Positions 1-64,000 of a DNA stretch of 64,000 nt are shown here, piece by piece (the stretch's first letter is position 1; the number at the start of each line of letters is the position of its first letter). The stretch is taken from assembly GCA_950097015.1 (NCBI GenBank), contig CATNEN010000038.1, forward strand, positions 1,302,001-1,366,000. The letters are read 5' to 3'. A model generated the notes under the pieces. It made no database searches. It was not told the origin of the DNA and was given only the letters and a program-made list of their open reading frames with translations. Both the position numbers and the translations under genes were made by a program. The DNA is from Macrostomum hystrix. Taxonomy: Eukaryota > Animalia > Platyhelminthes.

Positions 1-1450
1 AGAATCACAGGTGAGGGAGTTTAATGATCTGCCTGAGAATCACAGGTGAGGGAGTTTGATGATCTGCCTGAGAATCACAGGTGAGGGAGTTTGATGATCT
101 GCCTGAGAATCACAGGTGAGGGAGTTTAATGATCTGCCTGAGAATCACAGGTGAGGGAGTTTAATGATCTGCCTGAGAATCACAGGTGAGGGAGTTTAAT
201 GATCTGCCTGAGAATCACAGGTGAGGGAGTTTGATGATCTGCCTGAGAATCACAGGTGAGGGAGTTTGATGATCTGCCTGAGAATCACAGGTGAGGGAGT
301 TTAATGATCTGCCTGAGAATCACAGGTGAGGGAGTTTAATGATCTGCCTGAGAATCACAGGTGAGGGAGTTTAATGGTCTGCCTGAGAATCACAGGTGAG
401 GGAGTTTGATGATCTGCCTGAGAATCACAGGTGAGGGAGTTTGATGATCTGCCTGAGAATCACAGGTGAGGGAGTTTAATGATCTGCCTGAGAATCACAG
501 TTGAGGGAGTTTAATGATCTGCCTGAGAATCACAGGTGAGGGAGTTTAATGATCTGCCTGAGAATCACAGGTGAGGGAGTTTAATGATCTGCCTGAGAAT
601 CACAGGTGAGGGAGTTTAATGATCTGCCTGAGAATCACAGGTGAGGGAGTTTGATGATCTGCCTGAGAATCACAGGTGAGGGAGTTTGATGATCTGCCTG
701 AGAATCACAGGTGAGGGAGTTTAATGATCTGCCTGAGAATCACAGGTGAGGGAGTTTAATGATCTGCCTGAGAATCACAGGTGAGGGAGTTTAATGATCT
801 GCCTGAGAATCACAGGTGAGGGAGTTTGATGATCTGCCTGAGAATCACAGGTGAGGGAGTTTGATGATCTGCCTGAGAATCACAGGTGAGGGAGTTTAAT
901 GATCTGCCTGAGAATCACAGGTGAGGGAGTTTAATGATCTGCCTGAGAATCACAGGTGAGGGAGTTTAATGGTCTGCCTGAGAATCACAGGTGAGGGAGT
1001 TTGATGATCTGCCTGAGAATCACAGGTGAGGGAGTTTGATGATCTGCCTGAGAATCACAGGTGAGGGAGTTTAATGATCTGCCTGAGAATCACAGTTGAG
1101 GGAGTTTAATGATCTGCCTGAGAATCACAGGTGAGGGAGTTTAATGATCTGCCTGAGAATCACAGTTGAGGGAGTTTAATGATCTGCCTGAGAATCACAG
1201 GTGAGGGAGTTTAATGATCTGCCTGAGACTGACAGGTGAGGGAGTTTGATGATCTGCCTGAGAATCACAGGTGAGGGAAGTGTCTGATCTGCCTGAGAAT
1301 CACAGGTGAGGGAAGTGGCTGATCTGCCTGAGAATCACAGGTGAGGGAAGTGTCTGATCTGCCTGAGAATCACAGGTGAGGGAAGTGGCTGATCTGCCTG
1401 AGAATCACAGGTGAGGGAAGTGGCTGATCTGCCTGAGAATCACAGGTAAT
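1..1450. repeat. 35-bp tandem minisatellite (AGAATCACAGGTGAGGGAGTTTAATGATCTGCCTG), about 41 copies, runs off the window start
   Basis: Direct 35-bp periodicity; rare variants recur 595 bp (17 units) apart. Confidence 0.97.
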
Positions 1451-2288
1451 GGAAGTGGCAAGTCTACCTATGGCGGTAGTGTTTCGCACCTAAAAATAAA
1501 GCCTGATAGTGAGGCTGTGAAGTCATAGAAAATTGCATTTTCAATTGACTGCTCAAGGCGTAGCTCAACGCCTTTGAGTCTGGCGGAAATCAGGCAGGAT
1601 TTGTGTCTATTTTTGTCCCCAAATTAGTCACCTGATGTTTAGTTAGTCTCATCCCAAATCCCAGATCCCCAGCCAGGGAAGCCCCGTCCGCTGTCCGCTC
1701 TGCATCTGTGCCTTCCTGTCTGTTGTTTTCATCACAAAAAGGCAGGCATTCTTTAAATATGAAAGCTCACTGCATGCCTTTTTGTATCATTCTATCGTGA
1801 TTAGGCCAGATTTCTGTCACGGTGCAGGCTCGGCCGAGAGACTTATCTTCTCCCGGCTACAGATGCCATACTGTATATTTATCTTTCGCAGTGCTTCTTT
1901 GTCCCATCCTCCCCCCAGCTTCATCAGCTCATTGTCATGAATCTAGTGCGCTTAGTTGACAACAGACTATTTTTATGAAATATTGTTATTCTGTTAGTGT
2001 ACTCGTATTTTAGCTTTTCCTCACCTGTTTAATTATGCTTTCAAAACTGGCATTTTAATTTAGCCTTATTATATACTTATTTAGCTATTTAATTCTTTGA
2101 ATCACTGTTTCATTTTTATCTAACTCTTTTTATTTCCCATATCTCTCGCTTTGTCCTTCTCTCTCCGTATCCCATCCCCCTCTATCGTTGGATTCAACGC
2201 TTAGAGATATCCTGAAACTGTAGGATCGAAAAGATATTTTTTATTTTTAACCAAACTTTTGCCCTCTCCCTGTCTTGCCTTCCCGCAG

Positions 2289-4325
2289 CAACGGTTGTGC
2301 AACGCGGCCAAGACGGCCCTGTCGAAAATTCCAGTTCGCATACTGCAATTGGCTGACGACGCTGTAAGTACTCGTAATTGATATTTTTTGCTGCGAACTG
2401 TAATTGTTTTAGATTTTTCAAGGAATTTAACACCATCCACCTTGAACTGACCCGGTAGGATCTGCAATGGATTGGCGATCACTGCGCCGTCTGCATTGAG
2501 CCGTACGGATGCGGCGATCCAGTCAGGATTCTGCCGTGCAAGTGAGTTTTAGCTCCTTGTTTAGGTCATACCAGGGTCAGGGCCGGACACTGTTGGGTCA
2601 AAGGTGGGACTCTCTTGAGTCAGGGGTAGACCCTCTTGGGTCAGGTGTTGGACCCTCTTGGGCCAGGGGTGGGATCCTCTTTGGCTAGGGGTGGGATCCT
2701 CTTTGGCTAGGGGTTGGACCCTCTTGGGCTAGGGGTTGGACCCTCTTTAGCCAGGGGTTGGACCCTCTTGGTTCAGGGGTGGGACCCACTTGGGCTAGGG
2801 GTGGAACCCTCTTTGCTCAGAGGTAGGAACCACTTAGGTCAGAGGTGGGACCCTATTGGGTCAGGGGTGGACACTGTCGGTTCAGATAAGGACATTGAAC
2901 TTGGTGTCGCATGGCAACGAGGCATTCGAACCACAACCCTCTGCAGGCACAAGTACCACACGCACTGCATCGATCAGTGGCTGCTGGATCAGCGCTCCTG
3001 TCCACTGTGCAAGACGGACATTCTGAAGGCCTGTGGCCTGTGGGTCAGCGGCGGTTCCCGCATCTCCCTGGACGACATCACCATTACTCCTGCCAACTCG
3101 CAGCATCACGCCGGCGCCGCTCCGCACTCGGCTGCCAGCACCGGAGCCACCGTTGCCGGGGCTCAGCAGCCTGCGGGCGACCCGCCCTGCCGACGGCAGC
3201 TGCCCACAACAGCTCAACAGCAGCCTGCTGGCGGTAATGCCAATCGAAAGTCAGGCGGAACTGCTAGACAGACCGGAGCTGCTGCTGCTGCTGCTGCTGC
3301 CCCACTCATTGCTGACGTCAGTTTGAATTCTTCAGGCTCAGTTCATATTGAATTCCTCAGGCTCAGCTCAGATTAAATTCCTCAGGCTCAGTTCAGGTTA
3401 AATTATTCAGGCTCAGCTCAGATTGAATTACTCAGGCTCAGTTCAGATTAAATTCCTCAGCTTCTGTTCAGATTAAATACTTCAGGCCCAGTTCAGATTA
3501 AATACTTCAGGTCCAGTTTAGATTGAATTTTTCAGGGCCAGTTCAGAATAAATAATTCAGGCCCAGTTCAGATTTAATACTTCAGGCCCAGTTCAGATTG
3601 AGTTCTTCAGGGCCAGTTCAGATTAAATACTTCAGGCCCAGTTCAGATTGAATTCTTCAGGGCCAGTTCAGATTAAATACTTCAGGCTCAGTTAAGATTA
3701 AATACTTCAGGCCCAGTTCAGATTAAATACTTCAGGGCCAGTTCAGATTGAATTCTTCAGGGCCAGTTCAGATTAAATACTTCAGGCTCAGTTGATTGAA
3801 TTCCTCAGGCTCAGTTCAGACTGAATTCCTCAGGCTCAGTTCAGATTGAATTCTTCAGGCTCAGTTCAGATTTAATTCCTCAGGCTCAGTTCAGATTAAA
3901 TTCTTCAGGCTCAGTTCAGATTGAATTCCTCAGGCTCAGTTCAGATTAAATTCTTCAGGCTCAGTTCAGATTAAATTCTTCAGGCTCAGTTCAGATTGAA
4001 TTCCTCAGGCTCAGTTCAGATTAAATTCTTCAGGCTCAGTTCAGATTAAATACTTCAGGCCCAGTTCAGATTGAATTCTTCAGGGCCAGTTCAGATTAAA
4101 TACTTCAGGCTCAGTTCAGATTAAATACTTCAGGCCCAGTTCAGATTGAATTCCTCAGGCTCAGTTCAGATTGAATTCTTCAGGCTCAGTTCAGATTGAA
4201 TTCTTCAGGCTCATTGAACAATGCCACAATGCTTTGAATTGCAGCAGGCCAAGTCTGACGCTGAAGATCCAATGGAGAGCGCCACTGGCATGGACCCGCT
4301 GCTGTGCGTGCGTTTCCACGACTAG
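2289..4325 (+). CDS. Goliath/RNF130/RNF150-like RING-H2 E3 ligase, 3' exons only (5' part upstream of the window)
   Basis: Phase-compatible GT-AG exons 2289-2363 (QRLCNAAKTALSKIPVRIL), 2459-2541 (DHCAVCIEPYGCGDPVRILPCK), 2947-3316 (HKYHTHCIDQWLLDQRSCPLCKTDILKACGL) and probable last exon 4245-4325. C3H2C3 RING with the Goliath-type flanking motif; AATAAA at 4561. Confidence 0.88.
2590..2880. repeat. degenerate ~22-23-bp intronic tandem repeat (GGGGTGGACCCTCTTGGGTCA-like)
   Basis: Imperfect repeated unit inside a RING-gene intron. Confidence 0.8.
3325..4212. repeat. 25-bp intronic minisatellite (CAGTTCAGATTAAATTCTTCAGGCT)
   Basis: Direct 25-bp periodicity. Confidence 0.95.
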
Positions 4326-6429
4326 CACAGCCTACTGGCTGGCTAAATTCGTGCTGGCGAGCTAGCATGAGTGACAGGCGATCAAGTCGTTAAATATTCA
4401 ATCAGATGATTTGTCAAAGCGAGCCCCAGTCTTGAAACTGTTTGTGTTGGCATCGAGCTTAAAGTTGTCATCTTATCCAATGTTGTAGCGTGTAATTTTA
4501 TTATTCTATTATTGTCGCGTTGATGTTTTTCCTTTGTTTAGATTTGTTTTAAATGAAACGAATAAATTGATTTGTAAAGTTAGTATTTATCATGATTATC
4601 TGTGCGACTGTTAATTGATTAATTATGATTTATTGATTGATCTGTGAGAAGGTTGGTTGAATAAATGATTTATTGATATGTTCAATGATTGGTTGATATT
4701 GATATGATTGATATGAATGATTGGATCTAATGTTCGTCGACTAATCCATTGAGTTGTGGTAAGGTTTTGATTAATTGATTAATTTTAACTGATCATCAAC
4801 GTTGTATTGATTGATCTATCTGATCGTTAATAGTTGGATTGATGATTAACTGATTACTTTATGCCATACATGATTAATTAATTGCATTCGAAGGATTTTC
4901 GGCCATCGGCAAATAATATTGACAGAAAATGGAAATAATGAGATCATTGCTGACAATGAACAGCGAGATTGACACTTTCGTGTTGACTTTGGCTCGCTCT
5001 CTCTCTTTGCTCTGATTGCCTGTTTGTGTCTTTTAATGTTAGCACCAGCGTTGCAGTAGTGGTCCTTAAATGACTTGTTATCCAAATTCATTTTTCAATA
5101 CCTTTAGCCTACTATGAGTAGTTTGTCTTACTTAGAAAAGCTGAATTGCATATATTTGTCAATGTTGTCTTTTTGTATAGTTCCTCACTTAGTGAGGTTA
5201 CATAAAATAAGTAATCAGTAGAAAATTAAACCTGCTTTTTGTTGTGTCCATGGAGTCTAGTCATTCATGCGTTTTTTTGTTTATTTTATGTTTGCCAGCG
5301 TTGTCTAACTGCCTATTATATCAGCATGCTTGCACTCTACAATAACGAAAATACAATCTCATTGTCTATCTGTTCGATTTCTATGTTATTAAAAATGAAA
5401 TTATCCGGATAATTTTAACTTCAACATTTTTGAACCTATAAAACTGTCTGCGGACTATCGGTCTATTATAAATGTGTACTAAATGTTTTAACCTTACTGG
5501 CACATTCCGTATGGCTGATAACTTTAACCTTACCCGGATTCGAATCCAAGACCTATATCTACTGTTGTGTACCGAAGTAGCAGGCAATTTAACATTATCA
5601 ATATTTTTAAGCTGTCTAGCACAGCAGGCTCTAGTCTTGAAGTTTGTTCTATAATCTTTTGCTGGTCACATTGCGCGAATGTAATGCGGATTTTTTAAAT
5701 ACTATATTAAATACTAGTTATTCATCTCTCTACTTAGTTAGTAGTGTGTACGCACTTCTTTCCAGAATGTTATTATCTCATCGGTAAAAACTTTCTGTTG
5801 GATTTATTTTGCTTCTTCGCCTGCGCTGTTTCACATATTTTGAAAAGCCACTTGTGGGAAAGCGCAATTAATAAATCAAAAAAATGCGAGCTGTTAGCAA
5901 TGCATTGAGTTTGTCATTTCACAGATTTTCAGTCATTTTCAATTACTCGAGTGTCATGAATGTGTTCAATGAATGTATGTTCGAGATAATTTTAACTGTC
6001 TCATTTTGTGTTATGAAAACCAAAAATTATTTCATAAATTTGAAAATCAAGTCGAGACCATTTTTTTTATGATCAACTTGATTATTACAGTAAAGTTGTC
6101 ACAGATGTAATAATAAAACAGTTTTATTATGCCTTTAATAACTAAAAAACACGTTTTAAAAACGATTGTGGCAGGAAAAGATGGAGGAAATAATAATCAA
6201 TTAATTACTAAAAATCTTTACACAAATAAAACGTTATATCAATTCTGCGAATTATACATCTCAACACTTTAACTATAAATTTAATACTTAAGATTTACCT
6301 ACTTAAGATACTAAGTTATTGGAATTATTGGAATGTTGATTAAATACAAATACAGATTAAATACAGAAAAAATATTCTGCAGATAGACTAACACGAACAA
6401 ACACATACCAGGAACAGATGTTGAATCTG

Positions 6430-7020
6430 GGGATATGGGATAACTGTTGAATGTGAGGATCTGGGATAACTGTTAAATGTGAGGATCTGGGATAACTGTT
6501 AAATGTGAGGATCTGGGATAACTGTTAAATGTGAGGATCTGGGATAACTGTTGAATGTGAGGATCTGGGATAACTGTTGAATGTGAGGATCTGGGATAAC
6601 TGTTGAATGTGAGGATCTGGGATAACTGTTGAATGTGAGGATCTGGGATAACTGTTAAATGTGAGGATCTGGGATAACTGTTAAATGTGAGGATCTGGGA
6701 TAACTGTTAAATGTGAGGATCTGGGATAACTGTTAAATGTGAGGATCTGGGATAACTGTTGAATGTGAGGATCTGGGATAACTGTTGAATGTGAGGATCT
6801 GGGATAACTGTTGAATGTGAGGATCTGGGATAACTGTTGAATGTGAGGATCTGGGATAACTGTTAAATGTGAGGATCTGGGATAACTGTTGAATGTGAGG
6901 ATCTGGGATAACTGTTAAATGTGAGGATCTGGGATAACTGCTAAATGTGAGGATCTGGGATAACTGTTAAATGTGAGGATCTGGGACAACTGTTGAATGT
7001 TAGGATCTGGGACAAGTGTT
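6430..7020. repeat. 26-bp minisatellite (GATAACTGTTAAATGTGAGGATCTGG)
   Basis: Direct periodicity, just beyond the IAP stop codon. Confidence 0.95.
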
Positions 7021-7069
7021 GAAAGAATAGAATCAAATCAAGTCATCAAAAAGGTTGAGTACTGTTTAC

Positions 7070-9187
7070 TCAGGCCCGATTAATGAGACAAACGGCCAGA
7101 ATCTCAGAGCCGCAGACTGGGCAGTCGGCTGCCTGACCCTCGCAGGTGGGGCACAGGCAGCGGTGACTGCACGGCAGCAGGCAGCAGGCGGCATCAGCGT
7201 AGCCGCAGCGGCTGCAGCGGAGGTCGGCCGCAAGGGCCTCAGCAGCGGCGGCGTGCTGCTTTTTCTTGGCCGCAGCCAGCCAATCATCGGCGAGACTGGC
7301 CACTTGGCCCAGGCCGCATTCGTCGGCGCGTCGGCGCAGCTCCAGCGCCGCGTCCAGCTGCAGCTCGGCGGAGAAGAAATCGTCGCCAATGAAGGCCAGC
7401 TGAAGCCGAATGACGACTTCGGCTTCTTGACATTCAGCGGCGGCTCGGGCAAACCTGGCCGTCAGGAGGCTGGCTGGCAGGTCCAGGCGAGCCCTCGGTG
7501 CCCGAGGGTCGAAGCGAAATAGCAGCGTGGCCGAGGCCACAGTGGAGCTGCACAGCAGGCGACAGTTTCGGCGTTGGTCAATTAGACTCGGCGAGGGCGA
7601 GAAAATATCCGGTTGAATCCGGATGGGCGGAAAGCGCTCAAGCACGGCTTCGATGTAGGCGAGGCCGCGTTCTCGCAGGAGGTGCGGGCAGGCGGGCGAC
7701 AGGCGAGCGTGCAGCAGCCAGGGACACGGCGACCCTGACACTGCGTAGCCGTTGGGGAAGGTGACGCCGCAGGCGTAGCATCTGGCGACTCCGACCGAGG
7801 CGTCGACGACAAAGCCGGATTTGGCGGCCAGCCAGGCGGGGACCAGGCCGGCCTGCCAGCAGCCGGATTGCAGTCTGGCCTGGCGACCGGCCGAGCGGCG
7901 GCTGTCCAGGGGTTGCAGCCCGGCCGAGGCCAGCTCCGCGGCGGCTGACTTGGACTTGGCGAGGGCCTCGGTTGTGGAGAGCTGGCGAAGATTGGTTAGG
8001 ACGATGAGTTACGTTGAATTTGGATGACAGACACACAGACAGACAGGCAGGCAGACAGGCAGACAGAAAGACAGACTGACAGACAGACAGACAGGCAGCT
8101 CACATTGCATCGGGCCCAGCCACCGAACATGTCGCTATCGTAGGCCAGAGTGTCGGAGGGTTGTCGCGGCCTGTCATCCATGACCACAGGCGGGGAGGCG
8201 GAGCCGAAGTCAAGCCGGTGGGGCTCGGTGCACTGGACCGGGCGCGGCAGGTCGGTGTAGTCGGCAGGCCGGTTGCCAACGCAGAAACCCATCAGCAGCG
8301 GGCATACGGGATGCTGGAGCCTGTGCAGCTCGGCCGGCGAGGCGCGCGCGGCGTCGCTTGACCGGACACGGCCGGAGCAGAAAGCGCATCTGGGGAAAAT
8401 CGATTGAGCAGCTTGCAGAAGCGGTGGGAAGTAACACGAGCCAACCACAAGGTCTGATTCGATTCGATACCACGTAAAAGCAGGACTCATTACTCCACTC
8501 CATCATCAGCAATTCATTAGATCTCATACAATATGTGTGTGCTCAGGAGTCAGGGAAATGAAGGGGCGTTGACGCCCCGATTGAAACTGTCTAGCCCATA
8601 GACTGTATGGACGTCACACCTACCATTATTGTCCCAGCTGATGCTGTTACCCATTTAAGAGCTGGGTGAAATGAAGCAATGCAGTGTTAGGTGTCTGGAT
8701 TAAGGACTCAAATTGTTCCAGTGGCGTCAAGAATCGAACCCCCGACCTTCAAACGTGTGTCCGACAGTCTGACCCCTAGGCTACAAACGGGATGTTACAA
8801 TGACCACTCCACTAGACAATGAACTCACCGGAACGGATACCTCTGCCTGCCAGTGTAGTACAGTCCCTCTCTAGCCGCCAATCTAATCTCAGTCGGCTCA
8901 GCAACTATGCCAGCAGGCGCGGACAAGCAGGTCAGCAAGCGGTTCTGCTCAGATCGCATATCGTGGAAAGCGTTAGACAACCCGGCCGGCAGTCGATAGC
9001 CCACTTTGGCTGCGCTGAAATCGATGGACCGACGATCGCCAGAATAGTAGGCCAATCTCAGGCACAACCTGACATCGCCCAAAGCTGCGGTCGCGGTCAC
9101 CTGGCCACAATCGGTATTTGTACTGCTCAGAGACTCCGACTCACTGCTGGAGTCGGCGCCACTTGTAAGATCGGCACTGTCGGCCAT
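7070..9187 (-). CDS. Inhibitor-of-apoptosis (IAP/BIRC-like) protein: 2 BIR domains, UBA-like segment, C-terminal RING; about 518 aa
   Basis: Exons 9187-8829, 8389-8104 and 7981-7070 join in phase. BIR1 RCAFC...ELHRLQHPVCP; BIR2 AKSGF...ARCYACG...LLHARLSPACP; RING CSRC...LPCSHRCLCPTC...CPVC. Confidence 0.85.
8530..8783 (-). mobile_element. tRNA-derived SINE in IAP intron 1
   Basis: Minus strand has A-box-like TAGCCTAGGGGT, B-box GGTTCGATTC and a SINE-like core (CATTGCTTCATTTCACCCAGCTCTTAAATGGGTA). The motif GTGTGCTCAGGAGTCAG-GAAAT is shared with copies near 35630 and 62960. Confidence 0.6.
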
Positions 9188-9784
9188 AGACAGTAGTGTC
9201 TCGAGGATGGCGTTTTGACTAGAGACCGCCAGACCAATTTCCTGGAGTTAAATATTCGCGTCATGCTACTAAGCTAGTAGAGTACTGTGAGTAGCAAACA
9301 AAATTTATTATTTTCTCGCTTACCTGATGCATAGCAGCACACTGGATATTGTAATAAGCATTTGTCTCATTTTTTAGAGCTGCCCTCTCTAGGCTTTGCA
9401 GTGAGCCTCGAAATTGTTTAGCAGATGGCAGGCTCATGATAGAGCCATCTGGAATATATAACAGAATATAGGAACTTATGTTGTTCAATTAAGCATGATT
9501 ACATTTCTGCACAGAAAACCGAGTAGACTAATTGTAAACCCTTCTTCATTTCTTTTTTGTCTATTGGAAAAATAAATCAACATTGTAAAAATGACTCAAA
9601 TTACAAAAAACTTTTACTTTTGCGAGTTCAAAAGCAGCTAAGAGTTATACATATTTTAGTTTATTAATGAACTATAATGCTAAATAACTTAATAACCGAG
9701 GCCCAGCGAAACCAGAATAAGAAATTATTAAACAGCACGTGTTGCTGATGAAGTCTTGGAAAAATAATCTGATAAGTGCTGTAG

Positions 9785-10815
9785 ACAGAGAGGCAGAGAC
9801 AGAAAGACAAGAAGAGACAGGCAGACAGGAAGAGACAGACAGGCAGACAGACAGACAGACAGATAGGAAGAGACAGACAGAAACACAGGAAGAGACAGGC
9901 AGGCAGACAGGAAGAGACAGACAGACAGGAAGAGACAGACAGACACACAGGAAGAGACAGACAGACACACAGGAAGAGACAGACAGACACACAGGAAGAG
10001 ACAGACAGACACACAGGAAGAGACAGACAGACACACAGGAAGAGACAGACAGGCAGACAGGAAGAGACAGACACACAGGAAGAGACAGACAGACACACAG
10101 GAAGAGACAGACAGACACACAGGAAGAGACAGACAGACACACAGGAAGAGACAGACAGACACACAGGAAGAGACAGACAGGCAGACAGGAAGAGACAGAC
10201 AGACAGGAAGAGACAGACACACAGGAAGAGACAGACAGACACACAGGAAGAGACAGACAGACACACAGGAAGAGACAGACAGACACACAGGAAGAGACAG
10301 ACAGACACACAGGAAGAGACAGACAGACACACAGGAAGAGACAGACAGACACACAGGAAGAGACAGACAGACACACAGGAAGAGACAGACAGACACACAG
10401 GAAGAGACAGACAGACACACAGGAAGAGACAGACAGGCAGACAGGAAGAGACAGACACACAGGAAGAGACAGACAGACACACAGGAAGAGACAGACAGAC
10501 ACACAGGAAGAGACAGACAGACACACAGGAAGAGACAGACAGACACACAGGAAGAGACAGACAGACACACAGGAAGAGACAGACAGACACACAGGAAGAG
10601 ACAGACAGACACACAGGAAGAGACAGACAGACACACAGGAAGAGACAGACAGACACACAGGAAGAGACAGACAGACACACAGGAAGAGACAGACAGACAC
10701 ACAGGAAGAGACAGACAGACACACAGGAAGAGACAGACAGACACACAGGAAGAGACAGACAGACACACAGGAAGAGACAGACAGACAGACAGGAAGAGAC
10801 AGACAGACAGACAGG
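9785..10815. repeat. 22-bp minisatellite (ACAGACAGACACACAGGAAGAG)
   Basis: Direct periodicity; produces spurious long ORFs on both strands. Confidence 0.97.
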
Positions 10816-11028
10816 AAAGTTCCAAGGAATCCAAGGACAGACAAAAGTTAAGCAAAAAGCACAAACAATGAATTGATAAAATGTATCGCGGTGCAATATA
10901 AGATTGGATGCTTTTATTGACAGCAGATTAACAGCAAAAGTTGCGTAAAATTACTAAAAAAGTTCAAGAACTGTCGAAGTCAGGAGCAATGCTCTCAGCT
11001 CCGACAATAAAAGCGGAGCGCAAAGAGC

Positions 11029-13089
11029 TCATCGTCGGGAAAAGCCGCCCAGTCTGGCCGGGTCCTGGCTGGGGTAGCTGCTGCCAGCGGCGCCGCCAAC
11101 TCCAGGCAGCAGACTGGGCACTCCTGGCGGCAGCGGCTCCGACGAGGCTGTGGTCTTCGAAGTCGCCGACGTAGAGGAAGACGACGTGGCGCCGGCAGAA
11201 TTAGGCGCGGCATCCAAAGCGGCCGCGGCGGCCTCCTCGCGCTGCTGCTGAATGGTGGCGTACTTGGTCATGAGCTTGTCAGCCACGGGATCGTTTGTGC
11301 CATAGTAGCGATCGCGGATGTTCTGCTCTGACAAGGGATCGTCCGGGTCCGTTGGACGCTCGTGCCTGCGGCGGCGTAGAGACATGTTTGTGGACAATGT
11401 ACAAACTAGCAAACTGACTCTTCTAAATCTAGCAAACTGACTCTTCTAAATCTAGCAAACTGACTCTTCTAAATCTAGTAAACTGACTCTTCTAAATCTA
11501 GCAAACTAACTCTTCTAAATCTAGCAAACTGACTTTTCTAAATCTAGCAAACTGACTCTTCTAAATCTAGCAAACTGACTTCTAAATCTAGCAAACTGAC
11601 TCTTCTAAATTTAGCAAATTGACTCTTCTAAATCTAGCAAATTGACTCTTCTAAATCTAGCAAATTGACTCTTCTAAATCTAGCAAACTAACTCTTCTAA
11701 ATCTAGCAAATTGACTCTTCTAAATCTAGCAAACTGACTTTTCTAAATCTAGCAAACTGACTCTTCTAAATCTAGCAAACTGACTTCTAAATCTAGCAAA
11801 CTGACTCTTCTAAATTTAGCAAACTGACTCTTCTAAATTTAGCAAACTGACTCTTCTAAATCTAGCAAACTGACTCTTCTAAATTTAGCAAACTGACTCT
11901 TCTAAATCTAGGCTCCTAAATTAAAAAAACTTTTACTCCTAAATCTAGCTCATGGTCTTCTAAATTTAGGAATCGTTTCGAAATCAAGATATTAATGGAA
12001 TCCTTAGTCACGACTCGAAAATCTACATAACAAACACCCCAAGTTCTATCTACCACTTAACGAATTGATTGGCCCTGCGAAATCTATTCATTACGTAGTA
12101 AAGCAAGGTGAGGTGCTCACCTGTACGGACACTCCTCGCCGCGCCTGCACTCTCCTTTAACATAGAAGCTGCAGATGTGGGGTCGATTGCGCTTGTAATA
12201 CGGTGTAGTGCGGGCCAGCCTGTGCAGCATGTCCGATGATGGCGCGGGCGCTTTGCCGCCTCCGCTGCTGCCGCCAGCCATTGTGGCTAAGGCGCTCGAT
12301 GCACCTCCGCTGCCGCCGCCGCCACCTCCAGCGGTAATAGCATGCTGAGCTACCTGGCTCTGTTAATTTGTTAAAATTACGATTTACAATATCAACGTTG
12401 GAGAGCAGAGGATTAAATTGGGGATCTGGGATAACAGATGTTCGGATTTGGGATCTGGGATAACAGATGGTCAGATTGGGGATCTGGGATAACAGATCGG
12501 GGATCGGGATTAGATGTTGATCGGGGATAGCTGACAACTTTTGCTTGGGGATTTAGGATTAAATATGTTCAGATTGGAGATCTAGCCTAGATCTGACCTA
12601 CATAAGGTCAGATTAGGGATTTGGGATAGATTTTTTAACTGGATAAAGCCAAGTTAATATGCGAAAGAGAATAAACTTTATACCAACCTGCCACGGCACC
12701 GTGGGGTCGTCAGCCAGGGCCCTCTCGACCTGCTGCATGTAGTACTCCCTGCCAACCTCGGACTTTGGCAGCTTATCGTTGATCTTCAGGGCCTTGTCGC
12801 GCACCTCAACAGGCAAGCCGTATTGCAAGTCCAAGATGCAGGTCTGGCAGACGTTCTTGATCTTGGCGCATGTCTGGCAGACCTCAGTCTTCTTAAAACG
12901 CGACTTGGGTCCGGGGCACCAGCGGAACACGGTGAAAGGCCTGGTGCAGATTTTGCACTCCTTGCCATAGCGCTCCTTCATCATGCGCAAGTAGGGATTC
13001 TCGCCCAGGCAGGTCTGGCAGAGGATGGGAAACTCGGCATCCTCCCAGTTCTGCCGGTTGTAGGTGTTGGTGCTCTTGGAGTGGGCCAT
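11029..13089 (-). CDS. RBM22: Pre-mRNA splicing factor RBM22/Cwc2/Slt11 homologue, about 323 aa, RRM absent
   Basis: Exons 13089-12688 ([29 protein letters not shown]...), 12353-12121 ([38 protein letters not shown] finger) and 11365-11029 ([31 protein letters not shown]...[10 protein letters not shown]). Confidence 0.95.
11405..11910. repeat. 23-bp intronic minisatellite (CTAGCAAACTGACTCTTCTAAAT)
   Basis: Direct periodicity in RBM22 intron 2. Confidence 0.96.
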
Positions 13090-13899
13090 TGCAGCTCGAC
13101 TAAATTGGACTGCAATGGTATTAATGATGCAACATACGAGTCTTTTGTAGGTTTTGAGTAGCTCTAGAGCCTGATTAGGGGTAGCACAAATAAAAAACTA
13201 CGATGATAAATCATTTCAGCTTGCAAAACAAAGTACAGTTGCTATATTGTTAAATGGTATAAAATTTAAAACTTTATTTAACATAAATTTATCAGGCGCT
13301 ATCCAGGTGAAATATTTTTTTCTACAGATTGATAGTTTACAGTAGAGTTCATTATAAGTATATAGCTTAGATCATAAAAGAAAAATTAAATGCACTTTAA
13401 AGAGTTCTTAAAATATGTACAACTACAATGACTGATGTCCAGAGCTCTAGCTATTTTCATATTGATTTTAGGCCCTAGAATAAACTAACATAGATAGTCA
13501 TTAGTCTTTAAAAGTTATGTGTATTTTGGCCAGATTTGATGGTAGTGTAAATTAGCCTTAAAAGTATTAAAGTATAGTTGTACCAATAGCTATTAATGGT
13601 TACAGGCAGCCATGGCTATAAGAAGTTAGGGATATAAAACTTTTTGGTCAAAAGATTCAGATAAAGATATGGTGAATTTTAAAAAATAATCTTGCACATA
13701 GATCTTGTATGCAGGTATATGTGTATGCTCACACAGGTATGTACATCTGCCGAGACTTTTTCATTGTCTAGCAGTGTAGACTTTCTCAATGCCATGGAGG
13801 TTGGCATTGAATGGCCTAAATTGCATGACAAGCCCCAAAGCCTTATTACTGTGACTGTACCTTGAATAAATGTGGCATTACCATGGAATCAAGCTTAGG

Positions 13900-14613
13900 G
13901 ACCTTTCATTTCTCATGCTTATCTTCCAAGACCCAGCTGCGGCCCAGCTTGCTGTCTCCAGCATCTGCACTGAAGGTGCCCGAGTCGGCCTAAGTGTCAA
14001 TGGCAGCAAGACGGAGGTACTACACCTGGCATTTAAGAACCCACTGCCCTTAATACTGCCCAACAGTGAATTCATTGAATTCAACTTAAGCCAGTCTTCA
14101 CCTCTGGAGTATGAGATGATCTGAAGATTTGACTGTTTCACGCTGCTGTAGAGCCCATCCTATTCTACGGAATGGAGGCCATCCCGATGACCCCCACCTG
14201 AGAGCGGGTCCTAGATGGGATGCACTGAAATCTCCTGCGCCAGGCTTTAGATGTGCACTACCCCAAGACCATCTTGACAGCCCAGCTGACAGCGCGAGCT
14301 GGCATGCTGCCCATGAGCATCACACTGCGCTGGTGGCATCAGACCCTGCTGGGGCACTGCTTGCCAAGGACTGTCTGCGGCAAGGACAACACCCTGGCTT
14401 TGGTCACCCTCAACCAGCCAACCAAGTGACTGCGCCGTGGCCAGTGTCGGACCCAGACTTTAGGCACTACTTTGGTGGCCGACCTAGAAGTGATCAGACT
14501 GACCCCGAGGACTGCTGCAATCTGCCCTGCCCCCCTTTTCCGTGAATGCTTGTGCGCAAGAGTGCCCTGTTGACCTTCAGGCCCCTTGCATCATCGTAAT
14601 GTAATGTAATGTA
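13900..14613 (+). mobile_element. degenerate 5'-truncated non-LTR retrotransposon (RTE-like), RT/thumb fragment
   Basis: EGARVGLSVNGSKTEVL (late RT motif) and LFHAAVEPILFYGMEA...LLRQAL...LLGHCL with stops and frameshifts; ends in a (GTAAT)n tail at 14595-14613. Confidence 0.7.
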
Positions 14614-17429
14614 AGGGACCTTGGTGCACCATACATGCGCAACACCAGGCCGACCACGCCTGGTGAAACGAGGGCCAAGCAAGGTAAGTTGCAAAAACCA
14701 ATCGACAAAGTGCAAAAAATCAAAAGGGGGACCAAGGGACAAAAAAGGAAGGCGTAAAGAAAAGGAAAAAGGGGAGAGAAAAAGAGAGCAAATGAGAGCA
14801 AACTAAGTCATAAATAGAGCAAAAACTAAGTCGCACGGCCGGCTAATATTTGGGAGATTGATATGTATGCAAGTGTCTGTTCAATTAAATAGTCTCTTCT
14901 GTTGCTTCTATTACTTTTTTGACAAACAAGTTCTCTGTTTAAAAGGGATTAAATAAAGAGCTTAGCTGGGCCATTTGGGTGGGACTGCGATTGGGCCAGT
15001 CATGGGTGAACCAAACCCCACCTCTCAGACCCTATATATACTAATGTACATTGAGGGTTTTGGCTTAGTCTCACCCTAGCCCAGGGAGGGGTGGCATGAC
15101 TAGGGTGAGATATATAGCGAGAGGGGTGGAGGCACAGAGCACAAGAGATGGGAGGTGCCTAGAAAGGGGAAAGGGTTGGAGGCAAGCTGATAAGGAGCAG
15201 CCATCTTGGGTAGAGGGACAGATAGACAAAGCTGTTAGTAATAAATAACATGTAATGATGTTTTCAGTGTATGGGTACTGTCCTTTTCGGTCATTAATTT
15301 CTTTCCCTTCCCTGGCTATTCTACATGAGATGAGTCTGAGGAAAGGAACTAATGTGAAATATACAATTTTGTATCATTTAGCGCAAGATTTACTGTTTTT
15401 ACAAAAAGTAGCACAACAGCGCAGCTAAAGCGAAATAGTGCAATAGCGCTAAAATAGCGCAAGTGTGGCAACTATGATTGCAACTTAAATGAATACTATA
15501 TTGAGTTTCTATATTCAAGTGCTTTGTATAAAAGCCCTTTAGAAATTGTAATTGTATGGTGGGTTTTCCCAGCTCTAAGCTAGCCCTAATAAGGGCCCAG
15601 ACTTAACAAAGTTTGCCCTCCTTACAAAAGCACTTAGGCTCATTTAGACTGTTTTGTGTTTGGGATGAAAGCTATTTCAGAGATTTCAATGCTATGTTCA
15701 TGTTGTAAGGTAGGCCTAGTATAGGGGAAACCAGTGTAAATTTACTTTCTTTCATGAAATTATTTTTGTAGGTGTGATTATATGCAATGTTAGCATTTGA
15801 TGTAGACATTATGTCCCTTGAGTTGAGGTTGAGCTGTCAGTGTATTGAGTCAGCAGAACTTCATAAGGAGGCACAATCCATGAAGGTCTAAGTGGCTGTC
15901 TAGCCATTCTAAGTTGGAAGCTTGGAAATATAATTGTCTGATTGAAGTCACTAGTGAAAGTTAGAAATGTTTCTGTGATTCTTTCTACTCTTCAGATGTT
16001 GCCAAGCTGGTTACGGCCATAGACAACTATAGAAAATGCCATGCCACATCATTTCTGTGCATTTAGCACCATTTTTAATTTAAAAAATTAATTTTGCAAA
16101 TGAAAGTAAAATTACACTGGGAAACCTGCTGATTAGGCCTACCAATCATGTTTGTACCAATCACTATATATATCTTTTTTGCATTTCTGTAAGGTACATT
16201 TATGATAGGCCTATATCTAAATGGCCCTACAATATAGACACCTTAAATTTAAGACCCAGCTTAAAACAGTAGGCCCCTAGCAAAAAGCAATTTTTTAGAC
16301 ATATACACTTTTCAATATAATATAAGTAGGCCCTAGGCCTATAAAATGCATTTAAAATTGAAATGACAGGATATCTGATTCTGTCCAAAAAGTTTCTACA
16401 TGTTTCTATCAAATAGGCCCCTATACTATAGGCTTTGCTTAGGCCAACCAAGGACATTAGAAGCAGCAGTTTTTCACAAATCTCCCCAAAATAGGCCTAG
16501 GGCCCTACACCTAGCTAATTAAGATCTCAACAATTGTGTCTGGATAGGCCAAAAATTAATTCATGTTATTCACAGCTTATTTGTTTAAGTAAAGGTACCT
16601 CCATACGGATCCTGGACACTTTGTTATCTTACAACTTGGTCATCCACTTGGAAGGTAGGCCTAGGACACTTTGTCATCAAGCCAATTGGCATGCTTTAAA
16701 GTTTGGTTAGTTCGTCATCTACTAGGCCGGCCCTAATAACAAGCAATCAAGTTTGTCATTAATAAAGTGAGGGTGGTATTATGGTATTAATTATACCATA
16801 AATAATTAGTTTCTTAATCGATTTTCAGCCTTTGTACTTTTAGTTTTGTACTTAAGTAGACCTAAGTTAACAATTATAAAAAAATTTAGTTATTTAAATT
16901 TTAAAGGCGCAGATTGATCTGAATATCACTGGGTAAATAATTTTATCATGATAAAGGGTGATTATATAAATATTTTTAAATAATAATTTATGGCACGTTA
17001 GTGCTTCTTTACTTTTTTCTCCTAACGTAACATAACAGCCCAACATATAAAAGTAATGATTAGGGGTCTAAAGTCTGAAAATGAAAAACTACATCTAAAT
17101 CAGACAAAAAATATTTTCGAAAAGTCTGGCACATAAAAAAATTTTCTGACCCTGTTTTGTTAGACCTATATATAATTCCTGGAAAGCATATTTATTTATT
17201 TCGTACGGTCCTCGTTTGGATTCAGCTCACTGCTAGCTAGAAGTACTTGCCTGCGCATCAGTTTAGCCTTGTCTGACAATTAGATATATCATGCAAGACC
17301 AATGTCTTTATAGTTGGGCCTAGCTCTATGTGCGCTAAATGCAAATTAGATACCGTGACAAGTTTTATTTTAATCGTTATTGTTATCATGCTAACTAAGT
17401 TGACATTTGACAGTTGACATTTGGCTGGC

Positions 17430-18105
17430 GGCAGAGCTTATTCCCACGGTCCCGTGCCGATAATTTCAATTTTATCCACACGGATCCGTGCCGATAATTT
17501 TCTGCTTATCCACACGGCAGCTTGTATGAATAAGTCTAAAACTCTTTTTATAAATATGCCGTGCCATTAATTTCAATTTTATCCACACGGTTCTGTTCTT
17601 TAAAACGAGGCCCTTTCGGGTTTGAACGTTTGTTGAACCCTCGAGCCAATAGATCGACAAAGTTGACAGTGTGTTACAACAGTGTTCTACATTAGACCTA
17701 CACATTCATTAACCGACATTAATGTCATCCTTTTTAATTATTGTAATAACAACTTACTAAATATTTTGTCATCGTTACGTGTTTTCATTCGAATTGTATT
17801 GACTTAAAAAAGTAAGAAGTCTATCTAAGAAAATCATACGAGTCAACCAGTAGAATTCTAGTCAGCACCAAACTCGTCACACATATTATAAATCATTGTT
17901 ATTCTTTTACACTATGCATTGATAGTGTACACTATACACTATACTCTGAAGCAAAAGCCTTATGCTCAGAGAAGAATAGGCATAGGGACTTGAAAGTAGA
18001 CCTATTCATACAAGCTGCCGTGTGGATAAGCAGAACATTATCGGCATGGATCCGTGTGGATAAAATTATAATTATCGGCATGGGACCGTGGGAATAAGCA
18101 CTTCC
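17430..18105. mobile_element. Mutator-type non-autonomous element (MITE), 676 bp
   Basis: About 105-bp terminal inverted repeats (17430-17538 vs 17997-18105) and a perfect 9-bp target-site duplication TTGGCTGGC at 17421-17429 and 18106-18114. Confidence 0.9.
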
Positions 18106-19906
18106 TTGGCTGGCAGCATCCACATCATGGTCGGCAAATCTGGCACCTGCGGCACTCTGGCCGGCGGCATCCGCAGCATTGTCGGTAAGTCCGGCACCTG
18201 CGGCACTCTGGCCGGTGGCATCCACGTCATGGTTGGCATCATCTTCGCTGGGCAAGAACTCGTCAGCTTTACTGGCCGCAATGTGAAGAAATTGAATTGG
18301 GAGAAGCTGACCAGTTCTATGTAGGTTGTATTGCTGAGCGATTCTCTTGCCCTTTAGAATGCTTCTGGCCTTCTGCAGCCGTCTGATTGGTCGGCCATTG
18401 TTCAGTCTGTGAAGATCTGCTATGTAAGTGGAGCAGATGCTACATGTCGGCGAGGAGTAGAGTGCAACTAAAATTGGGAAGAAAAGAATATGTCAATAAG
18501 AAAGCTTCGTACTATCTCGAATAAAAATAGCAACTTTTTTTAAAGGTAGACTCATGCACGAGACACCAGCAGGACTCATTAGGAATATTTATATTGGGTA
18601 CGATTTGACACACTTCAAATGAAATTGCACCTTTTCAGAAGAATTAAGGCTAAAGTGTAGTTCTCAGACTTAAAATAGTTTTCTTCCCTGGCCATGAATG
18701 CAACTCAAAATACATATATATTTATTACCAATGAAATCCCACATGTTGGGATGAGCTGTCTCAGCAAACATCCGCCACCTGTTGTGATAGGATTCTTCCT
18801 TAGTTTTGGTGCATTTGAGACAGTTGTACACTGAAATGATGGTAGCACCAACTTTCTCAATCCAATAGCTGCGTACATAGTCATGGATGTGGCACAGCAA
18901 CTGCATCTTAGCAGGTGATACGTTTGTGATGTGGGACACTGGTTGTAGCATAGCATGAACACCCGGAATGTCTTCAGGTGGAAGTAACAGAATGCTCATA
19001 ACCAGTCGAGCATATTTTCTTACATCCTGATTACGAAAGAGGTCTACCCAGAGGCCAATCTTCTTGAACCTTTCCAGGATAGAGTGGCAGAAGTGGAAGC
19101 AACAGCCATGAGCCTGGACCTCAGGGTAGTACTCAAGGAATGAGTCTCTCAGGGCTGCTTGATGTCATGAGTGTCACTGGCTGAAAGTTTAGACACAACA
19201 GTCTCACCTTCTCCCATACAAGACGATACACTGCTCTGGACTTTCCATTAAGATGTGAAAAAAGTGCACGGGAAGAAGTAGCCTTCTGGTGACCAGATGA
19301 TAAAAATGCCTCAGTACTACTCAAAAAGTACAATCAGTAAACACAGTGTCGGCATAATTCAGCTGACTTAGGTGTTCAGGGTGAGCAAAGAAAATGGAGT
19401 AGTGCTCCCGACGCTGAGCAGAGCCCTGATATACAGCTTTCTGATCAATACCACAGAACTTCAGAGTGTTGTCAGAGTCCAGCAGCTGTATTGCGGAAGA
19501 ACAATTGCTTCAATTGTTCAAGGAATTTGTGGCTGCACTGCCCGCCTGGCACACCACATAGTTAACTCAACCTCAGGAAACCCAATAGAATTACGAACTC
19601 TGGAGCATTGGCAGTTACTTCATCAAAAACAACTCGAAGCCATTTTGCTGGATTTTGCATGGCGGCTTTTATAAGCTCATGTTTTAGCTTCAATGCTTCA
19701 ATATTTTGTGTTGAAGGTGGATCATGAGAATGCGTGACACCATTTGTGCTAATGATACCATGTTCTAGACTTGTCTTTGCTTCATAAGCTGCCATCCTGC
19801 AGTAGAAATATTCTCTATCAGGAGTGATCCAATTACATTTGTATAAATGTCTGTCATAGAGAAGAAGCTTGGAGCCTTGTCTTCCTTCGACATACTGATA
19901 AGCCAT
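18106..19906 (-). pseudogene. decayed Mutator (MULE) transposase with FLYWCH-like N-terminus
   Basis: GSKLLLYDRHLYK...YFYC...HSH (19562-19906), VQAHGCCFHFCHSILERFKKIGL (~19060-19130), EESYHNRWR...HPNMWDFI (~18730-18810); broken by stops and frameshifts. Confidence 0.8.
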
Positions 19907-22079
19907 AGAACTTATCAGAGTGTTGTGCTGAAGTTATTTTAAATTGTGCATAAACTATTAGTGCATTTGTAAAGTAGAATTTCCTTTCTATAATATATTT
20001 CTTTTTTGCTCTTTTTGCCTACTAGATAATTATCCCTATGAATTAGACTAAGAAAGTGAATTTGAATATGTTAAATAGGCATTTAACATGCTTACTACAG
20101 TTTGTTTTAAGCAAAACATAGCTGAATTGATAGAAAAATAAGTGTTTGTATATATACCCTTGTTCAGATTTGAAGATCCCTTGTTTGGTTGATGATGCTT
20201 TACTAGTTAATGATACTACTAGTCAGTATCAACGTTCATATTAAATATTAAATCATTCATAACCCCATAGGAAATCTAAGCAGATAACATTTAAAACTTC
20301 CTATTGTATTTGAAACTTGTATCTATAACTATCATGCTATGACCATTATAGCAGAAATCTTCTAAGAACATAAAATTTCATTGCTTTACTTTGTAGAGCA
20401 TCAAAATTTAGAAGAAATTCAAAAGTGAAAAGTGCAATCATAACTGTACTACTTTCTTTGACTTTACATATAAACTATGATATCCTGTTTCTTGATTAAT
20501 ATAGGCCCTTAGCATAAAATAACAATAGAATTCTGGAAACTGCATATTTTTATGAACTATACCTTTCATGAGTCCAAATCTTTACTTATAGTAAGAGTTA
20601 CAAAGAATGGATGCTAGATATTTTTCTTTTTTACTTTTCTCTATAGTCTATCAACCTATTACTATCACATTAGTGGAATGAGCCTATAGGCCCCTAATGA
20701 TAGTCCTAATCTCTAATATATGCCACAATATGATTAGTAATGCCAATGGTAGCAGGGGGCACTGCTGCTTCAAGTGGACTTTAGGAGGATTGGAGCATAA
20801 GTACTGAAAAAAAAGTGGATCTTTGGGGCAGAGAGAGAGTTTCCTTCTGCAAACAAAAACAGAACTTGGAATTTTGCTTTCCATTGGCATTGGCAAAAAA
20901 CTGATAAGCCCTATTTTTAACTCACCATGCCAAAATATATAGGCCTCCAACCTTTAATATTTTAGGCCCAATAATGCTATAATCTATATACTAAAAATGA
21001 AAACTATCTATATTATTATAGCTATAGGTTATTATTTATTGCTTAGGGCCTAGCCTAGATAGAAATGAGGACTATGATGTATGATATATTAATACAATAT
21101 ATAATAGAAAAAAGAATAGTGCTATGCCAGATGCCAATGTCTGATGATTTTTCTAATACCAAATGTCAGTGTCTAATGATGATGACTGTCATGTCATATC
21201 AGAGCATGATTCTGTAGTCGAATATGCCTATCTAGCTTATTGATTGTTAGAAAACGGCAAAATATGGTCCATAATATTGCTTATATGGGCCAAGTTCTAG
21301 TAGATTAAATATAGATATATCTATTTCTAACACATAACACTAGAAAGGCTATTCTGCATTCAGATTTTTGTTCATTAAATTATTTAGAGTTTAAATTCTT
21401 GCAAAAATCATTTTGTATATTTGTGCATATAAAACACTAGAGACTACTTTTTGAAACCCTTTTATGAAACCCTTTTTGAAAACATTTTATGCAGGCATTG
21501 CATCTCAATCTATGCAGGGATGAAATAAGAAAGCATGCATAAGAAAGAAAGTAAAGTTCATTCTTACAATTGCACATCTTCATTTCATTAGGAAAATACT
21601 GAGCTGAATCAATGCAGGGTTTCCACTCGGGTTGTGTAGCAGTAGCACTTTTTTACAATAGAAGACAAAGGCACTTTCCTTTTTTCTTTTCCAGACGATG
21701 AGTCATGGGGTGACTCATCGCTTGCCTTTGCTTGCCTTTCTTTGTTCCCTCCCACACTCCTTTCCGTCCCCTGCCCAGCCAATCAGAGAGTGGCTGGTGG
21801 GTGAGTCATCAGTCACTTGTGGTCTGAAGAATTGAGCTATGGGACCTTGGCCACAAAGTCACGTCAGGCTACCACACACATCACTTAGGCGAGTGGATCT
21901 AGGGGGCAAGGCCTGACTTCTGGTCATCCCAGGGGTCAGAACCCATAAAAGTGGCTTAAACTCTCCTAGTGCTTAGCCCGGGTTACATCAGTATGCAATG
22001 CATAAAGCATTAAAGTAACATGTGTCCCTTAAAAAAGATTTCACATAAACATTAAAATAACATTCACGGCATTTTCAGT

Positions 22080-22233
22080 TTTGGTTATAGATAGGCATTG
22101 TGAAATTTAGAGCTTATGAAATTCTGTGCATGGCTTTTTGACTTTGTGAAAATTAGGGTTTATGAAATTTAGGGCTTATGAAAGTGTGTCTTGCGACGTT
22201 GTGAAAATTAGGGTATGTGAAACGACCCCCTAC
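22080..22233. mobile_element. probable MULE terminal region with internal sub-repeats
   Basis: Repeated GTGAAAATTAGGG(T/C)TATGAAA-like units ending in ACGACCCCC, upstream of the transposase remnant; partner TIR not found. Confidence 0.45.
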
Positions 22234-23251
22234 ATGTAGCTTCAGGGACCAATACATGAATACATTTGCCTACTACAAAGGGTACTACTAGGGGATGCCA
22301 GATTGTTTTGTCAGCCTGGCAGCCTATTGAGGGGCTGTGACCTAGGTCACAAGTGCAGTGCAAAACATGAAGCAAGCAAAATAAGCCTATTCTTTTGTTT
22401 GCAAATTTATATCAAATTGATTTCACTTTTAATTGCAACAGATTCAATGATATCTTTATAATAAAAAATATACACAATGAAAACCAGCTAAACAGGCTAC
22501 TCAAATGTCATAGTAGTGTACTCAGTGAAAGCATGGTAATGTGTCACCCAGAAAATAATGTTGCCAAAGATAACAAGGCAAGGCAAATTAGTCCTTCCCA
22601 CCCTTTCAGCCTGTTTCTCTTTAGTTTTGCCATTAGTCAATGCATAGTTGCATTGCCAAATTATTGGAAAACTTTTACAAGTTTAATAATTTACTTATGG
22701 TAGCTAAAAGTCTTTCTTATATTAAATGTGCAAAACGAGAGGTTTGTGAAAAGCATTTTAATATAGAAAGGAATCACATATGCACACTAGCATGTTGCGC
22801 TGCCATTTGACGAAACTTTACGAAACAGAAATTATAGTTACAATATTGACAAAATTATTTGACAAGCAAGTAAATCTCAGCAGTTGCACTCATTAGAACT
22901 ACTAAGTATAAAAACAGTAAAATAATAATTCCAACCAGATAAAAAAATTATGTACATAATAGGACACAGATTCAATCATAGACATTTGACAGCCAAGGAA
23001 TCCTAAACTTATCATTTAGACTTAGGATTTCTTGGAACAGCGTAAACAATTTGAAAGTTTAAGCCTTTGCACTGAGTATTGCATTGGATGTAGATGCAAA
23101 AATATATATATAACTGACATTTTAAAAAATTTAGTCTATTTCAAGACCCAACCATCAAGCATTTAGTAGCCATAGGACAAGCTATTTATCTATACAACTG
23201 TATGTTAAGTTTGCACAAGCACTATGGCAGGATAGTGATGAGTTTATTTAA

Positions 23252-27120
<3,869 letters not shown>

Positions 27121-27719
27121 CAGCTGGAGGCCCCTACTGAGGCGCGCATTTTCAATCCCACATGTAGAAGCGCACGTGACTGAAATTTTGCAGCTTATCT
27201 ATTTAAAACGGCCCTCCAATCTCTGTTCTCACCTAAACTGTTCGCTTGTGTTTTTTTCAATGTCGGTTTTGTGTTAGTTGTCCGTCAACTATTGACAATA
27301 TTTACAAAAGTTTGTCCTAGCCCCGTGAATTCCTGTTTCATTTGTATTTATTTTCTCAACGACTCTACTAACAGTAGTGTTTATTGTAAAACACCAGTTT
27401 GCTATTGTTGTTGTTCATGCTTAACTTATTGTTGTGTTTTTGCAAGCACTATTTATCAATTCTATTTCGTTATTATTTGCCTAGTGCGTTAATTTAATGC
27501 CTTTACCTGTGCAATTAAGGTAAAAATTATTTATAAAAGCAAATATAACAACTATAGTGAATGTTTAACTTCGTGTCCATCGAACTTTTTGTCGGTTTAG
27601 GAATAACAATTAAGAAAACCTAATGGGACTGTTTAATTATGCTTGGATTCTTGATTTCATTAAAAATTAAGAAACTTTTATGACTTACGACACTCCATGA
27701 AGCATAGAGTCAATACCCT

Positions 27720-29075
27720 ATCCGTGTGAATGATCGGTCATTACCCTCTCAGTGTGAATGATCGGTCATTACCCTCTCAGTGTGAATGATCGGTCATTAC
27801 CCTCTCAGTGTGAATGATCGGTCATTACCCTCTCAGTGTGAATGATCGGTCATTACCCTCTCAGTGTGAATGATCGCTTATTGCCCTCAGTGTGAATGAT
27901 CGGTCATTACCCTCTCAGTGTGAATGATCGGTCATTACCCTCTCAGTGTGAATGATCGCTTATTGCCCTCAGTGTGAATGATCGCTTATTGCCCTCAGTG
28001 TGAATGATCGGTCATTACCCTCTCAGTGTGAATGATCGCTTATTGCCCTCTCAGTGTAATTGATCGGTCATTACCCTCTCAGTGTGAATGATCGGTCATT
28101 ACCCTCTCAGTGTGAATGATCGGTCATTACCCTCTCAGTGTGAATGATCGCTTATTGCCCTCAGTGTGAATGATCGGTCATTGCCCTCTCAGTGTGAATG
28201 ATCGCTTATTGCCCTCTCAGTGTGAATGATCGGTCATTACCCTCTCAGTGTGAATGATCGGTCATTGCCCTCTCAGTGTGAATGATCGGTCATTGCCCTC
28301 TCAGTGTGAATGATCGGTCATTGCCCTCTCAGTGTGAATGATCGGTCATTACCCTCTCAGTGTGAATGATCGGTCATTGCCCTCTCAGTGTGAATGATCG
28401 CTTATTGCCCTCTCAGTGTGAATGATCGGTCATTGCCCTCTCAGTGTGAATGATCGGTCATTACCCTCTCAGTGTGAATGATCGGTCATTGCCCTCTCAG
28501 TGTGAATGATCGGTCATTGCCCTCTCAGTGTGAATGATCGGTCATTGCCCTCTCAGTGTGAATGATCGCTTATTGCCCTCTCAGTGTGAATGATCGGTCA
28601 TTGCCCTCTCAGTGTGAATGATCGGTCATTACCCTCTCAGTGTGAATGATCGGTCATTGCCCTCTCAGTGTGAATGATCGGTCATTGCCCTCTCAGTGTG
28701 AATGATCGGTCATTGCCCTCTCAGTGTGAATGATCGGTCATTGCCCTCTCAGTGTGAATGATCGGTCATTGCCCTCTCAGTGTGAATGATCGCTTATTGC
28801 CCTCTCAGTGTGAATGATCGGTCATTGCCCTCTCAGTGTGAATGATCGGTCATTGCCCTCTCAGTGTGAATGATCGGTCATTAACCTCTCAGTGTATGTA
28901 ATCGGTCATTACCCTCTCAGTGTAATTGATCGGTCATTACCCTCTCAGTGTATGTAATCGGTCATTACCCTCTCAGTGTAATTGATCGGTCATTACCCTC
29001 TCAGTGTGAATGATTGGTTATTACCCTTAGTCTGAATGATCAGTCATTAACCTCTCAGTGTGAATTATCGGTCAT
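27720..29075. repeat. 28-bp minisatellite (CAGTGTGAATGATCGGTCATTACCCTCT)
   Basis: Direct periodicity between the convergent RBBP4 and tetraspanin genes. Confidence 0.96.
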
Positions 29076-29705
29076 TGTCATCCTTGAGGTTATGTACTCG
29101 AAGATACAGAATTTTTCTGACTATGGCGATACTGTCGGTGTTTTGTTTATCGTCTGTGAATGCCTCTTGAGTAGAAAAAATTATTAACAAGCTTGGAGCT
29201 GTCTTATCTACAAGGACTGTCTCATTTTGTCCAACCGCAAGCCAAAGTCAACGAGCAGTAACAGAATCACCCAGAAAATACTGTCTTTACCAGTTTTCGA
29301 GTTATTTTATGATTGAAAACTCGCAGATATGTTATCTAACTCATTTGGCACTTGCAATCATTCGCTAATGATTTTTAGACCCTATATAGTTTTCTTTTTC
29401 AAACCAGTCACAGATTTGCTTTTATGGTCCTATGAGTAACTTTTTAATTAAAAAATTCAAACGCATTGATTGAAAAAATGTTTTATATTGTTAGTCGTTT
29501 TTGACATTTTTTGACCAGGAATAGCTGAACAAAAACGGCCCCTTTAAGTACCACTCAACATAAAGTCAACTTTGCGTTAAAATTTGTAGTTAATTTTTTG
29601 AAAATAAAATAATTACGTGATACGAGCTAAGCGAGAATGAAATATTATAAAGACGTCACACTGTGTTAATCATTATAAAAATGTTAGCCGGTAATTGCCA
29701 GCCAA

Positions 29706-32700
29706 TCAGTACCTTCTGTTGGGTGGCAGCGGCACCGCAGTAAAAGAGCCTGGCAACACGGCGACAATCATCTTACTGGCATTTCGACTGTCCGGTGGCG
29801 AGGGAGCCACTCGGTTTGGCTCATTGTTTTCCGGCGACTGGGAAAAGTAGATCACCAGCGAGCCAGCGAGTAGCATCAGCTGCAATTGTGTTCCATTGTG
29901 CGATAATGCCTTGCCATGTAAGACTCAATCTATGGTCTAGCCTCAGTGGCCGAATTTGTGACATTTATCTCTCCCTCCTGCCCGTCTCATCGCTTTCCGT
30001 CTCATCTCTTCCCTGTCTCATCTCTCCCCTGTCTCATCTCTCCCCTGTCTCATCTCTCCCCTGTCTCATCTCTCCCCTGTGTCATCTCTCCCCTGTCTCA
30101 TATCTCTCCTGTCTCATCTCTCCCTGGTCTCATCTCTCCCTGGTCTCATCTCTCCCCTGTCTCATCTCTTCCCTGTCTCATCTCTCCCCTGTCTCATCTC
30201 TCCCTGGTCCTCTCTCCCTGGTCTCATCTTTCCTGTCTCATCTCTCCCCTGTCTCATCTCTCCCCTGTCTCATCTCTCCCCTGTCTCACCTCTCCCATGT
30301 CTCATCTCTCCCCTGTCTCATCTCTTCCCTGGTCTCATCTCTCCCCTGTCTCATCTCTTCTCTGTCTCATCTCCCCCATGTCTCATCTCTTCCCTGGTCT
30401 CATCTCTCCCTGGTCTCATCTCTCCCCTGTCTCATCTCTTCCCTGTCTCATCTCTCCCCTGTCTCATCTCTCCCCTGTCTCATCTCTCCCCTGTGTCATC
30501 TCTCCCCTGTCTCATCTCTCTCCTGTCTCATATCTCTCCTGTCTCATCTCTCCCCTGTCTCATCTCTCCCCAGTCTCATCTCTCCCCTGTCTCATCTCTA
30601 CCGTCTCATCTCTCCCCTGTCTTATCTCTCCCCTGTCTCATCTCTCTTCTGTCTCATCTCTCCCTGATCTCATCTCTCCCTGGTCTCATCTCTCCCTGGT
30701 CTCATCTCTCCCGTGTCATCTCTCCCCTTTCTCATCTCTCCCCTGTCTCATCTCTTCCCTGTCGCATCTCTCCCCTTTCTCATCTCTCCCCTGTCTCATC
30801 TCTCCCCTGTCTCATCTCTCCCCTTTCTCATCTCTTCCCTGTCTCATCTCTCCCCTGTCTTATCTCTCCCCTGTCTCATCTCTCTTCTGTCTTATCTCTC
30901 CCTGATCTCATCTCTCCCTGGTCTCATCTCTCCCTGGTCTCATCTTTCCTGTCTCATCTCTCCCCTGTCTCATATCTTCCCAGTCACATTGCATTTCCCT
31001 TTCAGTAATGAACTGGCATAGTGTACTAAGCATGCTATTTGATTGCTACTAACCAGAAACAGCAGAGAGCCAGCCAATGCAGGGAACAGGTAGTTCAGGA
31101 AGTATCTATCAATGTATTCATTGAACAATTTGTCATAGCAACCGATGGCATAGTTGCTCTCAGTGTTATTGTACGGGCAGTACGGGTTCAAAGGCCTGAA
31201 TGCTGTCAGGTCGAACTTGCAGCAAGTCACTGGATAGGTCAGATCTGAAATGATGTTTAATGCAATGGAAAGATCACCGGAATAATTCACAAATCTTTTT
31301 TTTTATTTTTTCTTTAAAGCATTCAACAAACCGACATGAAAATCCAGATTCTTGTCGAGTTATTTTGTGGCAAAAACCGACAATATAGGCATAGATTTTC
31401 TGCTCACAAAGTTTCATAGTAGAAACATGTCCTTGTCACGTGGGTCTTCGACAAGAGTCGCTTCTGGAAGCACCTGGGGACAAGATAAAGAGACTTTGCT
31501 CGTCACCTACAAAGCTATCTCCAGGCCCACGTCGACTACTGCGCCCCTTTCTGGTCGCTGGCCGCGCACAACGCATCATTGCCGGATGCCACCGCTGCTC
31601 GGGCATTGATCATCTCCATGACGAATGTACCATCCTGCCGATGTCCCTTCACTCCGAACCCCTGTTAGCGCAGTTCTGCACCCGTGCCATCCGTGTCATC
31701 ACCTCTCGCTCGATCCGGCACCGCGGCGGCAGCTTCGCTCCTCGCTCGCCACTTCCGCCACTAACTTCCTCAACGTGCACCGGCCGCTCCCCTGCCCTTC
31801 AGTGGGTCCGCTCTCTGTCTGCCAGCTCTCCAAAGCCCTCCACACTGCGTGCGTGCAATAACGCCTGATGGATCGGCCACCAAACCGGGTCCTCGGCGTG
31901 CCTCCGCCAATGATTGACGCGTCAGAGACTCAACTGCCGCGCTTTGCCCGTGTGACGCTTGCTCAACTCCGGTCAGGCTTCTGCTATCACCTTGCCAGTT
32001 ACAAACACCGCCTCGACCAGGAGTCACCTGCCACCTGCCCGCGGTGCCAAGACGAGGAGGAGTCGGTCGCGCATCTTTTCGCCACACATACACACACACA
32101 CACACACACACTCACACACAGACACGCAAGAGTCGTTGAATATCTTGACGATGCTTACGTCGGACGGCTTTGAAAGTTGGTTCATCGTGAAGGGCCGAAA
32201 ATTGTAATCCCTATGGTGGACTTTCACAAAAATTCGTGGTTCGGTTTGGGAGCTTTCGTGAAGTAGCTGCAGTGAGTATTTGAAATACCCCAGTGGTTTT
32301 TTCCCAGGGGGAAATAGCATGCATAATCCCCTATTTTAGTGTTTGTCTCATGAGGCGATAATAGATAAAATAGCTAATATACTCACTGAATGTAAAGTTT
32401 CTCCCGCCCTGACTAATGTGAAATCTCCTATCCCAGTTGACATTGTCAAAATCGCTGCCATTGTTGACACCGCAACAGCCGATGAAGATTTGCAGCAGAT
32501 TCTGCAGGAGGCTCTCTACGTTGCTGCTGGTGAATCCGGTGTAGCGGGTCACACTGTCCTCCATGGCTGCCTTGGCCGACCTCTTCAACTGAGCAGTTTT
32601 AAATCGAATGGGTTAATGAATTATTTCAAATCCACTAGGATAGGATATTTCAAATTTATTAACGCAATTTAATCGCTGTTGGGGAGACTTACAACAGTCG

Positions 32701-34089
32701 AGTCCGCGTACCAGATTATTACCACCGTCAGCTGGGCCACAAAAAATATCCCAATAAGGACTGAGTACTGCGGGACGACAGGCGTAGAGTGCATGTAATG
32801 TACTTTTATACTTTCACCTACAAATGTACTTTTAGCATTATCAAAACTGGATATTTAAATCACTTTGAGACTAGATATTTAAATGTCCACTAGATTATAG
32901 ATTAAAGGCTAGAGGCTAGAAATTGAGATCCCAAAAAGACTAGATATTAAAATCTCCATGAGACTAGATATTAAAATCTCCATGAGACTAGATATTCAAA
33001 TCTCCATGAGACTAGATATTAAGATCTCCATGAGATCTCAAAGTCATCAAGTTTCAGAACAATGGCCTACAAAATGATTAATAGTGAAAACAACTCACAA
33101 CAATGAGGCAGGCCCTGACTTTGCAGCAGGCTCCAATGCAGCCAGTGACTGACACGGCCACAATCATAGCGCCAAGTATGATGAAAACGATGCCGACAGA
33201 GCCCGTCACCGAGTTGATCACCTTCAGGATGTCGCTGACGCTGATGTTAATCTGTGCCTGCTCCAGCAGCTGGGTCAGCTGTTCAAGGAGTCGACTCACC
33301 GTATCGTTGTTGATGACGGTGTTCAGGCCGACAGTCAGAATCATGCCAATGGCAAAGATGAGTAGGCCGAGCAGCTGGAGTGAGTTCAATGAATGCTTGA
33401 TGTGATTTGCTCTGATTTCATGATTTTATGTTCATCTGTTGGACTAGATTCAGGAAGGATCGACACTGCCTGAAGGAACCAACCTCAGGAGTCACTCCAC
33501 CTGAAGGACCCAACCTCAGGAGTCACTCCACCTGAAGGACCCAACCTCAGGAGTCACTCCACCTGAAGGACCCAACCTCAGGAGTCACTCCACCTGAAGG
33601 ACCCAACCTCAGGAGTCACTCCACCTGAAGGACCCAACCTCAGGAGTCACTCCACCTGAAGGATTAACCTCAGGAGTCACTCCACCTGAAGGACCCAACC
33701 TCAGGAGTCGCTCCACCTGAAGGACCCAACCTCAGGAGTCACTCCACATGAAGAACCCAACCTCAGGAGTCACTCCACCTGAAGGACCCAACCTCAGGAG
33801 TCACTCCACCTGTAGGACCCAACCTCAGGAGTCACTCCACCTGAAGGACCCAACCTCAGGAGTCACTCCACCTGAAGGACCCAACCTCAGGAGTCACTCC
33901 ACCTGAAGGACCCAACCTCAGGAGTCACTCCACCTGAAGGACCCAACCTCAGGAGTCACTCCACCTGAAGGACCCAACAAGCAATCAGATGCAGTAAAAT
34001 GTGAGCCAGCTTACAATTGCAAGGTTGCTAACTGTGATCAGGAAGCAGGCGCATAGGCAACCGCAGACGCTTAATCCACAATTTGCCAT
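29706..34089 (-). CDS. Tetraspanin A, about 330 aa
   Basis: Six phase-compatible exons: 34089-34015, 33374-33099, 32767-32693, 32588-32387, 31244-31054, 29879-29706. Four TM segments, GCIGACC, EC2 CCG, PVTCC and IGCY motifs. Confidence 0.9.
29965..30980. repeat. 16-bp pyrimidine-rich intronic minisatellite (GTCTCATCTCTCCCCT)
   Basis: Direct periodicity in tetraspanin A intron 5. Confidence 0.95.
31455..32125 (+). mobile_element. degenerate 5'-truncated LINE (I-group-like) 3' fragment in tetraspanin A intron 4
   Basis: STWGQDKETLLVTYKAISRP; PPNRVLGVPPPMIDASETQLPRFARVTLAQLRSG...CPRCQDEEESVAHLF (C-terminal zinc knuckle); frameshifted and followed by (CA)n. Confidence 0.8.
32865..33035. repeat. 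short 24-bp intronic tandem repeat (GACTAGATATTAAAATCTCCATGA)
   Basis: About 5-7 imperfect copies. Confidence 0.8.
33470..33977. repeat. 31-bp intronic minisatellite (CCTGAAGGACCCAACCTCAGGAGTCACTCCA)
   Basis: Direct periodicity in tetraspanin A intron 1. Confidence 0.96.
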
Positions 34090-34283
34090 TGTCGAATCAC
34101 TTGAATGGTATTTTTATTTTACTCAGTTGTGAAATAATACAGTTTATTTTTCAACTCTACAGCTGACACACGAAACCCGACGTTTTTAAACTTTTAATTA
34201 ACACTTCTGCCCCCACAACTGAAAGCACAACAGTATCTGTAACCAATGACAACGGATAAAACAGACGTTGTGTACGCTATGCT

Positions 34284-35424
34284 CACTACCAATGTGACAC
34301 TAGATTACATGCACACAACACTGCTAGCGAGAGCATGTCATATTCTGAATCATTTCTGCATTTTAATTTAATCACATACAGGACCCGTGACTCAAGGCGA
34401 TTAAAAATAGATAAAATTCTTAACAGAAATCAAACTGAAACATATTTTGTTATTGACATAACAACTTTTCAACCTGATATTAGCCTTCTAATATGTTCCC
34501 AAAAGCACTCTAAATCTGGGATTTCATTGTCTGACCGGTTCCCACAGACTCTCTAAATCTGGGACTTCATTGTCTAACCGGTTCCCGCAGACTCTCTAAA
34601 TCTGGGATTTCATTGTCTAACTGGGTCCCGCAGACTCTCTAAATCAGGGATTTCATTGTCTAACCGGTTCCCACAGACTCTCTAAATCTGGGATTTCATT
34701 GTCTAACCGGTTCCCGCAGACTCTCTAAATCTGGGATTTCATTGTCTAAGCGGTTCCCACAGACTCTCTAAATCTGGGATTTCATTGTCTAACTGGTTCC
34801 CACAGACTCTCTAAGTCTGGGATTTCATTGTCTAACTGGTTCCCACAGACTCTCTAAATCTGGGATTTCATTGTCTAAGCGGTTCCCACAGACTCTCTAA
34901 ATCTGGGATTTCATTGTCTAACTGGTTCCCACAGACTCTCTAAATCTGGGATTTCATTGTCTAACTGGTTCCCACAGACTCTCTAAATCTGGGATTTCAT
35001 TGTCTAACTGGTTCCCACAGACTCTCTAAATCTGGGATTTCATGTCTAACAGGATTTGACAATCCTTCAAAGCCTGGAATGCAAATATATATTTATTAAA
35101 TGTGAATAACATAATTATTTTTCATATCACACTACTAGACCTGCTTTCCACTAATAAGTAGTATAATACGTTAGTTATGTTAAATTAATAGAATCCGTTG
35201 CAAATAAGTGTTTATTTGCCGCGTTTAAAAAGACAAAAATAAATCTCTTGCAGATCTTTCAATAATGTTGTGTCAATAACAAAAAATTATTGAGTTTTTA
35301 TTTCTGTTAAGAATTTTATCTATTTTTAATCGCTTTGAGTAAAATATGACATGAATATGACAGAATATGACATGCTCTTGCTAACAGTGTTTTGTGCATG
35401 TAATCTAGTGTCACATTGGTAGTG
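34284..35424. repeat. ~200-bp imperfect inverted repeat pair enclosing a 43-bp satellite (foldback/MITE-like)
   Basis: 34284-34490 is the imperfect reverse complement of 35250-35424 (shared ACTACCAATGTGACACTAGATTACATGCAC and GCGATTAAAAATAGATAAAATTCTTAACAGAAAT). Confidence 0.8.
34505..35050. repeat. 43-bp minisatellite (CTCTAAATCTGGGATTTCATTGTCTAACTGGTTCCCACAGACT)
   Basis: Direct periodicity. Confidence 0.95.
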
Positions 35425-35464
35425 TCACATTGGTAGTGTCACATTGGTAGTGTCACATTCATTT

Positions 35465-35660
35465 GGGGCGCAGCCGCGGAGAGAAGGCTTGGGGGCTTGT
35501 CGTGCAATTTACGCCCTACAGGGCCAACCTCTAAGGCACAGCGTAGGTGTAAGTGCCTGACGATGAGAAAGTCAGGGCAGATGTACACACCTGTATGAGC
35601 GTATGCCTGCGTACAGTATTTGTGTGCGTGTGTGCTCAGGAGTCAGCGAAATGGGCAGAA
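35465..35660 (+). mobile_element. interspersed repeat (SINE-like) fragment
   Basis: TTGGGGGCTTGT...CTGACGATGAGAAAG...GATGTACACACCTGT...GCTCAGGAGTCAG is collinear with the reverse complement of 62955-63110. Confidence 0.55.
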
Positions 35661-35749
35661 TTGCCTCCTCGCTGGCTGCGGGTCTAGTGTCACCAAATGA
35701 TGTGCCATTGCCCGCAGCCCTCCTGCAATAATTAATAGGAAGTAAAAAT

Positions 35750-35820
35750 CTGCAATCCCCGGTTGACATTGTCTAAACCGGTGAAATTGTTGACACCGCA
35801 ACAGCCGATAAAGATTTTGA
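35750..35820 (-). pseudogene. orphan fragment of tetraspanin exon 4
   Basis: KIFIGCCGVNNFTGLDNVN closely matches QIFIGCCGVNNGSDFDNVN of tetraspanin A; no flanking exons seen. Confidence 0.75.
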
Positions 35821-35887
35821 CTCTGAATGACTCTGAAATGACTAACAGCTCTAAATGACTAATCACTCTGAAATGACTAATGACTCT

Positions 35888-36830
35888 GAATTTGTAGATG
35901 GGGAAACTGCCAATTTGTAGATGTGGAAACTGCCAATTTGTAGATGGGGAAACTGCCAATTTGTAGATGGGGAAACTGCCAATTTGTAGATGGGGAAACT
36001 GCCAATTTGTAGATATGGGGAAACTGCCAATTTGTAGATATGGAGAAACTGCCAATTTGTAGATGGAGAAACTGCCAATTTGTAGATGAGGAAGCTGCTA
36101 ACTTGTAGGTTCAGAAAATGCCCCTTTGGTGGTTAAGAAACTGCCCATTTGTAGGCTCAGAAACTGCCAATTTGTAGATGGAGAAACTGCCAATTTGTAG
36201 ATGGAGAAACTGCCAATTTGTAGATGAGGAAGCTGCTAACTTGTAGGTTCAGAAAATGCCCCTTTGGTGGTTAAGAAACTGCCAATTTGTAGGCTCAGAA
36301 ACTGCCACTTTGTCGGTTCAGAAACTGCCCCTTTGTTGGTTCAGAAGCTGCCGCTTTGTAGTTTGAGAAACTACCACTTTATAGGTTAAGAAACTAACTG
36401 CCACTTTGTAGGTTGAAAAACTGCCAATTTTTAGGTTAAGAAACTGCCACTTTGTAGGTTAAGAAACTGCCACTTTGTAGGTTCAGAAAGTGCCACTTTG
36501 TAGGTTAAGAAACTGCCACTTTGTAGGTTAAGAAACTGCCACTTTGTAGGTTCAGAAAGTGCCACTTTGTTGGTTCAGAAACTGCCACTTTGTAGGTTCA
36601 GAAACTGCCACTTTGTTGATTCAGAAAGTGCCACTTTGTTGGTTCAGAAACTGCCACTTTGTTGATTCAGAAAGTGCCACTTTGTTGGTTCAGAAACTGC
36701 CACTTTGTTGATTCAGAAAGTGCCACTTTGTTGATTCAGAAAGTGCCACTTTGTTGGTTCAGAAAGTGCCACTTTGTTGATTCAGAAAGTGCCACTTTGT
36801 TGATTCAGAAACTGGCACTTTGTTGATTCC
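35888..36830. repeat. 23-bp minisatellite with a sequence gradient (AAACTGCCAATTTGTAGATGGGG to CAGAAAGTGCCACTTTGTTGGTT)
   Basis: Constant period with a progressively changing unit. Confidence 0.93.
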
Positions 36831-37290
36831 TACTCATTGACTTTCGCTGAGTCTCTGAAGCGACTGGACTTATGGATTCTGGACTTATTTTAGTGTTCTT
36901 ACTTGTTAAAGGAGATTTGTAATAACAGAAAAGTTTTTACTTCTGCAATTTTTAGGTATATTATCAATTAGGAATGAAAATAAGCAATCAATTGAACAGT
37001 CTTTCGTCGAACAGTCAAGCAATGTTTGTTGTACCCTGCTTAGTCAAATGCTAATTAGTCAGTCGAAATTCGATAGTTTTCGAGAAAAACATAAAATGAT
37101 ATCTTCTATTAGTCTATTAGTCTTCGATTTAGTCTTGATGTTTCACACCGGCGTTGTCATAGCAACGCAGGCTAGGCATGCAGTCAAATTTGCTACATAT
37201 AACTCTTAAATTAGCCTCGTCCATCATTTTAGCAAGCAATGCGATCTTCTAAAAAAACAAATTTAGAAAGATCAAATAACTTGAACAGAA

Positions 37291-39627
37291 ATGTCAACCG
37301 ACATCAACTCTGTCTTCTGTTGTCTTTGCAGCAGCTTTCTGGTGCTGGCAAATTTAATCTGGCTGGTGAGAAATTTTTCAGAATTTAATTTAATGAACAG
37401 TACAAAGACCACGCGTTATTTTACCTGGGTAAATACCTGTAGTTTATTTCAAATACCCGCAGGCTCGCAAACTGAATGACCGATTTAAGTGAAGGTCCTT
37501 CCGAAAGATCAAAATATTATTTAAATATTTGGGAGATACAGAGAAAAGAAAACGTGGGTAGCAGAAATACGTCTTTCTACTGCTTTCTTGAATTCTCGTC
37601 CGCCAACAAATCGTCCCCCCACCTTCCAGATACTCGGACTTTCTTGCATTGTCCTTGGCGCGGCCTGGGACCTACTGTTGAAATCAACGACTGCCAGCAT
37701 CGAGTCAGAGGATCTGCGCCTCATCATCGGCTACCTGCGATCTGTGGCCCGCGCGGCTGGCGTAGATGACGTCAGCTCGGCTGCTCATAATGCACTGCAA
37801 TTTGTTGGGCCAATCGACACAGTCCTGCTCCTGCTGGGCATCTGCCTCACACTGCTGGCTGTCCTCGGCTGCTGCAGCCTGGGCTGCAGGTCCCGCTTCT
37901 GCCTGGCTGCTGTGAGCAACTGCTGCACCACCTCACTGACCCACCACCTCACTGACCCACCACCTCACTGACCCACCACCTCACTGACCCACCACCTCAC
38001 TGACCCACCACCTCACTGACCCACCACCTCACTGACCCACCACCTCACTGCCCCGTCACCAACTGACCTACCACCTCAATGACCCACCACCTCACTGACC
38101 CACCACCTCACTGACCCACCACCTCACTGACCCACCACCTCAATGACCCACCACCTCACTGACCCACCACCTCACTGACCCACCAGCTCACTGACCCACC
38201 ACCTCAATGACCCACCACCTCACTGACCCACCACCTCACTGACCCACCACCTCACTGACCCACCACCTCACTGACCCACCACCTCACTGACCCACCACCT
38301 CACTGACCCACCACCTCAATGACCCACCACCTCACGGACCCACCACCTCACTGACCCACCACCTCACTGACCCACCACCTCACGGACCCACCGCCTCACT
38401 GACCCACCACCACAATGCCCTATCAACATTGCTTATCGATTAATCACTTTCCTTTTTTAGTACCTGGCCATCGTTTCGCTAGTCTTCTTTGCCCAGCTTC
38501 TAACCCTGATGCTACTGTACGGCAGCCCTGAATCTGTGAGTGAAATATTGCCGAGTGCTACTCTAATTCTTATTTACTCTAATTCTAGACTTATGCAAAT
38601 TCTGTTCGCAGTTCAAGGCTGTGGTAAAGCAGCTCATGGCGACAGGCTTGAAGCGCTACCGCGGCAGCAACTCGGCCAATGGTGAAAGCCTGCTGCAGAA
38701 CGCACTGCAAATCTATGCCGGCTGCTGCGGGGTTAATAACGGTAGCGACTTTGTAACAATGACCCAGCAGTGGGATCGCAGCTACACAGTCGAGCTCTTC
38801 AGAAAGACTGTTACCTATAGTGAGAGCTTAATATGCAATGTGGCACCCTGATTTCGATACATATTTTAATCAAAACCTAACTTCCTAAGCAGCCACTTCA
38901 ATCGATCCGTTCAAATCAATTCACTCCCTGAACAACCACCTCACTCCTCAACAACCACCTCACTCCTCAACAACCACCTCACTCCTCAACAACCACCTCA
39001 CTCCTCAACAACCACCTCACTCCTCAACAACCACCTCACTCCTCAACAACCACCTCACTCCCTCACGAAACACCTCGCTCCACACCTCACTCGTCAACAA
39101 CCACCTCCAGTCCATTACCTGAATTATCTATAAAGTATAATATAGATGCTTTCGTCGCTTCTTTCGTATATTCGCAAATTTATGATCAGCTTAATTTATT
39201 ATCCTCGTTTGATTATTTTAGACCTGACCTATCCAGTCAGTTGCTGCCAGCACGATTTGACCAAACTGAAGCTCCTGGACAGTTTCTGTCCAGTCAACAA
39301 CTTTAACTTCAGCAACCACAGGATTGGTTGCTATGAAAAGGTTATTCAATTTGTTGATCAATGCTTTGAGCGGCACAACATCTTCCACGCCCTGTCCGCG
39401 ATCGTTGGCATTCAGGTTAATACATACAAATCTAGATTTGTGTAACGTATAGTATGAACTTGAGTTGCTAGTTAGACAAAATCTGATCAATCTTAGATTA
39501 ACCATCCGTTTATCTAAGATTATTCCACTTCACTGTCATTAAACCATTTCAGGCTCTACTCATCGCTGGCATTTTGGTAATCTTTCGAGACATCACCGTA
39601 AGAAGTAGCAAGGTGCATCCCGTGTAA
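37291..39627 (+). CDS. Tetraspanin B, about 302 aa
   Basis: Six exons: 37291-37365, 37630-37911, 38461-38535, 38612-38819, 39222-39415, 39553-39627. GCCGVNNGSDF, YPVSCC and IGCY motifs; same intron phases as tetraspanin A. Confidence 0.9.
37925..38415. repeat. 16-bp intronic minisatellite (CCACCTCACTGACCCA)
   Basis: Direct periodicity in tetraspanin B intron 2. Confidence 0.95.
38930..39110. repeat. 19-bp intronic tandem repeat (CAACAACCACCTCACTCCT)
   Basis: About 8 copies in tetraspanin B intron 4. Confidence 0.9.
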
Positions 39628-40199
39628 ATTGACTTATTTTAATGGGGCTAACAAACTATTTGTTAAAACTTTTGTAATTTTGAAGTTAAATCCTCATTAT
39701 ATGGTTATACGCGCGGGTAATTTTCATTTGCCTTTACCTGAAAATCGAACATATAATAAAAATAAAATGTACGATAGCGTACATTGATGCTCAATCATTA
39801 TCATGTGCTAATAGTAACGCAATATCGCAAATGGCTGGAACACCATGTAAGTTCAAATGCATGAGGACAAAAAGTGCGGATTTTTTAAACGCAACGTTTT
39901 AGCATGATAAAACTAAATTTTAAGCAAATAAAGATTTTAATAGAACCATAGCATATGTCATTTAAATTTAAGGACATTCTTTATAAACTATGTTACAATT
40001 ATCTGATAGCACGAAACTAAATCTGAATCATTTAAATTTCTTGAGGAATGAGTAAATAAAACTTCTTGCTCCGATACGACTTATTTTATTGTTGTGTTGA
40101 TTGACTTTTGTATTTGTCAGTTGTTTACCAACTCCTCATTCAAAACGGACCAACGCAACAAACCAATGTTTGAAAACCGTTTCAATATCAAGCCAGAAA

Positions 40200-41856
40200 A
40201 TTACGCGTAAAAAGAGAAAACGCATAAATTCGAGGGTGATACTTTGCCCTTCTGTAAGTGATAATAATGCTATAATAGCTAGTATCGTGTTAGAATACTG
40301 ATTGTTTTTGTCTGGTTTGGTTAAAATATAAAGACGTTCTGTATTAATCATTATGCACTTAGCATCAAGCTCAAAAGTTGTTAATCTGAGTATCTGACAA
40401 TAAAGTTCACAAAATTAAAAGGTCTTGACTCTTGCTAGTCCTCAAGAATTCACAAGCTTAAAATCTCATGGTTGCTGGAGTTTAGCTATAAAAAATCGAT
40501 ATATTGCTTAACTAGGTTAGATAAATTGTCAGAAAAGTGACAAAATGTGTGCAAAAAATATTGCAACCAATAAAAAGTGGTGCACTACATGTTAATACTA
40601 GGCCTAATACAATTATATTTTTGTGTCATGAACCAAGACACTAGGGTACCAGATTGGGTCGACGTAAACATTAAAAAGACAATTAATAACTTTGGGGCCC
40701 TTATCATTGGAATTATGTAATGTACTGCAGTATAGGCTTAATAAATAATTCTTTAAGAATCCTACCTTTTACTTAGAGATTGGTGTTCTTAAAACTTGCT
40801 TGCTAATTCTATGAAATCATATGCTAGGCCTCTTATTATTAATGTAATGCATACAAACTCTTACCTTAATTCATTATAGTTACCTATGTAGTAAGATGCT
40901 TTTATCACTTTAAAAAAGTATAATTCATACCTATGCTCTTTGTTTAAATGTGCTAAATATTGTTTATATGTAAAAATAAAATATCACTAATTCTGTCAAT
41001 TTCATTCACCTTAACAAACCTTTTTGTGTATACAAATGATTGCAATTTCTGTGAGACAAATCAATGTGCCAGTGTAACGAAAAACAAATAAGCTTTTATT
41101 GAGTAAAGAGGTAAGAGTGTTTAAGTGTTGAGTTGGTTATTTGAGGCTGTGACCCTCTGATCCACAGAAAATGCCTAGCAAAGACAGGAGAATAAGAGAC
41201 CAATGCCTTAGAAAGATAAACTGTGCCAAGTGCCAATTGATACACTACCACATTGAGAGAGACAAATATAGAGTGTTAAGCCCTGTTATACCTACTTAGT
41301 TGCCACTTGTTAGGTTATATTATATATTTATATTTGACTATATTGTATATATATTATAGATTTATTATATCTAATTGACTACTTGAATATTAGAAATTAA
41401 CAAAACTCTCATAGGTTACCTCACCTTTTATATCTTATTTATCCCATTATTCTAAATCTCTCAGCTTTCTGACATTCTGACATATCTCATGTCCCCCTTT
41501 ATGATCTATTGACAAATTGTCTTTGTCTATTTTGTGTTTTGTCTTTTTTGTCGATAAGTACATATTTTTAATTCTGAATTTCTTTTTTAACCTTTATTGT
41601 TTGTGGAAGCCAAATTGTTATTGTAAATTATTAGAGCCATAATCAGGACATCATCTCTACCATATTGACAATTTAGACCTCAATACCTACTTAAAGTACT
41701 AGATGTACATAGAACCAACTTGTCCCCAATGTCTAATAAATGCAGGTGGACGCATCGGCTGAGCCACCTGAGTGCCTGCCAGCCTCAATTGTTGCTGACC
41801 ACAATCGCATCCCACCGTGGGATCCAGATCCGTTTAAGCACAGCGCCTGCTACTAA
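40200..41856 (+). promoter_or_regulatory. AUU-initiated, spliced upstream coding region (uCC-type uORF, 54 aa) in the leader of the ODC-like gene
   Basis: AAA-ATT start at 40200, ITRKKRKRINSRVILCPS, donor GTAAGT at 40254, acceptor TGCAG at 41745, in-frame VDASAEPPECLPASIVADHNRIPPWDPDPFKHSACY-TAA (41856). Basic N-terminus and PPW motif as in the AZIN1/ODC uCC. Confidence 0.85.
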
Positions 41857-42070
41857 CATTTACTGACTAATTAACCCTACTTTTTCAGTTCAATTTTCGT
41901 TTGTCTATCCTGAATAATTATTTTGTGTTCTTTATTCACTGCAAACAATTTTCCTTTCTCCGTGATTTTTGTCTCTGTCTACTGACAACTAATCAGTTCA
42001 GTAGAGTATAGCACGCTTTTATTCTAAGTAGCACACTAGAAAGCCAGTTAAATAGAAAATTATCTGCCCG

Positions 42071-43411
42071 ATGAGAGAGAGTCAGCAGGAGCAGAATCTG
42101 GAACATCATCAACAGCAGCAGCAGCAGCATCTGCTTTCAGCCCCAACGCCGGCATCATGCCCGCCAATCGGCTGCGCGCTCGCTCCCCACCTGTCCGGCC
42201 TAGTTGGCTGCGATGAGCCCGTAGTGGCCTGCGATTTAGCCAGCGCCCAGCGCTGCCTGGCCGACTGGGCTGCCAGATTTCCCAACGTGCACGCCTCAAC
42301 CAGCGCCCAGGCCTTGGGCAGTCGGCCGCTGACTCGCCTACTGGCCATCAGTGGCCGGGTGTCATTTCGAGCCTACTCAAAGGTTGGCGACTGAGACTCA
42401 GTGTTTTATGCTGCGTCTGCTGTTAGACCCGAGCTGACACCGTTGACCTATTTGGTACCCACCCCCATTCGTCCCCACAGTCCGACCTTGACGCGGCCGT
42501 GTCTGCTGGTGTCCCGGGCCACGCCATCCTACTGGCTAATCCGTGCAAAACTCGCGGCCTTGCTGGCCACGCTCGCCGACTTGGCGTTGGCGTCACCGTC
42601 TTCGACTCGGAGCCTGAGCTGCAACGCCTCGCCACCGCCTGGCCAGAGGTCGAGGTTCTGCTGCTCCTGGCAGCTTCGCCGCGCTGCCACCGCCTGGGCG
42701 CTCGGCCGGAAGACGCGCCGCGCCTGCTGGCCGCGGCTCGTCGTTACGGCCTTCGCGTCGCCGGCGTCGCCGTCTGGTTCGGTGACGACGAGGACATCGT
42801 TGGTGCCGAAGACGGCGAAGTCGACGGCTACGTTGACGCTGAGGGCGAATGGGCGACGGCTGCAGCCACAGCCTGCAGCACCTTAACCTTGGCCCGACGT
42901 CTTGGCCATGTCGGCGCTGACGTGGTCGACCTCGGCTGTCTGTCCACAGCTGTTCTGGCCGGCCGCGCCCTGCCAGCGTTTGATGCTGCCGCCGGTGAGT
43001 TAATCACCTCATAGATCCCCACTTCAGAGATCCTCATTTCAGATATCCTCACTGATGTTCTTTACAGATGTCGCCGAACTTGACAATGTGCGTCTCCAGC
43101 GTCCTCGTCTGCTCTGTGACCTGACGCCGGCTCTACTAGCCGAATCGGTTGTCATGGCAACCAAAGTGCTAGCGAAGGCGGCTGCGGAGCTGCCAGGCGG
43201 CTACAGCTACAGGCTGAGCGGACCCGGTCTTGGCGGCCAGCTGTGTGGCCTGTTCGGCCGGGAGGAGAGCAGCGACGGCGTGCCCAGCCGTCTTGCCGAT
43301 TGCGGCGGTGACCCGCTGACTCTGGTCCTGCCTGAGCTCAGCGTCGGTGATTGGCTGTTGTGGCGTGGCATGCGAGCTTGCCCAACTGCGGCACGCCTGA
43401 TGCACTGGTAA
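42071..43411 (+). CDS. Ornithine decarboxylase-like pseudoenzyme (antizyme-inhibitor-like), about 389 aa
   Basis: Exons 42071-42382, 42481-42994 and 43068-43411 in phase. ODC-fold landmarks WAARFPNV, ILLANPCK, VFDSEPEL, VVDLG and LPELSVGDWLLW retained; PLP-binding and catalytic residues replaced. The 3' end may splice at 43408. Confidence 0.85.
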
Positions 43412-43447
43412 GACTGCGTCAAAGTTGCTAATCAGATCCCATTTCCA

Positions 43448-44075
43448 AAAAACAATCCTTTAAGATCACCTCCTTCCACATCCCCTCCTTCCACATCCCC
43501 TCCTTCCACATCCCCTCCTTCCACATCCCCTCATTCCACATCCCCTCATTCCACATCCCCTCCTTCCACATCCCCTCATTCCACATCCCCTCCTTCCACA
43601 TCCCCTCATTCCACATCCCCTCCTTCCACATCCCCTCCTTCCACATCCCCTCATTCCACATCCCCTCCTTCCACACGGCCTCCTTCCATATGGCCTCATT
43701 CCACATCCACTCCTTCAACATCCCCTCCTTCCACATCCCCTCCTTCCACATCCCCTCCTTCCACATCCCCTCATTCCACATCCCCTCCTTCCACATCCCC
43801 TCATTCCACATCCCCTCCTTCCACATCCCCTCCTTCCACATCCCCTCCTTCCACATCCCCTCCTTCCACACGGCCTCCTTCCACATGGCCTCATTCCACA
43901 TCCACTCCTTCAACATCCCCTCATTCCACATCCCTTCTTCCACATCCCCTCCTTCCGCATCCCCTCCCTCCACATCCCCTCCTTCCGCATCCCCTCCTTC
44001 CACATCCCCTCCTTCCACATCCCCTCCTTCCACATCCCCTCCTTCCACACCCCCTCCTTCTACACTCCCTCCTTC
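43448..44075. repeat. 15-bp minisatellite (TCCTTCCACATCCCC)
   Basis: Direct periodicity. Confidence 0.95.
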
Positions 44076-47000
44076 TAGATCCAATCATTTCCGATCACTT
44101 CAGATCCCTACTTATAGATGATAGCCAACTCTAACGATACATCCCTATCGCTCTGACGTTGCCAGTCTGTTCACCGGCGAATTGATGGACACTAAGGCGG
44201 CCGCCTGTCTAGAAGAGGAGCCGCTGCCAGCCTCTTGAGCTGCTCAGCAATTTCTGTCGGGCCAGAAGAAGAGCAATCTACCAGCAGTGATTCTCCCTAG
44301 CCCATTCAGTTTCGCACACTGGCGCCTACTTTTTACCTTAAATTTTTTCTCTACTTTTTAAGCAACAATAAACGGTCAGGTGGCGATCGCTTCTCTGCGC
44401 CTACTATATTCGGCTATGTAACTACTAATTAGTAGGTAGCTCGGCGCACGCTTTCCTTATTTATCCAATTATCGCTTCTCGTTTTCCCCATAGATTGGCT
44501 GTTGTAGCTTTTCCATCGGTTAAGAATTTAGATTTTCTCAAATATTTTCTTAACCGCTTTTCTTATTGTCATTGAGTCATTTTAAACCACATTTTAACTA
44601 CTTTATCAATTGCGTCTGCTTATCACACAGAAGCCAATTAAATAATTACTGATCAAGCACTGATCAATTTACAGCCAGAATCGAGTTTGAACAGCAAAAC
44701 AATTGCAAACAAACAAATCGTTGTTATAACCACAACCACAGTGCGGGCGAAATTGTTCAGTGCAGGGCTTCATTATCTGTGTTATTCTACAGTTAAAAGC
44801 TATAGAGGCTTCTAGCACTATTATGCGCCCAATTTTGCAAATTCTTCCCAAAATCCGATTTCCGCGCTTTTACTGTGCCGCAATTATTTTGTTTAGTGTT
44901 TTTTTAAATGATTTTTTTCTTCTTTGAATCAAAATTGTTTTTTTTCCAGCACTTTTGCTGTTGCGTCTGTCTTTGGAGCTGCCGCTTTAGACATTTCAAA
45001 TCAAATCTATAAAAAATCATATTAGCGTGACTAAAACAAAAGCCAATGGGTATAAATATTTAGGTTTTGTACAGAGCAGCTCGACAGACTCATAGTTTGC
45101 CAATTGTTCCAGTTGTCGTGTTGAGTTATACAAATTTTATCTACAATCCTATATTATCTCATAAACCCATAATTAATAGCTTTTACACGCTAATATAGAA
45201 TTGTTGTCAGCCACAATGCTCCATTAATGTTATTTTCACTGAGTCAATTGTAATTCTCCAGTTTTTTTGGCAAGTCTTTAATTTTTTGCCGATCAAGTAG
45301 CTGAGAAGCGATGATTTCTGTTGTGCACGGAGCTGACTATAATTTGAAGATGCGATCTAATCTTATTAATAGCCTGCATGAACACTTAAGGCTGAAGAAA
45401 TCGGATGGCTTTTTTATTTTTAACAAGAACAATAAAAATGAATTAATTTCCGATTGCGACTTTAGTCGCACGAAAAATTCGCGCTAACATAGATTAACGC
45501 CCTCCGAGTCATAGCGCGCTTTTCTGATCACCAGTCCGTTCGTCAGCTTTTTGGCACAGGACCGGAGCGGCTCTTGCTATCAATTGCTATCGATTTTAAA
45601 ACCAAAACAAAAAATCGTCTTAGTTTATTTTTTTACTTTTTGTCTTTATTTACATGTGATACTGAGTTGTAACAAAATATAAAATGGAAAAATGGATTCG
45701 TCACAGTACCGAATACGGAGACGTTGATAGTTTTAGCACACGGATTCTAAAATTGAAGTCGCATAAAAAAACATTTTAGTTTCGATCTGTCATTATGCAT
45801 ATGATCTAAAGTGAGTTTTAGGTTAACAAAGGCCGTTGCAAACATAATGTAGGTGATTTTATCTGACTTATCTACGCAAAAAAGTTTGTCAGTTTCTTAT
45901 TGCATGGACTTCTACTAAAAATACTTATACTGGTTTTAATGCGTAAAACCATTTAGATAATTTAAAAATATTTTACTTAGAAACATATGTTAGCTATGCT
46001 TGCTTAGTCCATTGCTTTTTAAAACACATAAAGGTGTTATAAGTGTTGTAATTAGTTGAAAGCTTTCCTGCATTTTCCTTACTTTAGTCCCTTTTATTAA
46101 GTAGCGTATTTTTTATAAATCAATTTTCAGAACAGTATACATAACTCTTTCAATAGTTTCTAGATACAAATATTCAAAAGCAAAATGTTAATTTTTGCAC
46201 AATCAAGTGATTTATGTGTGCCATTTTTTGGTACGCTACATGAAGTAAATTAATTAAGTAGGCCTAACAAAACTGTAATATATTATAGAAACAGGATACT
46301 TGATGCTAAGTCATGTAGGTAATTATGTAATTGTGTAGCCTATTGATCCATCCTACCATACAGTCTTTTTGTAAAACAAACTAAATAATAAATAACAAAC
46401 ACAAAACTCCAGTCAACTAATCAAATCAGTCTAGCTAATTTGACATTGAGTGTTTATGAATAGGCCTACTTATGATTTATTGTTTCTGTATTTCTTTCTA
46501 TTCAAGTTATAAAAGCCAATTTTGTAACATAAATAAATTTATAATTTAAATCAAATCACCACTGAATCTGTTCTTCTAAAGTTTCATTTTCAGGCTCTAA
46601 ATTTTCATGACTGCATCTTATATTATAAATTATAGTTATTTATTTATATATAACTAAATTATACAGATTTGCTATATATAATCATTTAAATAATATAAAA
46701 CTAGCATCTACTCCTTGAAGGATTGCAAAAACAGATAGGGCACCAATTTAAAAATAGAATGCCACAAACTAGGAGATTAACAAAATTTTGATTACCAAAA
46801 ATTTTGTGCTGTGTGCCCTCATTAACAAGTAAAAGCAACTTTGTGTCCTATAAAAAATGTATTTTTGTAACAAAGTTTTAAGCTTTTGTGCTACTGTAGA
46901 GAAAGCTATAGGAATGCAGTGCAATCAAACTTGTTGAGTCATTCATAAACTCACTAAATGTGGCACTCAAACTCCAGTTACTTTAGTAACTGAACCATGA

Positions 47001-48483
47001 AGTTTTTGGGCTTAAAATGATGTGACCATTTTCCATGAAAAATGCAACGTTTTAAGTAAATGTAAAAATGTTAATGCTAAATACAAAAACAATGTCCTCA
47101 TTGTCAAAGGCACAAAAAAGCAAGAGCAGGTACAAAGAAAGAGCTTAACTTCCAGTACAGACATAATACTCTTTTGAACTTTTTAGTAGTAGGTGCAATG
47201 CATGAGCATATTGAAAAATGCATATATATATTGAGCGTATTTAAATAAAATACAGATAAAAGTAAAGAATAAACTGGCATATCAAAGAAAACTAGGATAA
47301 GCAATTCAAGGACCACAAATGAATTCATAACATTCTGTAGACAAAATAATGTAGTAAGCATGCAGTTTTACATTGCTTTATATAAAATGGCTCATTTAAT
47401 ATTCCAGAACTGTGAATAAAGACAGAAGCAATTATTAGAATGCAAACATAGCAAAACTTGACTGTAGACTAAGCAGTCAACAAGACTGTCCAGCCACACA
47501 GCAGAAAAATCAGAACACAAAACTAAGCCTAACAGTTCAACTCAGCATGTAGATGAATTGACACAGTGCTATAGTATGGGCAATTGTGAAAAAACAGGAA
47601 TTGGTCCAAGTGCAGAAAATGAAAAATCTGTTAGGTAGTCAGACCATTAAAAATTGTGCAAACATGACAACACAAAACTGAAGCTCAATTAGCTCCAAAC
47701 TTCAGTGGCTTGATGATGTAGCTGGCCTCTCTCAAGTGCACTTGGATGCTGCTACAGGTAGTCAATTGGGTCTGGATTGCCTTGGCTGAATGCAGAAGAC
47801 CAATTAACTGCCAATTGCTGCTGAGCTTAGTAATGCTCATGACATGCTAGACAGAATCTAAGTCTTTGATGAGCAGCTTGTTGAGATCTTCACAGTTTAG
47901 CCCAATGGCTGACAGATGTCTGGGGGACTGCCACCAGTGCCGGTTACCGGCAGTTGGGTGCATCTCTTTACTGCCATGAGACTGCTCAGCTCGGTTCAGT
48001 TTGGTTGGCCTAGTGCTCAATTCTGCTGCATTGGTGCTGTGCTAGGCTGCATGGCAACCACCTTGGTGCACAGTGCACGGAGCTTGTCAAGACATGAGCT
48101 CATTAAACATGGTGCACAAGCTCTAGTAACTCTCAGTCACCGAACCATGCCATTGGTTTGCCATACTATTGATTTTTAGAAATATGTTTCGAAGATAAAA
48201 AAATGAATACCTAATGCATATAAAAAAATAGTAATAAAGTTTTCTTGCAATTATCCTTATAAACTCTTAATCAACCTTACCATTAAATTGTATTATATTT
48301 TTAGACTAAATTGAACAAGTTTTTTAGTTTTTAAGCTTCTCTACTTTCAGTGTTCTTACAAAAAGTAAATCATAGATTGCCAAGTGCAGTACTGTGCAGA
48401 CTCCTATGAGCTGTGCAAGTTACCTATCAGCAGACTTACTGCGCAACTTATTAACCAGATTAGCCTATTAAGTAGACAGAACT

Positions 48484-51400
48484 ATGTCTGAGCAGACTGC
48501 TCAAGCGCAGCAGCAGCAGCAGCTGGAATGGCCTGAGTGCACCTCACCTGGCGGTCCAGTCTGGGCTGAGTTTCTGGACCCGCCGCTGCAATACACGGCC
48601 ATCGCCTCCTACACGGGAGCCGATGATGATGAGCTCAGCTTCTCAGCCGGAGCCCAGATACTGGTGGTATCACGTGACCCCAGGGACAGCAGGGACGAGG
48701 GCTGGTTTGTGGCTGTCGCAGCTTCTAACGCCAGTAACTCGACCGCCTCCAATCAGGCTAATGATTCCACCGCTGCCGCAGATGAAACTGAAGCTAGCTT
48801 GACTCAGCAAGAACAGCAGCAGCGGCCAGTTCTCAAATTATTACCCGGCAATTTTGTAAGGCCGTCTTCTGAGATTCGATCCAGCGGTGCTGATTATCAG
48901 CAGCAGCAGCAGCAGTGTCAGCTTCAGCAGCTTCGGTCGCCGCCAACAGTATCCTCGCACGAGATTAATTACGAATGCCTGTTGGGATCCGGCGGATTCG
49001 CCGAAGTCCACCGGGCCACCTGGCGCGGCCAGCCAGTAGCCGTGAAGCTGTTCAGTCGAAATTTCTCCCCGGACAAAGTGCGCCGCGAAGCGGAACTAAT
49101 CTGGCTGTGTCGGCATCCGAACATTGTTCAAGTCCTGGCCATTGTGACTGAGTCGCCGCCGGCCCTTCTATTGGAATTCGCCGCCGGCGGGGCGTTGAAC
49201 AATTTTCTGCGCGGCCGGCGACTACCGCCTGATGTGATTGTGCACTGGGCCAGCCAGGTGGCTCAGGGCATGCACTTTTTGCACCAGGGCGCCCCGGTCA
49301 CTGTGTTCCACCGCGATCTCAAGTCTAGCAATAGTGAGCTCTTTATTATATTGTACTTGTATGTCTACTTCTTTTATGCCACTAATTTCACGCAGGTTAT
49401 AACATTGGATTTCGGAAATTCCATTTTTGTTTCGTGGGATTTTATTATCCGTAAATTCCATATCCCATGATTTCATAATCCCAAGATTCCATATCGTGGG
49501 ATTTCATTATCCCTAGATTCCATATCGTGGGATTTCATAATCCCTAGATTCCATATCGTGGGATTTCATAATCTCTAGATTCCATATCGTGGGATTTCAT
49601 AATCCCTAGATTCCATATCGTGGGATTTCATAATCCCTAGATTCCATATCGTGGGATTTCATGATACCTAGATTCCATATCCCATGATTTCATAATACCT
49701 AGATTCCATATCCCATGATTTCATAATCCCTAGATTCCATTTCCTATGATTCATAATCCCTAGATTCCATATCCTATTATTCATAATCCCTAGATTCCAT
49801 ATCCTATTATTCATAATCCCTAGATTCCATATCCTATGATTCATAATCCCTAGATTTCATATCCTATGTTTCATAATCCCGAGATTCCATATCGTGGGAT
49901 TTCATAATACACAGATTCCATATCGTGGGATTTCATAATACACAGATTCCATATCGTGGGATTTCATAATACACAGATTCCATATCGTGGGATTTCATAG
50001 TACACAGATTCCATATAGTGGGATTTTAGAGTACTTGAAAAGTAACATTTTAATTTAAAGTATCTTGCTGATCGATGATCGCATATCTTGTTATTCCGTT
50101 GTGTGTGTGTTTTATGTAGATATTGCCATTCTAGAATATTAATGGCACAGCAGCTTATTACGTACACCAACAAGTCCGCGAGCTCAAAATTGATTTTAGC
50201 GGTACTGACAGCAACTTTAAGAGGCCGGATTCAATTTCTTATTTTCTCCTACCCTCCAACCCTGTCCTGCCACATCCACTCGGCCTTTCCCACCCCAGCT
50301 TCCGTCAACTCCGCATTCCATCCGGCTTGTCGCCCGGCCCGCCCACGCACTGAATGTAGGACAGCAATTGAGCCCCGGCTTTAATAATGTGAAATGAAAT
50401 TTTGGCTCTCCCAGATACACATCCTAGAGTGAGTGCTGAATTCTGAATGCTTTTGCTGTCTAAGTGTAAGTATAAATATATTATCTTCTCTAAAGTACAT
50501 GGAAAGCAAGTTGATGGATATTACTATTTTTATTATTATATCTGAATCTTTTACAAACTTATTCCCCTTGTTGTAAATTCCCCAACTTCAAAATGTCCCC
50601 ATTGTCGATTTCCCATCTTTAAAATGTCCAGTTTTTTTAGATTTCCTATCTTCAGAATATCCCCTTTTCGTGGACTCCACATCTTCAGAATATCCCCTTT
50701 TTGTAGACTCCCCATCTTAAGAATATCCCCTTTTTGTAGACTTCCCATCTTCGAAATTCCCCCCTTTGTGGACTGTACAGTCCAAATCCACGGACTGTAC
50801 AGAGAGAGCTTTACGCAAACTTTAGAAGCTCCGCGTCATAGCTGTGGCTATGCCACTAGCTTTATCCCAGTTAGGCTGCTTTCCGTTTAAATTTATTTGT
50901 GTGGTACTACTGCTAGCCATCTAACAAGTAGTACAGTGCGCGTTTTGAAAGACGTTAATAAAAAAACAAAATATATTGTTTAAACTTTCACAGTATTATT
51001 AAAATTTGCGCCTCGGCCGACATTGGACGATGCGGCTATTGAGGCAGATGAAGGACTCCTCGATGACGAAAGGCTGGCAGACGAGCATCATCGCCAGCAC
51101 AGCTGGCTGCTGTCCCAGGTGCTGCTCATCTCAGACTTTGGCCTAGCCAAAGAGAGCTGCCTGACCCTGCCAGATGTTGACGCCCCCGATGATGACGGCA
51201 ATGCCGACGAAGAAGCCGACCGTCGCGCCGCCGATGGCGGCGTTGGCACCCACGCGTACATGAGCCCTGAGCAGCTTCGCGGCCACTGTCCGTACACCTG
51301 GCATGCGGATGTCTGGTCCTACGGTGTTGTGCTGTGGGAGCTGCTCACTGGCGAAGTGCCCTACGCCAACCTGCTGCCCTACCAGATCATGTTCAACGTG

Positions 51401-52562
51401 GCCAGGGGTCTCTTCCGCCTGCCCATACCGGACTCGTGTCCAGGTGGCTTCCGGCGCCTGCTGGAGGACTGCTGGTCTGAGGCACCCGATGGTCGGCCGC
51501 CTTTCTCCGAGATCCTTTGCCGCCTGGGCGACATTGCGGCTGTTGAATTCGACGACTTTGATGAGCTGCAGGTAAGTCGGTTGTTACTTACTCAGCAATA
51601 ATCTTTTTTTAAATCCCTGTTCTTCCCTTCTGATCCCCTATCTTACCATCTAATACCCATCCTGCCATCTGATCCCAATTCTTCTCTTCTGCTCCTCATT
51701 CTTACCTTCTAATCCTAATTTTCGCCTTTAATTTCTGATTTAAGAATCGAATTTAAGATTCCTGTCTGGTCCCTATCTTGCTGTCTGATCTTTATACCCC
51801 ACTTTGATCGTTTTTCTTTCCTTCTAATCTCTTTTTCATTTTGATCTCTTCCCAAAAATACTGTTCGATTCCCTATCACTCTGCAATCTGACCCATCGCC
51901 CTCGCCCACTGGAACCCCAGGCGGACTGGCGCCAGCAGGTCAAAGCGGCATTCGACCAGCTGCGCGACAAGGAGCGCGAGCTCGAAGAGAAGGACCGGCA
52001 GCTTCAGGATGCGGAGCTGCGCATGCGCATGCTGGAGCAGCGCATGGCTGAGCAGAAGCAGCAGCACGACATCGAGGTGCTGTCCCGGGAGCTGACGATC
52101 TCCCTGCTGCAGGTGCAGCTGCAGTCTTCTGCGGCCGCCGCCTACGCAGCCCAGCACACTCCGCCGAAACCGCCGCGTCGGACGACCACCTTCAGGCGCA
52201 ACGGCGGCGGCGGCGGGTTGTCGTTCCTGAGATCCGGCGTCGGCGGTGTCGGCAATAATTCGCAGAATTCGTCGACAACGCCGGCAGCCGTCGCTGTTGG
52301 AAATGGCGACGCCGGTGGCTGCTCCGCTGCCGATGGCGGCGCCGTTCTGAGCATCTCCCAGCCGACGGATGTTAAGCACCTGTTTCATGTCAGCCACGAG
52401 CAGCTGAGCTTTGCCGGCTTTGCCAGCCCCGGCCTGATGTCGCGTGAGTGTACTTTGAACACCTTCGAGATGCAGTTGGAAGATTTCAGGAATGATTTGA
52501 CAAATTTCACTTGCAGAGAGTGGCTGCGGTTTTGGAATCTTCGAGTCGCCTTTGGCCCAACC

Positions 52563-52600
<38 letters not shown>

Positions 52601-55600
52601 CGCCGACTGACAGAGCTTGTCAAAGCAAAGTTGGCAGCGGTAGTGGCAAGCATCACAGTTTCCGTTCCTGGGGTCATTCCACTTTTGGAAAGTCCAGCAA
52701 GCAGCAGCAGCAACAGCATGCTCAGTCAGCTGGTTATTCGAGGCGCGGCTTCTTTGGAGGCCTGCACAGCTCGCTGCGATTTGCTTCTAGAAGCGCGCCA
52801 GACCTGCCCGAGAAGTGCCCGCCGCCTGGCGAAAGTGGCGCCAACGCCAGTCGTCTCTGGAATCTCAAACGAAGCAGGCATGGTGAGAAATTCTTCTTTT
52901 AGAAGATGCTGCAACTTTGTCTAACATTTATAAGATATGAGAGAATGTCAGATCTCAGAGGCACATCCGAGGTGATAATAGATTGCTGAAAGAGCTACAG
53001 ATCGATTAAGAAAGGAGCCACTGATCGATTGATAAAAGAGCCACTGATCGATTGATAAGGTAGCTACTGATCGGTTGATAAGGGAGCTACTGATCGATTG
53101 ATAAGGTAGCTACTGATCGGTTGATAAGGGAGCTACTGATCGATTGATAAGGGAGCTACTGATCGATTGATAAGGAGCTACTGATCGATTGATGAGGGAG
53201 CTACTGATCGATTGATAAGGGGACTACTGTTCGGTTGATAAGGAAGCTACTGTTCGGTTGATAAGGGAGCTACTGATCGATTGATAAGGGAGCTACTGAT
53301 CGATTGATAAAGGAGCTACTAATCGGTTGATAAGGGAGCTACTGATCGATTGATAAAGGAGCTACTGATCGATTGATGAGGGAGCTACTGATCGATTGAT
53401 GAGGGAGCTACTGATCGATTGATGAGGGAGCTACTGATCGGTTGATAAGGGAGCTACTGATCGATTGATAAGGGAGCTACTGATCGATTGATAAAGGAGC
53501 TACTAATCGGTTGATAAGGGAGCTACTGATCGATTGATAAAGGAGCTACTGATCGATTGATGAGGGAGCTACTGATCGATTGATGAGGGAGCTACTGATC
53601 GATTGATGAGGGAGCTACTGATCGGTTGATAAGGGAGCTACTGATCGATTGATAAGGGAGCCACTGATCGATTGATAAGGTAGCTACTGATCGGTTGATA
53701 AGGGAGCTACTGATCGATTGATAAGGAGCTACTGATCGATTGATGAGGGAGCTACTGATCGATTGATGAGGGAGCTACTGATCGATTGATAAGGGAGCTA
53801 CTGTTCGGTTGATAAGGAAGCTACTGTTCGGTTGATAAGGGAGCTACTGATCGATTGATAAGGGAGCTACTGATCGATTGATAAAGGAGCTACTAATCGG
53901 TTGATAAGGGAGCTACTGATCGATTGATAAAGGAGCTACTGATCGATTGATGAGGGAGCTACTGATCGATTGATGAGGGAGCTACTGATCGATTGATGAG
54001 GGAGCTACTGATCGGTTGATAAGGGAGCTACTGATCGATTGATAAGGGAGCTACTGATCGATTGATAAAGGAGCTACTGATCGATTGATGAGGGAGCTAC
54101 TGATCGGTTGATAAGGGAGCTACTGTTCGATTGATAAGAGAGCTACTGATCGATTGATAACGGAGCTACTGATCGATTTATGAAGCAGCTATTGATCGAT
54201 TGATAAGGGAGCTACTGATCGGTTGATAAGGGAGCTACTGATCTATTGATAACGGAGCTACTGATCGGTTGATAACGGAGCTACTGATCGGTTGCTAAAG
54301 GAGCCACTGATCGATTGATAAGGTAGCTACTGTTCTATTGATGAGGGAGCTACTGATCGATTGATGAGGGAGCTACTGATCGGTTGATAAGGGAGCTACT
54401 GATCGATTGATAAGGTAGCTACTGATCGGTTGATAAGGGAGCTACTGTTCGGTTGATAAGGGAGCTACTGTTCGGTTGATAAGGGAGCTACTGATCGGTT
54501 GATAAGGGAGCTACTGATCGATTGATAAGGTAGCTACTGATCGGTTGATAAGGGAGCTACTGTTCGGTTGATAAGGGAGCTACTGTTCGGTTGATAAAGG
54601 AGCTACTGATTGATTGATAAGGAAGCTACTGATCGATTGATAAGGGAGCTCCTGATCGATTTGTGAAGCAGCTATTGATCGATTGATTACTTGCTCTATT
54701 GACTTTTTTAACGATCTTGCAAATGAAATCTTGTTTTTTAAATGTGCGAATCAAAGCCAATTAGCTAGTTGATTTAGATTCTTGCAGATATTATCAGTAA
54801 TGCATGAGATTTGATGTGCAGCTGTGATTTAAGAAATTTTCTGTGTGTTTCTTCTCATTTGACTTCTAATTACTTTATGACCCTATTCAATAAGTACACT
54901 TCTATGTACTCTGTGAACACATTCCATTGTTATTCTAGTCTTTTGTTATTTTTGGTATATTTTATGGTTGTTGTTTTTGTGCGTTTGAGTTTTATAATAG
55001 TTTTTGTTTTACTGCATTCTCATTTTTAGCAGTTTTGAAACACTTCTTTTATTGTTATTCACCCAACTGATCCAGCTGTTCTATAAGGCCATTCACCCAC
55101 CTGATCCAGCTGTTCTGTAAGGCCATTCACCCACCTGATCCAGCTGTTCTATAAGGCGATTCACCCACCTGATCCAGCTGTTCTGTAAGGCCATTCACCC
55201 ACCTGATCCAGCTGTTCTGTAAGGCCATTCACCCACCTGATCCAGCTGTTCTGTAAGGCCATTCACCCACCTGATCCAGCTGTTCTGTAAGGCCATTCAC
55301 CCACCTGATCCAGATGTTCTATAAGGCCATTCACCCAACTGATCCAGCTGTTCTATAAGGCCATTCACCCAACTGATCCAGCTGTTCTATAGGGCCATTC
55401 ACCCAACTGATCCAGCTGTTCTATAAGGCCATTCACCCACCTTATCCAGATGTTCTATAAGGCGATTCACCCACCTTATCCAGATGTTCTATAAGGCCAT
55501 TCACCCACCTGATCCAGCTGTTCTGTAAGGCCATTCACCCACCTGATCCAGCTGTTCTGTAAGGCGATTCACCCACCTTATCCAGATGTTCTATAAGGCC

Positions 55601-58600
55601 ATTCACCCACCTGATCCAGCTGTTCTATAAGGCCATTCACCCACCTGATCCAGATGTTCTATAAGGCCATTCACCCAACTGATCCAGCTGTTCTATAAGG
55701 CCATTCACCCAACTGATCCAGCTGTTCTATAAGGCCATTCACCCACCTGATCCAGCTGTTCTATAAGGCCATTCACCCACCTGATCCAGCTGTTCTATAA
55801 GGCCATTCACCCACCTGATCCAGCTGTTCTATAAGGCCATTCACCCACCTGATCCAGCTGTTCTATAAGGCCATTCACCCACCTGATCCAGATGTTCTAT
55901 AAGGCCATTCACCCACCTGATCCAGCTGTTCTATAAGGCCATTCACCCACCTGATCCAGCTGTTCTATAATGCCATTCACCCACCTGATCCAGCTGTTCT
56001 ATAAGGCCATTCACCCACCTGATCCAGATGTTCTATAAGGCCATTCACCCAACTCATCCAGCTGTTCTATAAGGCCATTCACCCACCTTATCCAGCTGTT
56101 CTATAAGGCCATTCACCCACCTGATCCAGCTGTTCTATAAGGCCATTCACCCACCTTATCCAGCTGTTCTATAAGGCCATTCACCCACCTTATCCAGCTG
56201 TTTTATAAGGCCATTCACCCACCTGATCCAGCTGTTCTATAAGGCCATTCACCCACCTGATCCAGATGTTCTATAAGGCCATTCACCCACCTTATCCAGC
56301 TGTTCTATAAGGCCATTCACCCACCTGATCCAGCTGTTCTATAAGGCCATTCACCCACCTGATCCAGCTGTTCTATAAGGCCATTCACCCACCTGATCCA
56401 GCTGTTCTATAAGGCCATTCACCCACCTTATCCAGCTGTTCTATAAGGCCATTCACCCACCTTATCCAGCTGTTCTATAAGGCCATTCACCCACCTGATC
56501 CAGCTGTTCTATAAGGCCATTCACCCACCTTATCCAGCTGTTTTATAAGGCCATTCACCCACCTGATCCAGCTGTTCTATAAGGCCATTCACCCACTAGT
56601 TTCGCTCAAACTCGTGTAGTCCAGCTCATGGCACAATGCCCCACCGTGTCTCCTGTGTTAGCCTCTGTCCGATCTCCAGCCGTGCTGCAGCTGCCGTTGC
56701 CGCTGTGCTCCGGGCTAGCGGCCGCCGCCTTGTCGTCGACTTCCGGCAGTCGCCGTGGCGGGCCTCGCCGAACATCATCGGTTAGAGGCGCGGCCTCGGT
56801 CCCTGTCACCCCAGACTCCGGCCTTTGTCCGGCCTGTCACTTCTCGTCCCATGGTAAACCTGATTCTGGAAATTGTTGGACACCAAGTCGTTATTGGATG
56901 GTCATTGTTAGAGCTTTGGTGTCACATTCCTTTTTCGCTGGCTGATAGGGTCGCATAGCTTTCTTTGTTTGTGCTGCCTTTAATTGCTGCTTCTTGAAGA
57001 AAGCTGATCCTTTTGCTTGCAATTCCATTTTATCTCTTAATTTCGTTGTTTCGCTGCTAATTCGAGGACAAGTTGGATAGTCTGAGGATCATTTGGATAA
57101 TCTGAGGATCATTTGGATAATCCGAGGATCATTTGGATAATCCGAGGATCATTTGGATAATCCGAGGATCATTTGGATAATCCGAGGATCATTTGGATAA
57201 TCCGAGGATCATTTGGATAATCCGAGGATCATTTGGATAATCCGAGGATCATTTGGATAATCCAAGGATCAGTTGGATAATCCGAGGATCATTTGGATAA
57301 TCCGAGGATCATTTAGATAATCCGAGGATCATTTGGATAATCCAAGGATCAGTTGGATAATCTGAGGATCAGTTGGATAATCCGAGGATCATTTGGATAA
57401 TCCGAGGATCAGTTGGATAATCTGAGGATCAGTTGGATAATCTGAGGATCATTTGGATAATCCGAGGATCATTTAGATAATCCGAGGATCATTTGGATAA
57501 TCCAAGGATCAGTTGGATAATCTGAGGATCAGTTGGATAATCCGAGGATCATTTGGATAATCCGAGGATCAGTTGGATAATCTGAGGATCAGTTGGATAA
57601 TCCGAGGATCATTTGGATAATCTGAAGACAAGTTGGATAATCCGAGGACCAGTTGCATTGGGTTGCAGCCAATCTGAGGACCAGTTGCATTGAGTTGCAG
57701 CCAATCTGAGGACCAGTTGCATTGGGTTGCAGCCAATCTGAGGACCAGTTGCATTGGGTTGCAGCCAATCTGAGGACCAGTTGCATTGAGTTGCAGCCAA
57801 TCTGAGGACCAGTTGCATTGGGTTGCAGCTAATCTGAGGACCAGTTGCATTGGGTTGCAGCCAATCTGAGGACCAGTTGCATTGAGTTGCAGCTAATCTG
57901 AGGACCAGTTGCATTGGGTTGCAGCCAATCTGATGACTAAATCTAAACTAAGTCTATGTGTATTTAGTAGTTAACTAGGCACCTTTACTTTATATTGATG
58001 TTGTGCTAAGAAATATTTTCGCTGCTAAGCAGTTTCTGTTGTCAGCTAGTCAAAGTTGTCAGCTGGTCCACTGGAACTCATGGAAACTAAGGCGCTACTG
58101 TTATGCCAGGTATTCAGTTAGAAATGCGAATGCCGCCATAATTCTCCTTGACTTGCTAATCTATCACATAATATTTTACGCATAGGATTAGGTCGGGATC
58201 GTTAATCTTGTCGGAGTGACTGACGCGCCTAAAGAAAATATCCGACTTGCTTGCCAAGCAATGGCTAACAAACGAAAATAGCAAAGCCTAGTCACTGGCC
58301 TGAGATTATTTCCGTTTTTTAGTTAGATTTAGATTAGTGCGTTAGCATTGAAAGCGGCTATATTGCCAATGACGCTTTTTCGACTGCTAGCCCACTCGCG
58401 CAGCTAGATTTATTCAGATATTGTTTACTGGAGCCTAACGCCATTGTTACGACTTTTATGCCTGCCCTAATTGTATTTTTTAAAGCCCATTATCACCATT
58501 TTGCCTCGCTGTGACAAGGTCAAAATAGATCCTGTGTTAATAGCTGGCTGAAAGTTACAGACTCGCTTAATCTAATAGACAGGCTGACAGAATCTAAGAG

Positions 58601-60329
58601 ACAGGCTGACAGAATCTAACAGACAGGCTGACAGAATCTAACAGACAGGCTGACAGAATCTAAGAGACAGGCTGACAGAATCTAACAGACAGGCTGACAG
58701 ACTCTAACAGATAGGCTGACAGAATCTAACAGACAGGCTGACAGAATCTAACAGACAGGCTGACAGAATCTAAGAGACAGGCTGACGGAATCTAAGAGAC
58801 AGGCTGACAGAATCTAACAGACAGGCTGACAGACTCTAACAGATAGGCTGACAGAATCTAACAGACAGGCTGACAGAATCTAACAGACAGGCTGACAGAA
58901 TCTAACAGACAGGCTGTCAGAATCTAAGAGACAGGCTGACAGAATCTAACAGACAGGCTGTCAGACTCTAACAGATAGGCTGACAGAATCTAACAGACAG
59001 GCTGTCAGAATCTAACAGACAGGCTGACAGAATCTAACAGACAGGCTGACAGAATCTAACAGACAGGCTGACAGACTCTAACAGACAGGCTGACAGAATC
59101 TAAGAGACAGGCTGACAGAATCTAAGAGACAGGCTGACAGAATCTAACAGACAGGCTGACAGAATCTAACAGATAGGCTGACAGAATCTAAGAGACAGGC
59201 TGACAGAATCTAACAGACAGGCTGACAGAATCTAACAGACAGGCTGACAGACTCTAACAGATAGGCTGACAGAATCTAAGAGACAGGCTGACAGAATCTA
59301 AGAGACAGGCTGACAGAATCTAACAGACAGGCTGTCAGACTCTAACAGATAGGCTGACAGAATCTAACAGACAGGCTGTCAGAATCTAACAGACAGGATG
59401 ACAGAATCTAACAGACAGGATGACAGACAAACTGGCAGGCTGACAGACAAACAGGCAGTCTGACAGACAAACAGACAGTTGACAGACAGGCTGTTCCACC
59501 CATTCCTCCCCCTTTAGACGGCGTTGGCTCGCGGCGCCCGCCCCTGTCTCTGTTGGCTCGTCTCCGTGAGGCCCTCGCCCGCCGCCCGGCCGCCCGCTGC
59601 CGCCTCCCCGCCTGGGCGGCGCCGGCAGTTCTGCTGGCCGCTCCGGTTCTGCACGCCGACATCCGGCTAGCCTGCCTGCCGCCGGATCTTCGCAAGCTGC
59701 AATCCGCCGACGAAGCTGCGGCTGTCGGCGATGTCGGTGTCGTAGATGCAGCGCCGTCAGCTTCCTCGCACCAGCACCCGCCGCCAGCTCTGGTATCAGC
59801 GTCTGCCTCTTCCTCGTTGCCAAGGAGATTTCGGGCTCAAAGCACCGACTCGGAATCGCAGCAACGGCAGCAGCCGGCTCGTCACGTGACATTCGGCGAC
59901 GAGCCAGATTATTCCGTTGGTCACAGCTTTCTGCGACCTCCGCCTAGACAAAAGCGGCTCAGCTGCGGCAGCGTCGACGAGGACTGCGGCGGCGTCGATA
60001 GCATCGGTGGCGGGTGCGCGGTGGCGGCAGCGGACATTTTGGAACGGCCTTCGCAGCTGGATCTTCTAGTACGGCGAAGGCAAGCCGAAGCTGCCGCAGC
60101 CGCAGCAGCAGCAGCGGCAGCAGCAGCCGTCTCTGTCGCTGATGCGGTTTCTTCCAGCGAGTCTTCAGCAGATCATTGTTGCGAGCATCGCCAACGGCAG
60201 CGTCAGCAGCAACCGCAATCGACGCCGTCGGATTCAACTGGCTACGGCTCTGCGGTTGGCACCACGCCAACTCATCTAGACGAGGATGCCGCTGCTGAGG
60301 TTGATAGCGACTGCGGGACTTCCGTTTGA
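48484..60329 (+). CDS. Mixed-lineage kinase (MAP3K9/10/11, Slipper-like): SH3, kinase, leucine zipper, CRIB; about 1120 aa
   Basis: Phase-compatible exons 48484-49333, 50994-51571, 51921-52443, 52517-52882, 56620-56853 (less certain) and 59518-60329. GSGGFAEV, VAVK, HRDLKSSN, DFG, DVWSYGVVLWELLTGEVPY, zipper DWRQQVKAAFDQLRDKEREL, CRIB ISQPTDVKHLFHV. Confidence 0.9.
49430..50025. repeat. 31-bp intronic minisatellite (GATTTCATAATCCCTAGATTCCATATCGTGG)
   Basis: Direct periodicity in MLK intron 1. Confidence 0.93.
50560..50775. repeat. degenerate ~33-bp tandem repeat
   Basis: Repeated CCCATCTTCAGAATATCCCCTTTTTGTAGACT-like units. Confidence 0.7.
53010..54685. repeat. 23-bp intronic minisatellite (GAGCTACTGATCGATTGATAAGG)
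   Basis: Direct periodicity in MLK intron 4. Confidence 0.97.
55055..56596. repeat. 34-bp intronic minisatellite (CCATTCACCCACCTGATCCAGCTGTTCTATAAGG)
   Basis: Direct periodicity. Confidence 0.97.
57065..57935. repeat. compound array: 20-bp unit (TCCGAGGATCATTTGGATAA) switching to a related 32-bp unit (GAGGACCAGTTGCATTGGGTTGCAGCCAATCT)
   Basis: Period changes near 57645; both units share AATCYGAGGAYCA. Confidence 0.95.
58575..59420. repeat. 22-bp intronic minisatellite (AGACAGGCTGACAGAATCTAAC)
   Basis: Direct periodicity before the last MLK exon. Confidence 0.96.
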
Positions 60330-60559
60330 TAGCTGGCTATTCTTATTTGGATTGAGATTTTGCAGAATATCGTTAACTGAATTGCTTGCTGTGCAATGCC
60401 GGTCCTTGTTGTTGACAGCTCTTAGGAGAAAGATATTATATCCTAAATGTCAGATGTTTATCACTTCTCTGGCATGGAATCTCCCATTATTATTATAGGA
60501 ATCTCAATTTATAAACAAAGAAATACAGCTTACTGTAAAGGAATCTTGGATTAAGTATT

Positions 60560-61660
60560 TACCTTAGACTACAGGAATCTACCATAGACTATAGGAATTT
60601 ACCATAGACTATTGGTATAAACCATATACTATATGAATCTTCCATAGACTATAGGAATTTACCATAGACTACGGGAATCTAAATGGACTATAAGAATCTA
60701 CCATAGACTATTGGAATCTACCATAGACTATTGGTATAAACCATATACTATATGAATCTTCCATAGACTATAGGAATCTACCATTCGCTTATTTGAATAC
60801 TTGGTTACTATCATGCCGGCCAAAAATCGCAGCTGTGAGAAGTGGCTCAACTTGCTTCTAAAAGTGCACCAGCTATTCTGTGTTTTTTGCGTTTCACACT
60901 GTCCACTCAGCATTTTTCTTTCTTATCCTTACATGTTCTTTTAAACTGTAAAAATTCAGCAATTTCTATATTAATAACGCGAGCAATCTTAGTTTTGCTT
61001 TTCTGTTAATATAAGTTCGAGCATTGTTTAAATGTTGATTCTATTATTCACACCCTCTAGTCCGTTTATTTGTTAGTTGCCTAGGTCGGCAGACTGGCAA
61101 AATTATAACCGCTACTTTATTATCATGCCTTGCGCTAATACTGCTGCAGTAAAATGGCGTTGGTTTTGAATAAGTTAAAATCAATCAGATTTTTTATAAA
61201 TAGACAATTGCTTTATTTACATTGCTTCATTTTCAACTGGGCTTGATAACCCCAGTAGGTGTGTTGGCTATTCTACCCATAGATTCTGTTTGAATCTACC
61301 ATAGACTAGGACAATCTACTATGGCTATAAGACTATATGAGCATCTATCAGGCTTTATTAGAATCTTACCATAGACTATACGAGCATTTACCATGGACTG
61401 TGTTGGAATCTACCATAGACTGACTATACGAGAATCTACCATAGACTGTATGACTATGAGAATTAGCCATAGACTGTTTGAGAATTAACCATAGACTGTA
61501 TGAGAATTAACCATAGACTATGAGAATTAACCATAGACTGTTTGAGAATTAACCATAGACTGTTTGAGAATTAACCATAGACTGTATGAGAATTAACCAT
61601 AGACTGTTTGAGAATTAACCATAGACTGTATGAGAATCTACTAGAAGACTATAGGAAAAT
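60560..61660. repeat. two patches (60560-60785, 61270-61660) of a 20-22-bp ACCATAGACT repeat
   Basis: Repeated ACCATAGACTATAGGAATCT / ACCATAGACTGTATGAGAATTA units. Confidence 0.85.
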
Positions 61661-62299
61661 CTATTTCATATGAATCTACCATAAATCTATCATAATCTAT
61701 TTCATAATATACGAATGTAAGATGTAAGTCAGAATTTACCATAGATCGAGTAGTCTTGTTTCATCTTGTTAACTAGCAAATGACTTTGAAAATATAATTT
61801 ATTTAATAATCTACCTGTGTGTTGTGATGCACTGTAAAAGTAGATTAAAGACCTTAGTAGTTGAGCCACCCCTAGTTCATATTGTCGCCATAAAACACTT
61901 CCGGGCCCGAAGTTTGTTCGGCTTCAACTTTTGCGAGGCTAAAGTACAATGAAGCCATTGACTTTGTTTTCATATTAAATTGTGAAGACCCGTGCATTTC
62001 TTTGATATTTCTTCTTATTAATATTAATTCCTTGATATAATTATGGCTGAGCTGTAAACCAATAAGTTTACAGTTATCAATTGTAATATACGTCCTATCT
62101 CTAAGTATGCTTGAATTTTTAATGGTATGTAAAATTATAACAAATTAAAGCTATGAATTATAACTTAATTAAGCAAGCCTAATATAGACTACCATTTGAA
62201 GGACTTCACATTTTACGAGAAAGAAAATTGACTGCAGATCATATGCTTATTGCTATGGACTCATTTTGCAAATCGTTTGCGGTAGGGATTGCTTAAACA

Positions 62300-62915
62300 T
62301 ATCGATATGGAGCTGGTTGGGGGTATTGGCGGTAGATCAAAGGGACTGCATAAACAGATCGATCAGGGGTTGGTGGGGTTTTGGCGGTAGATCAAAGGGA
62401 CTACATAAACAGATCGATATGGAGCTGGTTGGGGGTATTGGCGGTAGATCAAAGGGACTACATAAACAGATCGATATGGAGCTGGTTGGGGATATTGGCG
62501 GTAGATCAAAGGGACTACATAAACAGATCGATATGGAGCTGGTTGGGGGTATTGGCGGTAGATCAAAGGGACTGCATAAACAGATCGATATGGAGCTGGT
62601 TGGGGGTATTGGCGGTAGATCAAAGGGACTACATAAACAGATCGATATGGAGCTGGTTGGGGGTATTGGCGGGGTAGATCAAAGGGACTACATAAACAGA
62701 TCGATATGGAGCTGGTTGGGGGTATTGGCGGGGTAGATCAAAGGGACTACATAAACAGATCGATATGGAGCTGGTTGGGGGTATTGGCGGTAGATCAAAG
62801 GGACTACATAAACAGATCGATATGGAGCTGGTTGGGGGTATTGGCGGTAGATCAAAGGGACTACATAAACAGATCGATATGGAGCTGGTTGGGGGTATTG
62901 GCGGTAGATCAAAGG
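62300..62915. repeat. 57-bp minisatellite (GATCGATATGGAGCTGGTTGGGGGTATTGGCGGTAGATCAAAGGGACTACATAAACA)
   Basis: Direct periodicity, about 10 copies. Confidence 0.95.
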
Positions 62916-62954
62916 GTGGTTTCACATTTTTAATTGGATTAGGTTTGATAAATA

Positions 62955-63175
62955 ATATTTCCTGACTCCTGAACGCACGCACACAGAGACACCGTAAGCA
63001 GGCACCCACACAGGTGTGTACATCTTCTCTGGCTTTCTCATCGTCAGTCGATCAGTGTACACTTAAACTTTTTAAATACATAACAAGCCCCCAAAGCCAA
63101 GTAAATGTGGCCTCGCCGCGGAATCGAGCTCAGGGACCTTGGTGCGAGAGGCAAACAGCTTAAACTGCTCTGCTT
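62955..63175 (-). mobile_element. degenerate SINE-like element
   Basis: tRNA-like head (B-box-like GCTCGATTCC on the minus strand near 63120) and a body homologous to 35465-35660. Confidence 0.5.
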
Positions 63176-63223
63176 CTAAAATAGACTAATTTAGGATCTG
63201 GGGTGGTAGATCAAATGGGCCTC

Positions 63224-64000
63224 TCAAATCTCAGTCTCCAGCAGCTCCAGGTCAGGCGGCAGTTCACAAACCGACTCCAACAGCTCAGCAGTTGGCAGCT
63301 GACGCCGTTTTGCTGCATTCTGAACTGCCGCAGCAGCCGCCGCCGCTGCAGTCGCTCCCGTAGAAGAGGCCGAAGTTGATCTTCGCTGCAGCAGTGATCG
63401 GAACTCGGACCTGAAGTTCTCGTTCAGCAGTCCGTAGAGCAGGGGATTGACGCAGGCGCTGATGAGCACGCAGAGCAGGCAGACGGACTGAGCTGCGGGC
63501 ACCGAGAACTCAACCCGGGCTGAGCGCAGTTCGCGCATCTCGTCCAGAAAATCGGACATTGCGTGCCGATGCTGCTGCTGCTGCTGATGCTGCTGGTGTG
63601 CAAGACCCGCTAGCCAGAGCTTGGCATCAGTGGCCAAGTTAAGCGAGCTCAGTGGCAGCCAGGAGACGCCGAAGAGCAGCGCGACCCCGCCCAGCAGGAG
63701 GTTCGCCCGGCGCTGGCGTCGCCGCTCAGCGAGCTGTCGCCTGGACGGGCGTCGCCTTAGACGCCGGCGAATGCGCCGATAGACGCAGAGCAGAACAGCC
63801 AGCGGCAGGGCGTACTGGACCCCGATGGTGGTGGCGCTGTACACCAGCTTCACGGCTCGCTCGGTCTGGTTCAGCGAGCGCTCCACGCATGCTAGACCGT
63901 CGCCATGGCTACCGCTGTCTCGGGCCATGGGATCGCGAGCCAAAGCTCCCAGCCAGAGCAGCGGGCTGGACATGAGGCAGGCCGTCAGCCACGTCAGCGG
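63224..64000 (-). CDS. Rhodopsin-class neuropeptide GPCR (NPY/NPF-receptor-like), TM4 to C-terminus; 5' part beyond the window end
   Basis: TM5 VQYALPLAVLLCVYRRI, TM6 LFGVSWLPL, TM7 SACVNPLLYGLLNENFRSEF; stop at 63224-63226. Confidence 0.88.
   Translation of the reverse strand, partial: PLTWLTACLMSSPLLWLGALARDPMARDSGSHGDGLACVERSLNQTERAVKLVYSATTIGVQYALPLAVLLCVYRRIRRRLRRRPSRRQLAERRRQRRANLLLGGVALLFGVSWLPLSSLNLATDAKLWLAGLAHQQHQQQQQHRHAMSDFLDEMRELRSARVEFSVPAAQSVCLLCVLISACVNPLLYGLLNENFRSEFRSLLQRRSTSASSTGATAAAAAAAAVQNAAKRRQLPTAELLESVCELPPDLELLETEI

What the first reader, a model, noticed from the sequence alone, without database searches (positions are those of the whole stretch)
40200..41856. Hidden AUU-initiated, spliced PPW-type uORF (uCC): a candidate polyamine-sensing translational switch upstream of a dead ODC
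Seen: ATT in an A-rich context (AAA ATT A) at 40200 opens ITRKKRKRINSRVILCPS and reaches a perfect GTAAGT donor at 40254. It splices in phase 0 across a 1492-nt intron to 41746, continuing VDASAEPPECLPASIVADHNRIPPWDPDPFKHSACY-stop (54 codons). The spliced leader has no AUG between this AUU and the main AUG at 42071, which is in a weak context (CCG ATG A). Established: vertebrate AZIN1 and many ODC-homologue mRNAs carry an AUU-initiated uCC of similar length with a basic N-terminus and a PPW motif near its C-terminus. High polyamines impair eIF5A, ribosomes stall at PPW and queue, AUU initiation rises and the main ORF is repressed. Inference: this locus is such a feedback device. ORF callers miss it because it is non-AUG and split by an intron. 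The extended tail after PPW (DPDPFKHSACY) and a second PP (EPPE) may be lineage-specific.
Basis: partly seen in the sequence, partly recalled or inferred. Interest (0 to 1): 0.92.

Follow-up and report, generated by a model that had tools for sequence, protein, structure and literature searches.

The report
Flatworm polyamine-sensor-type uORF, second copy
The leader of a flatworm gene for a catalytically dead ornithine-decarboxylase look-alike really contains an intron-split, AUG-less upstream reading frame with a conserved Pro-Pro-Trp motif; it is a lineage variant of the known polyamine-sensing uORF of antizyme-inhibitor mRNAs, and the scan had already found its sister copy elsewhere in this genome.

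Summary
ATT 40200, 18 codons, GTAAGT donor 40254, acceptor before 41746, then 36 codons with PPW and TAA 41854-56.

RNA-derived contigs from four runs in two studies carry exactly the 40253>41746 joint. Single ~3 kb contigs run from ~40095 through the PPW exon into all four exons of the main ORF (ATG 42071).

The only other ODC-family gene in the genome (contig C5) has the same design. The DHNRxPPWDPDP block is 11/12 identical, with 8 synonymous codon changes. Macrostomum lignano protein models start with the same exon-2 peptide for both gene types. A tree places the duplication before the two species split.

Both genes lack the PLP lysine and the other catalytic motifs, so "dead ODC" holds.

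New here: a 14-codon AUG uORF (40166-40210) overlaps the ATT, at the same -34 position in both paralogs. The uCC also does not end in Pro-Ser as the described animal uCCs do.

Polyamine response and AUU initiation are inferred, not shown. The scan found the sister copy before on other DNA (note s1-332683).

Verdict: real, first reading supported, a new variant of a known kind, moderate interest.

The parts
40095..40253 (+). Leader exon 1 of the ODC-like mRNA (5' end approximate)
   Evidence: RNA-derived contigs begin at 40095 (X6), 40105 (X5), 40129 (X1) and 40143 (X2), and all end this exon at 40253. Contigs cannot fix the true start site.
40166..40210 (+). uORF1: AUG-initiated, 14 codons (MFENRFNIKPENYA), frame +2 relative to the uCC; its TAA 40208-10 overlaps codons 3-4 of the uCC
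   Evidence: It is the only ATG in the leader. The C5 paralog has an ATG at the same -34 position, the same length and the same TAA, within otherwise unconserved sequence (6/20 identity between the ATG and -11). The context is weak (accaATGt).
40200..40253 (+). uCC exon 1: putative AUU start plus a basic N-terminus, 18 codons, ending at a phase-0 GTAAGT donor
   Evidence: The ATT and its gaaaATT context are identical in the paralog, and it is the only in-frame near-cognate codon conserved between paralogs. Nucleotide identity is 28-30% upstream of -11, 9/11 for -11..-1, 39/54 in the exon and 22% in the intron.
40254..41745 (+). Leader intron (1492 nt, GT..AG) splitting the uCC in phase 0
   Evidence: The joint 40253>41746 appears in contigs of 4 runs from 2 studies. 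The paralog has an intron at the same codon position. There are no Rfam matches. The stretch 41117-41223 matches diverged expressed repeat copies from elsewhere.
41746..41856 (+). uCC exon 2: 36 codons plus TAA
   Evidence: It is contiguous in mRNA contigs with the spacer and the main ORF. It is conserved in the C5 paralog and in M. lignano models P0159 (first 13 residues, 12 identical) and P0005/P0153/P0154.
41761..41769 (+). First diprolyl motif, EPP (followed by E/D)
   Evidence: Invariant in the M. hystrix C38 and C5 copies and in both M. lignano gene types. EPP is listed among eIF5A/EF-P-dependent pause motifs in PMC5499558.
41797..41832 (+). Conserved core DHNR-x-PPWDPDP; PPW is at 41812-41820
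   Evidence: 11/12 residues are identical to the paralog with 8 synonymous codon differences, including CGC/AGA for Arg. The block is identical in the M. lignano C5-type. PPW is the stall motif of the AZIN1 uCC (PMC11058473, PMC9082881).
41857..42070 (+). AUG-free spacer (214 nt) between the uCC stop and the main AUG
   Evidence: It is unspliced in mRNA contigs. The paralog spacer is only 59 nt and is not alignable.
42071..42382 (+). Main ORF exon 1 (104 codons) of the dead ODC homologue; Gln sits at the PLP-lysine position
   Evidence: The M. lignano orthologue P0155 also starts MRESQ. The K69 column reads STSAQAL against FYAVKCN.
42481..42994 (+). Main ORF exon 2, matching Orn_Arg_deC_N
   Evidence: Pfam PF02784 at 2.4e-8. 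His197 is replaced by Trp and the GGG loop by GCL. The joint is shown.
43068..43407 (+). Main ORF exon 3
   Evidence: The joint is shown. The EPGR, PTCD and GAYT motifs are all replaced.
44166..44238 (+). Main ORF exon 4 with stop TGA 44236-38
   Evidence: Loose ends behind 43407 in all four runs read TCTGTTCACCGGCG..., which is 44166 onward. The intron 43408-44165 holds a 15-nt tandem array.

Best explanation
This is a translated regulatory upstream conserved coding region (uCC) in the mRNA leader of a flatworm antizyme-inhibitor-like pseudo-ODC. The genome is most likely Macrostomum hystrix. Shown: the mature mRNA carries leader exon 1, the PPW exon, a 214-nt spacer and the main ORF. The 54-codon frame has no AUG. 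Its ATT, its basic start, EPP and DHNRxPPWDPDP are kept under peptide-level selection in two paralogs that separated before M. hystrix and M. lignano split. The main protein has lost the ODC catalytic residues. Inferred by analogy with vertebrate AZIN1: most scanning 40S subunits pass the weak AUU and translate the main ORF. The few ribosomes that start at AUU pause at PPW (probably helped by the following DPDP) when polyamines are high and eIF5A is impaired. Ribosomes then queue over the 123 nt back to the AUU, roughly four footprints. That raises AUU initiation and blocks access to the main AUG, so less antizyme-inhibitor-like protein is made. A short leaky AUG uORF one footprint upstream (34 nt), ending just past the AUU, is a conserved extra layer whose role is not settled.
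For: Splicing and continuity of the leader with the main ORF: (4 runs, 2 studies; single ~3 kb contigs in X5 and X6). AUG-free frame and coordinates. Paralog with the same architecture upstream of the only other ODC-family gene. Synonymous-change pattern in the core (8 synonymous changes among 11 conserved residues). Conservation begins at -11 and stops at the donor. ATT is the only conserved in-frame near-cognate, and an in-frame TGA lies 10 codons upstream in the paralog. M. lignano peptides for both gene types. Duplication older than the species split. Dead catalytic site in both clades, with the ANPCK...FDSE region retained. Mechanism of the AZIN1 uCC and the PPW/EPP pause motifs from the literature: PMC2811004, PMC9082881, PMC11058473, PMC5499558.
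Against: There is no ribosome profiling, reporter or polyamine data, so translation of the uCC, the AUU start and the polyamine response are all inferred. The uCC does not end in Pro-Ser, as animal uCCs of six phyla are said to do. In this copy the frame is open 33 codons upstream of the ATT, so another near-cognate start is not excluded here. uORF1 overlaps the AUU and could divert or occlude ribosomes, a feature not described for AZIN1. Only contigs were laid, not raw reads, so isoform proportions and the true 5' end are unknown. One X2 contig has 39 unplaced letters 5' of 41746, which could be a trans-spliced or variant leader lacking exon 1. I could not align the peptide to published animal uCC sequences, because the primary papers are not held.
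Confidence: 0.7

Rival explanations
1. It is a conserved, translated peptide-coding uORF that does not sense polyamines. It could be a constitutive damper of the main ORF, a sensor of general eIF5A/hypusine or proline-tRNA status, or a micropeptide with its own function.
For: Peptide-level conservation shows selection on the peptide, not on what it senses. No catalytically competent ODC was found in this genome, so the classical ODC-antizyme-AZIN loop may be rewired. The Pro-Ser end of the animal uCC is absent.
Against: It sits upstream of ODC homologues in both paralogs, which is where the known polyamine-sensing uCC lives. It shares the PPW motif that is the polyamine-dependent stall site in AZIN1. 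An antizyme gene with a frameshift site is reported in this genome by an earlier scan note (not rechecked here).
Confidence: 0.15
2. The frame is translated but not from the AUU. Initiation could be at another near-cognate codon further upstream (TTG 40101, TTG 40170, ATA 40185), or could be coupled to termination of uORF1 at TAA 40208-10.
For: Frame 0 is open from 40101 in this copy. uORF1 ends 8 nt past the ATT in both paralogs, an arrangement that could permit local re-initiation.
Against: None of the alternative codons is conserved in the paralog, where an in-frame TGA closes the frame 10 codons upstream. Nucleotide conservation starts only at -11. ATT with A at -3 is identical in both copies.
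Confidence: 0.08
3. The PPW exon is an alternative coding exon or N-terminal extension of the ODC-like protein rather than a separate uORF.
For: M. lignano database models P0005, P0153, P0154 and P0159 begin with the exon-2 peptide and join it in frame to the main ORF through different predicted junctions.
Against: At this locus the mRNA contigs are unspliced from 41746 to 42382. TAA 41854-56 ends the frame, and the main ATG is in another frame (325 nt downstream, so +1). The M. lignano joins differ between models of near-identical genes and lack a start codon, which looks like gene-model fitting. NCBI models of the same genes start at the Met.
Confidence: 0.04
4. It is a chance open frame in a 5' UTR with no function.
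For: Short AUG-less frames are common in leaders, and a PPW alone is not rare.
Against: The same split frame sits upstream of the only paralog, with synonymous-only change in the core. It is conserved in M. lignano, and the conservation boundaries coincide with the ATT and the splice donor.
Confidence: 0.02

Closest known systems
uCC of vertebrate antizyme inhibitor 1 (AZIN1) mRNA (Ivanov, Loughran & Atkins 2008; Ivanov et al. 2018; as summarised in PMC2811004, PMC9082881, PMC11058473)
   Same: It sits in the leader of a catalytically inactive ODC homologue and has about 50 codons. It has no AUG, and a conserved AUU with a purine at -3. Conservation is concentrated near the C-terminus, with a Pro-Pro-Trp motif tens of codons downstream of the AUU. 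The downstream main AUG is in a weak context.
   Different: It does not end in Pro-Ser. PPW is followed by a conserved DPDP and then a variable tail of 6-7 residues. A second conserved diprolyl (EPP) lies upstream. A conserved 14-codon AUG uORF overlaps the AUU. The host gene is a flatworm-specific pseudo-ODC, not an orthologue of vertebrate AZIN1. Function is untested here.
uCCs of ODC homologues in other animals and fungi (PMC2811004)
   Same: A non-AUG upstream conserved coding region with adjacent prolines near the C-terminus, in the 5' leaders of ODC-family genes.
   Different: The review describes animal uCCs of six phyla as ending in Pro-Ser, and fungal ones as independent inventions of 22-100 codons. 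I could not find whether flatworms were among the six phyla, and this one lacks the PS end.
Sister copy in the same genome (contig C5; earlier scan note s1-332683)
   Same: Identical architecture: ATG uORF at -34, gaaaATT, 18 codons, GTAAGT, phase-0 intron, EPP, DHNRxPPWDPDP, a stop, then a dead ODC homologue.
   Different: The spacer is 59 nt instead of 214 nt, the tail is TALRRI instead of FKHSACY, and the main AUG has G at -3. The main proteins share only about 50% identity over their best 100 residues.
Peptide-dependent uORFs of AdoMetDC mRNAs (MAGDIS in mammals; small uORF ending Pro-Ser in plants; PMC2811004)
   Same: A polyamine-pathway mRNA controlled by a nascent-peptide-dependent ribosome stall in a uORF.
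   Different: Those uORFs start with AUG, are shorter, and stall at or near termination. They are unrelated in sequence.

Membership tests
Animal uCC of ODC-homologue mRNAs | Lies in the 5' leader of an ODC-family mRNA, separate from and upstream of the main ORF | tested here: met
   mRNA contigs join 40253>41746 and run on to the main ORF. The stop is at 41854-56 and the main ATG 42071 is in another frame. The main ORF matches PF02784.
Animal uCC of ODC-homologue mRNAs | No AUG start; a conserved near-cognate codon (usually AUU) in a good context | tested here: met
   There is no in-frame ATG. gaaaATT is identical in both paralogs and is the only conserved in-frame near-cognate. Actual initiation at the AUU is not testable with these tools.
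Animal uCC of ODC-homologue mRNAs | Conserved as a peptide, mostly near the C-terminus | tested here: met
   The DHNRxPPWDPDP block is 11/12 identical with 8 synonymous codon changes between paralogs. M. lignano peptides for both gene types match.
Animal uCC of ODC-homologue mRNAs | Adjacent prolines / Pro-Pro-Trp near the C-terminus | tested here: met
   PPW at 41812-41820, which is codons 41-43 of 54.
Animal uCC of ODC-homologue mRNAs | Ends with Pro-Ser (stated for animals of six phyla, PMC2811004) | tested here: not met
   This copy ends ...FKHSACY-stop and the paralog ends ...TALRRI-stop. It is therefore filed as a variant, not as a standard member.
Animal uCC of ODC-homologue mRNAs | Sequence homology to published animal uCC peptides | not tested
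   The primary papers (Ivanov 2008, 2018) are not held. A text search for the motif found nothing relevant. No reference uCC sequence was available from any tool.
Animal uCC of ODC-homologue mRNAs | Polyamine-enhanced repression of the main ORF that depends on the start codon and the C-terminal peptide | not testable with these tools
   This needs reporters or ribosome profiling.
Antizyme inhibitor (functional class: inactive ODC homologue that binds antizyme) | ODC fold with loss of catalytic and PLP residues | tested here: met
   K69>Q, H197>W, GGG>GCL, EPGR>DLTP, PTCD>CGGD and GAYT>RACP in this gene and its orthologues.
Antizyme inhibitor (functional class: inactive ODC homologue that binds antizyme) | Binds antizyme | not testable with these tools
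   The only indirect hint is that the best-conserved stretch (ANPCK...FDSE...) overlaps the region known, from my own knowledge, as the antizyme-binding element of ODC.
Antizyme inhibitor (functional class: inactive ODC homologue that binds antizyme) | Orthology to vertebrate AZIN1 | tested here: inconclusive
   The flatworm genes form their own clade apart from the active ODCs sampled. PMC2811004 dates AZIN1 to early vertebrates, so independent origin is likely. No vertebrate sequence was in the tree.

The most novel reading that the evidence does not exclude
The leader is a two-gate queue sensor. A leaky AUG uORF is kept exactly 34 nt (about one ribosome) upstream of the AUU and ends just past it, so a PPW-DPDP stall about four ribosome lengths downstream would raise initiation at both starts. 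It operates in an animal that seems to have no catalytically competent ODC at all: both ODC-family genes are dead and both carry the uCC. The antizyme / antizyme-inhibitor / uCC circuit would then have been kept and duplicated to control something other than ODC, for example polyamine uptake or a horizontally acquired decarboxylase.
Probability: 0.15. Interest if true: 0.7.

Novelty: new variant of a known kind. Interest (0 to 1): 0.45.

Why it matters
It extends the AZIN1-type non-AUG, PPW-stalling uORF to free-living flatworms, with RNA proof of the split frame. Because two old paralogs both kept it, the comparison separates what is constrained from what is free. Constrained: the AUU context, the basic start, EPP, DHNRxPPWDPDP, the AUU-to-PPW spacing and a short overlapping AUG uORF. 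Free: the tail, the stop position and the spacer length. Macrostomum lignano is transgenic-tractable, so the queue model could be tested in a whole animal. If the lack of an active ODC in this genus holds up, it raises the question of what the conserved antizyme/antizyme-inhibitor circuit regulates there. It also flags an annotation problem: database models of M. lignano graft the uCC exon onto the main protein.

Tried and rejected
No M. lignano or other Macrostomum leader DNA could be read, so conservation of the ATT, exon 1 and uORF1 outside M. hystrix is untested.

With the frame-0 translation of leader exon 1 it found no candidate.

3. The primary uCC papers (Ivanov 2008 PNAS, Ivanov 2018 Mol Cell) are not held by DOI or PMC id. 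A motif text search gave only irrelevant hits, and no paper links uCCs to flatworms.

4. Rfam at gathering threshold over 39000-45000 found nothing, so a known RNA element is rejected as an explanation.

5. PF00278 (the ODC C-terminal domain) found nothing in the genome. An active-ODC protein query hit only the two dead loci.

6. My first guesses for the exon 3 frame and the exon 1 end were off by 1-3 nt (error) and were corrected from the RNA joints.

7. Exon 1 of the main ORF alone finds no PDB relative.

8. The joined (spliced) uCC and the joined main protein were never built for any search or fold.

10. Structure prediction, fold search and complex prediction were not used, because none would bear on the uORF question.
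Full report
WHAT IS THERE. The window is G000:C38:1302001-1366000 of a 220,453,370-base, 42-contig assembly. Earlier scan notes call the genome a Macrostomum flatworm. Its size and contig count equal those published for Macrostomum hystrix (about 220 Mb, 42 contigs; PMC10468722). The species name is therefore an inference.

- ATT at 40200 in cagaaaATTa.
- 18 codons (ITRKKRKRINSRVILCPS), then GTAAGT at 40254.
- Acceptor tgcag|G, with the exon starting at 41746.
- 36 codons containing EPPE and DHNRIPPWDPDP, then TAA at 41854-56.
- A 214-nt spacer without ATG, then the main ATG at 42071 in cccgATGa.

RNA EVIDENCE. One run search gave eight holders from two studies. I laid window:39100-43420 on four of them: X5 and X6 (organism C, no differences from the window over 3 kb), X1 (organism A) and X2 (organism B).
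- All four carry a contig with the joint 40253>41746 (skips 1492, GT..AG).
- In X5 and X6, single contigs of 3043 and 3092 nt run 40105/40095-40253 | 41746-42382 | 42481-42994 | 43068-43407. They then continue into TCTGTTCACC..., which is 44166 onward.
- These contigs are intron-free, so they derive from RNA even though the runs are not labelled as RNA.
- They show that the AUU exon, the PPW exon, the spacer and the main ORF lie on one mature transcript, with no further intron in the leader.
- They are contigs, so they say nothing about abundance, isoform ratios or the exact 5' end.
- One X2 contig (record 8) lies on 41746-41787 with its first 39 letters unplaced. A variant or trans-spliced 5' end cannot be excluded.

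THE DOWNSTREAM GENE. The main ORF has four exons: 42071-42382, 42481-42994, 43068-43407 and 44166-44238.
- Exon 2 matches Pfam Orn_Arg_deC_N at 2.4e-8. The full-length orthologue P0001 matches at 7e-14 and hits human ODC structures at 3e-14.
- In an alignment with five canonical ODCs, with the M. hystrix exons added piece by piece, every catalytic landmark is replaced. FYAVKCN becomes STSAQAL, so the PLP lysine is Gln. FHVGSG becomes VWFGD. GGGFPG becomes GCLSTA. EPGR becomes DLTP. PTCD becomes CGGD. GAYT becomes RACP.
- The same replacements are present in the M. lignano orthologue P0155 and in two other orthologues. This is a conserved pseudo-enzyme, not a decaying gene.
- "Dead ODC" is therefore supported. 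The best-kept stretch is ANPCK...FDSE...
- That the protein acts as an antizyme inhibitor is inference.

A SECOND COPY, AND WHAT IT SHOWS. Only two loci in the genome match the ODC N-terminal domain or an active ODC protein: this one and C5:5007360-5007938.
- A six-frame search with the 36-aa PPW exon finds only itself and one other place, C5:5006852-5006929 (E 0.005). That place lies about 450 bp upstream of the other ODC-family locus.
- Reading that locus (L006) shows the same design. There is an ATG 34 nt upstream of gaaaATT, then 18 codons (IPRKKKRRRNQRVCLHPF), GTAAGT, and an intron.
- After the acceptor cag| come 35 codons (AHKDPEPPDPGPRQPLSDHNREPPWDPDPTALRRI), a stop, a 59-nt spacer and the main ATG.
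- In the block DHNRxPPWDPDP, 11 of 12 residues are identical. Eight of those eleven use different synonymous codons, including CGC versus AGA for Arg. This is the signature of selection on the peptide rather than on the RNA.
- In an ungapped register, nucleotide identity is at background upstream (10/36 for -70..-34; 6/20 for -31..-11). It is 9/11 for -11..-1, 39/54 in uCC exon 1, 6/6 at the donor, and back to 13/60 in the intron.
- Conservation therefore switches on just before the ATT and off at the splice site.
- The ATT is the only in-frame near-cognate codon shared by both copies. In the paralog an in-frame TGA closes the frame 10 codons upstream.

OTHER SPECIES. The background search with main-ORF exon 2 and the follow-ups recovered orthologues of both gene types.
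- A maximum-likelihood tree gives two clades, each with 100% support. Each contains an M. hystrix and an M. lignano sequence. The duplication, and with it both uCC copies, is therefore older than the split of these two species.
- Several M. lignano UniRef models begin, without a Met, at exactly the first codon of uCC exon 2.
- P0159 (C38-type) begins VDTSAEPPECLPA, which is 12 of 13 identical to this window (the tool printed the first GTG as M). For comparison, main-ORF exon 1 is 83% identical.
- P0005, P0153 and P0154 (C5-type) begin AVKDPEPPDPNRLLTDHNREPPWDPDPTT.
- These models then join the peptide in frame to the main ORF at three different points, while the NCBI models of the same genes start at the Met. 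I read these joins as gene-model fitting rather than real N-terminal extensions, but I could not check the DNA.
- Across M. hystrix C38, M. hystrix C5 and the M. lignano C5-type, EPP, DHNR and PPWDPDP are invariant. The M. lignano C5-type peptide is two residues shorter between EPP and DHNR, so the AUU-PPW spacing is similar but not rigid.

All four contig 5' ends (40095-40143) lie upstream of an ATG at 40166.
- This ATG opens a 14-codon frame (+2 relative to the uCC) ending at TAA 40208-10, inside codons 3-4 of the uCC.
- The paralog has an ATG at the same -34 position, the same 14 codons and the same TAA. The 20 nt between the ATG and -11 are unconserved.
- The chance of an ATG at one given position is about 0.016 in this composition. 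The shared position is therefore suggestive (roughly p = 0.02), but with only two sequences it is not proof.
- Both ATGs are in weak contexts. There is no other ATG in either spliced leader.

HOW IT MOST LIKELY WORKS. The following is established for AZIN1 (PMC2811004, PMC9082881, PMC11058473).
- Most scanning ribosomes skip the AUU.
- High polyamines impair eIF5A, and the few ribosomes translating the uCC stall at PPW.
- Following ribosomes queue back to the AUU, uCC initiation rises, and the main ORF is repressed.
- PPW and EPP are among the eIF5A/EF-P-dependent pause motifs, and Asp followed by Pro/Gly also pauses (PMC5499558).

The following is shown here: the element has the position, the AUG-less frame, the conserved AUU, the PPW and the peptide-level constraint.

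The following is inferred. The same stall-and-queue switch operates. The distance from the A of the AUU to the second Pro codon is 123 nt, counted exon by exon, which is about four ribosome footprints. The uORF1 AUG lies one further footprint upstream. uORF1 might let a fraction of ribosomes bypass the AUU and re-initiate at the main AUG, or it might act as a second queue-sensitive start. I cannot tell which.

COMPARISON WITH THE KNOWN. It works like, and is built like, the animal uCC of ODC homologues.
- It fails one described feature. Animal uCCs of six phyla end in Pro-Ser, but this one has DPDP followed by a variable tail.
- I could not align it to published uCC peptides because the primary papers are not held.
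- I therefore file it as a lineage variant of a known kind rather than a standard member.
- It is not new to this scan. Note s1-332683 describes the C5 copy as spliced and conserved in four species. I re-derived the C5 sequence features and the M. lignano conservation independently, but I did not re-check its splicing.

LIMITS AND STEPS LEFT OUT.
- The single read-laying run used contigs only.
Database orthologues served as full-length proxies.

VERDICT. The function (AUU initiation, polyamine response) remains inferred by strong analogy. Interest is moderate: the class is known and the sister copy had already been found. The paralog pair, the conserved overlapping AUG uORF, the missing Pro-Ser end and the apparent lack of any active ODC in the genome add something worth following.

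Noticed in passing
whole genome G000; window 42071-44238 and L006/L007 (C5:5007008-5008320): Only two ODC-family loci were found in the 220 Mb assembly (PF02784 and an active-ODC protein query), and the ODC C-terminal domain PF00278 found none. Both loci lack the PLP lysine and the other catalytic motifs. No catalytically competent eukaryotic ODC was detected, although earlier notes report an antizyme gene and a bacterial-type Lys/Arg/Orn decarboxylase in this genome. The assembly's BUSCO completeness is only about 84-85% (PMC10468722), so absence is not proven.
   Followed up: partly
proteins P0005, P0153, P0154, P0159 (M. lignano UniRef models): Database models of both M. lignano ODC-like genes start without a Met at exactly the first codon of the uCC's second exon. 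They join it in frame to the main ORF at differing points. This is probably a mis-annotation that grafts a uORF exon onto the protein, or possibly real in-frame isoforms in that species.
   Followed up: partly
window 41746-41787 (run X2, record 8): An 81-nt RNA-derived contig lies on the first 42 nt of the PPW exon, but its first 39 letters fit nowhere on the stretch. It could be a spliced-leader trans-splice at the 41746 acceptor or a divergent allele of exon 1. It could not be read.
   Followed up: no
window 41117-41223: Inside the leader intron, short contigs from X5 and X6 match with 3-8 differences per ~85 nt and run on into unlike sequence. This looks like a dispersed repeat expressed from other loci, not part of this gene.
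   Followed up: no
window 43465-44075; also 38000-38411 and 38921-39081: Long, clean tandem arrays of short C/T-rich units sit inside introns or between genes: 15 nt x 41 copies in intron 3 of the ODC-like gene, 16 nt x 26 copies, and 19 nt x 8 copies. A similar array follows the C5 paralog's exon 2 (repetitive ORFs at L007 2577-3009).
   Followed up: no
window 38460-39625 (+): The upstream neighbour on the same strand looks like a multi-exon tetraspanin-type gene (CCG...GCCGVNN motif in its ORFs), ending about 470 nt before the ODC-like transcript starts. One splice (39410>39548) was seen in X5.
   Followed up: no
window 48484-49470 (+): The downstream neighbour starts with an exon encoding an SH3 domain followed by a protein kinase domain (Pfam PK_Tyr_Ser-Thr 2.5e-20, SH3 1e-4), which resembles a mixed-lineage kinase.
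   Followed up: no
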